Assembly: GCA_000320545.1 (NCBI GenBank)
Contig: ADNK01003163.1
Location: 29,810 to 93,809, forward strand
Direction: 5' to 3'
DNA length: 64,000 bases
From: Bigelowiella natans CCMP2755
Taxonomy: Eukaryota; Protista; Cercozoa
Part shown: in pieces, positions 1 through 64,000 of the stretch
Layout of the letters: each line of letters begins with the position of its first letter
Numbering within the stretch: position 1 is the first letter of the stretch
Program-made: the position numbers and the translations under genes
Notes under the pieces: generated by a model
Databases searched by the model: none
Told to the model about the DNA's origin: nothing
What the model saw: the letters and a program-made list of their open reading frames with translations, nothing else

Positions 1-456
1 GAGTGCAGGGATCATTGCACCGAGTGTGCCCTTTGCAATCGCGTCCATTGACCGCTCCGCTGCGTGCCTCCTTTCCTCCGTGCTGAGAGCGCCAACGGAC
101 GACGAGGTGCTGCTACTGTTGGCCGATGAACATGACGCGTTGTCATCATCAAGCACCACAGGAGGTGGGACAGTGTGCAGCTCGGGAAACACGGTGGAGG
201 TGGACACGGTTGACACGGAATCGGACACAGAAGAGGACGAGGATGCGCGACGGCTAGCTCTGGAGTTCGACGCGTTGAGCACATGCTGCTCGTTTCTAGC
301 CTTCTTCCAATGCTCTTCCGATGATGAAGTCTTTTTCTGCAGTTCAAACAAATTCTGCATGGCTCGCATGACATCAGCCTGGGCGTCCTCGACAGAGGCG
401 GTCGCCACGTCATTGGTGGTGGAAGCTTTCCTCTTCTTTTTGCCCGATTTCCCCAT
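1..456 (-). CDS. Hypothetical protein, 5' part only (runs off the window); Ser-rich with a basic NLS-like N-terminus
   Basis: ATG at 456 opens 152 uninterrupted codons to position 1 (MGKSGKKKRKASTTNDVATASVEDAQADVMRAMQNLFELQKK...). It is absent from the ORF track because no stop falls in the window. It contains no Tyr and lies in a TpA-depleted tract. Confidence 0.55.
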   Translation of the reverse strand, partial: MGKSGKKKRKASTTNDVATASVEDAQADVMRAMQNLFELQKKTSSSEEHWKKARNEQHVLNASNSRASRRASSSSSVSDSVSTVSTSTVFPELHTVPPPVVLDDDNASCSSANSSSTSSSVGALSTEERRHAAERSMDAIAKGTLGAMIPAL

Positions 457-1129
457 CAGAGAGACCGCTCAACCCAATGTGGTGTCACATGTGTGTGTGT
501 TTGATGCTTTGGTTGCGATGGATGTGTGCAGAGTGTTTGTGTAGGGCCACACCAGCGCGTGCGAAGGGAGAGAAAGGAGACAGAAAGGACGAAGGCTCAG
601 GCGTGTATCGGAAATAAGACAACGCCGAACTAAAAAAAAAAGGAAGGTACTGACGTCGTTTTTTTTTAACACAATATGACCTAAAATGACCAAAAAAGTG
701 ACGAATTGGCGGGAAACACAAACGAAATGGCTTCCCGCATTTTCTGTTAGCGCATTTTTGGGTGAAAATGCCTAGAAAGAGTGCCAGTCTCACATTAATT
801 CAAATCCCACATTATTTCCATCGCAGGAAACCCGCATTTCAAAATGACAATTTGCTACGGCAATCACGACATGGCCTGTGTTTCACATCTACGTCCATGA
901 ACTCAAGGGAAAAACAGAGAGAAATCCATGTGTCATCTCGCACATTTAAACATAGGGGAGTTTTAAGGATTTCTTCGATGTTTCTCCAACCGACACGCGG
1001 GTTGGGCGTCGTCATGGTCTGTGCGTGTCAACCAACCAGATTGCTTCATTTTTTGTACTGGGATTTACACACTATTTTCACAGACAGTCTTGAATTATTT
1101 CATGAATGGCATGTATTTTGTGTCTTTAG

Positions 1130-1957
<828 letters not shown>

Positions 1958-2751
1958 GAAGGATCAATTGATCCACACGAAACAATGAAGTGAAGCAGAA
2001 TGCATGCAACGTCACAAATTTACATCAGTGTTAGCATCGCATCAGATTTGCAACTGAAACCATCAACAAAAAGTGTGACCTGAACACATGAGTTCTCAAT
2101 GCGATTGCGTCACACTTGCAACGCATCACAGACGTGCAATGCGATGTGTGCAACATGCATCATGTTGCTGTCACTGTGTCCATCATGCGTGTGCGCGAAT
2201 CGCATGCGATCGAGCACGCGAATCGCATGCGATCGAGCACGAAATCGCTGGGGCATGTTTGCAAGGCATGCCGTTGTGGTGTCTAGCTAGCTAGCTTGGC
2301 TAGGTGTGAGTGGGGAGCTGAGCAAGGACAGCATCCGGCCTCTCACTCAAGCCAGACGCACACGTTCCAATGATCACCTCCACCATTGTGCATTGAAAAC
2401 ATTCACACACACCACATCCGTGTTGCATCATCACCGCCATCACGCAACGCACACTGCTGATGATCGACGTCACAATTGCCAGGCTAGCAGGTTGAGCTTC
2501 GTTTTGTCACTGTCACTTGACCAAGTCAGCAAGCAATCCAGGAATGCGTGCAGGACCCACGGGGTCCCATGTGTGTGTGCATGTGTGTGTGTTGTCTGTG
2601 ACGTGTGCATCGACCACTTCACATGCATCTCCAAGCTCAGGTGCAATGCAAGTGAATCAGCGCACACACGAACACGTCTAGCTAGCTAGACGTGGCACAC
2701 GTGTTGATCGTGACTTGTTTGGCACACACGACTCCGTCAATGTGCCCTGTG

Positions 2752-3045
2752 ACGACTGGGTTTTGCACAAACCATGCTTGCGCGCGCGGCCTGGCACGCT
2801 CAATCGTTGCAATTGGACATTGGAAGCACACTGGAGCCTGTTTGAAGTTCAAGTTTGATTTTTTTTCGAATTTCAGCTTCAAAACTTCACTTTTCAACGC
2901 CTGCCAGCGGAAAATGCCACTTCTGAAACAGCTAGCGCAGTTGCACTTGCTGTGCCACAAATTTTGCAAGCTCATGAAGGTGTGCGCACACTGGCTTCAC
3001 GTGCTTGCAAAATTTCAGCACAAAAACGCAAAAAATGCTCCAATT
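2752..3045. repeat. Dispersed repeat family A, copy 1 (probable non-coding TE fragment)
   Basis: Aligns by eye with 51578-51970 (shared CAATCGTTGCAATTGGACATTGGAAGCACACTGGAGCCTGTTTGA... and ACTTTTCAACGCCTGCCAGCGG). Confidence 0.8.
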
Positions 3046-3203
3046 GAGAGGTCATGCCACTCGTCACAGGTTTGACGGAGTTGATTCGTCAATGCAGGGG
3101 TCCTGAGAATGTGAGAACCAAAGCGAACATTCCAGGAAAGCTCAAAGCTCAGACTCGTGCTCCGAAATGGGATGACGAATCAGGAACAAGAACAAGAACA
3201 AGA

Positions 3204-3304
3204 ACAATGATGATGAACTACATTTCCAAAATGTTGCAAGACATTTGCAGTGTGCGAAATGCAGTGCCTCGAACTAGCTTTGGTGAGGACTACAACTAGC
3301 AAAC
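3204..3304. repeat. Dispersed repeat family B, copy 1
   Basis: ACAATGATGA.GAACTAC.TTTCCAAA.TGTTGCAAGACA.TTGCAGTGTGC.AAATGCAGTGCCTC also occurs at ~51118-51217 and ~51643-51709. Confidence 0.85.
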
Positions 3305-3313
3305 TAATGATAG

Positions 3314-3428
3314 ACATGCAATACACAATATATATTATATATATAGTGTATTGCTGTGTCTATTATAAGTATAACATGCAATACACAATATATATTATAT
3401 ATATAGTGTATTGCTGTGTCTATTATAC
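3314..3428. repeat. Tandem pair (60-bp period) of AT-rich hairpin units
   Basis: CATGCAATACAC-AATATATATTATATATATA-GTGTATTGCTGTGTCTATTATA occurs twice. GCAATACAC/GTGTATTGC is a perfect 9-bp inverted repeat in each unit. Confidence 0.85.
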
Positions 3429-3619
3429 TAGCTTCAGTGGGAACTTGACTAGCAAACAGGAAGACAGTGGCTCGTGAGCACTTGTGGCATCTTCAAAACC
3501 TCAGTGTGAATGGCCTTCAATCAAAGGTTGCGACTGCATGCTAGAGCGTTTCTTTCAGAAAAAAGGAGGTGCCGTTAGATTTCATCTCAAAAGATTTGAA
3601 AGCAAGCCAAATCTACACG

Positions 3620-4419
3620 ATGGGGCAAACAACCAGTGCTAGTGGTACTAGCTCGACCCCCTCAGAGGGGGGGGGCTACTCAGGCTACTCCTCCAATGAA
3701 GAGCAGAAGAATAAAATTCGCAGTTCTACCCTTATGCTATGGAGGGGTTCCTGGAAAGGTGGAAAGTGGAAGACTAGAACCTTCCAGCTCAACGGTGCCG
3801 TCTTGTCGTTCTCGAAAAAAAATAATACGGTAACATTAACACATTCGCTCGGTGAAACTCAGCAATATCTAGATTCTGAAATGATTGATTGTGCTAGGCT
3901 GAGGAGTACCTCGTTTTGAAACGATGCACGGTGTATGAGGGAAAGGATCCCGATTTTACCAAGAGGTTAGAGCAGCTGGGACTACCGTCACGACTCAAGA
4001 ACACTTCGGTGCGTTGTTCACTTTCTTGCAACTTTTGTTTCCATTTTTGTTTTGTTTCGAACCAATCCCAATCATATTGCCCACACATTGAGACGTGTAT
4101 GCACTACTATTCGCCACCCCCTCCCTGTTACGTATAACTACCCCTTGTTGTGGCTGCTTGTCTTGTTTGAGTCTAATGCATTTAACTTCCACCACATATG
4201 GGCTGTTGCTATTGCAAATAAGAATTGCTTCGTGGTCGCTGAGGGCCCTGGTCTATGGTATCTAGCACTCCAGCCACCAGAAAATTTACCGAAGGACGAA
4301 CGAGATGTGCGCAAAACACCCAATCATAAAGACAGAGTGGGGGGAGGAAATGTGTACGAGACGTTCATTGCTAAACATCCTCTTTCGCTCAACGACTTGT
4401 TTGCTGTTTGGGATGAATC

Positions 4420-4459
<40 letters not shown>

Positions 4460-4791
4460 TATGCGTTTGAAATTCATATGCTGTCCAAAAGAGACTTGCT
4501 AGCGAGTGGGTCGATGCTTTGCGCAAAGCCATTCATATGGCAAATAAGGCCCTTGACGAATCAAGGTGGTACAGAAGAGCAGAGTTTGCAGCAGTAGCCA
4601 TAGTAGTGATGGATATGTCCCCTGGAATGTATCATGCGCTATTTCTTTTGAAATCGGGGTGTTGGTTGGTCCTCATATCTTAGGAAAGATACAGCACTTT
4701 CATATCGAAATTGATAACTCCACAATTCGCCTGCTAACATCACTCTCTTCTTTATTGCAGAGATGAAAAGCAAGAGACGCTATCCTCATCA
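3620..4791 (+). CDS. PH-domain region with N-myristoylation motif (multi-exon; probably the 5' part of the downstream RBR gene)
   Basis: MGQTTS fits MGxxxS. Spliced exons give KGGKWKTRTFQLNGAVLSFSK / EEYLVLKRCTVYE / NCFVVAEGPGLWYLAL / RLASEWVDALRKAI, i.e. PH strands plus the terminal Trp helix. GT-AG introns are in phase. Confidence 0.75.
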
Positions 4792-5626
4792 GTGAGAGAG
4801 GGGGTAATACAGGGAAGCGAGTGGAAAAGGAAGGAATTGAGGGAGGGAGAGAGGGAGATAGGAAGGAGGAAGAGTAAATCTGGGGATCAAAATGTTATTG
4901 TGGTGTTGTATCGGGAAACAAAGAACGGAATTTAATACATGATGACTTTATTGTATGCAAGTGCCTGCACATTAATTGTGGTGGTGGAAACATGCTGCTG
5001 CTGCTACTGTTGCTGATGGCGCTGCCTAGGATCTCGTTGGGAAAACAAAGCTACAGGCACTTGAATTACTTATCGACGGCGATATAGGTTGTTGGAAATA
5101 TAACGACAATAAATGATACCACCGATCAATTGTTCATCAAATACAATAAGAATGGATCTGAATCAATACCCAGCAGTAGCAAGACTTGCGAGCTACTGTC
5201 TTTCGGCATATATCTTTCAGCTAATATGTGAATTATAAGTTCGTAGTATCTTATGTGTTGCTGCTACCACTTCTTCTACAAATGAGATTATCCTTGCAAT
5301 ACTCCTGACACCATGTTCTTTGCTGGAACTGTTCCTAACATCCAAAGCTGCCGTTTCGAATCCGCGACTCAAACGCCTGACGAATAGCCTAACAACCAAG
5401 TAAAAATAGTAGCGTGAGAGTCGTAGCTGCAACAGCATTTGTAGTAGTAGTGGTGGTGGTGGTGGTGGTGGAAACCAGAGAGGGAGAAGGAGGAGGAGTA
5501 GGGGGGGAAGGGATTTCATATCAAATTTTGCATACAAAGATTCGGTATTTGTTTCAATCACCACTGACAGTCCTGCTGGCCTCTTCTTACATTACAATCC
5601 ATCAAACGCATAAACAACATACTCAG

Positions 5627-6859
5627 GGTCTTCGATCAATCCGATTTACATCGTGAGCAAACACAGGTGGTCCTACTACCATTAGTAGAAGAAGCAGATA
5701 GTAGTATAAGTAGGAGCAGTAGAGCAGTAGTTATTTTCATCATACTCGTGCCATTTTTAAGTGCTCTGCTCATAACGCAGTAGTTAATAATAGCTCAAGC
5801 TTCTCATCATCATCATATACAAATGAGGTTGTGATGGAGGTTGCTGAAAGACTTCGTTTGACCATTGCCGAAGCAACTGCCAGCTTGCGTCATTTCAGGT
5901 ATTATGATTAAAGTAATAATAGAAGGAGGAGAAAATCCATTCTAGGAATCCTTGCATCGTTTGTGCACTGTTGTTATCATCATCACCATTTTAAAGAAAA
6001 CAATGAGATGTTTGCATACATAAAGCTGACACCGCTGCATTGTCGCTGCTTTGTGTCATCATCAATCAGCTGGAACCGCAACAGGCTTATGAACGCATGG
6101 CATCAAGATGAAGCATCCGTAAATTCAAAATTTTCCTTCCTATTCTTCTTCCTCTTCTTCTCCTTCTTCTTCTTCACTGATGCGAACTAGCATAGAATCA
6201 TTGATCAGGATAGGAAAAGACAGATGGAAAACATAGATAATAGGGGGGAGAAGGGGGGGGATGATGGTATTTTCGTCGTAGTCCATGATATCATTAACAC
6301 AAATGAACGAATACATGCCGTCGTCATCATCATCATCATCATCATCATCGTCGTCATCTCCATGACTGAAAACAATGGTGTGATTGACAACACAAGGTAC
6401 GTAACGAGGCAGGTCTAGCTGTCGCAGAATTCAAGAAGGTGATGCTCAAAGCAATCCCGCTACTACTCTTTGTGCATTATTTCTTGTAGCACAATAATTA
6501 TGACTTATCGTTGTACAGCATCACACGAACATAACAGATAAAACAACAACAACAACGACAATAAGATTTGTTTATCTTGAGTCATCGATCGACGTCGCCT
6601 TTTGACACCGGCGTTTGTTGTTGTGTTTAAATCAACGATGCACTTTTATGGCTATTTATAAACACACACTCGATGATAATACACAAGTGAGATGATGATA
6701 ATAATAATACACGGCATCACCATTATCATCATATTCGTAATTGATTTTACAGGAGTTAGGCAGCGACTCGGCAGTGGATCCAAATGCCGAAGTATAACCA
6801 CGCAAACTTGCCTTAAATATATGTTTATATTCATTCAATGCGTGCACTTCTTTCTTCGC

Positions 6860-6897
<38 letters not shown>

Positions 6898-7165
6898 TTG
6901 TATATATTTATCAACGGAGCCCAACATTTATGACTGTTTTGTCAGGTTCTCTGCCCTATTTGCTTCGATAACGTGAAAGTAAAAGAAACGACTGCCCTCT
7001 CCTGTGGACACAAGGTGAGAAGAGAAAAAGATGGTGGCGGAGGAGGAGGAGCAGGAGAGTAAATGTAGACAGAGTGGACGTGGGATGCAGTAGTAGGACG
7101 TTCATACCGCCCCCTCTCTTAGAATAAATTTAGATTTGATATTTATACACCTCAGCCCCCCCCAT

Positions 7166-7200
<35 letters not shown>

Positions 7201-7852
7201 TATCACCACAACCAACACCTTCTCCTTCTCCTCATCCTCCTCGTTCCTTCTCCTTCTCCTTCTCCTTCTTCTTGTTTTTATGCACTCAACTTTGCTTTCT
7301 ACCACCCTCACCTATGCCAACCGACACCACCCTTCCTTCCTCCTCCTATCGCCTCCGGGGTTGTTGTCGTATAATACAACCGTTCAATTAGTTTTGTGGA
7401 ACATGCTGGAAGGGGTTCTGCGAGGAAAAAGTAATGATAGATTATTGAGGATCATGATGATGATAATGATGATGATGATGATGATGATGATGACGTGATT
7501 CTCGAATTGTTTCACATGCACACAACATACACTAATGGCTGCTAGCTTACTGTGTATTATTGTTACTATGTTATCACATATCCAGGTTAAATCAGGGAAC
7601 TCTTGCGTCTCCGCGATTTGCATGTACCACAAGTGTACAGCAAAGGTAAAGAGGAGGAGGAGGAGGAGGAGAAGGCTGTCCGTATTACTATTTTAAATCA
7701 TGCTGCTGCTGCCTCCTTTATCTGATTCCAAGGTACCTCGAGGCACTTTCGAGAAGTTTCTGAGCGAAGATGCAGAGGGCAGGGCTTTGTTGCGGAAATA
7801 CGATGAATACTCAAACTCAGACTACGTGGATAAAAATAAGGCGCTCATCTGG

Positions 7853-7913
<61 letters not shown>

Positions 7914-8391
7914 TGTGTTCCCCTTCTTCTTCTACTCTTCAATGTATGGTTGTTATAGTTGCTGACTACGGCTACAACGACGATGACGACGATGGTGATG
8001 ATGATGATCATGATGATCATGATCATGATGGTGATAATCAGGTGTCCAGCTGCAGGATGCGGAAGAGCGTTGGAGATTCCAAAAGAAGGTTACTCAGTGA
8101 TAGGCAGATATATTCTCCTTATGATGACGATGCTGATGATGATGATGCTGGTGGTGATAGTTGTATGATTTGACTAACACTGCTAGATATTTGGGAGGAA
8201 TAGGGGAGGAATGAGGAGGGTATGCAACGTACCAATGACTCCTCAGCATCTTACTTGGTTGTTTGGTTGTTGTAGGAGATAGCAATCTAGATCTTCACTG
8301 TGCTTGTGGATTTTCCTTCTGCCAATTCTGCAAAAAGGAGGCGCATGGGTTGGTTGCTTGCTTGTTGTTGGCCATACAACAATTTACCACT

Positions 8392-8425
<34 letters not shown>

Positions 8426-8751
8426 CCCTCACCATCATTTTGAATGAATATATATTATACCAGACCACTACCCTGCTCTTTGGTACAGCAATGGGATGAA
8501 TTGGTGATTGATTCTGATAGGCTCAGTGAGAAGGAGAAGAAGGTTTATGTCGTAATCAATACAATACCACCTTCCAGTTAATCAACAAGTGCTGCTTGGG
8601 CAGCACATACTCTGTCGTAGTTATGCATACGCTATTCTTTTGTTTCGATAAGGCGAAAGAAAGAACGAGAAAGCTAAAGGAAAAAATGAGGAAGGTTGTA
8701 TAAATTATACTATGATGATGATGATGATGAGAAGATCGGAATATGTATATA

Positions 8752-8801
<50 letters not shown>

Positions 8802-9278
8802 GAATGCATAAATAATAGCACATTACCAAATTAAATATCAGAATGCTGAAAAGAATGAGAAATGGCTTCTGAAACGTGCAAAGCCTTGCCCACAGGTAGG
8901 TAGGTAGGTAGTAGCATTCCTTTCTTCTTCTACTCATTCAATCACATCACATCTAATTATTTTCTTCGTCGTCCTATGCATACACCATCCTGTCGGTTTC
9001 TCATCAACCAACACTTCTAATCTTATCATTCACATGTTTGCCGTGACGCATATCGATGGAATTAGTGCCTCAGATGGATTGAGAAAAACCAAGGGTATGT
9101 ATGTATGTATGTATGTATGTGTGTATGCACTCACCCATCGTGCCATAGACACTTGTAGTTATTGTTATATACGTGCTGCTGGAAAGCGCTGTGTGTCCTG
9201 TCTTCACTACGTTATGTAATTAATGTGTTATCGTCGATCTTTTCCCCTTCCTTCGCATCGTTATCACACACACACACG

Positions 9279-9354
<76 letters not shown>

Positions 9355-9669
9355 ATATTTGATTCTGCAGCTGCAACCACATGACGTGTCGCCAGAACGC
9401 TGGAGGCTGTGGGCACCAATTCTGCTGGTTGTAACAAAAGGATTGCTGCCTAAATAAACATAATATATTGTATTATATTATATTATATTATATATATATA
9501 TATATGACATCTTCCAGGTTGTGTCTCGGTAACTGGCAAGGTCATAGAAATTGTAATTCGTCAAACGCTGCAGCCAAGCAAAGGGAAGTGCTAGAGAGAA
9601 AGCGCAAGGTACATCAATTAATACTAGTACGAATTATTCATTACTCTTACACTACAATCAGCGCTACTG

Positions 9670-9717
<48 letters not shown>

Positions 9718-10619
9718 CATCCTTTGTCATCTACTATCTAATGTTGTGAGTAGTCAAGTCTTTTAACGTCATTTTCTATCATCATCATCATCATCATCAT
9801 AGGAAGGGTATTGGGATTCTGTTAAGATTAAAATATTCGGAAGCAAGGTCATCATCATCATCATCATCATCATCATCAGTTATTGTTGTTGTTGTATGCG
9901 TATTCTTTTCTATGAGATATTGTCTTGTTGCGGCTAGTGTTCTTGATTCGTTCTCGTTCTTTGTGGAGTACCCCCTTAGAGTCATCACTACTTCAACTAC
10001 TCTTCTCCTCTCTACTACACATGATCATCTATTCGTCGTTTTTGTTTTCGTTATTCGTCTCCCCGATGGCGGGATAATATGCTTTAGCAGCACAGAGATT
10101 TGTTTGAGACAACGATTGATTGATTCATTGAATGATTGATTGATTGATTGATGTCATCACCTATCTTTGTGCTGCCTTATTATGCGATAACCAACACTTA
10201 CATGTGTTGCTCCCTCCTCCCTCCGTGCTACTACTATGCACACAGGAAGAGGAACGTCTGGCATTCGCATCCAAGAAGTTTCTGGAAGCAAAGGTTGTCG
10301 GAAAACATGAATCAACAACAACAACGATGACGAAGTCCTTCCTCATCGCCATCATCATCATTGTCATCATCATCATCACCACATCTTAAAATAACTATTA
10401 ACCACGGCACTGACTCATTTCACGAGTATTATTTGTCCAACTACACATATTCAGTCATCGATCGAGCATTTGAAGAAAAACAGATCGGCTTTGGAAGTCG
10501 TAGTTGCTCAATCAGCGCCAAAGTTCACTCGGTATGATGATGATGATCATGATGATGATGATGATGATGACTCTATGCTGCCATGCTAATGAAGTCGGTG
10601 AGTCTTTCCTCCTCATGCT

Positions 10620-10652
<33 letters not shown>

Positions 10653-11144
10653 GTCGTCATAACCATCTCATGTTGTACTACTACTACTTAAGTGGGATGC
10701 TGCTGCTCTGCTTTCATAGGCATTTTAGTCGTATTTCTTGAAACTACTCTATACTGATAACTGCCTTTTCTATTTGATCTTGTTGTTACTACTACTACTA
10801 CTACTACCACTACCACTACTACCAAATTATATTTTTTACCAGAGCTGATCGAGAATTTCTCTATGCGGCAATCAATCGTGTTGTTCTGTGCCGACGTAAT
10901 ACGTGAACTACTATTACTTAAAGCGATAGAACGACAACAACAACAACAATATCATCATCATCCAACTTTGCTGAAAAATGATGATAATAATGGATATTGA
11001 TGTAAAACGGATTGAGGAGGAGTCTATTTTTGCATTATGTACTTTAAAACGGTTGATATCATCATCATCTCATCATCATCATCGTCATCATCGTCATCAT
11101 CGTCAATGTGGTGGTACTACAACTGACCGAGTGACTGATATGCA

Positions 11145-11179
<35 letters not shown>

Positions 11180-11775
11180 TACTACTACTTCTACTCCTCA
11201 GGAACACTCGCTTGGTCATATGCTCTTTCACACTTTCTTCCAGGGGATACCCCCCCTGCACAGCTGTTAGACCGTCAGCAAGCCATTCTTGAGCGCTACA
11301 CCGAGGTAGGTGCATGCATTCAATTCAATAGCTGCTTCTTGCTGTATTATTATGTCCGCAGCCCTCTATCGTTGGCTGTTGTCATCGACCGACAGCTGTT
11401 GTTTATCCACAATAATAATAACATATGCCGATGTTGTTGTTGTTGTTGTCTGAGCCTCACTAAGTAAGCTAATCTCTACGAATCAATGGATTGGTTAGGC
11501 TCTGCACGAGATAGTAGAAGCACCGCTCAAGGTGCTCAACTACCTGGCAGGGCCAACTGCAGGAAACTTCCACCGTTTTCAATCGAGAATCTTACAGGCA
11601 AAGCTAAAAGCTGCCGCGGCAGAAAAGGCCCTCGTCACTGCAGGTGATAAGTAATTGGAGGGGAGGAGGAAAAAGAGCGGAAGAGAGAGGAAGAAGGGGG
11701 CTGGGGGGGAGGGGAAGAGAGAGAGATTGCTTTCAATGCCTACATTTTCCCTGTCTATAAACAAGTACAATCGAC

Positions 11776-11834
<59 letters not shown>

Positions 11835-12096
11835 AAAAGGTGTTGATTTCCACGAGAACGGACTCCTCCCATCTGGAAACAAGCCCATCTACGGTCAAGA
11901 CAATGCAGTTGTTACGGGAGAAGACGTCAAGACAACAACAACAATAGCAGCAGCAGAAGCAGAGAATAGGTGGCAGCTAAATTCCGCCTGGTGGACACCG
12001 ATTGACCCTCATAACAGGGATGAGGGGGGGGCGGGATATGAAGGAGTAAGAATCACTAAAGAAGCATTATCAGCTAAATTGTACGATCTTTTGTAA
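5627..12096 (+). CDS. Ariadne-family RBR (RING1-IBR-RING2) E3 ubiquitin ligase, many short exons
   Basis: UBA-like EATASLRHF-WNRNRLMNAW. RING1 CPICFD...LSCGHKFCGTCW...CMYHKC. IBR WCPAAGC...CACGFSFCQFCKKEAH. RING2 KPCP.CLRWIEKNQG-CNHMTC...CGHQFCWLCLGNW. Ariadne helix TLAWSYALSHFL...LLDRQQAILERYTEALHEIVE. Ends approximate. Confidence 0.9.
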
Positions 12097-12790
12097 AATA
12101 TAATAATGCCTACTCCTCCTCCTCCTCCTCTTTTGTTGTGACTATCTTCCTGCTGCCTGTTACTTGCTCATTTCATTATTCTTCATGACTACTATACACG
12201 CGCACGCATGACACACACACTCTCAGAGAGAGAGAGAGAGAGTCCTTGACATATGGTCGGGGGGGCTGAGCAAAAAGGAGTTTTGTGGAAGAAGAGGACT
12301 ACGATGAAGAACCCCTCCCCTCCATTTTCCCCGGCATGTTGGGTAAACGCTCAAAAGTTGACCCAGGGGGGGGGGGGGGGGGGGGGGAGAGAGGATGTGG
12401 CTAATTAAGAGCAGCTGATATCGAGGTGATGATGATGATTTGTATTTCTATTTTCAGTTGTAAGTTACAACAACGATGGTGTTGAAGGCTATGGTTATGA
12501 GGGGAAGCTTAAGCAGCATCATAGTGGCAAGGAGGAGAAGGACGTAAAAGAAGAAGAAGAAGGAAGAGGAGGAGGAGGAGGTAGTAAAAAATGATGAGAG
12601 AAAATGTGAGTAGTAGGCGGTGGTGGTAGGGAGGGGAATCTTGTTCTCTTATTGCATTATTCAATGATGATACATATTGAAGAACTACATCCACGTAGAT
12701 TGAATACATACAACTACCAAAGATCACCCGTCTCCTAACTAATGGTTATTAATATTAATGATATTATTTTTTTTAATTTGTTGTTGTTCA

Positions 12791-12828
<38 letters not shown>

Positions 12829-12849
12829 ATGGAAATACAAATTAATCAG

Positions 12850-12974
12850 AACTTCTAGCACCGTTCCCAACAGCCCTCCCCTCCCTCAAGCGGCAGCCTT
12901 CAGCTATGTGGGCTTGTGTTCTCTGTGCACATCTTAATCCACTCTCGGTGTCAGAATGTGAAAGGTGATCGTCA

Positions 12975-13006
<32 letters not shown>

Positions 13007-13735
13007 ATCGTAGTTGTAGTGGTATTGCTGAGTTGTATCATCATTATTCTAAAGACAAAAATATATGATGTAAAGTTGTGTCCTTAAATATGATGACAAT
13101 AGTATTGATGATGATGATGATTATATCGTGTATACTAGACCAAGATATTATTCCATTTGTGATTATTCCTACTATTATCATCATCATCATCATCATCATC
13201 ATTATCATCATTATCATCATCAATTCCATTGTCTCATCACCGTAAAGCTAACTTCCTTTATACACATCGACTCTAATCTATCAAATAATAGATGCAAATG
13301 TGCTAAGAACGATTTCACTTTGAGGGACTTTCAATGTGTGAACATGCACACCAAGTGCCGGATGATGATCGATAGGCTCGAGAAGTAGTGATTGATGATA
13401 ATGATGATGATGATGATGACGACGACGACTATGTAATTGGTGATAGCGATGGTGAGGTTGGGGATGTAAACAAGAATAGCAGGAAATATTGAGAGGCTTC
13501 TACTTCTGAAATTGTGTAGTAGAAACGCAATAATTAACAACTACCTACTGCTGAAATTGTGTAGTAGAAACGCAATAATTAACAACTAGCTACTCCTGCT
13601 GCCACTTCTACCACCAGGTACGACCGTGAGGCAGAAATTTACCGAACAATTGTTGATAAAGGCAGAGCGCAACGCACCCCCATGATTCTTCTGCACTCGG
13701 AATCCTCTCCACCAAAGATAATCGCGTATGTTGTG

Positions 13736-13766
<31 letters not shown>

Positions 13767-14210
13767 TGATATACATTAGGACTAGAATGACGAGAGATTG
13801 AGTATGTACAGCACTGTCTTACACAAACACACGCACACATATTTATATATTGTATTACTGCATATGTATTTTGTTACTATTATCGTCGTCATCATCAATC
13901 ATCATCATCAATAACAACAACATAATCAAAAACAACAAAAAAAAAAATTCATTTGAATATATAATTGAATTCTTCCAAGCAGTTGTTTCTTCATCCACAA
14001 CTACTACTACTACTACAACTACTACTACTACAGTTATCAAGAGGTACTAAACGAGGAAAGAGAATTGGAAGAAAATAAGATTTCTTCGCAGCAGTACTCC
14101 TTCCTTGGGGGTAGAAGGTCTATCAATAATACCACCTATCTCATTTTCCAATATTAATCGCGTCGATCAACATAATACTTGCTATGATTCTTACCATCCG
14201 AGCCCATCAT

Positions 14211-14250
<40 letters not shown>

Positions 14251-14369
14251 CCTGATATCAGTAAGAAGAAGAAGCAAACGATGCCGCAATTCGAAAAATT
14301 GGGCGAGTGGACACAAACGCACCCTACTGTTGGAAAGTACATCAGAGGACCTGCAGGTGATGATTGATA

Positions 14370-14400
<31 letters not shown>

Positions 14401-15308
14401 CGATTCCATAGTCGTCTTTACAATAATATGATAGGAGCACAAGATGATATGTACCAAGCGTTTTACCTACACATCAGAGCCTCTCTTTCTCCCCCTCTTC
14501 CTTTATACATTAATAGCGATTGTATATCTTCCTCATACTCCTCCTTTATTCACTCATGTAGGCATTGAATATGACGCATTATACGATCGACTGCTGATTG
14601 TGATGTCGGGCTTGAATAGAGTGCTTGTCGTATCCCTTCAAACGGGAGAAATCATTGATATGCTTGGCTTTAAAGGTGGATTAGTTATTGCTGAGGAGGA
14701 GGAGTTTGCCATATTTGTTACGACGAAAAGACGACAATATCGAAAACATCATATATTGGGAAAAGTGGGAGATCTTACTGTTCCCTCTGCAATCTTCCTC
14801 TTTTATTTTGCTGGATTATTATTATTATTATTGTTATTATTGTTATTATTATTGTTATTATTAGTGTTATTGCCGAGTAGACACTCACAGCAGCAGCAGC
14901 TGTGCATGAGGAGGAAGGAAAAATTTTTCAAAGATTTATTCACATATATCAGCATAGCAGCAGCTCAAATTGAGACAATCGGAACAAGTGCTTCTTACTA
15001 TGTGTGCGCGTGCGTGTTTCTACATTTGCACAATAACATTCAGAGGAGAAAAAAGGGGACAATAAGGTATGGAAACGTAGGGCTGATGGGAAGGGAAACC
15101 TACGGACTCCGTACTACTGCTGTGCCTTCGAGAATCGAATGTACTACTACTACTACTACTACTACAGTGTATGCTTTTGATATACTAGTAATAATACGTA
15201 CTACTGCTGTGCCTTCGAGAATCGAATGTAGTAGTATATCAAAAGCATACACTACTACTACTACTAGTAGTAGTAGTAATAATACATAGTGACATCAATA
15301 TCACACCG

Positions 15309-15362
<54 letters not shown>

Positions 15363-15617
15363 TCACGTGTTAATGCATGTTCGTATATATGAAAAACAAT
15401 TTTTCATTTGGACGCAGCTGTCACTACCACAACAACAACACTTGGTCCCCCCCCCCACACAACTACTACGACTATTAGTAATATTACTAATACTGGTGCT
15501 TATTTACTAGTAGTAGTATCTATCAAACACAGCTAGAATATAACCCTCCTCTAAGTCATTTTTCCTTCCTTTCAACCTTCACCCTTCTTCTTCTTCTTCC
15601 CTTCCTCCTCCCTTGCT

Positions 15618-15653
<36 letters not shown>

Positions 15654-16597
15654 TTCTCTTTTCCTCTTCACCATCATGCTTTTTATCATCAAATCAAGAT
15701 ACGTGACATCGTACATTGACAATCGCGTTGTGGTGTACAACCGCAATACGCTTGAATTTATGAGAAATTCTCCTAATGTGACGCACCCTATGGGAATTTG
15801 CGCCGACAATGCTCATATCTACGTGGCGGCGGCTGGAGAGAATCGTGTTGTTGTCTTTGACCGACACACCCTCTGCAAAGTCAAGACTCTTGGCTCAGGA
15901 GCAGGTTGTTGTTATGCATTATCATTATGTCTTTACTACCATTTTTATGTTGTTGTCATCATCATTATCATCATCATCATCATCATCATCATCGTGTTGT
16001 CGGAATACCGTCATATGTTACTTGTTTGATTGATATCTTGGTTCGGTGTTGCTGTGTGCGTGCAGGGGCAAGAAACAACAACCTACAACTACCATACGAC
16101 ATTGCGTGTGACGAACGTAACTTGTACATATGCGACCGCAACAACAATCGTTTGATAATCTGGGACAAAAACGATGGGAAGTATGTCCGACAGTGGCGCT
16201 ATGTGCCTAACCAAGGATCAGCGTCGATGTGTGTATTTTCTACTGCTAATACCCGTCTAAATGCCATCATTACATGCCTGTATATACTAGTAGTAGTAGT
16301 AGTAGTAGCAGCAGCAGCAGCAGGAGCATCGTTATCATCATCATTATTTTTGTTACTTTTATTATAATGATTACCACAATAATATTATCAGGCGCAGTGT
16401 GTGCGGCGTAGCGTTGTGCGGTGGTAACGTTTTCGTTCAGGAGTACACCGGAAAAGGCACTTTTATGTTCTCAGAGTCCTCCCCCATAGGAGAGATCCTA
16501 CCTGCACGCCAAACGTGTTTGGGCATCACAGTGTTTCGCAAGAGACTCCGCAGCAATATCTTTGCTGCCGCTACGGTAGTAGTAGTATTATGCGCGC

Positions 16598-16668
<71 letters not shown>

Positions 16669-16760
16669 AAGAAAGGTACCGCCGTGTTCTATCATCGTCT
16701 CTTGAGCTTGGTCTTTATCATTACCATCACTTAGATCCTGAACACTTTTGTATATCTACA

Positions 16761-16806
<46 letters not shown>

Positions 16807-17833
16807 CTGTGGTTGGTACTGCTACTTGCTAATGGTGTGTGCTGCCTGTTGATAACAACCCTACTAATCAATTTATCTTCTTTTTCTCATTTTGTTCTTC
16901 CTCCTCCCCCCCCTCCTCCTCTCCTCCTCTCCTCAACCAACAATATAAGGCCGAGGTATCACTTTCTCGTGAGCAAGGTGCTCCTGTACTGCCCAAAAAG
17001 GGATTTACGTGGATAGCCGACAACACCGTGCGAGTATGGTGGGATACAGGTGGCTGCTTGCTTGCTTGTTGTTGTTGTGAATCATGTGACTAAGTAACGT
17101 GACGTGACGTAAGGAGAGAAGTATGTGGTGGGATGGTACTACTCACTACAGCTTGTAAGTAACTAAGTAATACAAGACAGAAAGTAGTTAGCCCCCCGGT
17201 AGTTCTTTGGCTGCTTCTCATCTTTCTCTTTGTTAATGACTCAATCCATGAATATCATCATATGTTTACATGATACTCAGGGTCACAGCACCTCGACGTG
17301 CAATCTGTGTCTCTATCTCTGCTGCCTAAACGCTCTACGGCTTTCACGGCACACGCCATCCGCAACAATGTCAAGGAAATGGTCATTGCAGAAAGGATTC
17401 CCAATACGGTAGGCTTTTGTCTCATTAGACGTTGTTGATTATATTGGATGATTGTGATGATGATTATCATGTTTATGCGAGAATGAAGTTGGGGTGGGGG
17501 ATGGAAAATAGGCTGAAAATGCTAAATTGCATCTCATCTAGCTAGCTGCATGTTTATTGTACGCAAAGGTCGTCGGATGGTCTATCTTATCATTTCGGAC
17601 TGATTCACCTTCATTCTCCCCCTCTTTCTCTTTCTCCTCCCTTTCTTTTGTGTACTACTACCACTGTGTGCGACTGTTGTAGGGTAGCATATTCTGGCGT
17701 CTCCCAAAGGATAAGGATTTCTCCAAGCTTTTCATCTGTAACAATGAGAACCAGACTACGCTAGGAGAATTTCAAATCGCCGTAAAGTCAGTTATTACCA
17801 AAATAATGCAACGAAAACATTCAATCGAGACGT

Positions 17834-17868
<35 letters not shown>

Positions 17869-18387
17869 TTGCTACATAGAACTCATTGATTGTGTCAAGC
17901 ACAGTGCTGCTGCTGAGAATACTCATATTGATAATTATGATTATTGAAAGGTACCACGCCAATGACCCTAAGGAACAGAAACTAATTAAAATTTTGACCA
18001 GCCTCTACATGGTAAAATCATCGGCAAATCTTGCCCAAATACTTGCCGCATTGATCAAGCTTGAGTTGACAGAAGCGCAGGCTGCTACGCGTGTTGCCCC
18101 TGCCCTTTTCGCTTTGCGGACGAAATCTCCTTCGATCTTTGCAGATAATGATGCCGTGAAGAAGCTGCTTTTGCGGTTTCTAAAGCCGTATAAGAAGAAG
18201 TTTTATGATCATGAACGTGAAATGCAAAGGCGGTTACAGAAGAAGGGAAATGGATTTGGCACTGGTGTTGACGAAGAGGCTCCCAACAAAGTAAAGAAGT
18301 GATGATCATTGTGGAAGTAGTAGTAGTAGTAGCAGTAGTGGTCGTAGCTGTAGTAGCAGATATAGTATTGTGTTTGGTTGATGTTTC

Positions 18388-18424
<37 letters not shown>

Positions 18425-20651
18425 AACCCCTCCTTACTACGATTGTGTGAGTAGTAAGTTGTAGTCGGCAATTATAATTAATGCTACAAGCCACTACTAC
18501 TCCATCATCCACAATACGTCGTCATTGACATACTCGACTGACTTATTGCTACTTATTCTCTCTTCCTTCCGTGCATCGTCTTCCTCACTATTCGTATCAT
18601 CATCATCATCATCATCATTGTTGTTGTTGTTGTTGTTGTTGTTGTCGTCGTCGTTTCTCATCGTCAGAGCATCATGCGCTGCATTATGACATCGCCATCA
18701 CTCGTTGAACTGAAGGGTGTCCAACCAGCCAAGGAGGTACTGCTACTGCTACTACTACTACTACTACTACTACAAGTAGATGTGCAATGAAGTACGATGT
18801 CAAAGTGTATTGTATAGAAGTAATAACATATGCATATGAATCATAACCTCCTCCTTTTCACAAACGCTTTCTTCTCCTTCCTCCTCCTCCTCCTCCTCCT
18901 CCTACTACTACTACTACTACTACTACTACTAACAGATTCTTGATGCAACAGTCTTTAGCTGTGATGGCATTTGTATTCAGGTGCTTGTACTCAACAATAA
19001 CAATCGATCGAATCAATCTTATCTACACTAACACGCTATTGGATCTCACCTTGTTACATAACGCCTCCCTTCCCTCTATCTTGTCGCCGAATATATAATT
19101 CAGCTACAACAGCATCAAATACAGTAGTAGAAACTATATTATTATGGTTCTAACATATTGTTCTCCTCGTCAGACCGGAGCCTCTCTCTCTCTCTCTCTC
19201 TCTCTCTCCCCCCCTCTCACTCTCACTCACTCTCTTATTAGGCATCTCGTCATTCTCGGAACGTGCTATATCGATCCCAAGACACGATATTCTCTGTAAT
19301 GCGCCACAGGAGAAGGATGAAGAGGACAGCTCGAGGAGAACACCTTAAAGATTCTGCCATTAAGGCTGTTGACTTGACTCTGAAGATGCCGAAGATGATG
19401 CGTGTTTCTTCAGTCGAGATCGGCCTACCGGATTGGGATGATGCGAGTAGGGTCTACTCTTCCTCTTCTTCTTCTTCTTCTTCTTCTTCTTCTTCTCCTC
19501 CTCCTCCTCCTCCTCCTTCCCCTCCTCCTCTTCTAATCGTGGTTTTATTCTCATCTTGTATCAATAATACACAACTATAAGGTACTACTCCGGTGGGTGC
19601 CTTGGCCGTGTTTGTTAGCGTACACCCTCCACCTCCAAATGCTTTCAAGGAATGGGATAATTACAATGCTGCACAGGGCGAGAGGGACTTTAATACCTAT
19701 GCCAAGAAGATGCGCCAACGCGGTCGTCTAAATGTTATGGGGACAAAGTTCTCATATGATGGGCTGTGCTCGAAGTTCAAGGACCGCTATAGCAGCCTAA
19801 TGATGGCAGCAGCAGCAGCAGAGGCAAAAGAAGGAAAAGGAGCGCAAATAGAAATACAAAACAGAATTAATGCAAAATGGTAATTGGTGTTGCCATAACA
19901 TATCACTCTCCAGTATTTTTCCTCTGTGGTGAAGAAGGGGGAGGAGTGGTAGAGCGTATCAATGCATAGTACGAAGAGCTTACTTAGTAGTCCCCCCCCC
20001 CCCCCTCCTCCTCCCCCTCCTCCTCTTTCTGCCCTTCCGCTTTTCCTTTTTCTGTATTCGTAATAATTTCTTCTCCCCATCATCAATGCAGCTACAAGAT
20101 TATAAAAAGATGCCTCTCTACCTCATTTAGAAGCCCACAAAGCTTCTTCATAGTGGTAAAAAGGAAATGATAATGAATAATTATAATGATACTTAACAAA
20201 GATAATAATGCTATCTGATGACCATTCTTACTACTATAATGCTTTTCCTTATCTTCTTGCTACTGCTTGTGCTACTGTTGCTGCTACTACTACCACTACT
20301 CTGCTACTACTCTCATTACGACGCCGATAACGCTACACCTACTGAATCTTTGGAAACACAACACACACAACAATAACGACAACACAACAACACCATAAAA
20401 GACAGGGAGGACTATAGTGCTACATCGTTACGCTTTTCGAGCTTATCACCCCTTCATTTCTCCCCCTCCCTCCTCCCCTCCCTCCTCCCTACCTACCTTA
20501 CGTTGTGGTTCCCCCCCCCCCCCCCTCCGATTGTACTACTACTAATAGGCATTAGCGAACAAGCCAGGAGTCCACATATACAATGTTGGTCAAATCGCGA
20601 GTGGCACTAATGCTGCAAATGCTCAGCCGAAGAAGGTGAAGAAGTCGCCAC

Positions 20652-20685
<34 letters not shown>

Positions 20686-23600
20686 ATAGTAGTAGCAGTA
20701 AAAGAAGAAGAAGAAGAAAAAGAGGGAGAAAGTGCGATGTAAGAAGTAGATGCACGACCTGTTCCATGTACCTTTATACTTTGCTTTCTTTTATCTTTGG
20801 TGGTGGCGACGGAGAACGTTATTTGTGTGTTTTGAGTACATCTATTGTCATCATCATCGTCATCATCATTCTATAATCTAGATTATGAACAGTGTTTCGA
20901 GTAATGGCAGTCTAAATATCTGAGCAACGCTTTCCCTTATTTCCTTTCTCTCTTTCTTGCTCTAATTTATATTAAATGTTGTTCTTATGTTTTCTTCTTT
21001 TTTCTCCTCTCTTCAGTTGTTGCACCTCAACGAGATGCGTGTGAGAGGTATTGCCGTGCAGTCCAAAAGACGTTTGGTCTATGTCATTGCGGAGAAGAGA
21101 TTGAAGGTTTATAAGCTACCAGCCAGAGGGGAGGAGGAGGCTGAGATCCTTAACTCTATTCCAATCGGACATCATGTGAAAGCAGGAGGAAAACGCTTTT
21201 GTAAGCTTGCCGTCAGTTATCAATACGTCTTTATGGCTCATCCCGGTGAGAGAAAGAGAAAGAGGGTCGTGTGTTTAGAGGACTTGTTCGATTGATAGAG
21301 TGATCCTTGACTGATGGAATAAGTGAGAGGAAGGACGAGAAGAAGAAGAAGAAGAAGAAGAAGAAGAAGAAGAAGAAGAAAGTAGACGAAACACACAGCA
21401 GCACTAGCTTCATCTAACGCCTCATTCCTAGATCAAATATGGTGGTAGTTGTTGTTGTTGTTGTTATTGCCTACTTTTTCTTTTATTGCCTGAATTATAT
21501 TTGATTTCTCTTCTTATTGTAATTTTCCTTTTTGTTCTTCTTCTTGTTCGTGAATGCAGGTGGTGTTTGGGTTCTGAGCCCTCTGCTTGAGAAGGTGTAT
21601 TCGAAAATAAAGCTACCAACTTCTCCACGAGGAATCACAACGGACGGGCAATACCTCTACATCTGCCTCAAAAATACAATCCACCTCCACGATGCTACTA
21701 TGATAAAAAAGGAGGAGTCCTTTGCCAAAATTGGCACTATTGATGTATCTAACCTAATGCATATCGCTGTGTCGCCAGCATCATCATCAGAAGGGAAAAG
21801 TAATTCTAATTTTCTTTACGTTGTCGCAAAGTACAAGTCGTCCGCTATTTTCACCCGATTCCACATCAAAGTCCTTCGTGAGAATAATACGACGACAACA
21901 CAGCAGAAGAAGGAGATCTCCATCAGCAAGAGAACTCAGCTGTCTGTTGCTGCAGGGGCTATTATTAATCCTGACAAGATAACTGGCCTCTATGTTATTC
22001 GGCAAGAAGATGATAGTGATGACAACGAAAACGACTCGGAAGATACGGTGGGTGATGAAGGCTGGAGACATACTGATGCTCTTGTGGTACAAACAGGCAC
22101 TACTTTCAGTGTTTTTAACAAGTGCTGTGGTTGCAGTAGCACCACGAAGAAAAAGGAGGAGAATGAGAAGAAGAGAGGAATTCTCGAGTATAAACTAAAT
22201 CAGCTCGTAGAACCTCCTTATTCAAACAGCAATCACATCCTGAAAAAATCAGCCGCAAAGACAAAAAAGAACATTAAATGTGGCTTCATGTACTGGGTAA
22301 TACTACTAAATACTGCATATGTAGAAAATACAATTACAAGTAGAAGATAGATGATGAACACACGCACTATACTCCCATCTTACTCTGAGAAACAAACGAT
22401 GAACACACGCACTATACTCTCATCTTACTCTCATGTTGTTAAATACACAAAATAGCACCCACATTATAAGAAGCATTCTTGTCGTCGTCGTCATCGTCGT
22501 TTTCAGCATTCCTACAAGCACCACAAAAAGTCATCTCGTTCTTCCTATCATCAACACCACTGATCATCATCGTCGTTGTACTGCTGCTGCTACTGCTGCA
22601 ACTACTACTACTTAATACTGATCCAAAGGGTCCAAGTATTTACCCAGGTAACAGGAAGGAGAAACCGGAGAATCACGAGGATATTGCCTTTGAGAATGCT
22701 ATTGGGGATATTCTAGGCAGTGACGGAGGGGGAGGGGGAGGAGAAAGAACAAGCAGGGCTCGTATGATCAACAATCACATGTTCATAGCTGAGATGGGGA
22801 GGAATAGACTCCAAGTACGTGATATGGGGAGTACAAACAATTCTGCAATCGCACAGTTAAACAGGGTGACCTTTGCCCCCTCTGTACCCATACAAGCCAT
22901 TCCAAATAGGACACTAAATATGGTAATAGGAGGGACGACAAGCAAAGAACAACAACAACAACAACAACAACAATAAGACATCACCTATTAATAATATTAA
23001 TAATCACAACAATTGTAATAATTGTAACAATAATGATGAGAAAGATAATGACTTTTTGGAGAGGAAGAAGGAGAACGGTGTTGGTGAATATAGTGTTTAC
23101 GATGATTGCTGTGCATGAAAAGGAAGGGAGGGATAGGGAAGCTTTTTTGAAGATTTGAGAGCATTAACAACACCATAGGAGGAGGGGGAGGAGGAAGAGG
23201 AGGTGGAGGGTGAGGAGGAGGAGGGGGAGGAGGAAGGGAATGGTTGGTGGCGATAATAGCATCATTATTCAATTAGATGCACATATCAAAATACTACATC
23301 GTCATCATCATCATCATCATCATCATTATCATCATCCATCAGTCTAGCATCACTTCAGTCGAAGCCGATGATCAATTCGTTTACATCAACGAGTCAGTCA
23401 GTATCATTATTAATAATAATACACTAACAAACACATGATGCTTGAGTAGTTGTAGTAGTAGTAGTGCCACTGCTGCTGCTGCTGCTGTCATTGATAATAT
23501 TCGGTGATGATGCTGGTCTGATGGATGATGATGATAATGATGCTGATGTCAACATTCAACCTTTATTCTCAAAATTTCGGCCGATCTTCTTTCTCATTCT

Positions 23601-26600
23601 CTTCATCATGATCATTGCCTTTTGATGAGATTATATGCCTATGATAGATGTTCCAAATTTAATAATGATTATAATCCTTCTTCTTCCTCCTTCAAATACT
23701 ATTATTTCAGCTACAGAAACCATTGCATTCTTATCGTAAATCGAGACGATTTTGGTGGAAGTGTAGCACGCCGCGTGAACACAGCCCCGATGAATGTTGT
23801 CCATATCTTGGGCATACGCGGTCGACTTCAGGTGGTGTGCGTTAATGCATGTGTGTTCTTGTAGTAATAATAATAATAATAATGATACCCTTACTACTAC
23901 TGTTATCATTCTGTGCACTGCTATTATAACAGGGTCGGAATACGAATAACGGGTTCAGCAGCCCATGCCTAATCCACCTAGACGAGCATTACATCTATGT
24001 ATCTGACTACGGCAACTGTCGCTTGCAGGTAGTGATGAAGAGGAGGAAGAGGAAGAAAACAACAGAAAATAGGAGGAGGGAGATAATGACGATGATGGTG
24101 ATGATGATATCATTCTTTTCAGATATTTAACCGAGAAACACGGGAGTACGTCGCGACTATAGACCATAGAAGGTTCTACAGCTTCGGATGTTGCACTGAT
24201 GATAATCATGTTTATATTGCCATACAATCTGCTCCGCAACAAGTGCGTGTGTTTACCAAAAACACCTGGGCGGCTGAAAGAACCATCCATGTCGCTCCTT
24301 GCACACCCTATGGTAGTTGTAGTAGTAGTAGTAGTATCACATATGCTCTTATGATAAAACTTATTATGATTAACTAACCATGAAAACAACAACGACGACG
24401 ACGACGACGATGTGACCTTCTTATTATTATTGTTGTTCTTCTTCTTCTTCTTCTTCTTCTTTGTACTACAATGTCCTCTTACATGATGATGATGATGATG
24501 ATTAAAAACAAAAGGTATCGCTGTTGATGAGCAGTACATATATCTTTCTGGGTACAACCGAAACGATTTGGTGATCCATGACAAGTATTCCGGTCGGATG
24601 GTAAGGACAATAGGTGGAACTGGTCTGCCTGGATGGAACCGCCCATTTAATATCAAATTATACGAAAATACGCTTTACGTCTCGATGGGAGGTAGTTCAT
24701 TCATCACCTCACGCTACTACTTTTAGAACCAATAATCAATTAATGAATCAAAATAGAAATTAGAGAAGAAGAAGAAGAAGACAACACATATTCCTTCTAG
24801 TTTGTTCACGTCATGTAGCTTTCCCTCCTCACTTTTGTTGTAGTAGTTGTAGTAGTAGTAGTAGTAGTAGTAGTAGTAATAGCAGTAGCAATAGCAATTT
24901 TAGTAGGTGATCACCACGTGGTATGTATTGTTGGTACTGCTCCGTTGTTGAATAGTAATGTGTCGTAGTATGGCTCATTTTTATCGTTGTTGATATGTGT
25001 GTTCATTTCTTCTCATCTTCTAGGTGGTGGCATTGTCAAGTGCATAAATATTGCATCCGGTGTAGAAAGAGACATCACTGGTGTGAGCTCTCCGCGTGGA
25101 ATTGCTTTTGCTCGTAATTTCTCGGATACGGCTGGTACTGAACGACGACGACTGAAGGCAACCGATATATCCCATTTCCGTGTCCGTGATGAAGCTAATC
25201 CAGTAGCCTTCGTTGACCTCTCTAAATACTCCCTTCAAGAGTATCCTCTCATTAGCGGAAAGAGCAGTACGAAATCATCGTCAACGTCGTCTTTTCCCTC
25301 TGATTCTACTACAGTGAGAGTTCCAGTTCCCCCCTATTTTGCCGCATGTGGGCGATATGTGACCTTCAAGCTTCTTCGGCCAAAGTCCATTACTGAACGT
25401 GCTGATGAACTACGAGTAAGCTTGAGAGAAACAATGGCAATGGTAAGTATTATAAGAGGGAAAGAACCCATCATCATCATCATGTGCGTATGATACTAGT
25501 ACTACTAGTAGTAGTAGTAGTAGTTGTTGTTGTAGTATACGGAACAAAATTAATAGAACAAGTGGCTGAAAACACATACAACAGCTTTGTTGGCTGAGGT
25601 ATTTTAGCGTATGCAGTGCAAGTTAGTTGTTTGTCAGAACATAATGGTTGCCAATCGTGTTGCGCATTGTATGATGATAACAACACACTAAATCCCAATC
25701 GTGTTCTTGATATATTCACATTGTATAATGATAACAACACACTAAATTCATTTTCCCCCTAGGCTAAGCAGGAGAGTGGTGAGAGCGACTCTTCCCTCCC
25801 ACCACGATTCGATCCAAGTTTCATCTCTTCTAGGTGGGATCATATCCTCAATATGTATATAGTTTCATTTGCATCTTGCTGGTGCTATAATAAAACGCTG
25901 CAGTAGTAATAATAGTAGTAATGGAAGTAAGACGATAACTGCAGCACTACCTCACTCATCCCCTTTCTGCTACTACTGCTACTATTGCTACTATTGCTAC
26001 TGCTGCTAGCTACTACTTACGTCGATATGCATCAACTCATAATTATCATCATCATGATATTTGATATCATATCATATCATATCATCAGAGGCACACAGAT
26101 CTACGACTTCAGTAACAACAACCGTACAGCACGTAAGGCTAGGGTCGGTGGAACGATTTACATCATCCGATCTCATCGTATACCGCACCGCAAAATCATA
26201 AGAATCAGATTCCGTGTTGGTACTACTACTACTACTACTACTACTACTAGAATAAGTATGAAGCACTGCATGTTGTTGTTGTTGTTACTATGATGTTATC
26301 ATTTTGTAATTTACGTGAGATACCTGAGGTGGTTGGCTATTAAAGATTATTAGTATTTACTCCTCCTAATCCTCTTACTTTTCAAAACTGCTGGTTACTC
26401 GCTGTTTTTTACCCATCATGTTGTGCGAGGTTTATTGAGAGTTATTATTTGTGTGTTCTCCTTCGTTAGTACCCATCGACCATTTCATTCAAGCTTATAA
26501 TGCTGTATTCTTCTTCTTCTTGTTCCATTGTCTGCGTACTACTACTACATATGTTACTTCTTCCTGTTCTTCTCAGATAGGTATGTGTCAGGAGACTTCC

Positions 26601-26908
26601 AAGTAGGCTTCATGACTCGTCGAGAAACGAGATCTGCGTGGCTGCGAAATCAAGAAAATAATGGCATTTACGGAATTACCAATGTAATATCATTACCAAT
26701 GTATAATGTACAAATGATATGATTGAAGGAGGAGGAGGAGGAGAGAGAGAAATATGAATATTTAGCATTCATAAGTGCTGTTATTACTACCGCGGATAGG
26801 AGAAAGTAGGCAAGATATTTATGTGTAAACAACGACGAAGGAAACTGAGCCAAAGCAAATAATAAGCAATTTAACGTATACTATCATGTTGTCAAGTGTT
26901 GATGTGTG

Positions 26909-26941
<33 letters not shown>

Positions 26942-27032
26942 TGTATGTGTGTGTATTTGCGTTAGTCAATGCATATGTTTTGATTATTGTCCTTTCATTA
27001 CTTTCTTAACGAGTAAGCGCTTCTTCGCCATC

Positions 27033-27063
<31 letters not shown>

Positions 27064-27759
27064 CCATCATCTTCATCACCATCATCATCCATCATTCTCA
27101 TTGCAGCAACAGTACACTATGAGGGCAGGAGTCGTGATAACATTCACTGTGCGCCCATTACTCAGGGAAGCAACGGTAGTAAGTACTAGGTCTATAGATG
27201 ATAATGATGATTATGATGATGACATGTCACTAATAGACAGTGATATGTGGATAATAATAGCCTACCTGCATGTATATATATACATATATTATTAGTAGTA
27301 ATATAATAATTATAATCATAATAATGATGTCGGCGATGACTCATATAACAATCGTTTTCGTATTTTGTTTACTTTTCATTCCTTCCTCGTTTTCCTCCCC
27401 CTCCTCCTCCACCCCTCTCTCCTCCTCCTCTCCTCGTGTACGATGACTATAATAGCCTGTTTGCTACTATTTTACAGCTGTTTTCATACTTCTATTCTGC
27501 CTGATTTCCACCAACAAATGTAGACTGTCAAAGATGAAGTTATCATCACTAGCAATTCCTTCTTCTTGTTGTTGTTGTTGTTGATGTTGTTGCTGTTGTT
27601 GTGTTTATCAGGCCAGTGTGGGCAATCAGACCATTCGTACATGGAATCAAATCAATATACACGGTGCACAAGCTATTTTTGCAGCAGTTGCGATGCGACA
27701 GATCGGAAATCAGGTATGTAAGTGTGTGTGTGTTTGTGTGTGTGTATGCGCGTGCCATC

Positions 27760-27804
<45 letters not shown>

Positions 27805-29639
27805 CCAGACTTGTTTGGTTTTCTGTAATCGTTATCATCATCAATCATCATCTTGAGTTATCATACATATAAGTTTATGTTAATGATAACCACTGTCTAG
27901 GTAAATAAGGTTCAATATTGTTCTTTTCCCAGTTTTTCCTTTGCTCTCTTTGCCATCAGTTTCAAGGCATCCATTGACTACAAAATATTAATAATAATAA
28001 TAATAAATCATGTTAGGTAACTCTTCTTGGGGGAGGGTTCAACGACGGTACAAACGAGGAAAAGGTTAGTAGCTTAAATAAAATACAACGATAATAATAA
28101 TATGATCAACATGCAATGGAACATATCAGTTGCTGTCTTCCAGTAGTTAGTCATTACTACTCAAGATATCTTAATCAGTATTATCATCATCATCATCATC
28201 ATCATCATTGTGCGTGTGTGTGTGTTTACGTACATACAACGTATAATACCATTCGAGAGGTAGACCATAACATCGACCGTTTGTTCTTTTGCATCATCTT
28301 CATCCTGATCAAGCATTTTTTGACAACATATATCAATGATAAGCTATATAATTGTTGTAGGGCAACAACAACAACAACAACAACAACGGTGTAGTTTCAT
28401 CGATGTTTGGTTTCCTCAAACGCGCAATAGTTGGTTCGTCGAGTATTAAAGAAGAAAAAGAAGAAAAGGTGGTGGTGTTTCTCTATCTTCTTCTCTCTCC
28501 CTTTTCTCCTCTTCTCATCCATCTACAAATTTACTGCGTGCAACCTTCATCATATTGATAGTGCAATAAGTCACCTAGCAAGGATTGTCTTTCTTACTGC
28601 TGTGTTCATATTCCCCCTTCCTCAAACTAGGGTGCTGCTGCAGAAAAGGGAAAATATGGAGATGATGATGTTTTTACCGCCGCTCAAGTTTCCAGGAAGT
28701 ATAGCAGCAACAGCGACAACAACAACAACGAGGCACCGTCTATGGGTGTGAGTTTTCTTGGAATACGAGGCTGCGAGCTATCTAGAATTGATTCTATCAG
28801 CTCTACTACTACTACTGCTGCTGCTGCTGATAATGATCAAGATAATAAGAAAGAAAAGGGGAAATACGATAAGGGAGAGGAGGTTCAATCAGACGAAAAA
28901 AGAGGCGCCAATAACGATGATAATCGTGGAGAGGAGGCCAAGATGATGAAGTCTTACATTGGACCTTCAGTGGTGAAAAAGGTTAAAGTTAATCCATCCA
29001 TCCATCATTTGTGTGACATTCAGCATCACCATCATCATTACCAGGATGATGGATGATGAACCGATCTATTACTATTAGTACCAATACTACCGCAACTATT
29101 TTTTAGGTAAATGGCGGAAGTGTGATGATCGATTTGAAAGAGAAGATCCCTCAAAATGTGACAAAATGTGCAAATGACAAAGTCGAAAAGGCAAAGAAGC
29201 AAGAAAGCCTTATAGCTTCATCACGGTAGGATATGACGAGAGGAGGAGATGTTACATGCTGTTGCTGCCTGCTATTTATTGATAGCGTATCTGCGTATGT
29301 TCCTTACTAGCAGCAGCAGCAAGAGCAGTTTGCAAATTATGTATGATTATCTTCGATGGACAAGGAAGAAGGGCCCTTGTTGCTTCTTGCTCTTGTCTAC
29401 ATCTTACCGCCCCCACTTTATTTTATCGTCATCAGAGATATGGAAAGACAGTTGAGCGACTATCACTACTTTCATAACAAGTGCGGCATGGATATGTTGG
29501 CTACTGCCAAAGAATATTATGAGGAGGGCTCAAAGCCAAAGATTATCGATCGCTTGTTCGCCGTAGCGCATGTTCTTTTCAGAGCTGGAAAGTACCGCAA
29601 GAAGGAGACAGTAGGGTGGAAGAATGCTGCTGCAGGTAG

Positions 29640-29675
<36 letters not shown>

Positions 29676-30585
29676 AGAGGAAATTATTGCCACTAGATGC
29701 GATGATTAGTACACACTTCCTTATGGGTTTTTCCCAACTCGTAGTACAAGGTAGTAACCATGTGCTGTTTATGCATGTTGTGTGTGTGTGTTTGCTTGTT
29801 TGGTAGATTTTATGACTGAAGATATAATAAGCTACATTCACTTGTTGAGTTCCTACCTCAATGAGGAAGAAGAAGACAACGATAAAAGGAAGAAGAAGAA
29901 GGAGGAGGAGGAGGAGGATACCGTAGATGGCGATGATGTGAAATCGATGCACAAAAAGGAAAGGAAGGAAGCGTTAACCGTGTCCCCCCTTAAGGTGCTG
30001 CTCACGCTTTTCCTCTCTCTCTCTATGATATATATAGAAATGTATGCATTAGGTAGTCATCATGAGTCGTCGTTGTGAACTACAAAGACTTGAAAATAAC
30101 ACACGATGATAATAGTCATCATGAGTCGTCGTTGTGAACTACATACAAAGACTTGAAAATAACGCACGATGATGATAATAATACGACGTTAGGTGAAACA
30201 CTCTGCTCTGAGTCCTTCAAGATGTCGATGCGTTTTCGGTTTATGGGCAATGCTTTGCGAGAATCCCAAGAGGAAAGGAAGGTATTTACCAGAGATCCAA
30301 TGTCTCCTTGTCACAATAGGAAAGGCTGGAGAGTTTATAAGAAATGCACTCACGCTGTCCGGTAATGCTCCAGGCGTCAGGTACACTACGAGAGAGAATG
30401 AGTAGATGCGTGTGCGTGTATAAAATATCATAGAGATCTTCCTTCTTATCATCATTCTTCAAGAAACTGTGATGAACGTTCTTCATCTACCGAATACCTG
30501 GATTTATACACATATAAGTACATATATTATACTACTAAGTGGGAATATGAATGGGGGCCATCATAATATCATTGAGTAGTAGTAA

Positions 30586-30624
<39 letters not shown>

Positions 30625-31351
30625 GTATTATTTTGGGTTGTTTTAACGCTGCTACATGTTGAAGCATTACTTGAACAGCATACACACATAGTAGTAGTAG
30701 TAGTAGTAGTGATGGTGGTATGCACGTTCATGACTCCTCTCCTTGCACATTAAAACACAGACGTTATTACTCTGTTGTTGTTGCCTCTATTATTTGTTTT
30801 ATTTCTCCACATGTCTCATATGGAAGAGCGACAGGACTTCCATAGTTTCCTTTTCTCCTCTTCAACTCTCAACTGCTATTTACTACTCTTCTTGCATTCT
30901 AATAATTGTTTTCTTGCTCAGATTTGCCGCACTGGAGGCCCTTTGTGCACTTGCTTCTAGCAATCAAGAGACATCGCCCATCCTAGCGACTCTCCTAGTT
31001 CCACACGTAATAAAGTGCCTAAGGAGTACACAAGATCAAACCATCGCTTACGAAGGACTGCGAGCGCTCCATGCTCTGCTTGAGGCATGGCCACAAATCA
31101 TCTATATGATGGAGAAAAATGTGGAGAAGAAGAAGGGATTTGAGAAAAGCGCAGCAGACAAAGAAGGAGAAGAAGAGGGATGGACACCCAGTGAGTTGTC
31201 CTCCGTGACTGACAGCCTTAATGCAAGGTTTTCGTTCGATGTTGACGTTGTTTCGCTATGCATGCGCATGCGAGCTGTCATTCAAGCCATCACAGCTGCT
31301 GAAGTTGTTGATGAGAATACAGATGCTTCCACACAGATCATCTTTGAGTAG
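12850..31351 (+). CDS. Very large multi-exon protein: RanBP2-type Zn finger, multiple NHL/beta-propeller repeats, TFIIS-N-like helices, SPRY-like segment, ARM/HEAT-like C-terminus (could be two genes)
   Basis: WACVLCAHLNPLSVSECE|RC matches W-x-C-x2-C-x3-N-x6-C-x2-C. NHL exons include HPMGICADNAHIYVAAAGENRVVVFD, LQLPYDIACDERNLYICDRNNNRLIIWD, FSSPCLIHLDEHYIYVSDYGNCRLQ and GIAVDEQYIYLSGYN. In-phase exons at ~20092 and ~20549 bridge the two halves. Final exon FAALEALCALAS...QIIFE* ends at 31351. True start not resolved. Confidence 0.7.
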
Positions 31352-31690
31352 TAAAAGTGCAGGTGATAATGATTATTACCAGCGACGAGGTATATGCATA
31401 ATTTTGAATTTCCAAGAATCCGTATCATTACAGGTTAAAGAATGTGCTTGAACGATAGGTATGCTTGTCTGGCATTTCTATAGTGAGAGAAGAAGAATGT
31501 GTTCTATCATTTTTCTCGCGATGAAAACTAGACACATCTCGCCATCTGCAATGTAGAACTTAGGCTAATAATTTTGTACAAATAATGACGATGCATCCTC
31601 GTATAGTTTTCTAATAATAACATTAGTATCTGCTGGGAAGTGTGATTCGTACCACTCGATCTCATCAGCCTCCTGCATGCGATGATGTGT

Positions 31691-31726
<36 letters not shown>

Positions 31727-32336
31727 CACACATGCGTGTGGAGCACGCCTCTCATGCACATGGTACATGCCTGATATCGCCTAACCTGATGACGTCACTT
31801 GCGAGCAAATTTCCTTAGTTTGCAATTGCATCCATGCTGTGTGTATGCGAAGCAGCGCAAGCCATAGATTTCTATAGTGGACACAGCAATTCCATGTATG
31901 TATTACGTGGTGTCTATCATTTCTTAGCTGTGCAATGATGCAGGGGCGTAGTTGCGTCATGGACTGTTAATATATTTGACTCGCGATTTTTGATGGAGCG
32001 CCACTAGCGTCGCACGGTCGTGGCGGCACTGTCGCACATGCACACGTCAGATTGCACTTCCAGCTGCAGATGCAGCTAGTGTATCGCTAGATCGTGAAAC
32101 GAGTTTGCTTGCAGATCTGCATCTTTAGATCTCTAATCTTTTCTGCGCTGACGACTGCTGAAGCTCGACTACAAACTACGTGTCGCATGTATGCGTACAC
32201 CGCACCCACATTCTAACCATCATCCCAACTTTGTCATGAGGTGCACATACAAGCAGGCCTGTAAGCTTGTAATTGTACATGTTTCACCGTGTCGACAGTC
32301 TGCCCGCCTGTGTGTCATCTATCAACTAGCAGTACG

Positions 32337-32752
32337 TTTTAGCGGGCTTGCGGTAGCTGCTTAGCTTTTGTGCGCGGGACTGTGCTGATGTCACTGAGTG
32401 TCAACACGCGGTCCTGTGTGCGTTTGAATTGTGTTGATGACTTGTGACTTGCGCTGCATGCATGTGCGCATTGGGTTCCGGCGCATTCGCGAAGATTCTC
32501 GAATCTTCCAGAATTCTCTCGAATTCTCTGGAAGATTCTCGAAGCTTCCGGAATGCTCTCGAAGATTCTGGAAGATTCTCGAATCTTCCGGAATGTTCTC
32601 GAAGCTTCTGGAAGATTCTCGAAGCTTCTCGAAGATTCCCGAAGTTCTGAGAACTTCCATGCGCATGTGCGCAGCGCAGCGTGCAGCACGAGTGGACGTG
32701 CGCATGCTGCGACAGCTCCTTGATCGTGGGTGGCGCGGCCAGACCGCTGACA
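32337..32752 (-). repeat. 3' LTR (416 bp), TGTCAGCGG...CCGCTAAAA
   Basis: No difference from 38092-38507 found on base-by-base reading. Confidence 0.95.
32486..32653. promoter_or_regulatory. Heat-shock element (nGAAn) array in 3' LTR
   Basis: GAA recurs every 10 bp, 17 times (32491-32651). 12 of the 15 decamers in 32491-32640 are perfect GAAnnTTCnn, with an unbroken perfect run at 32561-32643. Confidence 0.85.
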
Positions 32753-32761
32753 CGCCCCCAT
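32753..32761 (-). other. Polypurine tract (ATGGGGGCG) abutting the 3' LTR
   Basis: G-rich tract immediately 5' of the LTR TG on the element strand. Confidence 0.7.
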
Positions 32762-33097
32762 GGACGTGGTGACCACGATCAGAGTGCTGATGTGCACGTG
32801 CCATTTCTGCCATGGTGACAGAACTTTTGCACGGTGCTGCACATGGACGCCATTCCCAAAGGTTTCGGAGTCCGAATGGTTGGCAAAATTTTGCCGACCA
32901 AACATCGCACCACCAGACGCCTGAAACTCTGTGCAGAGGCACAAAATTCCCAGGCTTGCAACTGGGCAAGGTGCCATGGGCATGGTGCACTCCGAAATCG
33001 GCAGGAAAAATTCTTGCCTGACTGGGCAAGGTGCCACCATTTCGGTACGAACTGGGACTTGTCCAAAAAATTAATTTTTTAAACGACACCAGTGTGC

Positions 33098-33170
33098 TTC
33101 CAGAAAAAATTCTGGAATCCCTCACGTGCTTCCAGAAAACATTCTGGAACATTCTGGAACATTCTGGAAC
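33098..33170. promoter_or_regulatory. Second HSE cluster in the element's internal 3' non-coding region
   Basis: (ATTCTGGAAC)x3 at 33141-33170 gives six alternating nTTCn/nGAAn pentamers. Additional TTCnnGAA pairs at 33098, 33110 and 33130. Confidence 0.7.
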
Positions 33171-33811
33171 ACCGATCTGGTTTCCCATAGTCAGGTCCCC
33201 AAATTTAGGAACTTCGATCGACCGTGCTTTTAACTCTTCACCTTGCCCCACCTCTTGTGATGAGGCGAGCTACGTACACGTCCACGTCCCCCAATGGAGC
33301 TCTTCCCTGAGAGACGAAATTGCGGGCTGGGCTCCAAATACTGTTGGCTGGCTGGGTTGCAGCCATGCCAGATCGAGAAGGAATGCCGAAGAGAATACAG
33401 TCTGCCTTCGTGGGTCTGAAGGCATCATACTCTGGTCATAGCGACATTGTTCTTCCACACCTCCACACAGGGAAGGCAGTTTTTTTCTGTCTTATTTATT
33501 TTTAATTTCGTAGGTATCTCGTAGTATATAGCCTTATATCTTGTTCTTGTTTTGTAGGTATCCTGTCTTTGTTCCACATTCGCCCCCATGATTGTGCAGT
33601 GTCTGGAAGACAGACACTGTGCAATTATATAATCCATAGCGTAATTTACATTCGCCCCCATCGGAGCTGTGCACATAGCTGTGCATATAGTCCATAGTAA
33701 GATACGCAAGGAAAGGTACACACATATAAAGATGTGTGCCATTAAAACCTTGCAGCCTATATGTTCATATGTTGTAGGTTTCTAGATGGACGTGGGGCTT
33801 TTATAGGGCGT

Positions 33812-36532
33812 CTAAGCGGACGTGGGGCCGACAAGGCGAGGGAGCTTGTAAGGTAGAGCCTTTGTTGTTATTTTTCTTTTTCTGGTGCCTTGTAGCATGA
33901 TGGTTAGTTTTTCTCTGTATGATATAGGGAACAAGAAATCACAGTGTTTCTTGTTGCTAGGTCCTGGTAGAGCCTTGGTAAGTATATCAGCGGGATTGTC
34001 CTCCCCAGGTATTTTGTTTATGCAGATCTGCTTGGTTTGATAGTTATCACGAACATTGTGATATTCTATCCTTATGTTCTTGCCTTTCTGTGTGAATCCA
34101 GGCTTGGCTGCAATGGAGATAGCTGCTTGAGAGTCACAATACACAGGTACAGGGTTCGGTATTTTCATTTTTAACTCCTGTAGTAACTGAGTGACATACA
34201 CTAACTCTCTGCATATATCTGATAATGCTATGTACTCAGCCTCGCCACTGGACATAGCAACGACCTTTTGCTTGTTGCTCTTCCAGACAACAGGTGCGTT
34301 GCTTAGCGATATGAAATATCCTGAATATGATTTACCCGTTTTCTTGCAGGTCTTCCAGGAAGCATCGACGTAGGCTTTAAGCTCAGGTTTGGACGCTGCT
34401 TTAAAGGTAATTCTTTTGTCCTTTGTGTTGACCAGATATTGTAGTAAGCGCACTGCAGCGATGTAGTGTATAGTTCTAGGATCTTGACTGTAGGAAGCTA
34501 GACGAGATAGAGTGTAGCAGATGTCTGGCCTAGTAGCCACCGCTGCATACATTGCTGCTCCTATGATGGATCTGTATGCCTTCTGATCTACTTTTTCATG
34601 TTCCACGTATTCGTCTAACTTTGATCCTGTTATCATTGGTGTTTTTGCTCTTTTCGTAGGCGTGATATCATACTTCTGGGCGAGTCTGGTGAGGTAATCT
34701 TCCTGCGATATCCAATAGTTTCCCTCATTGTCGCTACCAACTCTTATGCCCAGTGTTTTCTTTAGCTCGCCTTCATCGCGAAACTCAAACTTGTCGCCTA
34801 TTCGCTTCATGACAAAGTCCAGGTCTTTCTTATCTTGATATGCTATGCATATGTCATCCACGAAACATGACAATATGATGATTCTTCCTTGTCTGTGCAT
34901 TATCATTAGGCAAGGATCGGAGTAAAGCTGGACGAAGCCAATGGCGTTGAGATGCTCGAGCAAGGTAAGGCTGAATATTGCACTTGCTTGTGTCAGCCCA
35001 TAAATGCTTTTATTTACCAGTAGGGCTAGTGGAAGGCCACTGTTGTATAGCCGGATTTCATCAGGTGTCTTCGGCTTCCACCCTTTAGGTATTTCCATGT
35101 ATACTTTACAGTCCATCTTTCCAGTTAGGAAAGCTGTAAGTATATCTATCCCGTGTAGTTTTAGCTTGAGGATAGATGCTATGGCTAACATTATCCGAAA
35201 ACTATTTAGGGACAACGTCGGGGAATAAGAGAAGAAGGAGTCTTCTCCCGGGATCTGCGTGAACCCTCGCGCGACCAGCCTTGACTTATACCGAATGGTA
35301 TAGTCTACATTTATTTTCTTCTTGAATACCCATTTAGATGTAACGAAATTTGTATCCTTAGGTCGCACTACCAGCGTAAACGTTCCAAGTTTTCGAAGCT
35401 GGTGCAGTTCCTCTTCCGTAGAAGGTATCCAATGCTTCTTATCATCTCCTGTGATTGCATCGTCATACGTCTTAGGAAGGTCCTCGATCTCATGTACTGA
35501 TGGAGCTTTTATATTCATCAGGCGGTCGTAATAGCTACCAAGTATTCCGTAACGAATACCAGGTACTCCCCTATTTTCTCTATTCGACCTTCGAGGCTTA
35601 CTTTTTGCTTTTGTTTCAGGCCCACCATCCTCTGGCAACTCGTCAGTTGCACTGGATGGTTCGGGGGCGTCCGCGTCGGCAGGACCTTCTGGATAAAGGT
35701 ACGCCAAAGCCGAATCACTAACTTTGTTTCTCTTCAGCGAAGGAAACTTAAACACTGTGTGGTACCATTTAGTTACACGGACTCTTTTAATTTTCAGCGT
35801 CTTCGTGGCGACGAGAAAAGTACCAAATCTATCGTCATATCCCAACATACGTACGTATTCACCTCTAGCACCCATACCACCTGCAGGTCGGAGTTCCTTG
35901 TCAATGTGGTTTACTCCGATGCATCCCCAGGTAGTTAGATTCTTTAGATTTGGTTGCTCATGGTGCAGTAGTTCTTTAGGCGTTTTTCTACCAGGTGTGC
36001 TGCGATGTGAGGTGACGTTGTGGAGATATGCTGCAGTCTGAGCTGCGTAGGACCAGTATCCGACCGGTAAGCGTGCATGTTCTAACATAGCTCTTGTTTT
36101 CGCCATGATAGTCTGTATGTGACGCTCGGACATTCCATTTTGCTCAGGTGTTCGGGCGGTGCTAGGAACCCATTTTATTCCTTCGGAGGTGAGCCAGCTA
36201 TGTAGCTTTGCGCTCATATATTCACCTCCACCATCCGATCTGAATTCGTCTATGCTTCCACAACCTGGAAGCTTTCTGATGTGCTTTATGAACTGTATGG
36301 TTTTCTGCGTAACTTCGCTTTTCTTTCTCAAGAGCTCCAAGGTAACCCACCTTGTTCCTTCATGTACGAATATTACGAAATACTTGTAACCATCCATGCT
36401 GTTAGGCATGGTCTTTACATCAGAGTGAATTCTATTCCACATCCGGTTTTTCTTGTGGATAACAGGTACACATTTTTGTTTCTTTTTGACAGCATCGTTC
36501 TCAATCTTTGCTTTATTCCGATGCTGTTTCAT
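33812..36532 (-). CDS. pol: Copia pol: integrase core, reverse transcriptase, RNase H (integrase HHCC N-terminus missing)
   Basis: IN D-D-E: IHSDV, FRSDGGGEY, PEQNGMSER. RT: KSRLVARGF, SIYGLTQA, CFVDD. RNase H: YVDASW, SSGEAEY, CDSQAAI, NPADILTK. Confidence 0.95.
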   Translation of the reverse strand: MKQHRNKAKIENDAVKKKQKCVPVIHKKNRMWNRIHSDVKTMPNSMDGYKYFVIFVHEGTRWVTLELLRKKSEVTQKTIQFIKHIRKLPGCGSIDEFRSDGGGEYMSAKLHSWLTSEGIKWVPSTARTPEQNGMSERHIQTIMAKTRAMLEHARLPVGYWSYAAQTAAYLHNVTSHRSTPGRKTPKELLHHEQPNLKNLTTWGCIGVNHIDKELRPAGGMGARGEYVRMLGYDDRFGTFLVATKTLKIKRVRVTKWYHTVFKFPSLKRNKVSDSALAYLYPEGPADADAPEPSSATDELPEDGGPETKAKSKPRRSNRENRGVPGIRYGILGSYYDRLMNIKAPSVHEIEDLPKTYDDAITGDDKKHWIPSTEEELHQLRKLGTFTLVVRPKDTNFVTSKWVFKKKINVDYTIRYKSRLVARGFTQIPGEDSFFSYSPTLSLNSFRIMLAIASILKLKLHGIDILTAFLTGKMDCKVYMEIPKGWKPKTPDEIRLYNSGLPLALLVNKSIYGLTQASAIFSLTLLEHLNAIGFVQLYSDPCLMIMHRQGRIIILSCFVDDICIAYQDKKDLDFVMKRIGDKFEFRDEGELKKTLGIRVGSDNEGNYWISQEDYLTRLAQKYDITPTKRAKTPMITGSKLDEYVEHEKVDQKAYRSIIGAAMYAAVATRPDICYTLSRLASYSQDPRTIHYIAAVRLLQYLVNTKDKRITFKAASKPELKAYVDASWKTCKKTGKSYSGYFISLSNAPVVWKSNKQKVVAMSSGEAEYIALSDICRELVYVTQLLQELKMKIPNPVPVYCDSQAAISIAAKPGFTQKGKNIRIEYHNVRDNYQTKQICINKIPGEDNPADILTKALPGPSNKKHCDFLFPISYREKLTIMLQGTRKRKITTKALPYKLPRLVGPTSA

Positions 36533-37908
36533 CCTTTCTTGGGCTGACTAGTCTGTTTAGAGAGATCACATTGCCTGCAGCTTCTTCAGAGTACAAAGCT
36601 CCTTGTAGAACAATTTTGTGCATCTTTCCTTGCTTGTTTTTTGTAGTTAGTTTGACGTCGCCTGCATAATTCACAAAGAATCCTGTCCCATCTTTGCCAA
36701 CTTCTATGTATCGTGGTTGAATAGGTTTCAACTCGTTGAAGAAGTCGCGGTCGCAGAAGAAGTGGTTGTTGGCTCCGCTGTCGAGAAGGATCAAAGGCTT
36801 ATGGTTGTACTTCAGCGTTTGCAGGTAAGAATTGTCGCGTGCCATCTTATTAATGTAAGAGGGTCTTTGGGAAGGGGAGCCATGATCAATAAAAGAATAG
36901 TGTTTTCCTTTGTTCTGCTTGCCTTCATCTCTCATCTTGTTTCTGCATTCCTTTTCCCAATGTCCTTTCTTGCCACAGTAATGGCATTTTGTTCTTTTCT
37001 TTAAGTTCAAGAAATAGTCTTCTCTCTTTTGCTTCTTGGAATTGTCTTGATATGCTTCGCTGTTGTATCTGTTCTTTCCCTTTTTGAATTTCCTCTTGTA
37101 GGTCTTCAGCTGACCTGTAAGTTCGTTTAGCCTTTTCTCCAAGCCATCGTACATCTTCACGTATTTGTGTTCTGCACTGGTGTGTCCTGCATGTTTCTTT
37201 GAAGGTCTCTGCCCGTCATCTAATGATCGGGAGTTTATGTGGGAGCGGATCATGTCCACTGCAGAGTCGAAGGTAACATCTTTCTTGTTGTTGATGACTG
37301 TAACTATAGTCTCGTATTTTTCGCTAGGTACAAGTCCTCGAAGTAGAGTGGCAAGCGCTTGGTTGTCGGAGTACCCTTCGTGCTGTGCCCGAAGTCTTCT
37401 GATCGTCGAGTCAAGGTCAGAATGATACTTTGTGAAGTCTCCATTGTACTGACCCATGTTTATATCACTTAGTTTCGAATAAAGTTTCCTGACGGCTACA
37501 GGATTGGTAGGCTCGTACTTCTCCAGCAAGGCTGCTAAGGTAACTGCTACGTCTTTGGGTTTTCCTTCGAGTAGATCGAAGAATTTGTCAGGAAGGGTAG
37601 CAGTGAGGAAGAATCTTCCTCTCTTTCTTTTGTTTATCTTTTCTTGTGATCCTCTTCCTTCAGGTTTGGGATTGAGGATATCGAATTGCTCCGGGGATAG
37701 CTTGAGTACTTCTCGTCGGTGAGCGGGGTCGGTGCGTACATTGACTTCTGTCACCTTTCCTTCTATTTCTATGTTGACATTGAAGCATGATTCCAAATCC
37801 GCTGCTTCAAAGGCAGACATTAGCTTGTACATGTAGGGCTTGTAGTTGCTACCATCGTACTTGAGGGTGAAGTTTTTTTAGTAGGGAGTCTATCTGCTTT
37901 TCTGACAT
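36513..37908 (-). CDS. gag: Copia gag + aspartic protease (1-nt frameshift in the homopolymer at 37873-37879)
   Basis: Zn knuckle CHYCGKKGHWEKEC and protease LLDSGANNHF...NVISLNRL. Removing one base from the 7-nt run joins ATG 37908 (MSEKQIDSLLKNFTLKYDGSNYKPY) to the 439-aa ORF and restores the copia-like DGSNY N-terminus. Confidence 0.9.
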
Positions 37909-38080
37909 GTTGTTTCGTTCCTATTTTCTTTGTTTTTCAGTGCTTTGGAGGCTTGACCGAAGATTGGCTGAGGGAATGCTGTTGTCGCTTTCAGTTCCTT
38001 CTTCTGGAAGGATGTAGCTGAAGGGGGGTGGGGGGTTGCTTGGTTCTTTTCTGAGTTGGTTCTCTAGCAAGTCCTCTTGA

Positions 38081-38091
38081 GGCTCATAACC
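38081..38091 (-). other. Primer-binding site GGTTATGAGCC (tRNA-iMet anticodon-arm / half-tRNA type)
   Basis: Directly abuts the 5' LTR end and matches the GGTTATGRGCC PBS class used by Drosophila copia and yeast Ty5. Confidence 0.9.
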
Positions 38092-38507
38092 TTTTAGCGG
38101 GCTTGCGGTAGCTGCTTAGCTTTTGTGCGCGGGACTGTGCTGATGTCACTGAGTGTCAACACGCGGTCCTGTGTGCGTTTGAATTGTGTTGATGACTTGT
38201 GACTTGCGCTGCATGCATGTGCGCATTGGGTTCCGGCGCATTCGCGAAGATTCTCGAATCTTCCAGAATTCTCTCGAATTCTCTGGAAGATTCTCGAAGC
38301 TTCCGGAATGCTCTCGAAGATTCTGGAAGATTCTCGAATCTTCCGGAATGTTCTCGAAGCTTCTGGAAGATTCTCGAAGCTTCTCGAAGATTCCCGAAGT
38401 TCTGAGAACTTCCATGCGCATGTGCGCAGCGCAGCGTGCAGCACGAGTGGACGTGCGCATGCTGCGACAGCTCCTTGATCGTGGGTGGCGCGGCCAGACC
38501 GCTGACA
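38092..38507 (-). repeat. 5' LTR (416 bp)
   Basis: Direct repeat of 32337-32752, followed on the element strand by the PBS. Confidence 0.95.
38241..38408. promoter_or_regulatory. Heat-shock element array in the 5' LTR (probable U3 promoter)
   Basis: Same GAAnnTTCnn decamer array as 32486-32653, offset by 5755 bp. Confidence 0.85.
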
Positions 38508-39126
38508 GTACGTGCATCCGCACTGCTGACACAACCTGCTTGTGGCAGTCTAGCGGTGCTTGCTGTCAACAATGCAGAGAGTGGCTCGCGAACTCATCGC
38601 ATTCTAGCATTATATTGTCACAGCATCGCATGGGATGACGACTCAAACGCGAGAAATGTTGCTGCCGGCTTATTACACTTGATCGTTGTGCATGATGCTC
38701 TATCGCAAGAATTACGCTAGCAGCCTCGCTCGCGCCATGCAGTGCTGTCACCGTGCATGTGATTGTTGTTGGTCGTGTGGGGGTACGTCGTCTATTGGCT
38801 TGACGCGCTACTACATAAGGCTGGTAAGCGGGCAGAGAAAAACGCACGTTGTGTGCCTTCGATTCTGCATAGTTTGTGCTGTGGTGTACCAATTAAAGGA
38901 GGCAGCATCAATGCTATAATGTCCTAACGACATGAAAGCTTCTTAAAACATAAGCTCCATCATCATCATCATCATCATCATTATTATCATCACATGTATG
39001 ATAGAGCCACATGGGACTCAAGATGTATTAGAATACACTGTTAATATTTAACAACCCATTTATCATCATGTGTTCTGGATGAAGAACTTCAGCAGTAAAT
39101 CATCTATTTTAAAATGATGATGACTG

Positions 39127-40796
39127 CTAGAGGTATGCACCTTTCGCAACAACACCAACACTGTCCTCCTTCCCGATATCACCGAGAACATCATTTTGAA
39201 GGAGTAGTACCTCCTTTCTGTCCGCTGATTCGAATCGAGAAGCTGTAAGCATCCTCCAACACCAATTGCAATAATGAAGAACACCATTATCTTGATCTCC
39301 TGCCGTATGGCCTCCTTCCCCTCGTATCGGCACTTTCGTGTAGTACAGGTTAACTACCATGAGAGCAATGATGATCCATCCCTCTAGATCCAACAGGAAA
39401 TTGTAATGATTGGCATTGTTGTGATAGATGGGGCTGTACCGTGAGTTCCTGGACGACACAAGTTCTCTCACTAAGAGGATACCCGTAAAAATGCACAACA
39501 ACAAATCCACAAATGCAAATGACAACAGCCATAAAAATCGTGAACGTAAATTTCTGAAATCATCCAGGCCTTGACCATCATCGACTCCTTCCTCGTAATT
39601 CAGGCTGCTGTGCCGATGGCTGTGATGATGTTGCTGCTGCTGCTGCTGCTCTCCTCTTTCTCCTACATCTGGGTCAACATTGCTGCTTTTACTGCCCTCT
39701 TTCTTAGTATAGAGCATGATGAAACTAATGAGTCGATATGCCTTTAGAAATACTACAGCCTCCACACCGCAGAGAAACAGGAACCGCCCAATCGTTTGTA
39801 CGGTCGTAGGGGCAGCTATAGTGTCAGTCGCCACGAGGTATAGAGTCCCAGTCAACTCCGTGAACGTGAACATCACACTTGGAACGATGTTTAAAGAGAA
39901 GAAGAACAAGAAGCAGAACAAGCAGAAGAAGAACAAACAACAAAAAGAAGTACTGTTCAAATTCGAATAATGGCGTATTTGTATCAGGGAAAGTAAGGGG
40001 CAGAGTCACTCTCTCCAGCCTTAACATCATTTTTGTCATTGTCTTGATATCTCATTCATTATCATTCATAAGCATTCAAGATATCATTATTATTTTTTAT
40101 GTCGTCTCTTAGCTCTGAGTTGTCGTTGTCATATTAAGAACGCAGTGTTTTTATTTTTCCCGCTCAATTTCTACAGTATTCACACCAACCCCGCGGCAAG
40201 AAATGGCATCGAAAGCTTCTTTATTTGGTGATTATCGCTACCGAGGACATATCTACGATAGAAAAGCACAGGCAGTAGAAGTTTATGTGTAAGTAGTAGC
40301 GACTATAAAGTGTATTTCCCAACTAACCCACAAATAAATAATACAGCCCTTATTTCTTCTGTTCTAATCTCAAGAACATAGTGCTTTTGCTAAGCGCGTA
40401 TATAGTTGTCGGTTTTTGTGTGCCTGTATCGTTATTTAATTTCCGCCCCCTCTTTCTTGTTCGCTTACAATATTACTTACTAGCTAGCACTTGTTGTTAC
40501 TACCTGATTTGAGACGAGAGCATTTCAGCGATACACACGTCTTGCCAGCCAATAGTAAGTACGAGAATCCCATCGAATAGAATATAGGCTCTCCAGTCAT
40601 CCAGTAAAAGTTTATGCTTTGTTCCAAACCGTAAGAACGCGAAAAGACACACGAAAATGTGTATCCATTGTAGTCTACGACGGAACCTATCCCGGGAGGG
40701 GGAGAGGAGGTACGTCACTCCTTTTACGCCAAGTATTACCACACCAGCGAGCTTCAAGCTGTCAGATATTTGCCAGTCGGTGTGTGCCGTTGTCAT
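39127..40796 (-). CDS. Seven-transmembrane (GPCR-like) membrane protein, 3 exons
   Basis: Exons at ~40796-40504, ~40252-40190 and ~39878-39127 join in frame. Seven hydrophobic segments, a long polar loop between TM5 and TM6, and a Cys-containing C-tail. Confidence 0.65.
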
Positions 40797-41331
40797 AATG
40801 ACTTAGACCTTCAGATTATGGAGAATGAATATAATATGTACATCTACATAGAAACACACATATATTTACATATATACATATATATTGAAAAATATATGTA
40901 TATGTATACATTGCTTTGGAAGAGCACATCGTCATATTCAAATAGTAACAGTGTGAAACACATTATTAGACGATAAATGATGATCCATGGGGTCCATGTC
41001 TTAGTACGATAGTACCATGCTTGTTATCTCTTTCCGTCTGCTTCTCTCTTCCCCTCCTCCTTGTCCTCCCTAAAGTAGCTTCCAGTACATGTAGAAGTAC
41101 CGGTAGATTGTTATCTCGTATTTTGGTTGCGACAACTCAATTCACTAAAAAAGTACACAAGTTCAAGGAGAATTTACCTTCCCTATAATTACATGTATAA
41201 ATTGCAAGACGTTTAAGAGTAACGACAAGCAATTCTCGGTTGATTTGCAATACTCGGATGATAGATCATCCTTCTCGTATCTCCTCCTCTTGCTCCTCAG
41301 CCATCCTCTGCCCCCCCCCTCTGACTAAGAC

Positions 41332-43175
41332 ATGACAACACCACGATCACTGACTCAGAGGCTTTTTCGATACAATAGTAAGAACAACCAGAAACAACGC
41401 ACAACTCTACCGACAATGAACAGCAACCTAACCCCAAGGAGCTCTATTCGGGTCCTCTCCCGCCGCCTTCTGGCAGCATCCTCTGCAGCAGCGTTTCTTG
41501 CGCCAGCTGCGTTCTCGGCTGGTGGTGGTGCTACAATGGGGAGATCACCATCTTTACGAAGCAATTTATTTTCGACGAGTAGTGGTTCTTCGAGATCGGG
41601 ATCATCATCATCATCATCATCATCATCATCTTTGCGGAGGAGGGGGAGAAGCAACGTAGTCGCAGCAGCAGGAGGAGGACCGCATTTGTATTCTGGGCTA
41701 CTACCTACGGCTCCTGCACCATTGCTGACCACAGAAATTGATCATCATCATCGCGACATTATCAGTTCATTGGATGTTGAGGATATTCGAGCAGAAATCG
41801 AAGAAGAACGGTCAAAACGAGATAGAGCTTCTGAACTCGGTCGTTCTTTAAGTGCTGTGTTCTCGAATTACATCAGCAGCATTCACTATGCAGCAGTAAC
41901 TCCGATGATCATAGAGGCACACGAGACGGCAAAGGACAAGCTTATTCAACACCTCACAGAATGGCCACAACCCCCTGGTTGTCGGGAATGGGGTCTGCAA
42001 AGCGCCATTGAACAATTTCTCATTGCAGAAGGCTTTGCACACTTTCTAAAAACTGGCAAGACCTTATCGCGCCACCAAATAGGAGCTGATCTTCTTCACG
42101 ATGAAGAGTGAGTTTGCTGCCGCCCCATGATGTCGACGATTTTGTAGCAGATTATTATCGTAGCATCAGATATATCATCATCATCAGCAGCAGCAGCAGC
42201 AGATATATACTTTATTATTCGTTGTAAATAACTTTCTTATCTCATGACACGATATCATTTTTCGCTGAACGACTTTGTTCTGTTGTTGCCGAGAAGTCAG
42301 TCATATTTCCGTCATCTTCCTCATCTGGTTGAGAGGATGTTTGTTATATTGTGTACTCAATCTTATTTGTTTTGCTTTTTAATTCCCGCAATAATAACAA
42401 CAACAACAGTGCGTGTAAACAATAATAAATTAAGATAATCGTATATTTTCAGATACATGGCCGGTGTGATGGGTATGTGCCAGGAGCTCTCACACTACTC
42501 AATGCGACGTGCTACAGAGTTGGACCAAAGTTCGGTGAGACTCTGCAGCAAGTTCATTCACGAAGTGAAGGAGGAGCTTCTTAACTTCAACTTCCGTAAC
42601 TCACCCCTTAGAAGGAGGTTTGATGGGATCAAATACGCTGAAAGACGCTGTGAGAACATATTATATGAGCTTTCATTTGCTCCAGGGCTTGCCACCCAAC
42701 AGTACGACAAAGCAAAGGAAGAATCATATCAACCGGCGAAAAGTAGGATCCAGCACCTCTCCTCCCCCTCTTCTTCTTCTTCTTCTTCTTCTTCTTCTTT
42801 GTCCTCACCGCTGTCATCATCGGTACTAAGCTCAAGGGAATGGGAAGACCTTCGAGTTGCATACGAAGCTAATGACGAAAGACGTGAACTTGTCATCAAG
42901 GGCTGTCGCGACGTTCAAAAGGCTGCCAAACAGGCCGTTTACGCCGCTCATCGTGGGAATATTTCCCAGGCACGGGATCTTATCGAAAAAGTTAGTTGCA
43001 GTAATAGTATTAATGGATGGGACAATCAATCTATGACGATTCCATAAACTACTACTGCTACTACTACTACCATTCATGATGATGATGTGGTAGTAGTAGT
43101 AGTAGTAGTAGTAGTACAACGTATTAATGATGATGATGATGATGATGATGATGATAGTAGTAGTACAACGTATTA

Positions 43176-43211
<36 letters not shown>

Positions 43212-43718
43212 CGTGTGATTTACAATCAATATATGGATATTAGGCCAACGTGGATATCAAGCGATTGCAGCAGGATTTGATAGCTGATGCTCCTAGTCTA
43301 CGCTATGGCTCATTCTCAGGTGCTCTAGAGGAATTGGCAGAGGCAGAGCTGTTTCTTCAATGGCTGGAGGAAGACGATGGCAATGATGATGATGATAAGG
43401 ACGAGGAAGAAAGAAGAAGAAGAGAATCAGAAGATAATAACAAGAGGCCATTACTGCCTCGGCGACAAGAGCTAGCCTCTGGTTTGCTTGATTACTCAGG
43501 GTAAAAGAAGAAGTAGTGGTGTTGTCCGCTCACATATATACGTAGCATGCATCATCAATTATGTGATGATGATCATGATGATGCAGGGGAGGGCGAGGAT
43601 AGAGACGACGTAGAAAAATGAGGTGGGGAGGGAGGGTCAATTGAACAACTACTACTAATCAAGAAAACATAGTAAATCGCACTCAGAGAATAATGTGGTA
43701 GTATTAGCTATTTTTAGT

Positions 43719-43760
<42 letters not shown>

Positions 43761-44303
43761 AGTACAGCAGCAATCAAAAAATGAATGAATGATGGTGGTA
43801 ATACATCATCATCATCATCATCATAATTTTATGAGTATGATGCCTTTGACCACTTCTACCGCTACTACTACTACTACTACTACTGCTGCTACTACTATAT
43901 AAGGTACCTAGGAGCCCTGAGCGACTTTACAGGGGAGGTTGGGAGAGTTGCAGTGGAGAAAGCTATACGAAGAGATACGAAAATGGTGAGAAAATGCCTC
44001 CACTCAGTATTCGCATCTTACACATTGCTTGCAAGCCTACCCCTACAAGGAAAAAATAATATGAGGAAGGTGGATGCTGCTAAAAACAACTTTCGAAAGT
44101 TGGAAGCAATTGAATATGATCTAGCTGTGCGCTCCTTTGACAGCGATCGAAGAAGTGGTGATGGGGGTGAAAATCAGCAGCAGCAGCATCGCACATCAAT
44201 GATGATGAGGATTGATCAAGAGAGAACTAACAATGGAAGAAGGCAGCAGCAGGGTGATGATGAAAGTGATGATAGCTATGTAGTTGATGACGACCGCCGC
44301 TAG
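41332..44303 (+). CDS. Tandem Translin + TRAX-like fusion protein (single-chain C3PO-like) with Ser/Arg-rich N-terminal leader; 4 exons
   Basis: Exons 41332-42107, 42453-42990, 43244-43500 and 43904-44303 splice in frame. Domain 1: YMAGVMGMCQELSHY...NFRNSPLRRRFDGIKY...ILYELS (translin-like). Domain 2: RELVIKGCRDVQKAAKQAVYAAH, GALEELAEA, YLGALSDFTGEVGR (TRAX-like). Confidence 0.88.
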
Positions 44304-45033
44304 TAGATTTTATCAAAAATCAATGAAAAATATTACTATTGCCACTACCTATAATTATGTGTGTTGAATAAATATTTTAAAACGTTATGTCGCAAGCGAT
44401 GGAATTCCTTCTAAAATTAATAGCTTGGAAATGACTAAATACCAAGCAGATGATCATGAGCCGTATCGTTGTTTGAAGCTGTACAATTATCCTTCATGAG
44501 TCGTATGGTGATACTATATTTCTATTATTTCTATTATTTCTATCTAGCTATTATGTATGCAAGCATGGAAGCTAATGCTTCTTCAAGCGATCTGCTCAAA
44601 GATTTTGTACTTTCTTAGTCTGCCGCACTTACTAACATAGCATTGCATCGAAATGCATATGCAGAGCATTATAAAGCACTCAGCATTCTTTGACCACATA
44701 TTTACCACGGAATGCATCATAGCCTACCTTGCATTGACGGCTATTCTGATACAACACATGCATCACGCGCGTTCTATTTATTTGCTGCCGCCATCACGGT
44801 TTTACAACTAGCTGGTTGCTGATGACGCAGCAGTCACAATGAATGCCACCACCATTCATGGGTAGACACTATACGTGTTGAACAATAGACATGTCGTAGC
44901 ACAAAATAAAGCAAGGGAGCTGCGCTGGGACACCAAATTGTGCACATTCTTATGCATGAAAGCCTGTACGTGATGTTGACAACAAAAGAGACGACTGTAT
45001 CGTAAACATCACAAATAATGGTGCACGACACAG

Positions 45034-45078
<45 letters not shown>

Positions 45079-45600
45079 CCCAACACACACGCACACACCC
45101 AACACACACCAATAAGTCATGCGTTACATTTTTATACATGTGTGTCTGTGGCGCATTTGTTGATGTGCATGGCTATTTGCATAGCTACATATACATGAAT
45201 GTACGCATGCTTTTATACTGTCCTCAAATGACGTGTACATGTGAATGTGTGAGTATGGATAAAGTCACACGCAGTTAACTACTATAATGGCACATAGTAC
45301 ATAGTTGTAGCTGTTGTGTCCATTTGATGCTATGACACATTATTGTGGGTGATGCTCGCCACAGAGTAGTTTGTACGTAGTCGTCGTGTCTATTGTTACG
45401 TGTATGAATGTGCATCTGTGCGTGCTTGTCTGCTGCAAAAGCCACAAATTCTACCAATCTCCATAAGCATATATGTATGTTCTACTTATGGGCGATGTCT
45501 TTTATAACATCTACACGTTTATCATGTACAGGATTTCCTTATGTATCTCGTTGTGAAAGTACATTTATTCTTAATTCTGCTTATTTGATTATGCATATTT

Positions 45601-48600
45601 CTAGAGAACATCATTCTTCTTCTTCTTTTTAAGTAATGATCGAGGAATTGGCGGACGAACTGACATATAGTAGGCAAGCCCAAATAAAGGCACCTGGTAC
45701 AACAAATACGAATAACAGTTAATAGTAATCATACAGTAAAGCTCAGTATTAAGCAAAAATGATATCGAATATCGAATATTTCTTGGAACAAAATAAAATA
45801 TTATAGATGTTTATGAAAATGTGGTCAACCTCTCGAAACATCTGATGGTTGAATGATGTACTCGTAACAATGTGATATGTTTGTTTTCAGTCGGAACACT
45901 TTAAATCGATTCATACCAATCGAGTAGCCCACAAAACTTTCGAATCATCAAAGTTACGTCTACGCATATCATCTGGAACCTGTTGTTTTAAAATCAAAGA
46001 AGCAAAGATGTTGGAATCATCGAGGAATTTGGTCTCCACTTCTGTTAGTAGTCGTCAAACGATAGATAATCAATGATTGTTTGGCTACTACTACCAGTGT
46101 TACTACTACTACGATGTTACTAGTACATATGTAGTTGCAGTTGTTGTGAGTAGTAGCACTGGTTATATTCACCATCCAAGATTGAAGAAGTGCAAATATT
46201 CCCATATCGACTAGAAAAGAGTAAGCGAGCCTGTCATTCTAATATGTAGTACAAGTAGTAATAGTAATTGATCATAGGTGTAAGTAAGTAAGTAAGTAAG
46301 AAGTGGTATTATAAGGATGATAATAACGACCTAGATCACCATTGATAGTATTCCTCTAATCCTACGATTTCTTCAACTTATATATTCATACTTTATTAAT
46401 AATTGCTACTCATATGACGACGGCTAAATAAGCTCACGATCTTCTTCCTGGTAGGGTTTGTTCTAATGCTTACAACAACCTACTACCTTTAAGATTTGAA
46501 GAAAATCGGCACCCCTTTGAGATAAATCTAGTGTTATAAATAGATAACAAACACATGATGATGATGATGATCCCGTGAAGGTAATGTTGTTAAAGTTGTA
46601 TATGAGGAGGAGGAAGTTTCTATAACATCAAGATGCATAGCAGCAGAGTTTGCTATATATTATTTAATATGCAGTGTTGGATACATACTATGAGTAATAG
46701 TTAGGAGTCATCAGACTACCTCCATATTCTGGTCTGGCAAATAGACCCCAGAATATAGAAAATGCTGCCATAGATCCGACAGTCACCCCAAAATATTTGC
46801 TGATATATAGATAGATAGGAAGGAAAAAGAAGAAGATCGTAGTGTTACTACATAATATCCACAAATAATAAATAGTAGTAATAATAATACAACATAATAC
46901 GACATGCTATAATGAATCATCAAAACATTGAGTATTATTGGATGGAGGTGTAAATCTAATGTTGATGCATATTGTTGGAGATTATAGTAAGTGATGATGA
47001 TTCCTGTGGTGTTTGTCTTCTATTTGTCATCGACTATTCTCGTCATATGGAGAGCGTAAAATACAGAGAACAACAGAGTTCTTCTTAATATTATTATCAT
47101 AATCGCGTACTAGTAGTATTGGTAGTGTAGTAGTAGTAGTAGTAGTAGTAGTAGTGCTTTATATACGATTGGCTATTTACCAATCAATACATTTATCGGT
47201 TTTTAACAAACAACAAATTTGATGGCAATAATAATATTACACGTCGTCATCATCGTTGTAATAATAATCTGGGAATAATGATACAACGTACTTACTTTTC
47301 CACGATATTCTCTACTCTATCTTCAAAGGGAACCACGTCGTTTATCCCCGCTCCGTTTTGTTCTTCTTCTTCTACTTCCATGACTTGTTGTCGAGGAGAC
47401 AGAGAGGGGGCACTTGTCCTAGAAGAACAACAACAACCAAGCAATACATTAAACCGCAACAAATACTACAAATATGATGATGGCAAGATTATTATGTGGA
47501 GAAAGATCTTCCCAGAGAAATGCAGAACAAATTAATATGTAGTAAGTGAAATTAATATAAAAGAGTGGGTGGGGGTAAGGAATGTAGGTATGCATCTATT
47601 TATGAGTGCTGCTGCCTTAAATATGTAGTAGAAGTAGTAGTAGTAGTAGTAGCACATTATCATCATTATCATCATCATCACAGACGAAGAAGAATAGCAG
47701 GTCAAGACTATTATGCACCTCATGTAGTAGTAATTAATTGAAACAGCATTAATGGTACTACTAGAGAACAACATATGTTGTTATTATAACGACATAATAA
47801 GACTAGTTTGCAGCAACATCTAATGATAATACCGTAATGCAAGATATGGAATGAAGAAGATGTTGGTAAGAAAAGATGATCCAATCAAAAACCTTTGGTT
47901 TATATTATTAAATTGTATTAGTAGTCATTGAAAAGCTAGCATGTTTCTTCGCAATTACTGCTGCTGCTGCTGCTGCTCCCACTGATGATGATGATGATGA
48001 TAATGATGATGATGATGATGATAATACCCCCCTTCTTACATCCTTCATCCTTCTATTCTGTTCTACAATAAATCTGCATCATCAGTATTATAGACTAAAT
48101 ATCACCCAACATCCTACTCTGTTATCCAATGCTGCTGCATCATGATCATCATCATTATACGCTAAATATCACTCACTCACCCAAGGGTGCTAACTCCCTT
48201 CTTTTGGCTTCGTCCTTCTGTGATAAATCCTATGAAAAAGTCAACTGTTTGTTGTTGTTTTACCATTTAATAATAATATTTCTTGTATCATCTTTTCCAT
48301 GCAAATTTCTGTCGCCCAACGTTGTTAAAAACAACACTTGTTTAAAATTCTTCGCTCATGATAATCCTACCGAAGTATAAGACACTCCATGTTACAAGAG
48401 TTTCAAACAAGCCTTCAAACGCAGGATGGATCACCTGTTGGGAGGTAGTTGAAATAATAATAACAATAATAATAATAATAATAATATGAACTTTTAAATG
48501 GATCAAGCAATCAAAATTCGTAATCCTCTCTCAGTATAAACCTCACAGTAAGCAGATTCTTAAAGTACCACCACGCACATATGACGAAGAATTTAGCTTT

Positions 48601-50304
48601 TTGTTTTACTTACCGGTGCAAGTTGAGGAAGGAGTATTGGGGTTACAAACCAGAAATTAATACTCAATTGAATTGCCTCCTGGGTACACGTAAGAAGTTA
48701 CATTAGTAACATAGAATAATTCCCTTGTTCTTTACGCAATAATTTAAAAATATATTTCTTAGTAGTAGTGGTACTGCTGACAAACTTTGACAATAACTCA
48801 CGCAACAGCAGCAGCAGCAGCAGCAGTGTAGGTGATATGTTGGCAGATCGGGTAGTAAGTTTTTACTGCTGCGTTGCTTCTACTACTACTACTTCTACTA
48901 CTACTTCTACTACTACTACTTCTACTACTACTACTTCTACTACTACTACTTCTACTACTACTACTTCTACTACTACTACTTCTACTCCTACTTCTACTAC
49001 TACTACTTTTACTACTACTACTACTTCTACTACCGTCAAATCATGTGGATCAAGGGATGTAGCAGGAGATCCTTGTAGTAGTAGTAGAAGTAGGAGTAGT
49101 AGTAGTACGGATAACAACATACATATGCACTACTATTAAGATTTTCTTCATTTCAGATATAATGTACGATATGTTTCCTTCTTTGTGATAAATTACTACA
49201 ATATTTCAATCCTCTCACTCATTAGATACCCATCTTGCTAATATGAAACACATGATGATCTCATTTTATTACTAGGATTCATTCATTCTACTACTCGACC
49301 AATCTACCACCACCACCTTAGTAGTAGTACCAGCTAAATACTACGCCTACCTGGGGCATTAGGCGTTAAAAGCACAAACCACATATACGCCGCCCACAAC
49401 AGTCCCAGAGTAATCTGTGGGTGAATATAAAAAAGAAACGGAATATGAGTGGCAAGAATGACTCTATTATCAAGCGAGATGAGATGTTATTGTTGTTGTC
49501 TTAATTATCATTGTTCGTGCTTCCGAAGAAGAAGAACAAGAAGAAGAAGAATAAAAAGGACTGTTCTTAAAATCATCAATACAACACTTTGAGTATGATT
49601 TTGTACCTACCTTCGTTGCTGTGTTATCTCCAGAAAACTGAGGAAGGATTCCAGAAGAAGAAGAAGGAGAAGAAGAAAGTGATGAAGACGACGCAGCAGT
49701 TGAATGAGACTCATCATCATCATCACCATCCTCTCTGGATGATGGAGGAGTAGCCTTCACAGCTATATTCCGTTGTTGTTGCTGCCACCGCCATCGCTTC
49801 TTAATTTTCCGATGTTCTAACAATAAATTAATTGTAAAAAATAAATCAAATGGTTAGAAAGCCACCACCAAGGAGTTACTATCACTACTACAAATACCAG
49901 CTCTGTTCTTCCTACTCTATGACTGGTAACGACGGCGAAGACGTGTGATACAAAATTTCATTCTACACCATTAATTAACAGGTTTTGACTGATGTCCATT
50001 CTTCGTAAATACGTAATAGAGTGGTGGATTTCGTTGCACGCACTATGAGAAATATTCAATTACCACAACCGTCGAGGAAGGCGGCGATAGCTGTGGAATG
50101 CCTCTTCTTGTTGTTGTTGTTGTTGTTCTTCTTCTTCTTCTTCATCATCATCTTTCGTGAATTGTAGTTCAACAACGGATATGTTGTTGGTGGAGTGTGT
50201 GCCAATGTCATAGAGGATGATTGCAGGTGATTATGAAGGTTTGCTCCAGGAAGGATTGCAGGTTGTGGGGGAGCTAGCATGTAATGTAGAGTTGCTGCTG
50301 CCAT
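45601..50304 (-). CDS. Multi-pass membrane protein resembling a conserved plant/cyanobacterial uncharacterised family (DUF2834-like), probably plastid-targeted
   Basis: Exons read LWAAYMWFVLLTPNAPG / LSINFWFVTP..LAP / VIHPAFEGLF..LVTW / LTNIFFIPYLALR / FWGLFARPEYG / DRLAYSFLVDMGIFALLQSWM / VPLFGLAYYMSVRP...VL* (stop at 45601). 5' end uncertain. Family assignment is from motif recall. Confidence 0.6.
48878..49031. repeat. Intronic (CTA)n-derived 15-bp minisatellite
   Basis: Units of ACTTCTACTACTACT. Confidence 0.85.
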
Positions 50305-50669
50305 TCTGTTATAGTAGTACTTGGCAGCTGAAAAGTAGTATTAGTAGTAATAGTAGTAGTAATAGGAGTTGGTGGAAAGGGGGAGAGAAAGTAGTAAGTA
50401 GCAAATAGTAGAAGATCATTGAAATAGAATATGCATAGCAGTCAATAGAACACATCATGCATACAAAGACTTGCAGCAGGAAACAAATGAGAAGGAAACC
50501 TTCAGTGCTTTGCTGAGCGGCTATGTCCTTTGCTGGTGGAGATATGTGATACTTCGTTCGGTGCAATATGAACACTTATTATTCAAAAGTTAATGTCAAG
50601 TAGTAGCAGTAGGTGGCGTGGTGGTGTGGATTTGTATTGTTATCAGTCTCCTCCTCGTTGTAGATCTAA

Positions 50670-50704
<35 letters not shown>

Positions 50705-50910
50705 CTCCTCCTCGTCGTCGTCGCGTCGTCTGGCAGCAGCAGTCCCATTATCAGTCATCTCAAATGCCAATAGAAGATAGAAATCCCTTGCTTCACAGAT
50801 GAACGACATGGATGATGTCTCCATTTCAACAAAAATGCCAGCGATTTACATCTCAACGATAAGATTCACAGTGCATGATTGAAACTTATTATTTGTCTGG
50901 TCGTACAAAT

Positions 50911-52240
50911 GTGAACAAACTTGATTTCATCGTCTGATGATCAATGCTTTGTTCATCTTCATCTTCATCATCTTCCCTTCGATTCAAGCGTCGGAACGAG
51001 AGGCTTGCACTTGCACTTGAAAGTCACCAATTGGCCGCCATCATGCATGAATCGAAATGAAGAAACAAAACGACTGATTGCAGCTCTGGAGCTGAAATGA
51101 GACACGGAAACAATGAAACAATGATGAAGAACTACGTTTCCAAAGTGTTGCAAGACACTTGCAGTGTGCAAAATGCAGTGCCTCGAACAGGTTTCAGTGA
51201 GGACTGTGACTAGCAAATCAACTAGCTGGTTCACCAAAATGGCATGACGGATGTGCGTGCATTGAGACGCATTGCTAGATTGACCGCATGCCAGCATGCA
51301 TGTGGCTAGCGAGAGAACTTTCTTTGATGCTTTCAAATGCACGAAACACACACAAGTGCTGCAGCTGCTGTTTTGCACAGCTGCGTGCATTCAGACATGC
51401 ATGTCTGCACCAGGATGACCATGGCATTGAAAACGTTTGATCACTTCATCACGCACATCCGTCTCACGTGTCCAGGTGTGCATGTGTGCACGACGTGCCG
51501 TTGATCATGTCAATTGTCATTGCAAGATGTCGCAATGTGCAAATCATTGCACCCACAACTGTGTCAATCCCGGCAACGAGTGGGTTTTGAACAAACTGTG
51601 CTTTGCGCGTGCGGCCTGGCGCGCTCAATCAATGAACAATGAACAATGATGACGAACTACATTTCCAAAGTGTTGCAAGACATTTGCAGTGTGCGAAATG
51701 CAGTGCCTCAATCGTTGCAATTGGACATTGGAAGCACACTGGAGCCTGTTTGAGGTTCAAATTTGATTTTTTTTTCGAATTTCAGCTTGAAAACCTCACT
51801 TTTCAACGCCTGCCAGCGGGCGAATGTGCGAAAATTGAAAAATTCTTGCCACTTTTGAACACGCTGGCGCATTTGCATTTGCGTGCCACAAGTTTTGCAA
51901 GCTCATGAGGGTGCGTGCACACTGGCTTCATGGACATGCGAAGTTTCAGCACACGCACGCAAAAAGCATGCACCTGGGCGCGCAGGTGTGTGCTCAATGA
52001 CCCTCAATTGAAAATTCATGCCATTCGTTGCACGTTTGATGCAGTTGTGCCAGTGCAATCTGTGCAAAAACAAGAATTTGTAGCGGCATCGCATGCCACG
52101 TTGAGGTGGCCACCTGCACCCGATTGTTTGCGCAATGCATGATTGAGATGCAACATCCAAAGTCGTCATCATGCTAGCATGCCATGGTGTTCGATTGGCA
52201 TTCGCCATGTGTTCTGTTGTGAACATGCGAAGTCAGTTGT
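50911..52240. repeat. TpA-depleted composite repeat region containing family A copy 2 and two family B copies
   Basis: Shares blocks with ~2390-2420, 2752-3045 and 3204-3304. Only 8 TpA counted in ~1330 bp. Confidence 0.8.
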
Positions 52241-52256
52241 GCGATTTGTACCTACA

Positions 52257-53058
52257 TCAGGACCCGCTTGTGGAAGAGGTTGCAGCAGGTTTTGTGTTCC
52301 CCCCCCCCGTCCCCGTCGTAGCAGCAGTGGTGTTGATAGACATAGCGGAAGCAGGCAGTGCAGGAGGCGGTGGCGTCTGCTCAGATAGTCCAGATGCCGC
52401 GTTGTCACTTTGTTGCGACACGACTGCACCTCCTCTACCTGCTGCTGAAGCGGACACCGGTGGTGTTGGTGTGGGTGCTACTACTGTGAAAGAGGAGGTC
52501 CCAGTGATGCTTGTTGGAGGAGACATCTGGCCAGCAGAAGGTGGAACTGATGCAACTACAACACCTTCTGCATCATTACTTCCGGCTGCTGGAACGCCAC
52601 CTGCTGCTCCTGCGATGTTTGTCGTTATCAAAGCAGCAGGGGGAAGAGGAGGAGGAGGAGGAGGTGGAGGTACACCTTCCCCTGCTGTAACAGAAAGAGC
52701 TGCTTTTAATCTCACTACATAATTTGTGAAGTCCTTGTTGTCTTTATGCTTATCCTCGTAGGTCTCGATAATTCGTTGAATGTGACTTTGGACCACAGAA
52801 ACGACATGACTTCCATCACGATCTGCAGAGAACAACAGGACAGCAACAAAATAGACAACATTGATTATCAATGATACCATGGGCAGTATAAACAATTATC
52901 TAAGTAGAAACTGCCTGAAAGCTGTCCTACATCACCACCACCACACCACCACCGCGATCACACAGCGGTTGGAATCATATTCCATCAAGTGAAAAGGTGT
53001 TTAGGATGACAATCTTCTTCATATCACCGTGATCATCACACTCCATCATCATCAAATG

Positions 53059-53094
<36 letters not shown>

Positions 53095-54449
53095 CTTCAT
53101 CATATCACCATGATCAGCGATTGCAATTCCATCAAGTACATTTAGGATACTCTTCATCTCCGCAATTTTCAAATCAAAGAATCGGTTTGGAAAACGATCC
53201 TTCCCATCTTTATCCTTTAAAGGCCAGCCAAGAAGTTTTGTAGCACCGGCTGAATAGAGGATACAATAACTTGCTTGTCGATTATATTAAAAAAAGAAAA
53301 CTAACTTTGAAGTTTTTTCCATGAAATGGAGCCTCCCAATAGCGCTTCAAGACGTGGACGAATCACATCCGCGAGGCTTTTCTTGCAGGAAACCTTGGAT
53401 GTTGGTGTTCTAGGTACATGCAGCGATGAGATACTAATCAACTTTTTGTAACATGAGGAGGATCCAAAGGAGGAATTAATAATGTGGTGTGAGTGTCACT
53501 ACCTTTGAGCATTTTGCACTCGCATTATCAATCCACCAAGATCTTTCTCATCCCATAATGAATACTGCAATTGGAGAAGATGCTGATCCAGGCTTTTCAT
53601 AACGTCGCGTTCAGTTCCCATCTCTTCAGGGTAATATTTGTATGTCTTTCCACTCTTTGCAGCCATAGCCTAATTGTAATTCATCCTCCATTACGACAGG
53701 ATTATCATCAAAAGCTGAAAGAATCAAATAAATTCTATACCATCGTTACAGCCACTCCCATGCTGTACAGTTTGTCGATTGACTTCATAAGTATCCTGAT
53801 AATAATAATATATACACATCAATGTTTCTGCAGAATAACCACACGAAATATAATATGAACTCTGATTGCGCCTTCAGTTTGCGTGGTTCAAGCTTTTCCG
53901 ATGCAAAGACAGTTCCCTGTCGCTGGACGCGTACTCGTTTGTTTGAAATAGAATTATACTGTTTTCTCTGCTCTTCCGAAAGTTGACCAAATAGGTGCTG
54001 AAGTTTTTGTGTGATGCTGAAAGTCCTAAAATAATGACAAGTTGAGTACCTCAACTCAAAAATTAGGATTGTTGTTACGAGGAAATACTACGTTTGCTCT
54101 TGGCCTGCATCCTTTAGTGCCTGGATTGCTTTGGATCTATTTTTCTTGCTAAAATTTTGAAATGCAGCGGCTGGGTCGTTTACGCTTTTCCTTTCAAATT
54201 CTACAAAAATAGAGTCTGCAAAACAGCGACATCAATTTATCCACGTTTGTTCAACTTCCACCTTACAACTTTGGTTAACATACCGTCTGTTGCCACTGCT
54301 GCCTGAGATGGAGAATTTGAAAGTTGAGATGCGAAAGTTGGAGGTGTGCTTGATGTAGTGGGACTCGAGTTCGCAGCGGCCGGTGGAAATGAACCGCCCT
54401 TAAATACGGCGCCAAAACCCCCAAGACCTTGCCAGTCGATTTGCTTCAT
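52257..54449 (-). CDS. HMG-box-like protein with Pro/Ala/Thr-rich C-terminus, multi-exon
   Basis: The spliced segment PAAAFQNFSKKNRSKAIQALKDAGQEQT|TFSITQKLQHLFGQLSEEQRKQYNSIS (~54190-53940) fits the three-helix HMG pattern. Short GT-AG introns and a low-complexity last exon. Confidence 0.55.
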
Positions 54450-55202
54450 CTTGTCTGGGTCTAAAAGGGAGAGGAGGGGAGAATTATGTCTCTGATGGTG
54501 ATCACACTGAGCTCAGCTGATGTGATTCAAATAAATATCCAGCAATAATAATCCAACGGTAGTAGTCACTTTGTTATTCAAATTATTCGAATTATAGTGG
54601 ATGGGAGGAGGAGGAGGTCTCAGGGGGTCTCACGAGTGTTTAGAGAAGAGAGAGAGAGAGAGAGAGAGAGGGGCTCTCCAGGGATCGGTTCCTACGATGA
54701 GCTGGAGTAGTAACGTGCTGCTTTCAGCACATTTTCTCCTTATTTGATGTCACCATTGCCTTCAAATGTAACGCATTTTTACAGTAAGACATAACAACAG
54801 TCCTATTTACTAATATTAGTGAAATTCTCACCCGTCGTTCAATGTTGTTTTATGTTTTTTGTGATGAAGTCCTCAACGGATTATGAGCTCTATTTCCTAT
54901 AAATTTCATTCAAATGCCACAAGTCGTAAGCACTAATCAAAAGCAAATTAGTTCTACCATGGATATTGCATGTCGCATGTGGTAAATCCCCTGCATATTG
55001 CTCAAGTATTGTTGGTTGAGGTACCGGTAGAGCTCTCATGACAATGATGATGGTGATGGTGATGGCTACGTGAGCTGCTCTCAACAATACCAATACTTGA
55101 GGAAACCAAGTGCAGAGCACAACTACAAGGACAAGTAAGGAGGAGGGAGGAGGAGGAGGATCTTTGTGCTAACTTTTTTTTGGGTCAACAGCAGCAGGTG
55201 GA

Positions 55203-56684
55203 ATGTCGTCCGCCTCCCCCCCCGCCGCGTCTCCAGTCTTTCATGGCAGCCATATCCTCCGTGGAACATTCTATCCGATTATTTCAAAATGCACAAAGAA
55301 ATCTGTGATGCGCGTGGTCAAATTTGATGAGTCTAAATGTCCTTGGCGCGACGGAAGGAGCAGTCGGTTGTTGAGGAGGGCGGACGAGCGGAATGGCGAA
55401 GATCTAAGTGAATGCCATAAAATAGAAGACGCAACCCGTCGTAGTCGTATTCATAATAGAATGAATAGGGAGCGGGAACTACTGACGACGACTTCCAGAT
55501 CAAAAGGGAGGAGGAGGAGGAGGAGGAGACAAAATATATTTGGAATAGTACTCTCAGCAGCATCTGTGTTTCTGGGGGGTGGTCTGCTGCCTAATCTAGA
55601 TTTACCAAACACACATCATCACACATCAGTGCCCAAGACACCAGCAGCAGCAGCAGCAGCAGCAGCTGTGGTAGTGAATCGAACGTCTACTACTGCTACT
55701 ATCGATATGCCCATGTACCCATGTCAGGGTTCCTTTTGCGTCGAATACCAGCTCGAGGGAGGGAGGTAGAGTAGTATCTATCCCACTAGCAAGCAGCACA
55801 ATTATTATTACACGAAAGAACACCATCAAGACGCCATTTCCATCCATGTACGCATACTATGCATTGACGCTTAACATTTTGAAGTTTTTAATTGAAAAGT
55901 GCATAAGCAATCGAATGATCATCTGTATTACTATCGTGTTTAGCTTTCGCGGTGTGCTCGATACGGGTAGTCCCTTCCTCATCGTTGACGGAACAGCTTG
56001 CTCAGGTTACTGTATAATGTTATTCATGTGGTATGTATGGTGGTGGTGGTTCAGGAAGAAGAACCATCCATCCATCCACCCATCCATCCACTAATATGAC
56101 TATCCTATTCAAAGATCGGTGGGGCTGCTACGGGGGCCAGGGTAAGCTAAGCCAGCTTGAAGCAACCTATGAACGCTACGCATCACAGGAGGTAGTAGTA
56201 GTAGTAGTAGTAGTAGTATTGTTATTGTTATTGTTTGCTGTACAACTTACGCTATACGCTATGCTTAGTAATGAAGGGAGAAGAAAAAGAGGGATAATGA
56301 TAATAATAATAATAATGATAATAATAATGATAGTAATAAAGGGAGAAAAGTCTTTTATAATTGAGTTGGAGGAGGAGGAGGAGGGTAAAGGGGGAGACGT
56401 TTCACTAATATCACGGTGATAGATATTATAATCCAATGAATCATCCTTGGTCTGCCCCTATCCTACTACCATGGACGTGATGATGATGATGGTGATGATG
56501 ATGATGATGATGAATCAGGGTGAGGTTGAGTGGAGAAGGGGAAAAATTGAGTTCGGAAGGCGATCCCTTGGAGAGGTGATCTTCGGTGTGTTCCAGCAAG
56601 TCGAGGGTACAGGAGGGGATGGGGCAGCGCTAGTAGGCTTGGTCAAAGAGGCAAGACGAGGCATTAGACCTACTCTTCTACAGC

Positions 56685-56717
<33 letters not shown>

Positions 56718-57893
56718 CATTATATTTGTTTGAAGAAGAAGAAGAAGAAGATACATTAATATAGCGTTTGGTTAATGTAAGTAATGAGTTTGCTTGAGGA
56801 TGATGATGATGATGGTGATGATGATGATGATGTACTTAATAAGCTTGCTGCTACAGATCCGCGGTTAATTTATTAAATAATACTTATCTGTCTATTCAAT
56901 AAATTTCTTGATTTGGATTTTATGCTACTCTGCTCCTAATCGTGGTTTTTTGTCGGTACCTTTGTATGTGTGCGTAGCATCCATTGCAATCATCATATCA
57001 TGCGTCCATCCATCTATCCATCCATCATCATGTACATCATTTCAGTTTCTATTCTTAACCTTTATCCTCCTCCTTCTCCTCAGCTCACTCCATCCGTTTT
57101 TCTTCTTTTCAACATCAGACAAATGTTAAGGCCATGAGATTCGATTTTCCTAATAATAAGTTCAGGTAGTGGTGGTAGTAGTAAGTAGTTGTAGTTGTGG
57201 CGGTAGTTATGGTAGTAGTAGTAGTAGTGGTAGTAGTAGTAGTAATAGTAATAGTCGTAGTAGTAACGTCTCATCCATAATGTCCTGTTGTATGCACTGA
57301 TACACTACTACTACTACTACTACTATACTACTCTTGGTCATCATCCTCCTGCTTCCCTCCCTCATTCCTTCCTATGCAATGGAACGATGTACTATTATGT
57401 AGTCATGTTCCTGCTGCTGGTGTTGTTCTTGACCCTCCTCCTCCTCCTCCTTCTTCTTCTTCTTCCTTTCCTCAAAGCATGTCAAACAGTCCAATGGTGC
57501 CGCGTAAGGAAGATGCGATTAAAGTTTACGATGCTAGAAGGATAGGTTCACCGGTACATCTACTACTACTACTACTACTACAACTAGCAAAGAATAACAA
57601 CGAAGAAAAAGAAGAAGACATTGATCTTAGTACTAAGAGGAGAGCTGATGATGACGACGACGAGGACGACGACGATGATGATGATGATGATGATGATGGT
57701 ATTCAAAACAAGCTGTGGGAATAATACCGATTGATATGACGTGTCAAGACTTCTCGTGTCTCTACATTGCACTTAAATACATGTAATCTCTCTCTCTCTC
57801 TCCCTCCCTCCCTCTTTTCTTGCACACAATATCACACACACATACACACACACACAATGCAAACGGCACACATAAGCTGAAGGAGATTCTGCA

Positions 57894-57926
<33 letters not shown>

Positions 57927-58262
57927 ACACTACTATCTTAGGTAAAACATTACATTACAAGAGTCGAGAACCTGGTCATAAATGGGGAGAAGATTAGGTG
58001 ATAATGATGATCTATCATACCAAACACCAGACAATAAAGTACAAACTGTTGCCATAGTGTTACAACTTTGTTATCATTCACTTCACTATTCTTCTAACCG
58101 CGTATGTCATTACTTTCGGACAAACAGTCTTTTGTGTGTTTACAACACAAAAATGTCAAGAATTAAGTAAAATAATAGTTGGCTTATTCAAGATGTTTGA
58201 TTACTCATCGCTTCTTCCGCGGATAAATGGCTGCTTTGTCCTCCTCTGTCCTCCTCCTTAAC

Positions 58263-58293
<31 letters not shown>

Positions 58294-59104
58294 AACTTGG
58301 TATTATTATAATATGCAGATCAGACCTACCTATTTATGCCATGGTTGACACAGGCACCACTGGGCTCTACATTTCTGATGAGTAAGTAACTAAGTAAGCA
58401 AGTAAACAAGTAGTACCGAATCAATAATATTAATTAAGATTTGTTCAAATGTGTAAAGCAGCAGCTTGCAATATACAGGATCCAGTCGTCGGTGCTATGT
58501 GTATACCAAATTTACTTCTCCTCTCCTGATAACCCAACTCTTTTCTAGGTTTTTCTACAATATCCTCCGTCGATCTAAGGGCTTTCGTAACTGTAGAGTA
58601 GACGTAAAGACGGAGCGCCATAACCTTCAAAGCCTCTCAGCCTCTAGGCCAAATCCTCACTTCCTGGTCTTTCTGTATTCTTTTTGCCTTTCCCCATCAT
58701 CATCTTCTTCTCGCCACTCAAACTAGGTTTTCCCGGTCAAATTTCCATGGTTGGATGAATCTAAGGCACATTTGATTGTACTGGGACTGGCATTCTTAGA
58801 GAATGGCGAGGTAGAATTCGCGATTGATGGGTTTCATATTGACCTACCTACATTCTTCGAGCGTATTGGTTGTGTTATGCCGTGTGAGTGTGAGTGTGTG
58901 TGTGTGTGTGCGCGCGCGCTTGCGCGCACGTGTTTGGTCGCTGGTGCTTCCCCGCAGCTTTGGCCACAACCCAGTACCACCACTACTACTACCACATGAT
59001 ATTCATTATCATCATCACCATTCCAGATAACCTTCGACGTTGACGATGGTCGCATCAGCTTCCACGGTGACTACCCTAATCCACCGAAAGACGATAAGTT
59101 TTAG
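55203..59104 (+). CDS. Pepsin-like (A1) aspartic protease with long N-terminal leader, multi-exon
   Basis: Two catalytic motifs, FRGVLDTGSPFL (~55945-55980) and IYAMVDTGTTGLYIS (~58330-58378), plus C-terminal LIVLGLAFL and ITFDVDDGRISF. Stop at 59104. Confidence 0.85.
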
Positions 59105-60596
59105 TGGGCGGCAACTTATGCAGAAGAACAAACTTCGCAAGAAGTAGTAATTTAATCTGCTGAAAGGGTAGTGTCAGTAAAGCTTCATTGTCGTCATCAT
59201 TACCATCATTTTGTCTTGTGTTTTTCCCTGTTGCTTACATAAAATATAACTATAATCTCGTCATCCTAAATTACCTCATCTCCGAAACTCCTTGATCTAA
59301 AAGTTGACCAAGCCTTAATCAACTCTTCATGGTAGTTGCAGTGGCTGTTGCTGCTATTGCATTAGTGTTAGTAATCGTAGAATGGCCGAAAAATGAAAGT
59401 CAAAGTTTCTTATGTTAAAAATAGAGACATGGATAGACCATGAGAGGCTTGCATTGTAAAATTTGTTTTAATTTAATTCAAGAATTTTCATTGCATCGAA
59501 TGCATGCACACATGCGCTGGCACTGCTAGACTGTGTTGGTCTTAGAGTAGTAAACAACCACCTTCTATCCAATGGCCAGGATGAAGGCAGAAATCTGGTT
59601 GTTTGTACATTGGATTTCTTCGATTTCTTCTCAGGCTTTTGTGCTGCTTTCACTGGTTAAGCAAAACTTGACTGCCCGTATAGTAAAAAATGCTAGCTTG
59701 CTTATTAGCATTGTCCAGCGTTCTGTTGTGCAGCGACTAGCAAACAATCATATCGTACACAGCCACCTCGCCAACCTAGTTGTACATACACCAGCACCAC
59801 TCTTTAATTGTCGACACCATCACATGACCTCGTGCACCTCTAAATTTAGTTGCTACCGCGCAAATAACACAAGCGTCATGCACGTTCATCGTCGATCTAG
59901 TGCTCCGCCGCCTAAGACATGCTAGCATGCATACATGCTGGCAATGGGCAATCGACGCTTTGCGATGCTAGCTACGTACGACAATGTCTAGATGTGCGCA
60001 GAATGATGGCTAGCCGGCTGCGATGCAAGGCACATGCCTAGATCTAGAGATGCGCAAGTAATCAGTTTTTAATCACGCATACGTTCATCCATGCAATATG
60101 CTTATTGGCCTGGCGGAGCCATCAGCGTGCATGATGGCCAGCGCTGGTACGCAAGTGCAACTGCATGCAACTGCAGTCAAGCTAATGCATACATATATAG
60201 TGATGCAATGTCTTCTTTCGCTTAGCATTCACTTTGAAAGATGTAGAATACATTTGGTGCAGTGATGAATTTGCATTGTTGCCGCTACCACAATGCGACG
60301 CACTAGTACGTTGTCATTAGGGGTCAATGCTGTGACAACTGTCGTGTTTCAGCGGGATCGGGGGCATCTATTGTAAGTGTACAAACGCTTGGGGATTCAA
60401 GCAAGTCACACGCACACATTCGCCATACAAGCATGTCGTACGTGCAGAAAGAATCGAATTTGTCAGATATCACATTTCACAGGTGAAATGTTTTCTATCT
60501 ATGCTCAAACCGACTCTTCATTGGTATTATTATCATTAGCCTATCTAATATCATTCAATGACCATCGACTTATATATTTTCACCAATGTCATCCCT

Positions 60597-63109
60597 TTAT
60601 CTGTTTTTCTGCTCTTCTTTTGGCACTGCATCGCTGTTGATAGCATCATTTGCGACCTTACTCTCAAGTTTGTCTCTCCTGACACTTTTAGCTTCTTCAA
60701 CTGGTTTCTGCATTGCACAAATGTAATGGTGCTCAAGTTCTTCCTGATCAGGAATGTGGTTCAGGAAATTCTCTGCCAAAGTAAGCATAGTTTTAAGGAT
60801 GCGGTCAATTATATCAGGTTTCTTCTTCTTTTCCTTGCGCATAAGTTTGTTGTAAATTTTAAAGTATGGAGGTGACAATATCGAAACACCAATTAAGAAT
60901 AGAGGTAAGCCGGAGGGAAGTACACTTATAATTATCTGTGCCAATAAACAGAGAAGGCCTAGAGTCGTGTAAAGCAGCAATGATGCAAAAGGATCACTGA
61001 AAGAGAGAGCATTCTTGAATCTTTCAAGTGCTGATATTATGAGCTCAGCTTTATATTGATACGCTCCAATGATGCGCAACATTTTGCGGACTAGTGCACC
61101 GTACTCAAATATATTTTTATCCTTCCCCTTTTCTACTTGATGTTCCCACACAAGAGTTGTTTTCATGTTTCGAGTCCACCAAAGAGAAGCGCCTTCAACA
61201 ACTAAAAGGCTCACGACTAACCATGGAAAACCTGCACTTGAAGAACGAAAGCAAATAAAATATAACCAAATGATCGTTGCTGCTGAGTAAGGAGGTTGCA
61301 TTAGAAGTGGCGGGCCTTTGGTTAATCGCTTGATTCTGTGAAGGATTCGCATGACTCCTTCTACACTTAAGATTTTGTCAGAAGTTTCGTCTTGCAGGAA
61401 ATCATCCACATCAGCGTCAACCTAAATATAAGGCAATCTTAGAATACAAAAGGATGATGATATTATTGTAAAAAGCAAATAACACCTCCTTCCATGTGAC
61501 AAGCGCAGCTCCTGATCTTGGGGGATGAATGTAACTTTCCGCCAAGCCAACCATACCTTCGATTGTTGGAAAAACATCGATCTTAACCCGGATCTGTCCC
61601 AAGCCCTCTGCGGGCATCTCCAGACCACTCCCCTTTTCCTTTGGAAGAGCACAGTAGAATTTCCTTTCTTCTGCAGCTATGTTCGACTTAGCTTGCACAC
61701 CTCCAAGGTGTTGTGTGACAATATCTGCCATGCCTTGAACTTGAGGGAGAGGGTACACATTGAGCCATCCTTCGAAGCCCTTCCACCCTTGCGGCACACA
61801 ACCCAGCAGTTGCTTTTGCAACCACCTGACAGGGAACAATACTCGACCTAGCTTCATGTCTCTCCGGTTAATACTTGGGTCGCAAACTAGAAAACGAATA
61901 TCGCTTGTTGGATCTGAGATCGTGAAGCGTAGTTTTCTTTCATCTGCAGCTGGTGCTTCATTATTATCTGTACTCTCACTGTTGTCACCACTATCTAATT
62001 CTGCAGGACTCACCATCCACTTTGGATTTTGTCCCTTTCCCTCTGAAGTACGCTTTGAGACTCCTTCCACGCTTACGAGGACAAACGGTTGATCAGCTGA
62101 TACCATGTTCCTTCCCTCTAAAATTCTGATCTCAATGGCAGCAACTGGCTTTCCATGTCCTTGGGATGGTTCATGCTCTGAAGCTTTCTCGTTACTGGAC
62201 TCTACTGTATCAGGGTTAGAGGATTTCATGGGTGAAGCCAACTTCGCTTCATGCCGCTCTTTGACTTCATCCATAGCGCCTTTGGCCTTTTCTAAAACCT
62301 TATACCCAGAAGGATATTTGATGAGTTCAATATGATAATGACGATAAAATGACGGCTAAGCAGTTTGCTTCTAAATGAACTGTACCTCTTTGAATTTCTC
62401 CTTTCGTTCTTCGTATACTTTAGTTGCAAACATCTTCATTTTGTCGAAAATTGAATTTCCGTTGGTCGAAGCAACTTTTTTATCAGCGGTGCTGTCAAAA
62501 TTTCCTTCTTCATCCAGACTCTTTGGAATCTCGGCTCCAGATGGACTCTTATCGCCTCCATCAAATGAATCGCTGCCATTAGAAATCATGGGAGTGCTGG
62601 TAGCTATCACGTTTTCTTCTTTCTTTGTGATTATCTTAAAAATGCTTGCCAAATCTGGTGTAGCTTCGCCGTGGCTATTTTGTCGTGGACGAGAGGGGCC
62701 AGAATAGCCCTCTCCATGAGAAAAGTAGACAGCTGTACCGGGCTCAACATCGCCGACTTTTTTAATCTGTGGTGAAGGTCATAATATTATTTTGGAAAGA
62801 ATAATCCGGAAGGCGATTGATACCTCATCTCCGAATTTATGAAAAAGTCGCTTGTATGGTTTATCAGAGGAAAGTTTTTGCTGTGCCTTATCAAATAATT
62901 TTCCCAATTCCCATGTAGTGTAAAACGTCAAAGCCTAGAAACATGAATTATGCAAGATTGTAAAATACTCACTAACTTCTAAACCCAAATTTAAAGTCTG
63001 AAGGTGTGTGTATACACATTAGCGAACCATAGCAAACCTTTGGGCCCTCATTGGAATCTTTATTTTTATGAGCAAAAACTCTTATCTTCTTGCATTCAAC
63101 TGTTGTCAT
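60597..63109 (-). CDS. C2-domain and PRT_C-like transmembrane protein (MCTP-like) with N-terminal DCX/KHA-like domain
   Basis: C2: IEIRILEGRNM..QPFVLVSV...KRTSEGKGQNPKW...LGRVLFPV. C-terminal ERFKNALSFSDPFASLL...NFLNHIPD is typical of PRT_C. N-terminal KIRVFAHKN...KLFDKAQQKL...KRLFHKFGDE...DVEPGTAVYFSHGE. Confidence 0.75.
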
Positions 63110-63453
63110 GGTGATGACAGTTTTACTTCCTTTTTCCTCACTTAAATTAGGGCTACTCGTGAGGAGTGTTAAAGTGGGTTTCTTTCTTTTGGCTTCCGGT
63201 GCTGAAGTGGGTCTAATAAGAGTTATCTAAGAGTACTTCTGCAGTCGCATCATTGAATATCCAAGTACATTAGAAACTTGCGACAACAAAATAATAATAA
63301 TATGTAACATAATACCATTCAAGGTAGATAGATACCACTACCTCATGCTGGAGGTGGAGGAAAAAGAAGCAGGAACAGGAGGAGGACTACTCGCAAAAGT
63401 TTGTTTCGTTTATTGCCCCAATCAGTTCGTATTATTTAGAGGCGCTCACTCTG

Positions 63454-63500
<47 letters not shown>

Positions 63501-63544
63501 GGCCCGATGATACACTTTAGAGGCGCCCACTCTATTACATATAG

Positions 63545-64000
63545 GTCCGATCGATGACACACTCACTATCATCATCGTTGGTGCTGGCCCAGTTGGCCTG
63601 TTCCTTGCCATCCAGCTTCGCAAACGTCTGCAAAATGTCGATGTTCGTGGTATCCGTGTTCTTCTGCTCCAGAAGTACACAGAGGTAGTACATCGAATCT
63701 ATATCTACCATTAAGATTCAGTTCAGCCATGGCTTTTCGAACACTTGCAGGCAAAACACCAACAAATAAAGTAGAGATAGTAGTACTACGATCTGCGTTA
63801 AGAGATGCACAAAACAAAATTATTTCTTTCTAGTATTTAGCATCAAACATCATTATTATTTATTATTATTAATTATCATCATTATTATTACTACCCTACT
63901 ATTTTTCTAGGAGGACCGAAATGCTGTACCGAAGATAAACCCCTTCCCTCTCGATATGTATCAAGCTACAAAAGTCTTTGTAAGGGAGGAGGAGTACTTA
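63545..64000 (+). CDS. FAD/NAD(P)-dependent oxidoreductase (monooxygenase-like), partial
   Basis: Exon ~63545-63683 encodes the Rossmann motif IIIVGAGPVGLFLAIQL. The gene continues beyond the window. Confidence 0.7.

Follow-up and report, generated by a model that had tools for sequence, protein, structure and literature searches.

A young Ty1/copia family of the rhizarian alga Bigelowiella natans carries a long, phased array of heat shock elements in its LTRs

A retrotransposon in the genome of Bigelowiella natans carries within each of its LTRs an array of motifs that resemble heat shock elements (HSEs), which raises the question of whether the element has placed its transcription under the control of the host heat shock factor (HSF). 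The window that we analyzed is a 64,000-nucleotide stretch of contig ADNK01003163.1 from strain CCMP2755. A preliminary description of this DNA had proposed a young copia element with identical LTRs, an intact target site duplication (TSD) and a strongly stress-inducible promoter. Here we asked what the element is, how well the array is conserved within its family, and how the array is best explained.

The ends of the element are as had been proposed. The LTRs, at 32337-32752 and 38092-38507, are 416 bp each and identical at 416 of 416 positions, and they are flanked by a 5-bp TSD, GTACG, at 32332-32336 and again at 38508-38512. A plus-strand placement was discarded, because the minus strand accounts for the ORFs, the primer binding site (PBS) and the TG at which the LTR begins. 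In element orientation, 32337-32752 is therefore the 3' LTR, with the TSD at 32332-32336 on its 3' side, and 38092-38507 is the 5' LTR, with the second TSD on its 5' side. The minus-strand reading of the 3' LTR is TGTCAGCGG...GCTAAAA, so that the terminus is AA where CA is usual. Next to the 3' LTR, at 32753-32763, a putative short polypurine tract is assigned by its position (minus strand, ..ATGGGGGCG). The PBS, at 38078-38091 on the minus strand, can pair over 14 nt with the anticodon stem-loop of the host's initiator tRNA-Met, as checked against the tRNA-iMet gene (L078, 280-351). Drosophila copia and yeast Ty5 prime by a half-tRNA mechanism that uses the anticodon stem-loop of this initiator tRNA. 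The B. natans PBS likewise pairs with that stem-loop and not with the tRNA 3' end, which predicts half-tRNA priming here as well; this likeness concerns replication, not regulation.

Two minus-strand ORFs make up the coding region of the window copy. ORF1 (36513-37832) encodes a copia-type gag and a Pol beta-barrel (protease) domain, and ORF2 (33812-36532) encodes an integrase core, an SH3-like domain, an RVT_2 reverse transcriptase and the C-terminal part. Given this domain order, with integrase before reverse transcriptase, the RVT_2-type reverse transcriptase and the copia-type gag, we assign the element to Ty1/copia. Together with the identical LTRs, the 5-bp TSD and the tRNA-complementary PBS, the domain order agrees with the young Ty1/copia element of the preliminary description. 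Full-length sister copies of 6.5 kb contain the same domain families in a single 1470-aa ORF (Retrotran_gag_2, 95-213; Pol_BBD, 364-447; rve, 598-693; RVT_2, 948-1198). Comparison with these sisters revealed a 349-bp internal deletion in the window copy, with its junction at 36544-36547 (minus strand), which had been missed before. The deletion takes out approximately residues 444-560 of the 1470-aa polyprotein, from the end of the protease to the N-terminus of the integrase, and shifts the frame between the two. The window copy thus does not encode an intact polyprotein and is defective, while intact 1470-aa copies exist in the family. RNA contigs contain the bases absent from the window copy, in loose ends located at 36545 and 36547. 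A programmed frameshift joining ORF1 and ORF2 was ruled out, since the sisters have a continuous ORF and the window copy lacks the 349 bp.

The window copy is a recent insertion from an active, young, multi-copy family. At least 17 LTRs share at least 99.5% identity, and the two LTRs of a copy differ by 0-1 mismatches in five of the nine full-length copies. The 5-bp TSD is exact in eight of the nine, with a 4/5 match in L038. There are at least two LTR subfamilies with many identical copies, the second having an LTR of 358 bp. The publications found in our literature search do not describe this copia family.

Within the 3' LTR, the array spans 32486-32657, and an identical array occupies 38241-38412 in the 5' LTR. 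It had been estimated at about 40% of the LTR; its 172 bp in fact make up 41%, with a 10-bp period, at about LTR positions 96-268 of 416 in element orientation, again close to the earlier placement. There are 32 in-phase nGAAn/nTTCn pentamer slots, from the TTC at 32486 through the GAA at 32641, followed by two shifted GAAnTTC dyads. Perfect pentamers fill 29 of the 32 slots and form runs of 17, 6 and 5, and the 17 phased GAA at 32491+10k and the unbroken run of 17 pentamers that had been reported were both recovered. The three imperfect slots, at 32516, 32526 and 32556, read CTC for TTC; these T-to-C changes are the sole core changes among the units, all others being in the spacers. The array therefore conforms to the canonical HSE, which requires a minimum of three contiguous nGAAn pentamers in alternating orientation. 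As an HSE array of textbook form, it would offer space for about 10 HSF trimers per LTR, the capacity suggested earlier. Tandem Repeats Finder (TRF) assigned it periods of 10, 20 and 40 bp, period 40 with 89% matches.

Such runs are otherwise scarce. The 57.7 kb of the window beyond the element has only three perfect runs, of 3 pentamers each. Genome-wide, a 6-pentamer pattern gave 254 matches versus 0 for the reversed control, and nearly all among the matches listed belong to this copia family. One 6-pentamer HSE lies outside transposable elements, at C273, with no recognizable gene within the 2 kb examined. The element also has a second, internal HSE cluster at 33138-33171, in the interval from the pol stop codon to the 3' LTR, with 6 perfect pentamers (GAACATTCTG repeated). 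Eight of the nine full-length copies have 6-8 pentamers in this cluster, and L041 has 3; the eight include L040, a TpA-erased copy with ~88% LTR identity to the reference.

Each of the 25 distinct LTR variants, the most diverged at 78% identity, has 16-29 perfect pentamers. The variants differ chiefly by 10-, 20- or 40-bp units gained or lost, and in one copy, L039, the two LTRs are themselves unequal (398 vs 418 bp). Pairwise diversity was 0.047 for the cores, 0.181 for the spacers and 0.09-0.13 for the LTR flanks, so that the GAA/TTC cores are ~4-fold less variable than the spacers, a contrast that is inflated by ambiguous register in the alignment of repeat units. TpA-erased copies of the family are present in the genome. 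The TpA-erasing hypermutation of this genome does not explain the conservation of the cores, because the array contains no TpA and diversity was unchanged after TpA columns were dropped. In most variants, a CCAAT motif immediately follows the array.

The host genome does encode HSF-type DNA-binding proteins, as stress control of the element through the array would presuppose. One of them, of 289 aa, scores 97.7 bits to PF00447, the HSF DNA-binding domain, and matches the DNA-binding domains of human HSF4/2/1 at E 2e-21; its recognition helix is SFVRNLNMYGF, followed by a coiled-coil-like stretch. There is a second HSF locus, and the HSF DNA-binding domains lie at C1696:16706-16978 and C2910:58530-58934. 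Upstream of 16 HSP70/90/20 genes (24 kb), we counted 29 HSE-like triplets, defined as having at most one mismatch, versus 11.6 ± 3.5 expected; 29 triplets were reached in 0 of 200 simulations. In the window background, HSE-like triplets occur at chance level. Perfect 3-pentamer HSEs were present at only 1 of the 16 chaperone upstream regions, a point against HSF control of the array, and the enrichment is limited to the relaxed motif.

We consider it reasonably likely that the LTR array is bound by HSF and serves as the main enhancer of the element, coupling its transcription to stress. Host HSF trimers would bind the array cooperatively, up to about 10 per LTR. The array lies where U3 is expected, and the copy in the 5' LTR is the one expected to precede the site where transcription of the element begins; transcription would then respond to heat or proteotoxic stress, as it does through the smaller cluster of ONSEN.

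ONSEN (ATCOPIA78) of Arabidopsis thaliana has inverted contiguous nGAAn motifs in its LTR that are bound by HSFA2 and required for heat activation, and clusters of 4-6 nGAAn in COPIA LTRs give HSFA2-dependent heat activation (PMC5059998, PMC13602373). The B. natans element is also a Ty1/copia with contiguous inverted nGAAn motifs inside the LTR. However, the 49-bp cluster of ONSEN comprises four to five units, compared to ~32 in-phase units over 172 bp here, a cis-element about 6-fold that of ONSEN. The B. natans element further differs in its 10/20/40-bp tandem organization, its second internal cluster and its rhizarian algal host. We regard its design as ONSEN-like on a much larger scale, with predicted HSF binding and heat activation. 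In the Brassicaceae, TERESTRA, COPIA37 and ROMANIAT5 are evidence for a recurrent emergence of HSEs in COPIA LTRs, in part through duplication of a proto-element (PMC5059998). The changes in unit number among B. natans LTRs suggest a duplication route of this kind, but the Brassicaceae elements have at most ~6 nGAAn per cluster, with no long phased array among them. The pentamer number per LTR is far above that of the stress-responsive transposons described in the literature cited here. Among the nearest relatives that we retrieved, none has such an array, and the related LTR L076 has in common only the part downstream of it. The lack of arrays in these relatives fits a lineage-specific gain, and we infer that the array originated independently of ONSEN.

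Other systems are similar in single respects. SmTCL of Symbiodinium microadriaticum is a heat-activated Ty1-copia for which heat induction was measured, in a paper that makes no mention of heat-shock elements or promoters (PMC5776459). Both hosts are marine algae with recently expanded copia families; for SmTCL there is measured induction, whereas for the B. natans family there is a clear cis-element read from the DNA. Human satellite III is a long tandem array bound by HSF1. Its units are degenerate GGAAT repeats, in contrast to the strictly phased inverted array found here. Caenorhabditis Helitrons are described as HSE-bearing repeats that spread or concentrate HSF sites (PMC6927752). Neither case concerns an LTR promoter: Helitrons are DNA transposons, and satellite III is a satellite.

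Many yeast HSEs are bound by HSF in the absence of stress, and the array might similarly be a constitutive strong enhancer or open-chromatin module, occupied by HSF of unstressed cells or by a different factor with TTCnnGAA specificity. Transcripts of the family are indeed present: probable RNA runs from four separate studies, with culture conditions unstated, yield contigs that cover the element in full with very high word depth, although these contigs are unstranded, were compared over a 6000-base stretch, and have a depth that is not a measure of expression. Because the runs of four studies cover the element, its expression is not obviously stress-limited. The CCAAT motif after the array and the rarity of perfect HSEs at host chaperone genes would also suit a constitutive module. 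Nevertheless, basal transcripts are compatible with strong induction, HSE-like sites are enriched at the chaperone genes, and the array motif is an exact match to the HSF consensus, and we think it unlikely that the array is constitutive.

It is less likely still that the array is a neutral minisatellite, an HSE-resembling unit of 10, 20 or 40 bp that grew by slippage or unequal exchange while hitch-hiking on an active element. Such growth would account for the higher-order 40-bp periodicity and for a unit number that varies among copies, even within L039, and expansion copies the motif automatically. Expansion by 40-bp units, which multiplies the motif without selection on each unit, is also a point against the HSF-dependent enhancer that we prefer. 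Against neutrality, the cores are far less variable than the spacers both within and between variants, all LTR variants have kept the array despite 9-13% divergence of the flanks, both currently successful subfamilies carry arrays, and a second, unrelated HSE cluster is conserved within the element. The strong predicted fold of the array (-85.2 kcal/mol vs -58.2 ± 4.6 for shuffles, z -5.9) and its ~73% match to the reverse strand would agree with an action as nucleic acid, in which hairpins at the 3' end of the genomic RNA affect RNA stability, packaging or small-RNA silencing. This we regard as very improbable, because any palindromic HSE array has self-complementarity automatically, and conservation tracks the GAA/TTC cores and the 5-bp phase, not compensatory pairing.

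In the RNA contigs, the 14 best-supported splice joints are all antisense to the element, which counts against the preferred reading, with its predicted sense transcription from the 5' LTR. An antisense coding gene was ruled out, as the exons between the antisense introns, checked singly, have stops in all frames. Since the array is dyad-symmetric and an HSE cluster is located just inside the 3' LTR, the HSF-dependent enhancer of the preferred reading may also drive this spliced antisense RNA. A bolder version, which we hold to be doubtful, is that the array is an HSF-dependent bidirectional super-enhancer, such that heat or proteotoxic stress fires sense genomic RNA from the 5' LTR together with an antisense RNA that is non-coding and multiply spliced. 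If this were true, with the antisense RNA coming from the 3' LTR and the internal HSE, one stress signal would set both the transposition bursts of the element and their restraint.

Scattered LTRs would, if HSF-responsive, bring adjacent genes under heat control. One such neighbor of the window copy had been described as an NHL gene about 1 kb away. The plus strand there has an ORF with its end at 31351, separated from the LTR by 986 bp. Its identity as NHL was not confirmed: ORFs in the flanks gave no match to NHL families in Pfam, and only faint HEAT-like matches came from the last exon, which has its end at that position.

If the array is functional, this family would stand as the clearest non-plant example of a retrotransposon capturing the host heat-shock pathway. 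A marine alga for which warming is relevant would have gained a predicted source of temperature-triggered mutation together with new heat-responsive promoters; our literature search found no heat studies of this alga. The array has an expandable tandem form, and its unit number differs between near-identical subfamilies, making the relation between enhancer copy number and transposon success directly testable. How this genome restrains the copia family can also be approached through its TpA-erased copies and the spliced antisense RNA.

The element at 32337-38507 of the window is bounded by 416-bp direct repeats, the 3' LTR at 32337-32752 and the 5' LTR at 38092-38507, which a repeat search and direct alignment found to be identical at 416 of 416 positions, with the target-site duplication GTACG on the flank of each. 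All long ORFs between the LTRs lie on the minus strand. Pfam assigned a copia-type gag and a Pol beta-barrel domain to ORF 37832-36513 and an integrase core, an SH3-like domain, and RVT_2 to ORF 36532-33812, indicating that the element reads from high to low coordinates. Its preliminary description as a young copia retrotransposon with identical LTRs and an intact target-site duplication was thus borne out. In element orientation the LTR begins with TGTCAGCGG and ends with GCTAAAA; its 3' terminus (32337-32340 and 38092-38095, minus strand) is therefore AA rather than the usual CA, a boundary that the 5-bp target duplications of nine copies define. Ahead of the 3' LTR is a short stretch of purines. 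The primer-binding site (38078-38091), which adjoins the 5' LTR, is a 14-nt complement of the anticodon stem-loop of a host tRNA-Met with an initiator-type T-loop (tRNA locus L078, 280-351). It is of the same type as in Drosophila copia and yeast Ty5, which use half-tRNA priming from the anticodon stem-loop.

Sister copies are 6.5 kb long and contain one 1470-aa ORF (gag, 95-213; Pol_BBD, 364-447; rve, 598-693; RVT_2, 948-1198). The window copy, at 6171 bp, is missing 349 bp at ~36545, where two filler nucleotides occupy the junction. Because this deletion, which takes out ~residues 444-560, shifts the frame, two overlapping ORFs are seen, and the window copy is defective. Given 0 differences over 2 x 416 sites and a published base rate of 3.5e-10 for each site and generation (10.64898/2026.01.13.699255), we infer that the insertion is younger than about 1e7 generations.

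The LTR contains an array of heat-shock elements (HSEs; contiguous inverted nGAAn/nTTCn pentamers) at 32486-32657 on the + strand, corresponding to LTR positions ~96-268 in element orientation and 41% of the LTR. Its 32 pentamer slots, in which TTC and GAA alternate, are spaced by exactly 5 bp between a first TTC at 32486 and a last GAA at 32641; 29 are perfect and the other three are CTC. Up to 17 pentamers follow one another unbroken, 17 GAAs are spaced at 10 bp, and two shifted GAAnTTC dyads close the array. These values agree with those first described (~40% of the LTR, ~100-267 nt into it, 17 phased GAA, a run of 17). TRF reported periods of 10, 20, and 40 bp, with 89% matches at 40 bp. 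A six-pentamer pattern had 254 matches in the 91.4-Mb genome, compared to 0 for a reversed control, and the 57.7 kb of the window outside the element held three runs of three pentamers and none longer; the array is thus not a chance pattern. Nearly all of the six-pentamer matches listed belong to the family of the window element.

Among these matches, the sole perfect six-pentamer HSE outside the family (L081, G000 C273:59315-59342) is situated downstream of an ORF, and the 2 kb examined there contained no gene that could be recognised. Directly after the array is a CCAAT motif (ACCCAATGCG, minus strand; 32460-32480 and 38215-38235) that is kept in most LTR variants, and CATGCGCA-type motifs occur on both sides of the array.

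A genome-wide search for LTR copies, as the preliminary description had proposed, located the LTR at at least 40 places, 17 of them at >=99.5% identity. Each of the 25 distinct LTR variants, the most divergent at 78% identity, has kept the array, with 16-29 perfect pentamers, and the variants differ chiefly by whole 10-, 20-, or 40-bp units. We compared nine full-length copies, eight with exact 5-bp target duplications and one (L038) with a 4/5 match. In five, the LTR pairs have 0-1 mismatches; a sixth, L041, has identical 368-bp LTRs. In the seventh, L039 (G000 C2046), the LTRs are 398 and 418 bp and differ solely by two units (20 bp) of the array, indicating that array length changes on a short time scale. 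A second subfamily of at least 15 copies has a 358-bp LTR with a shorter array and the same primer-binding site; most of these LTRs are mutually identical.

Pairwise diversity among 14 non-redundant variants was 0.047 in the pentamer cores, 0.181 in the spacers, and 0.09-0.13 in the LTR flanks, although the core/spacer contrast overstates selection, since repeat units aligned out of register still match in their cores and not in their spacers. A second HSE cluster (33138-33171), in which GAACATTCTG is repeated to give six perfect pentamers, sits in the ~1-kb stretch from the pol stop to the 3' LTR. Of the nine full-length copies, eight have 6-8 pentamers there and L041 has three; at the level of sequence, retention of the cluster is independent support for HSE conservation.

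Two full-length copies with ~93% coding-region identity to the window copy, L038 (C873) and L040 (C485), contain GTA to GCA changes at antisense splice donors, TTAT to TCAT in the primer-binding site, and GCTAAAA to GCTGAAA at the LTR end. Such changes are typical of the TpA erasure of this genome, indicating that some family copies were hit by hypermutation. TpA frequency in the whole element is ordinary (0.053 per base); the LTR has three per 416 bp, and TpA-targeted hypermutation would leave it almost untouched. Core conservation as an artefact of this process was ruled out, as the array has no TpA and removal of TpA columns left the core/spacer contrast unchanged.

The nearest protein relatives in a large protein collection are 39-49% identical. 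No HSE array was found on the three relatives' contigs examined, one of which has 1.77-kb LTRs, so that the array appears to have been gained within this lineage. A related element, L076 (G000 C1119:123748-126765; locus positions 1356-1518), resembles the family (~85% identity) only over LTR positions 272-416, the final 145 bp, and the primer-binding site; where the array would stand, and in the interior, its sequence is unrelated. A module boundary where the array ends downstream is consistent with this arrangement, and L076 may have arisen by a U3 swap or as a chimera.

Heat regulation as originally suggested calls for a heat-shock transcription factor (HSF) in the host, and the genome encodes an HSF DNA-binding domain at two loci or more. 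In a 289-aa ORF this domain matches those of human HSF4, HSF2, and HSF1 (E 2e-21), with the recognition helix SFVRNLNMYGF kept and followed by a coiled-coil-like stretch. We scanned upstream of 16 HSP70, HSP90, and HSP20 genes. A perfect three-pentamer HSE was present at one of the 16, and triplets with at most one mismatch numbered 29, compared to 11.6 +/- 3.5 expected from composition (reached in 0 of 200 simulations); triplets in the window background were at chance (17 versus 15.3). Host chaperone sites are looser than those of the transposon. Together, the HSF loci and the enrichment of relaxed triplets indicate that the canonical HSE probably operates in this alga.

The window stretch was present in 20 public runs, 14 of which (four studies, one organism) contain 73-79% of its words. 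From each study we compared the contigs of one run (four runs in all) with window 32250-38249; such contigs give no strand, start, end, or level for unspliced sense RNA. They cover the element end to end, and loose contig ends at 36545 and 36547 continue into bases that the window copy lacks, indicating that most of the RNA comes from full-length copies. That the runs contain RNA is evident from splice joints, of which 55 were reported. The 14 best-supported canonical joints are all GT..AG on the + strand, antisense to the polyprotein, with a good consensus (AG/GTAA ... YAG/G); they define at least 14 introns of 55-253 nt within 33713-37940, seen across the four runs. We regard the antisense RNA as non-coding because the exons between these introns, checked singly, have stops in all frames. 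The second HSE cluster might serve this RNA. The family is thus transcribed without any known stress.

The array itself was as first described, and its interpretation as a heat-inducible promoter is partly supported. We consider it probable that the array is an HSF-bound, stress-coupled LTR enhancer: the host HSF would bind the array, which would then couple LTR activity to stress. Coverage of the element in runs of four studies with no known stress is what a constitutive enhancer would also give, and this is a less likely alternative. It is rather unlikely that the array is a neutral minisatellite, since its cores are less variable than its spacers and the second cluster is kept in eight of nine copies. 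A role in RNA structure might be read from the long hairpins into which the array folds (z -5.9), but a palindromic motif repeated in an array will always fold in this way, and we think such a role very improbable.

As a stress-coupled enhancer, the array would belong to a known kind, since HSEs in the COPIA LTR of ONSEN confer HSFA2-dependent heat activation (PMC5059998). In Brassicaceae, COPIA-LTR HSEs arose repeatedly, partly via proto-element duplication (PMC5059998). In ONSEN the cluster comprises five units within 49 bp (PMC13602373), whereas the window LTR has 32 slots within a 172-bp tandem array. Heat-activated copia elements have been reported in Symbiodinium, with heat-shock elements and promoters unmentioned there (PMC5776459), and our literature search found no paper on this copia family or heat study of Bigelowiella natans. 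New here are the scale of the array and its tandem organisation, together with the additional internal cluster and the lineage of the host.

The neighbouring gene had been described as NHL; however, ORF 30743-31351 (+) matches HEAT/importin-like proteins faintly and NHL not at all. The 3' LTR lies 986 bp beyond the end of this ORF, and LTR read-out would run antisense to the ORF.
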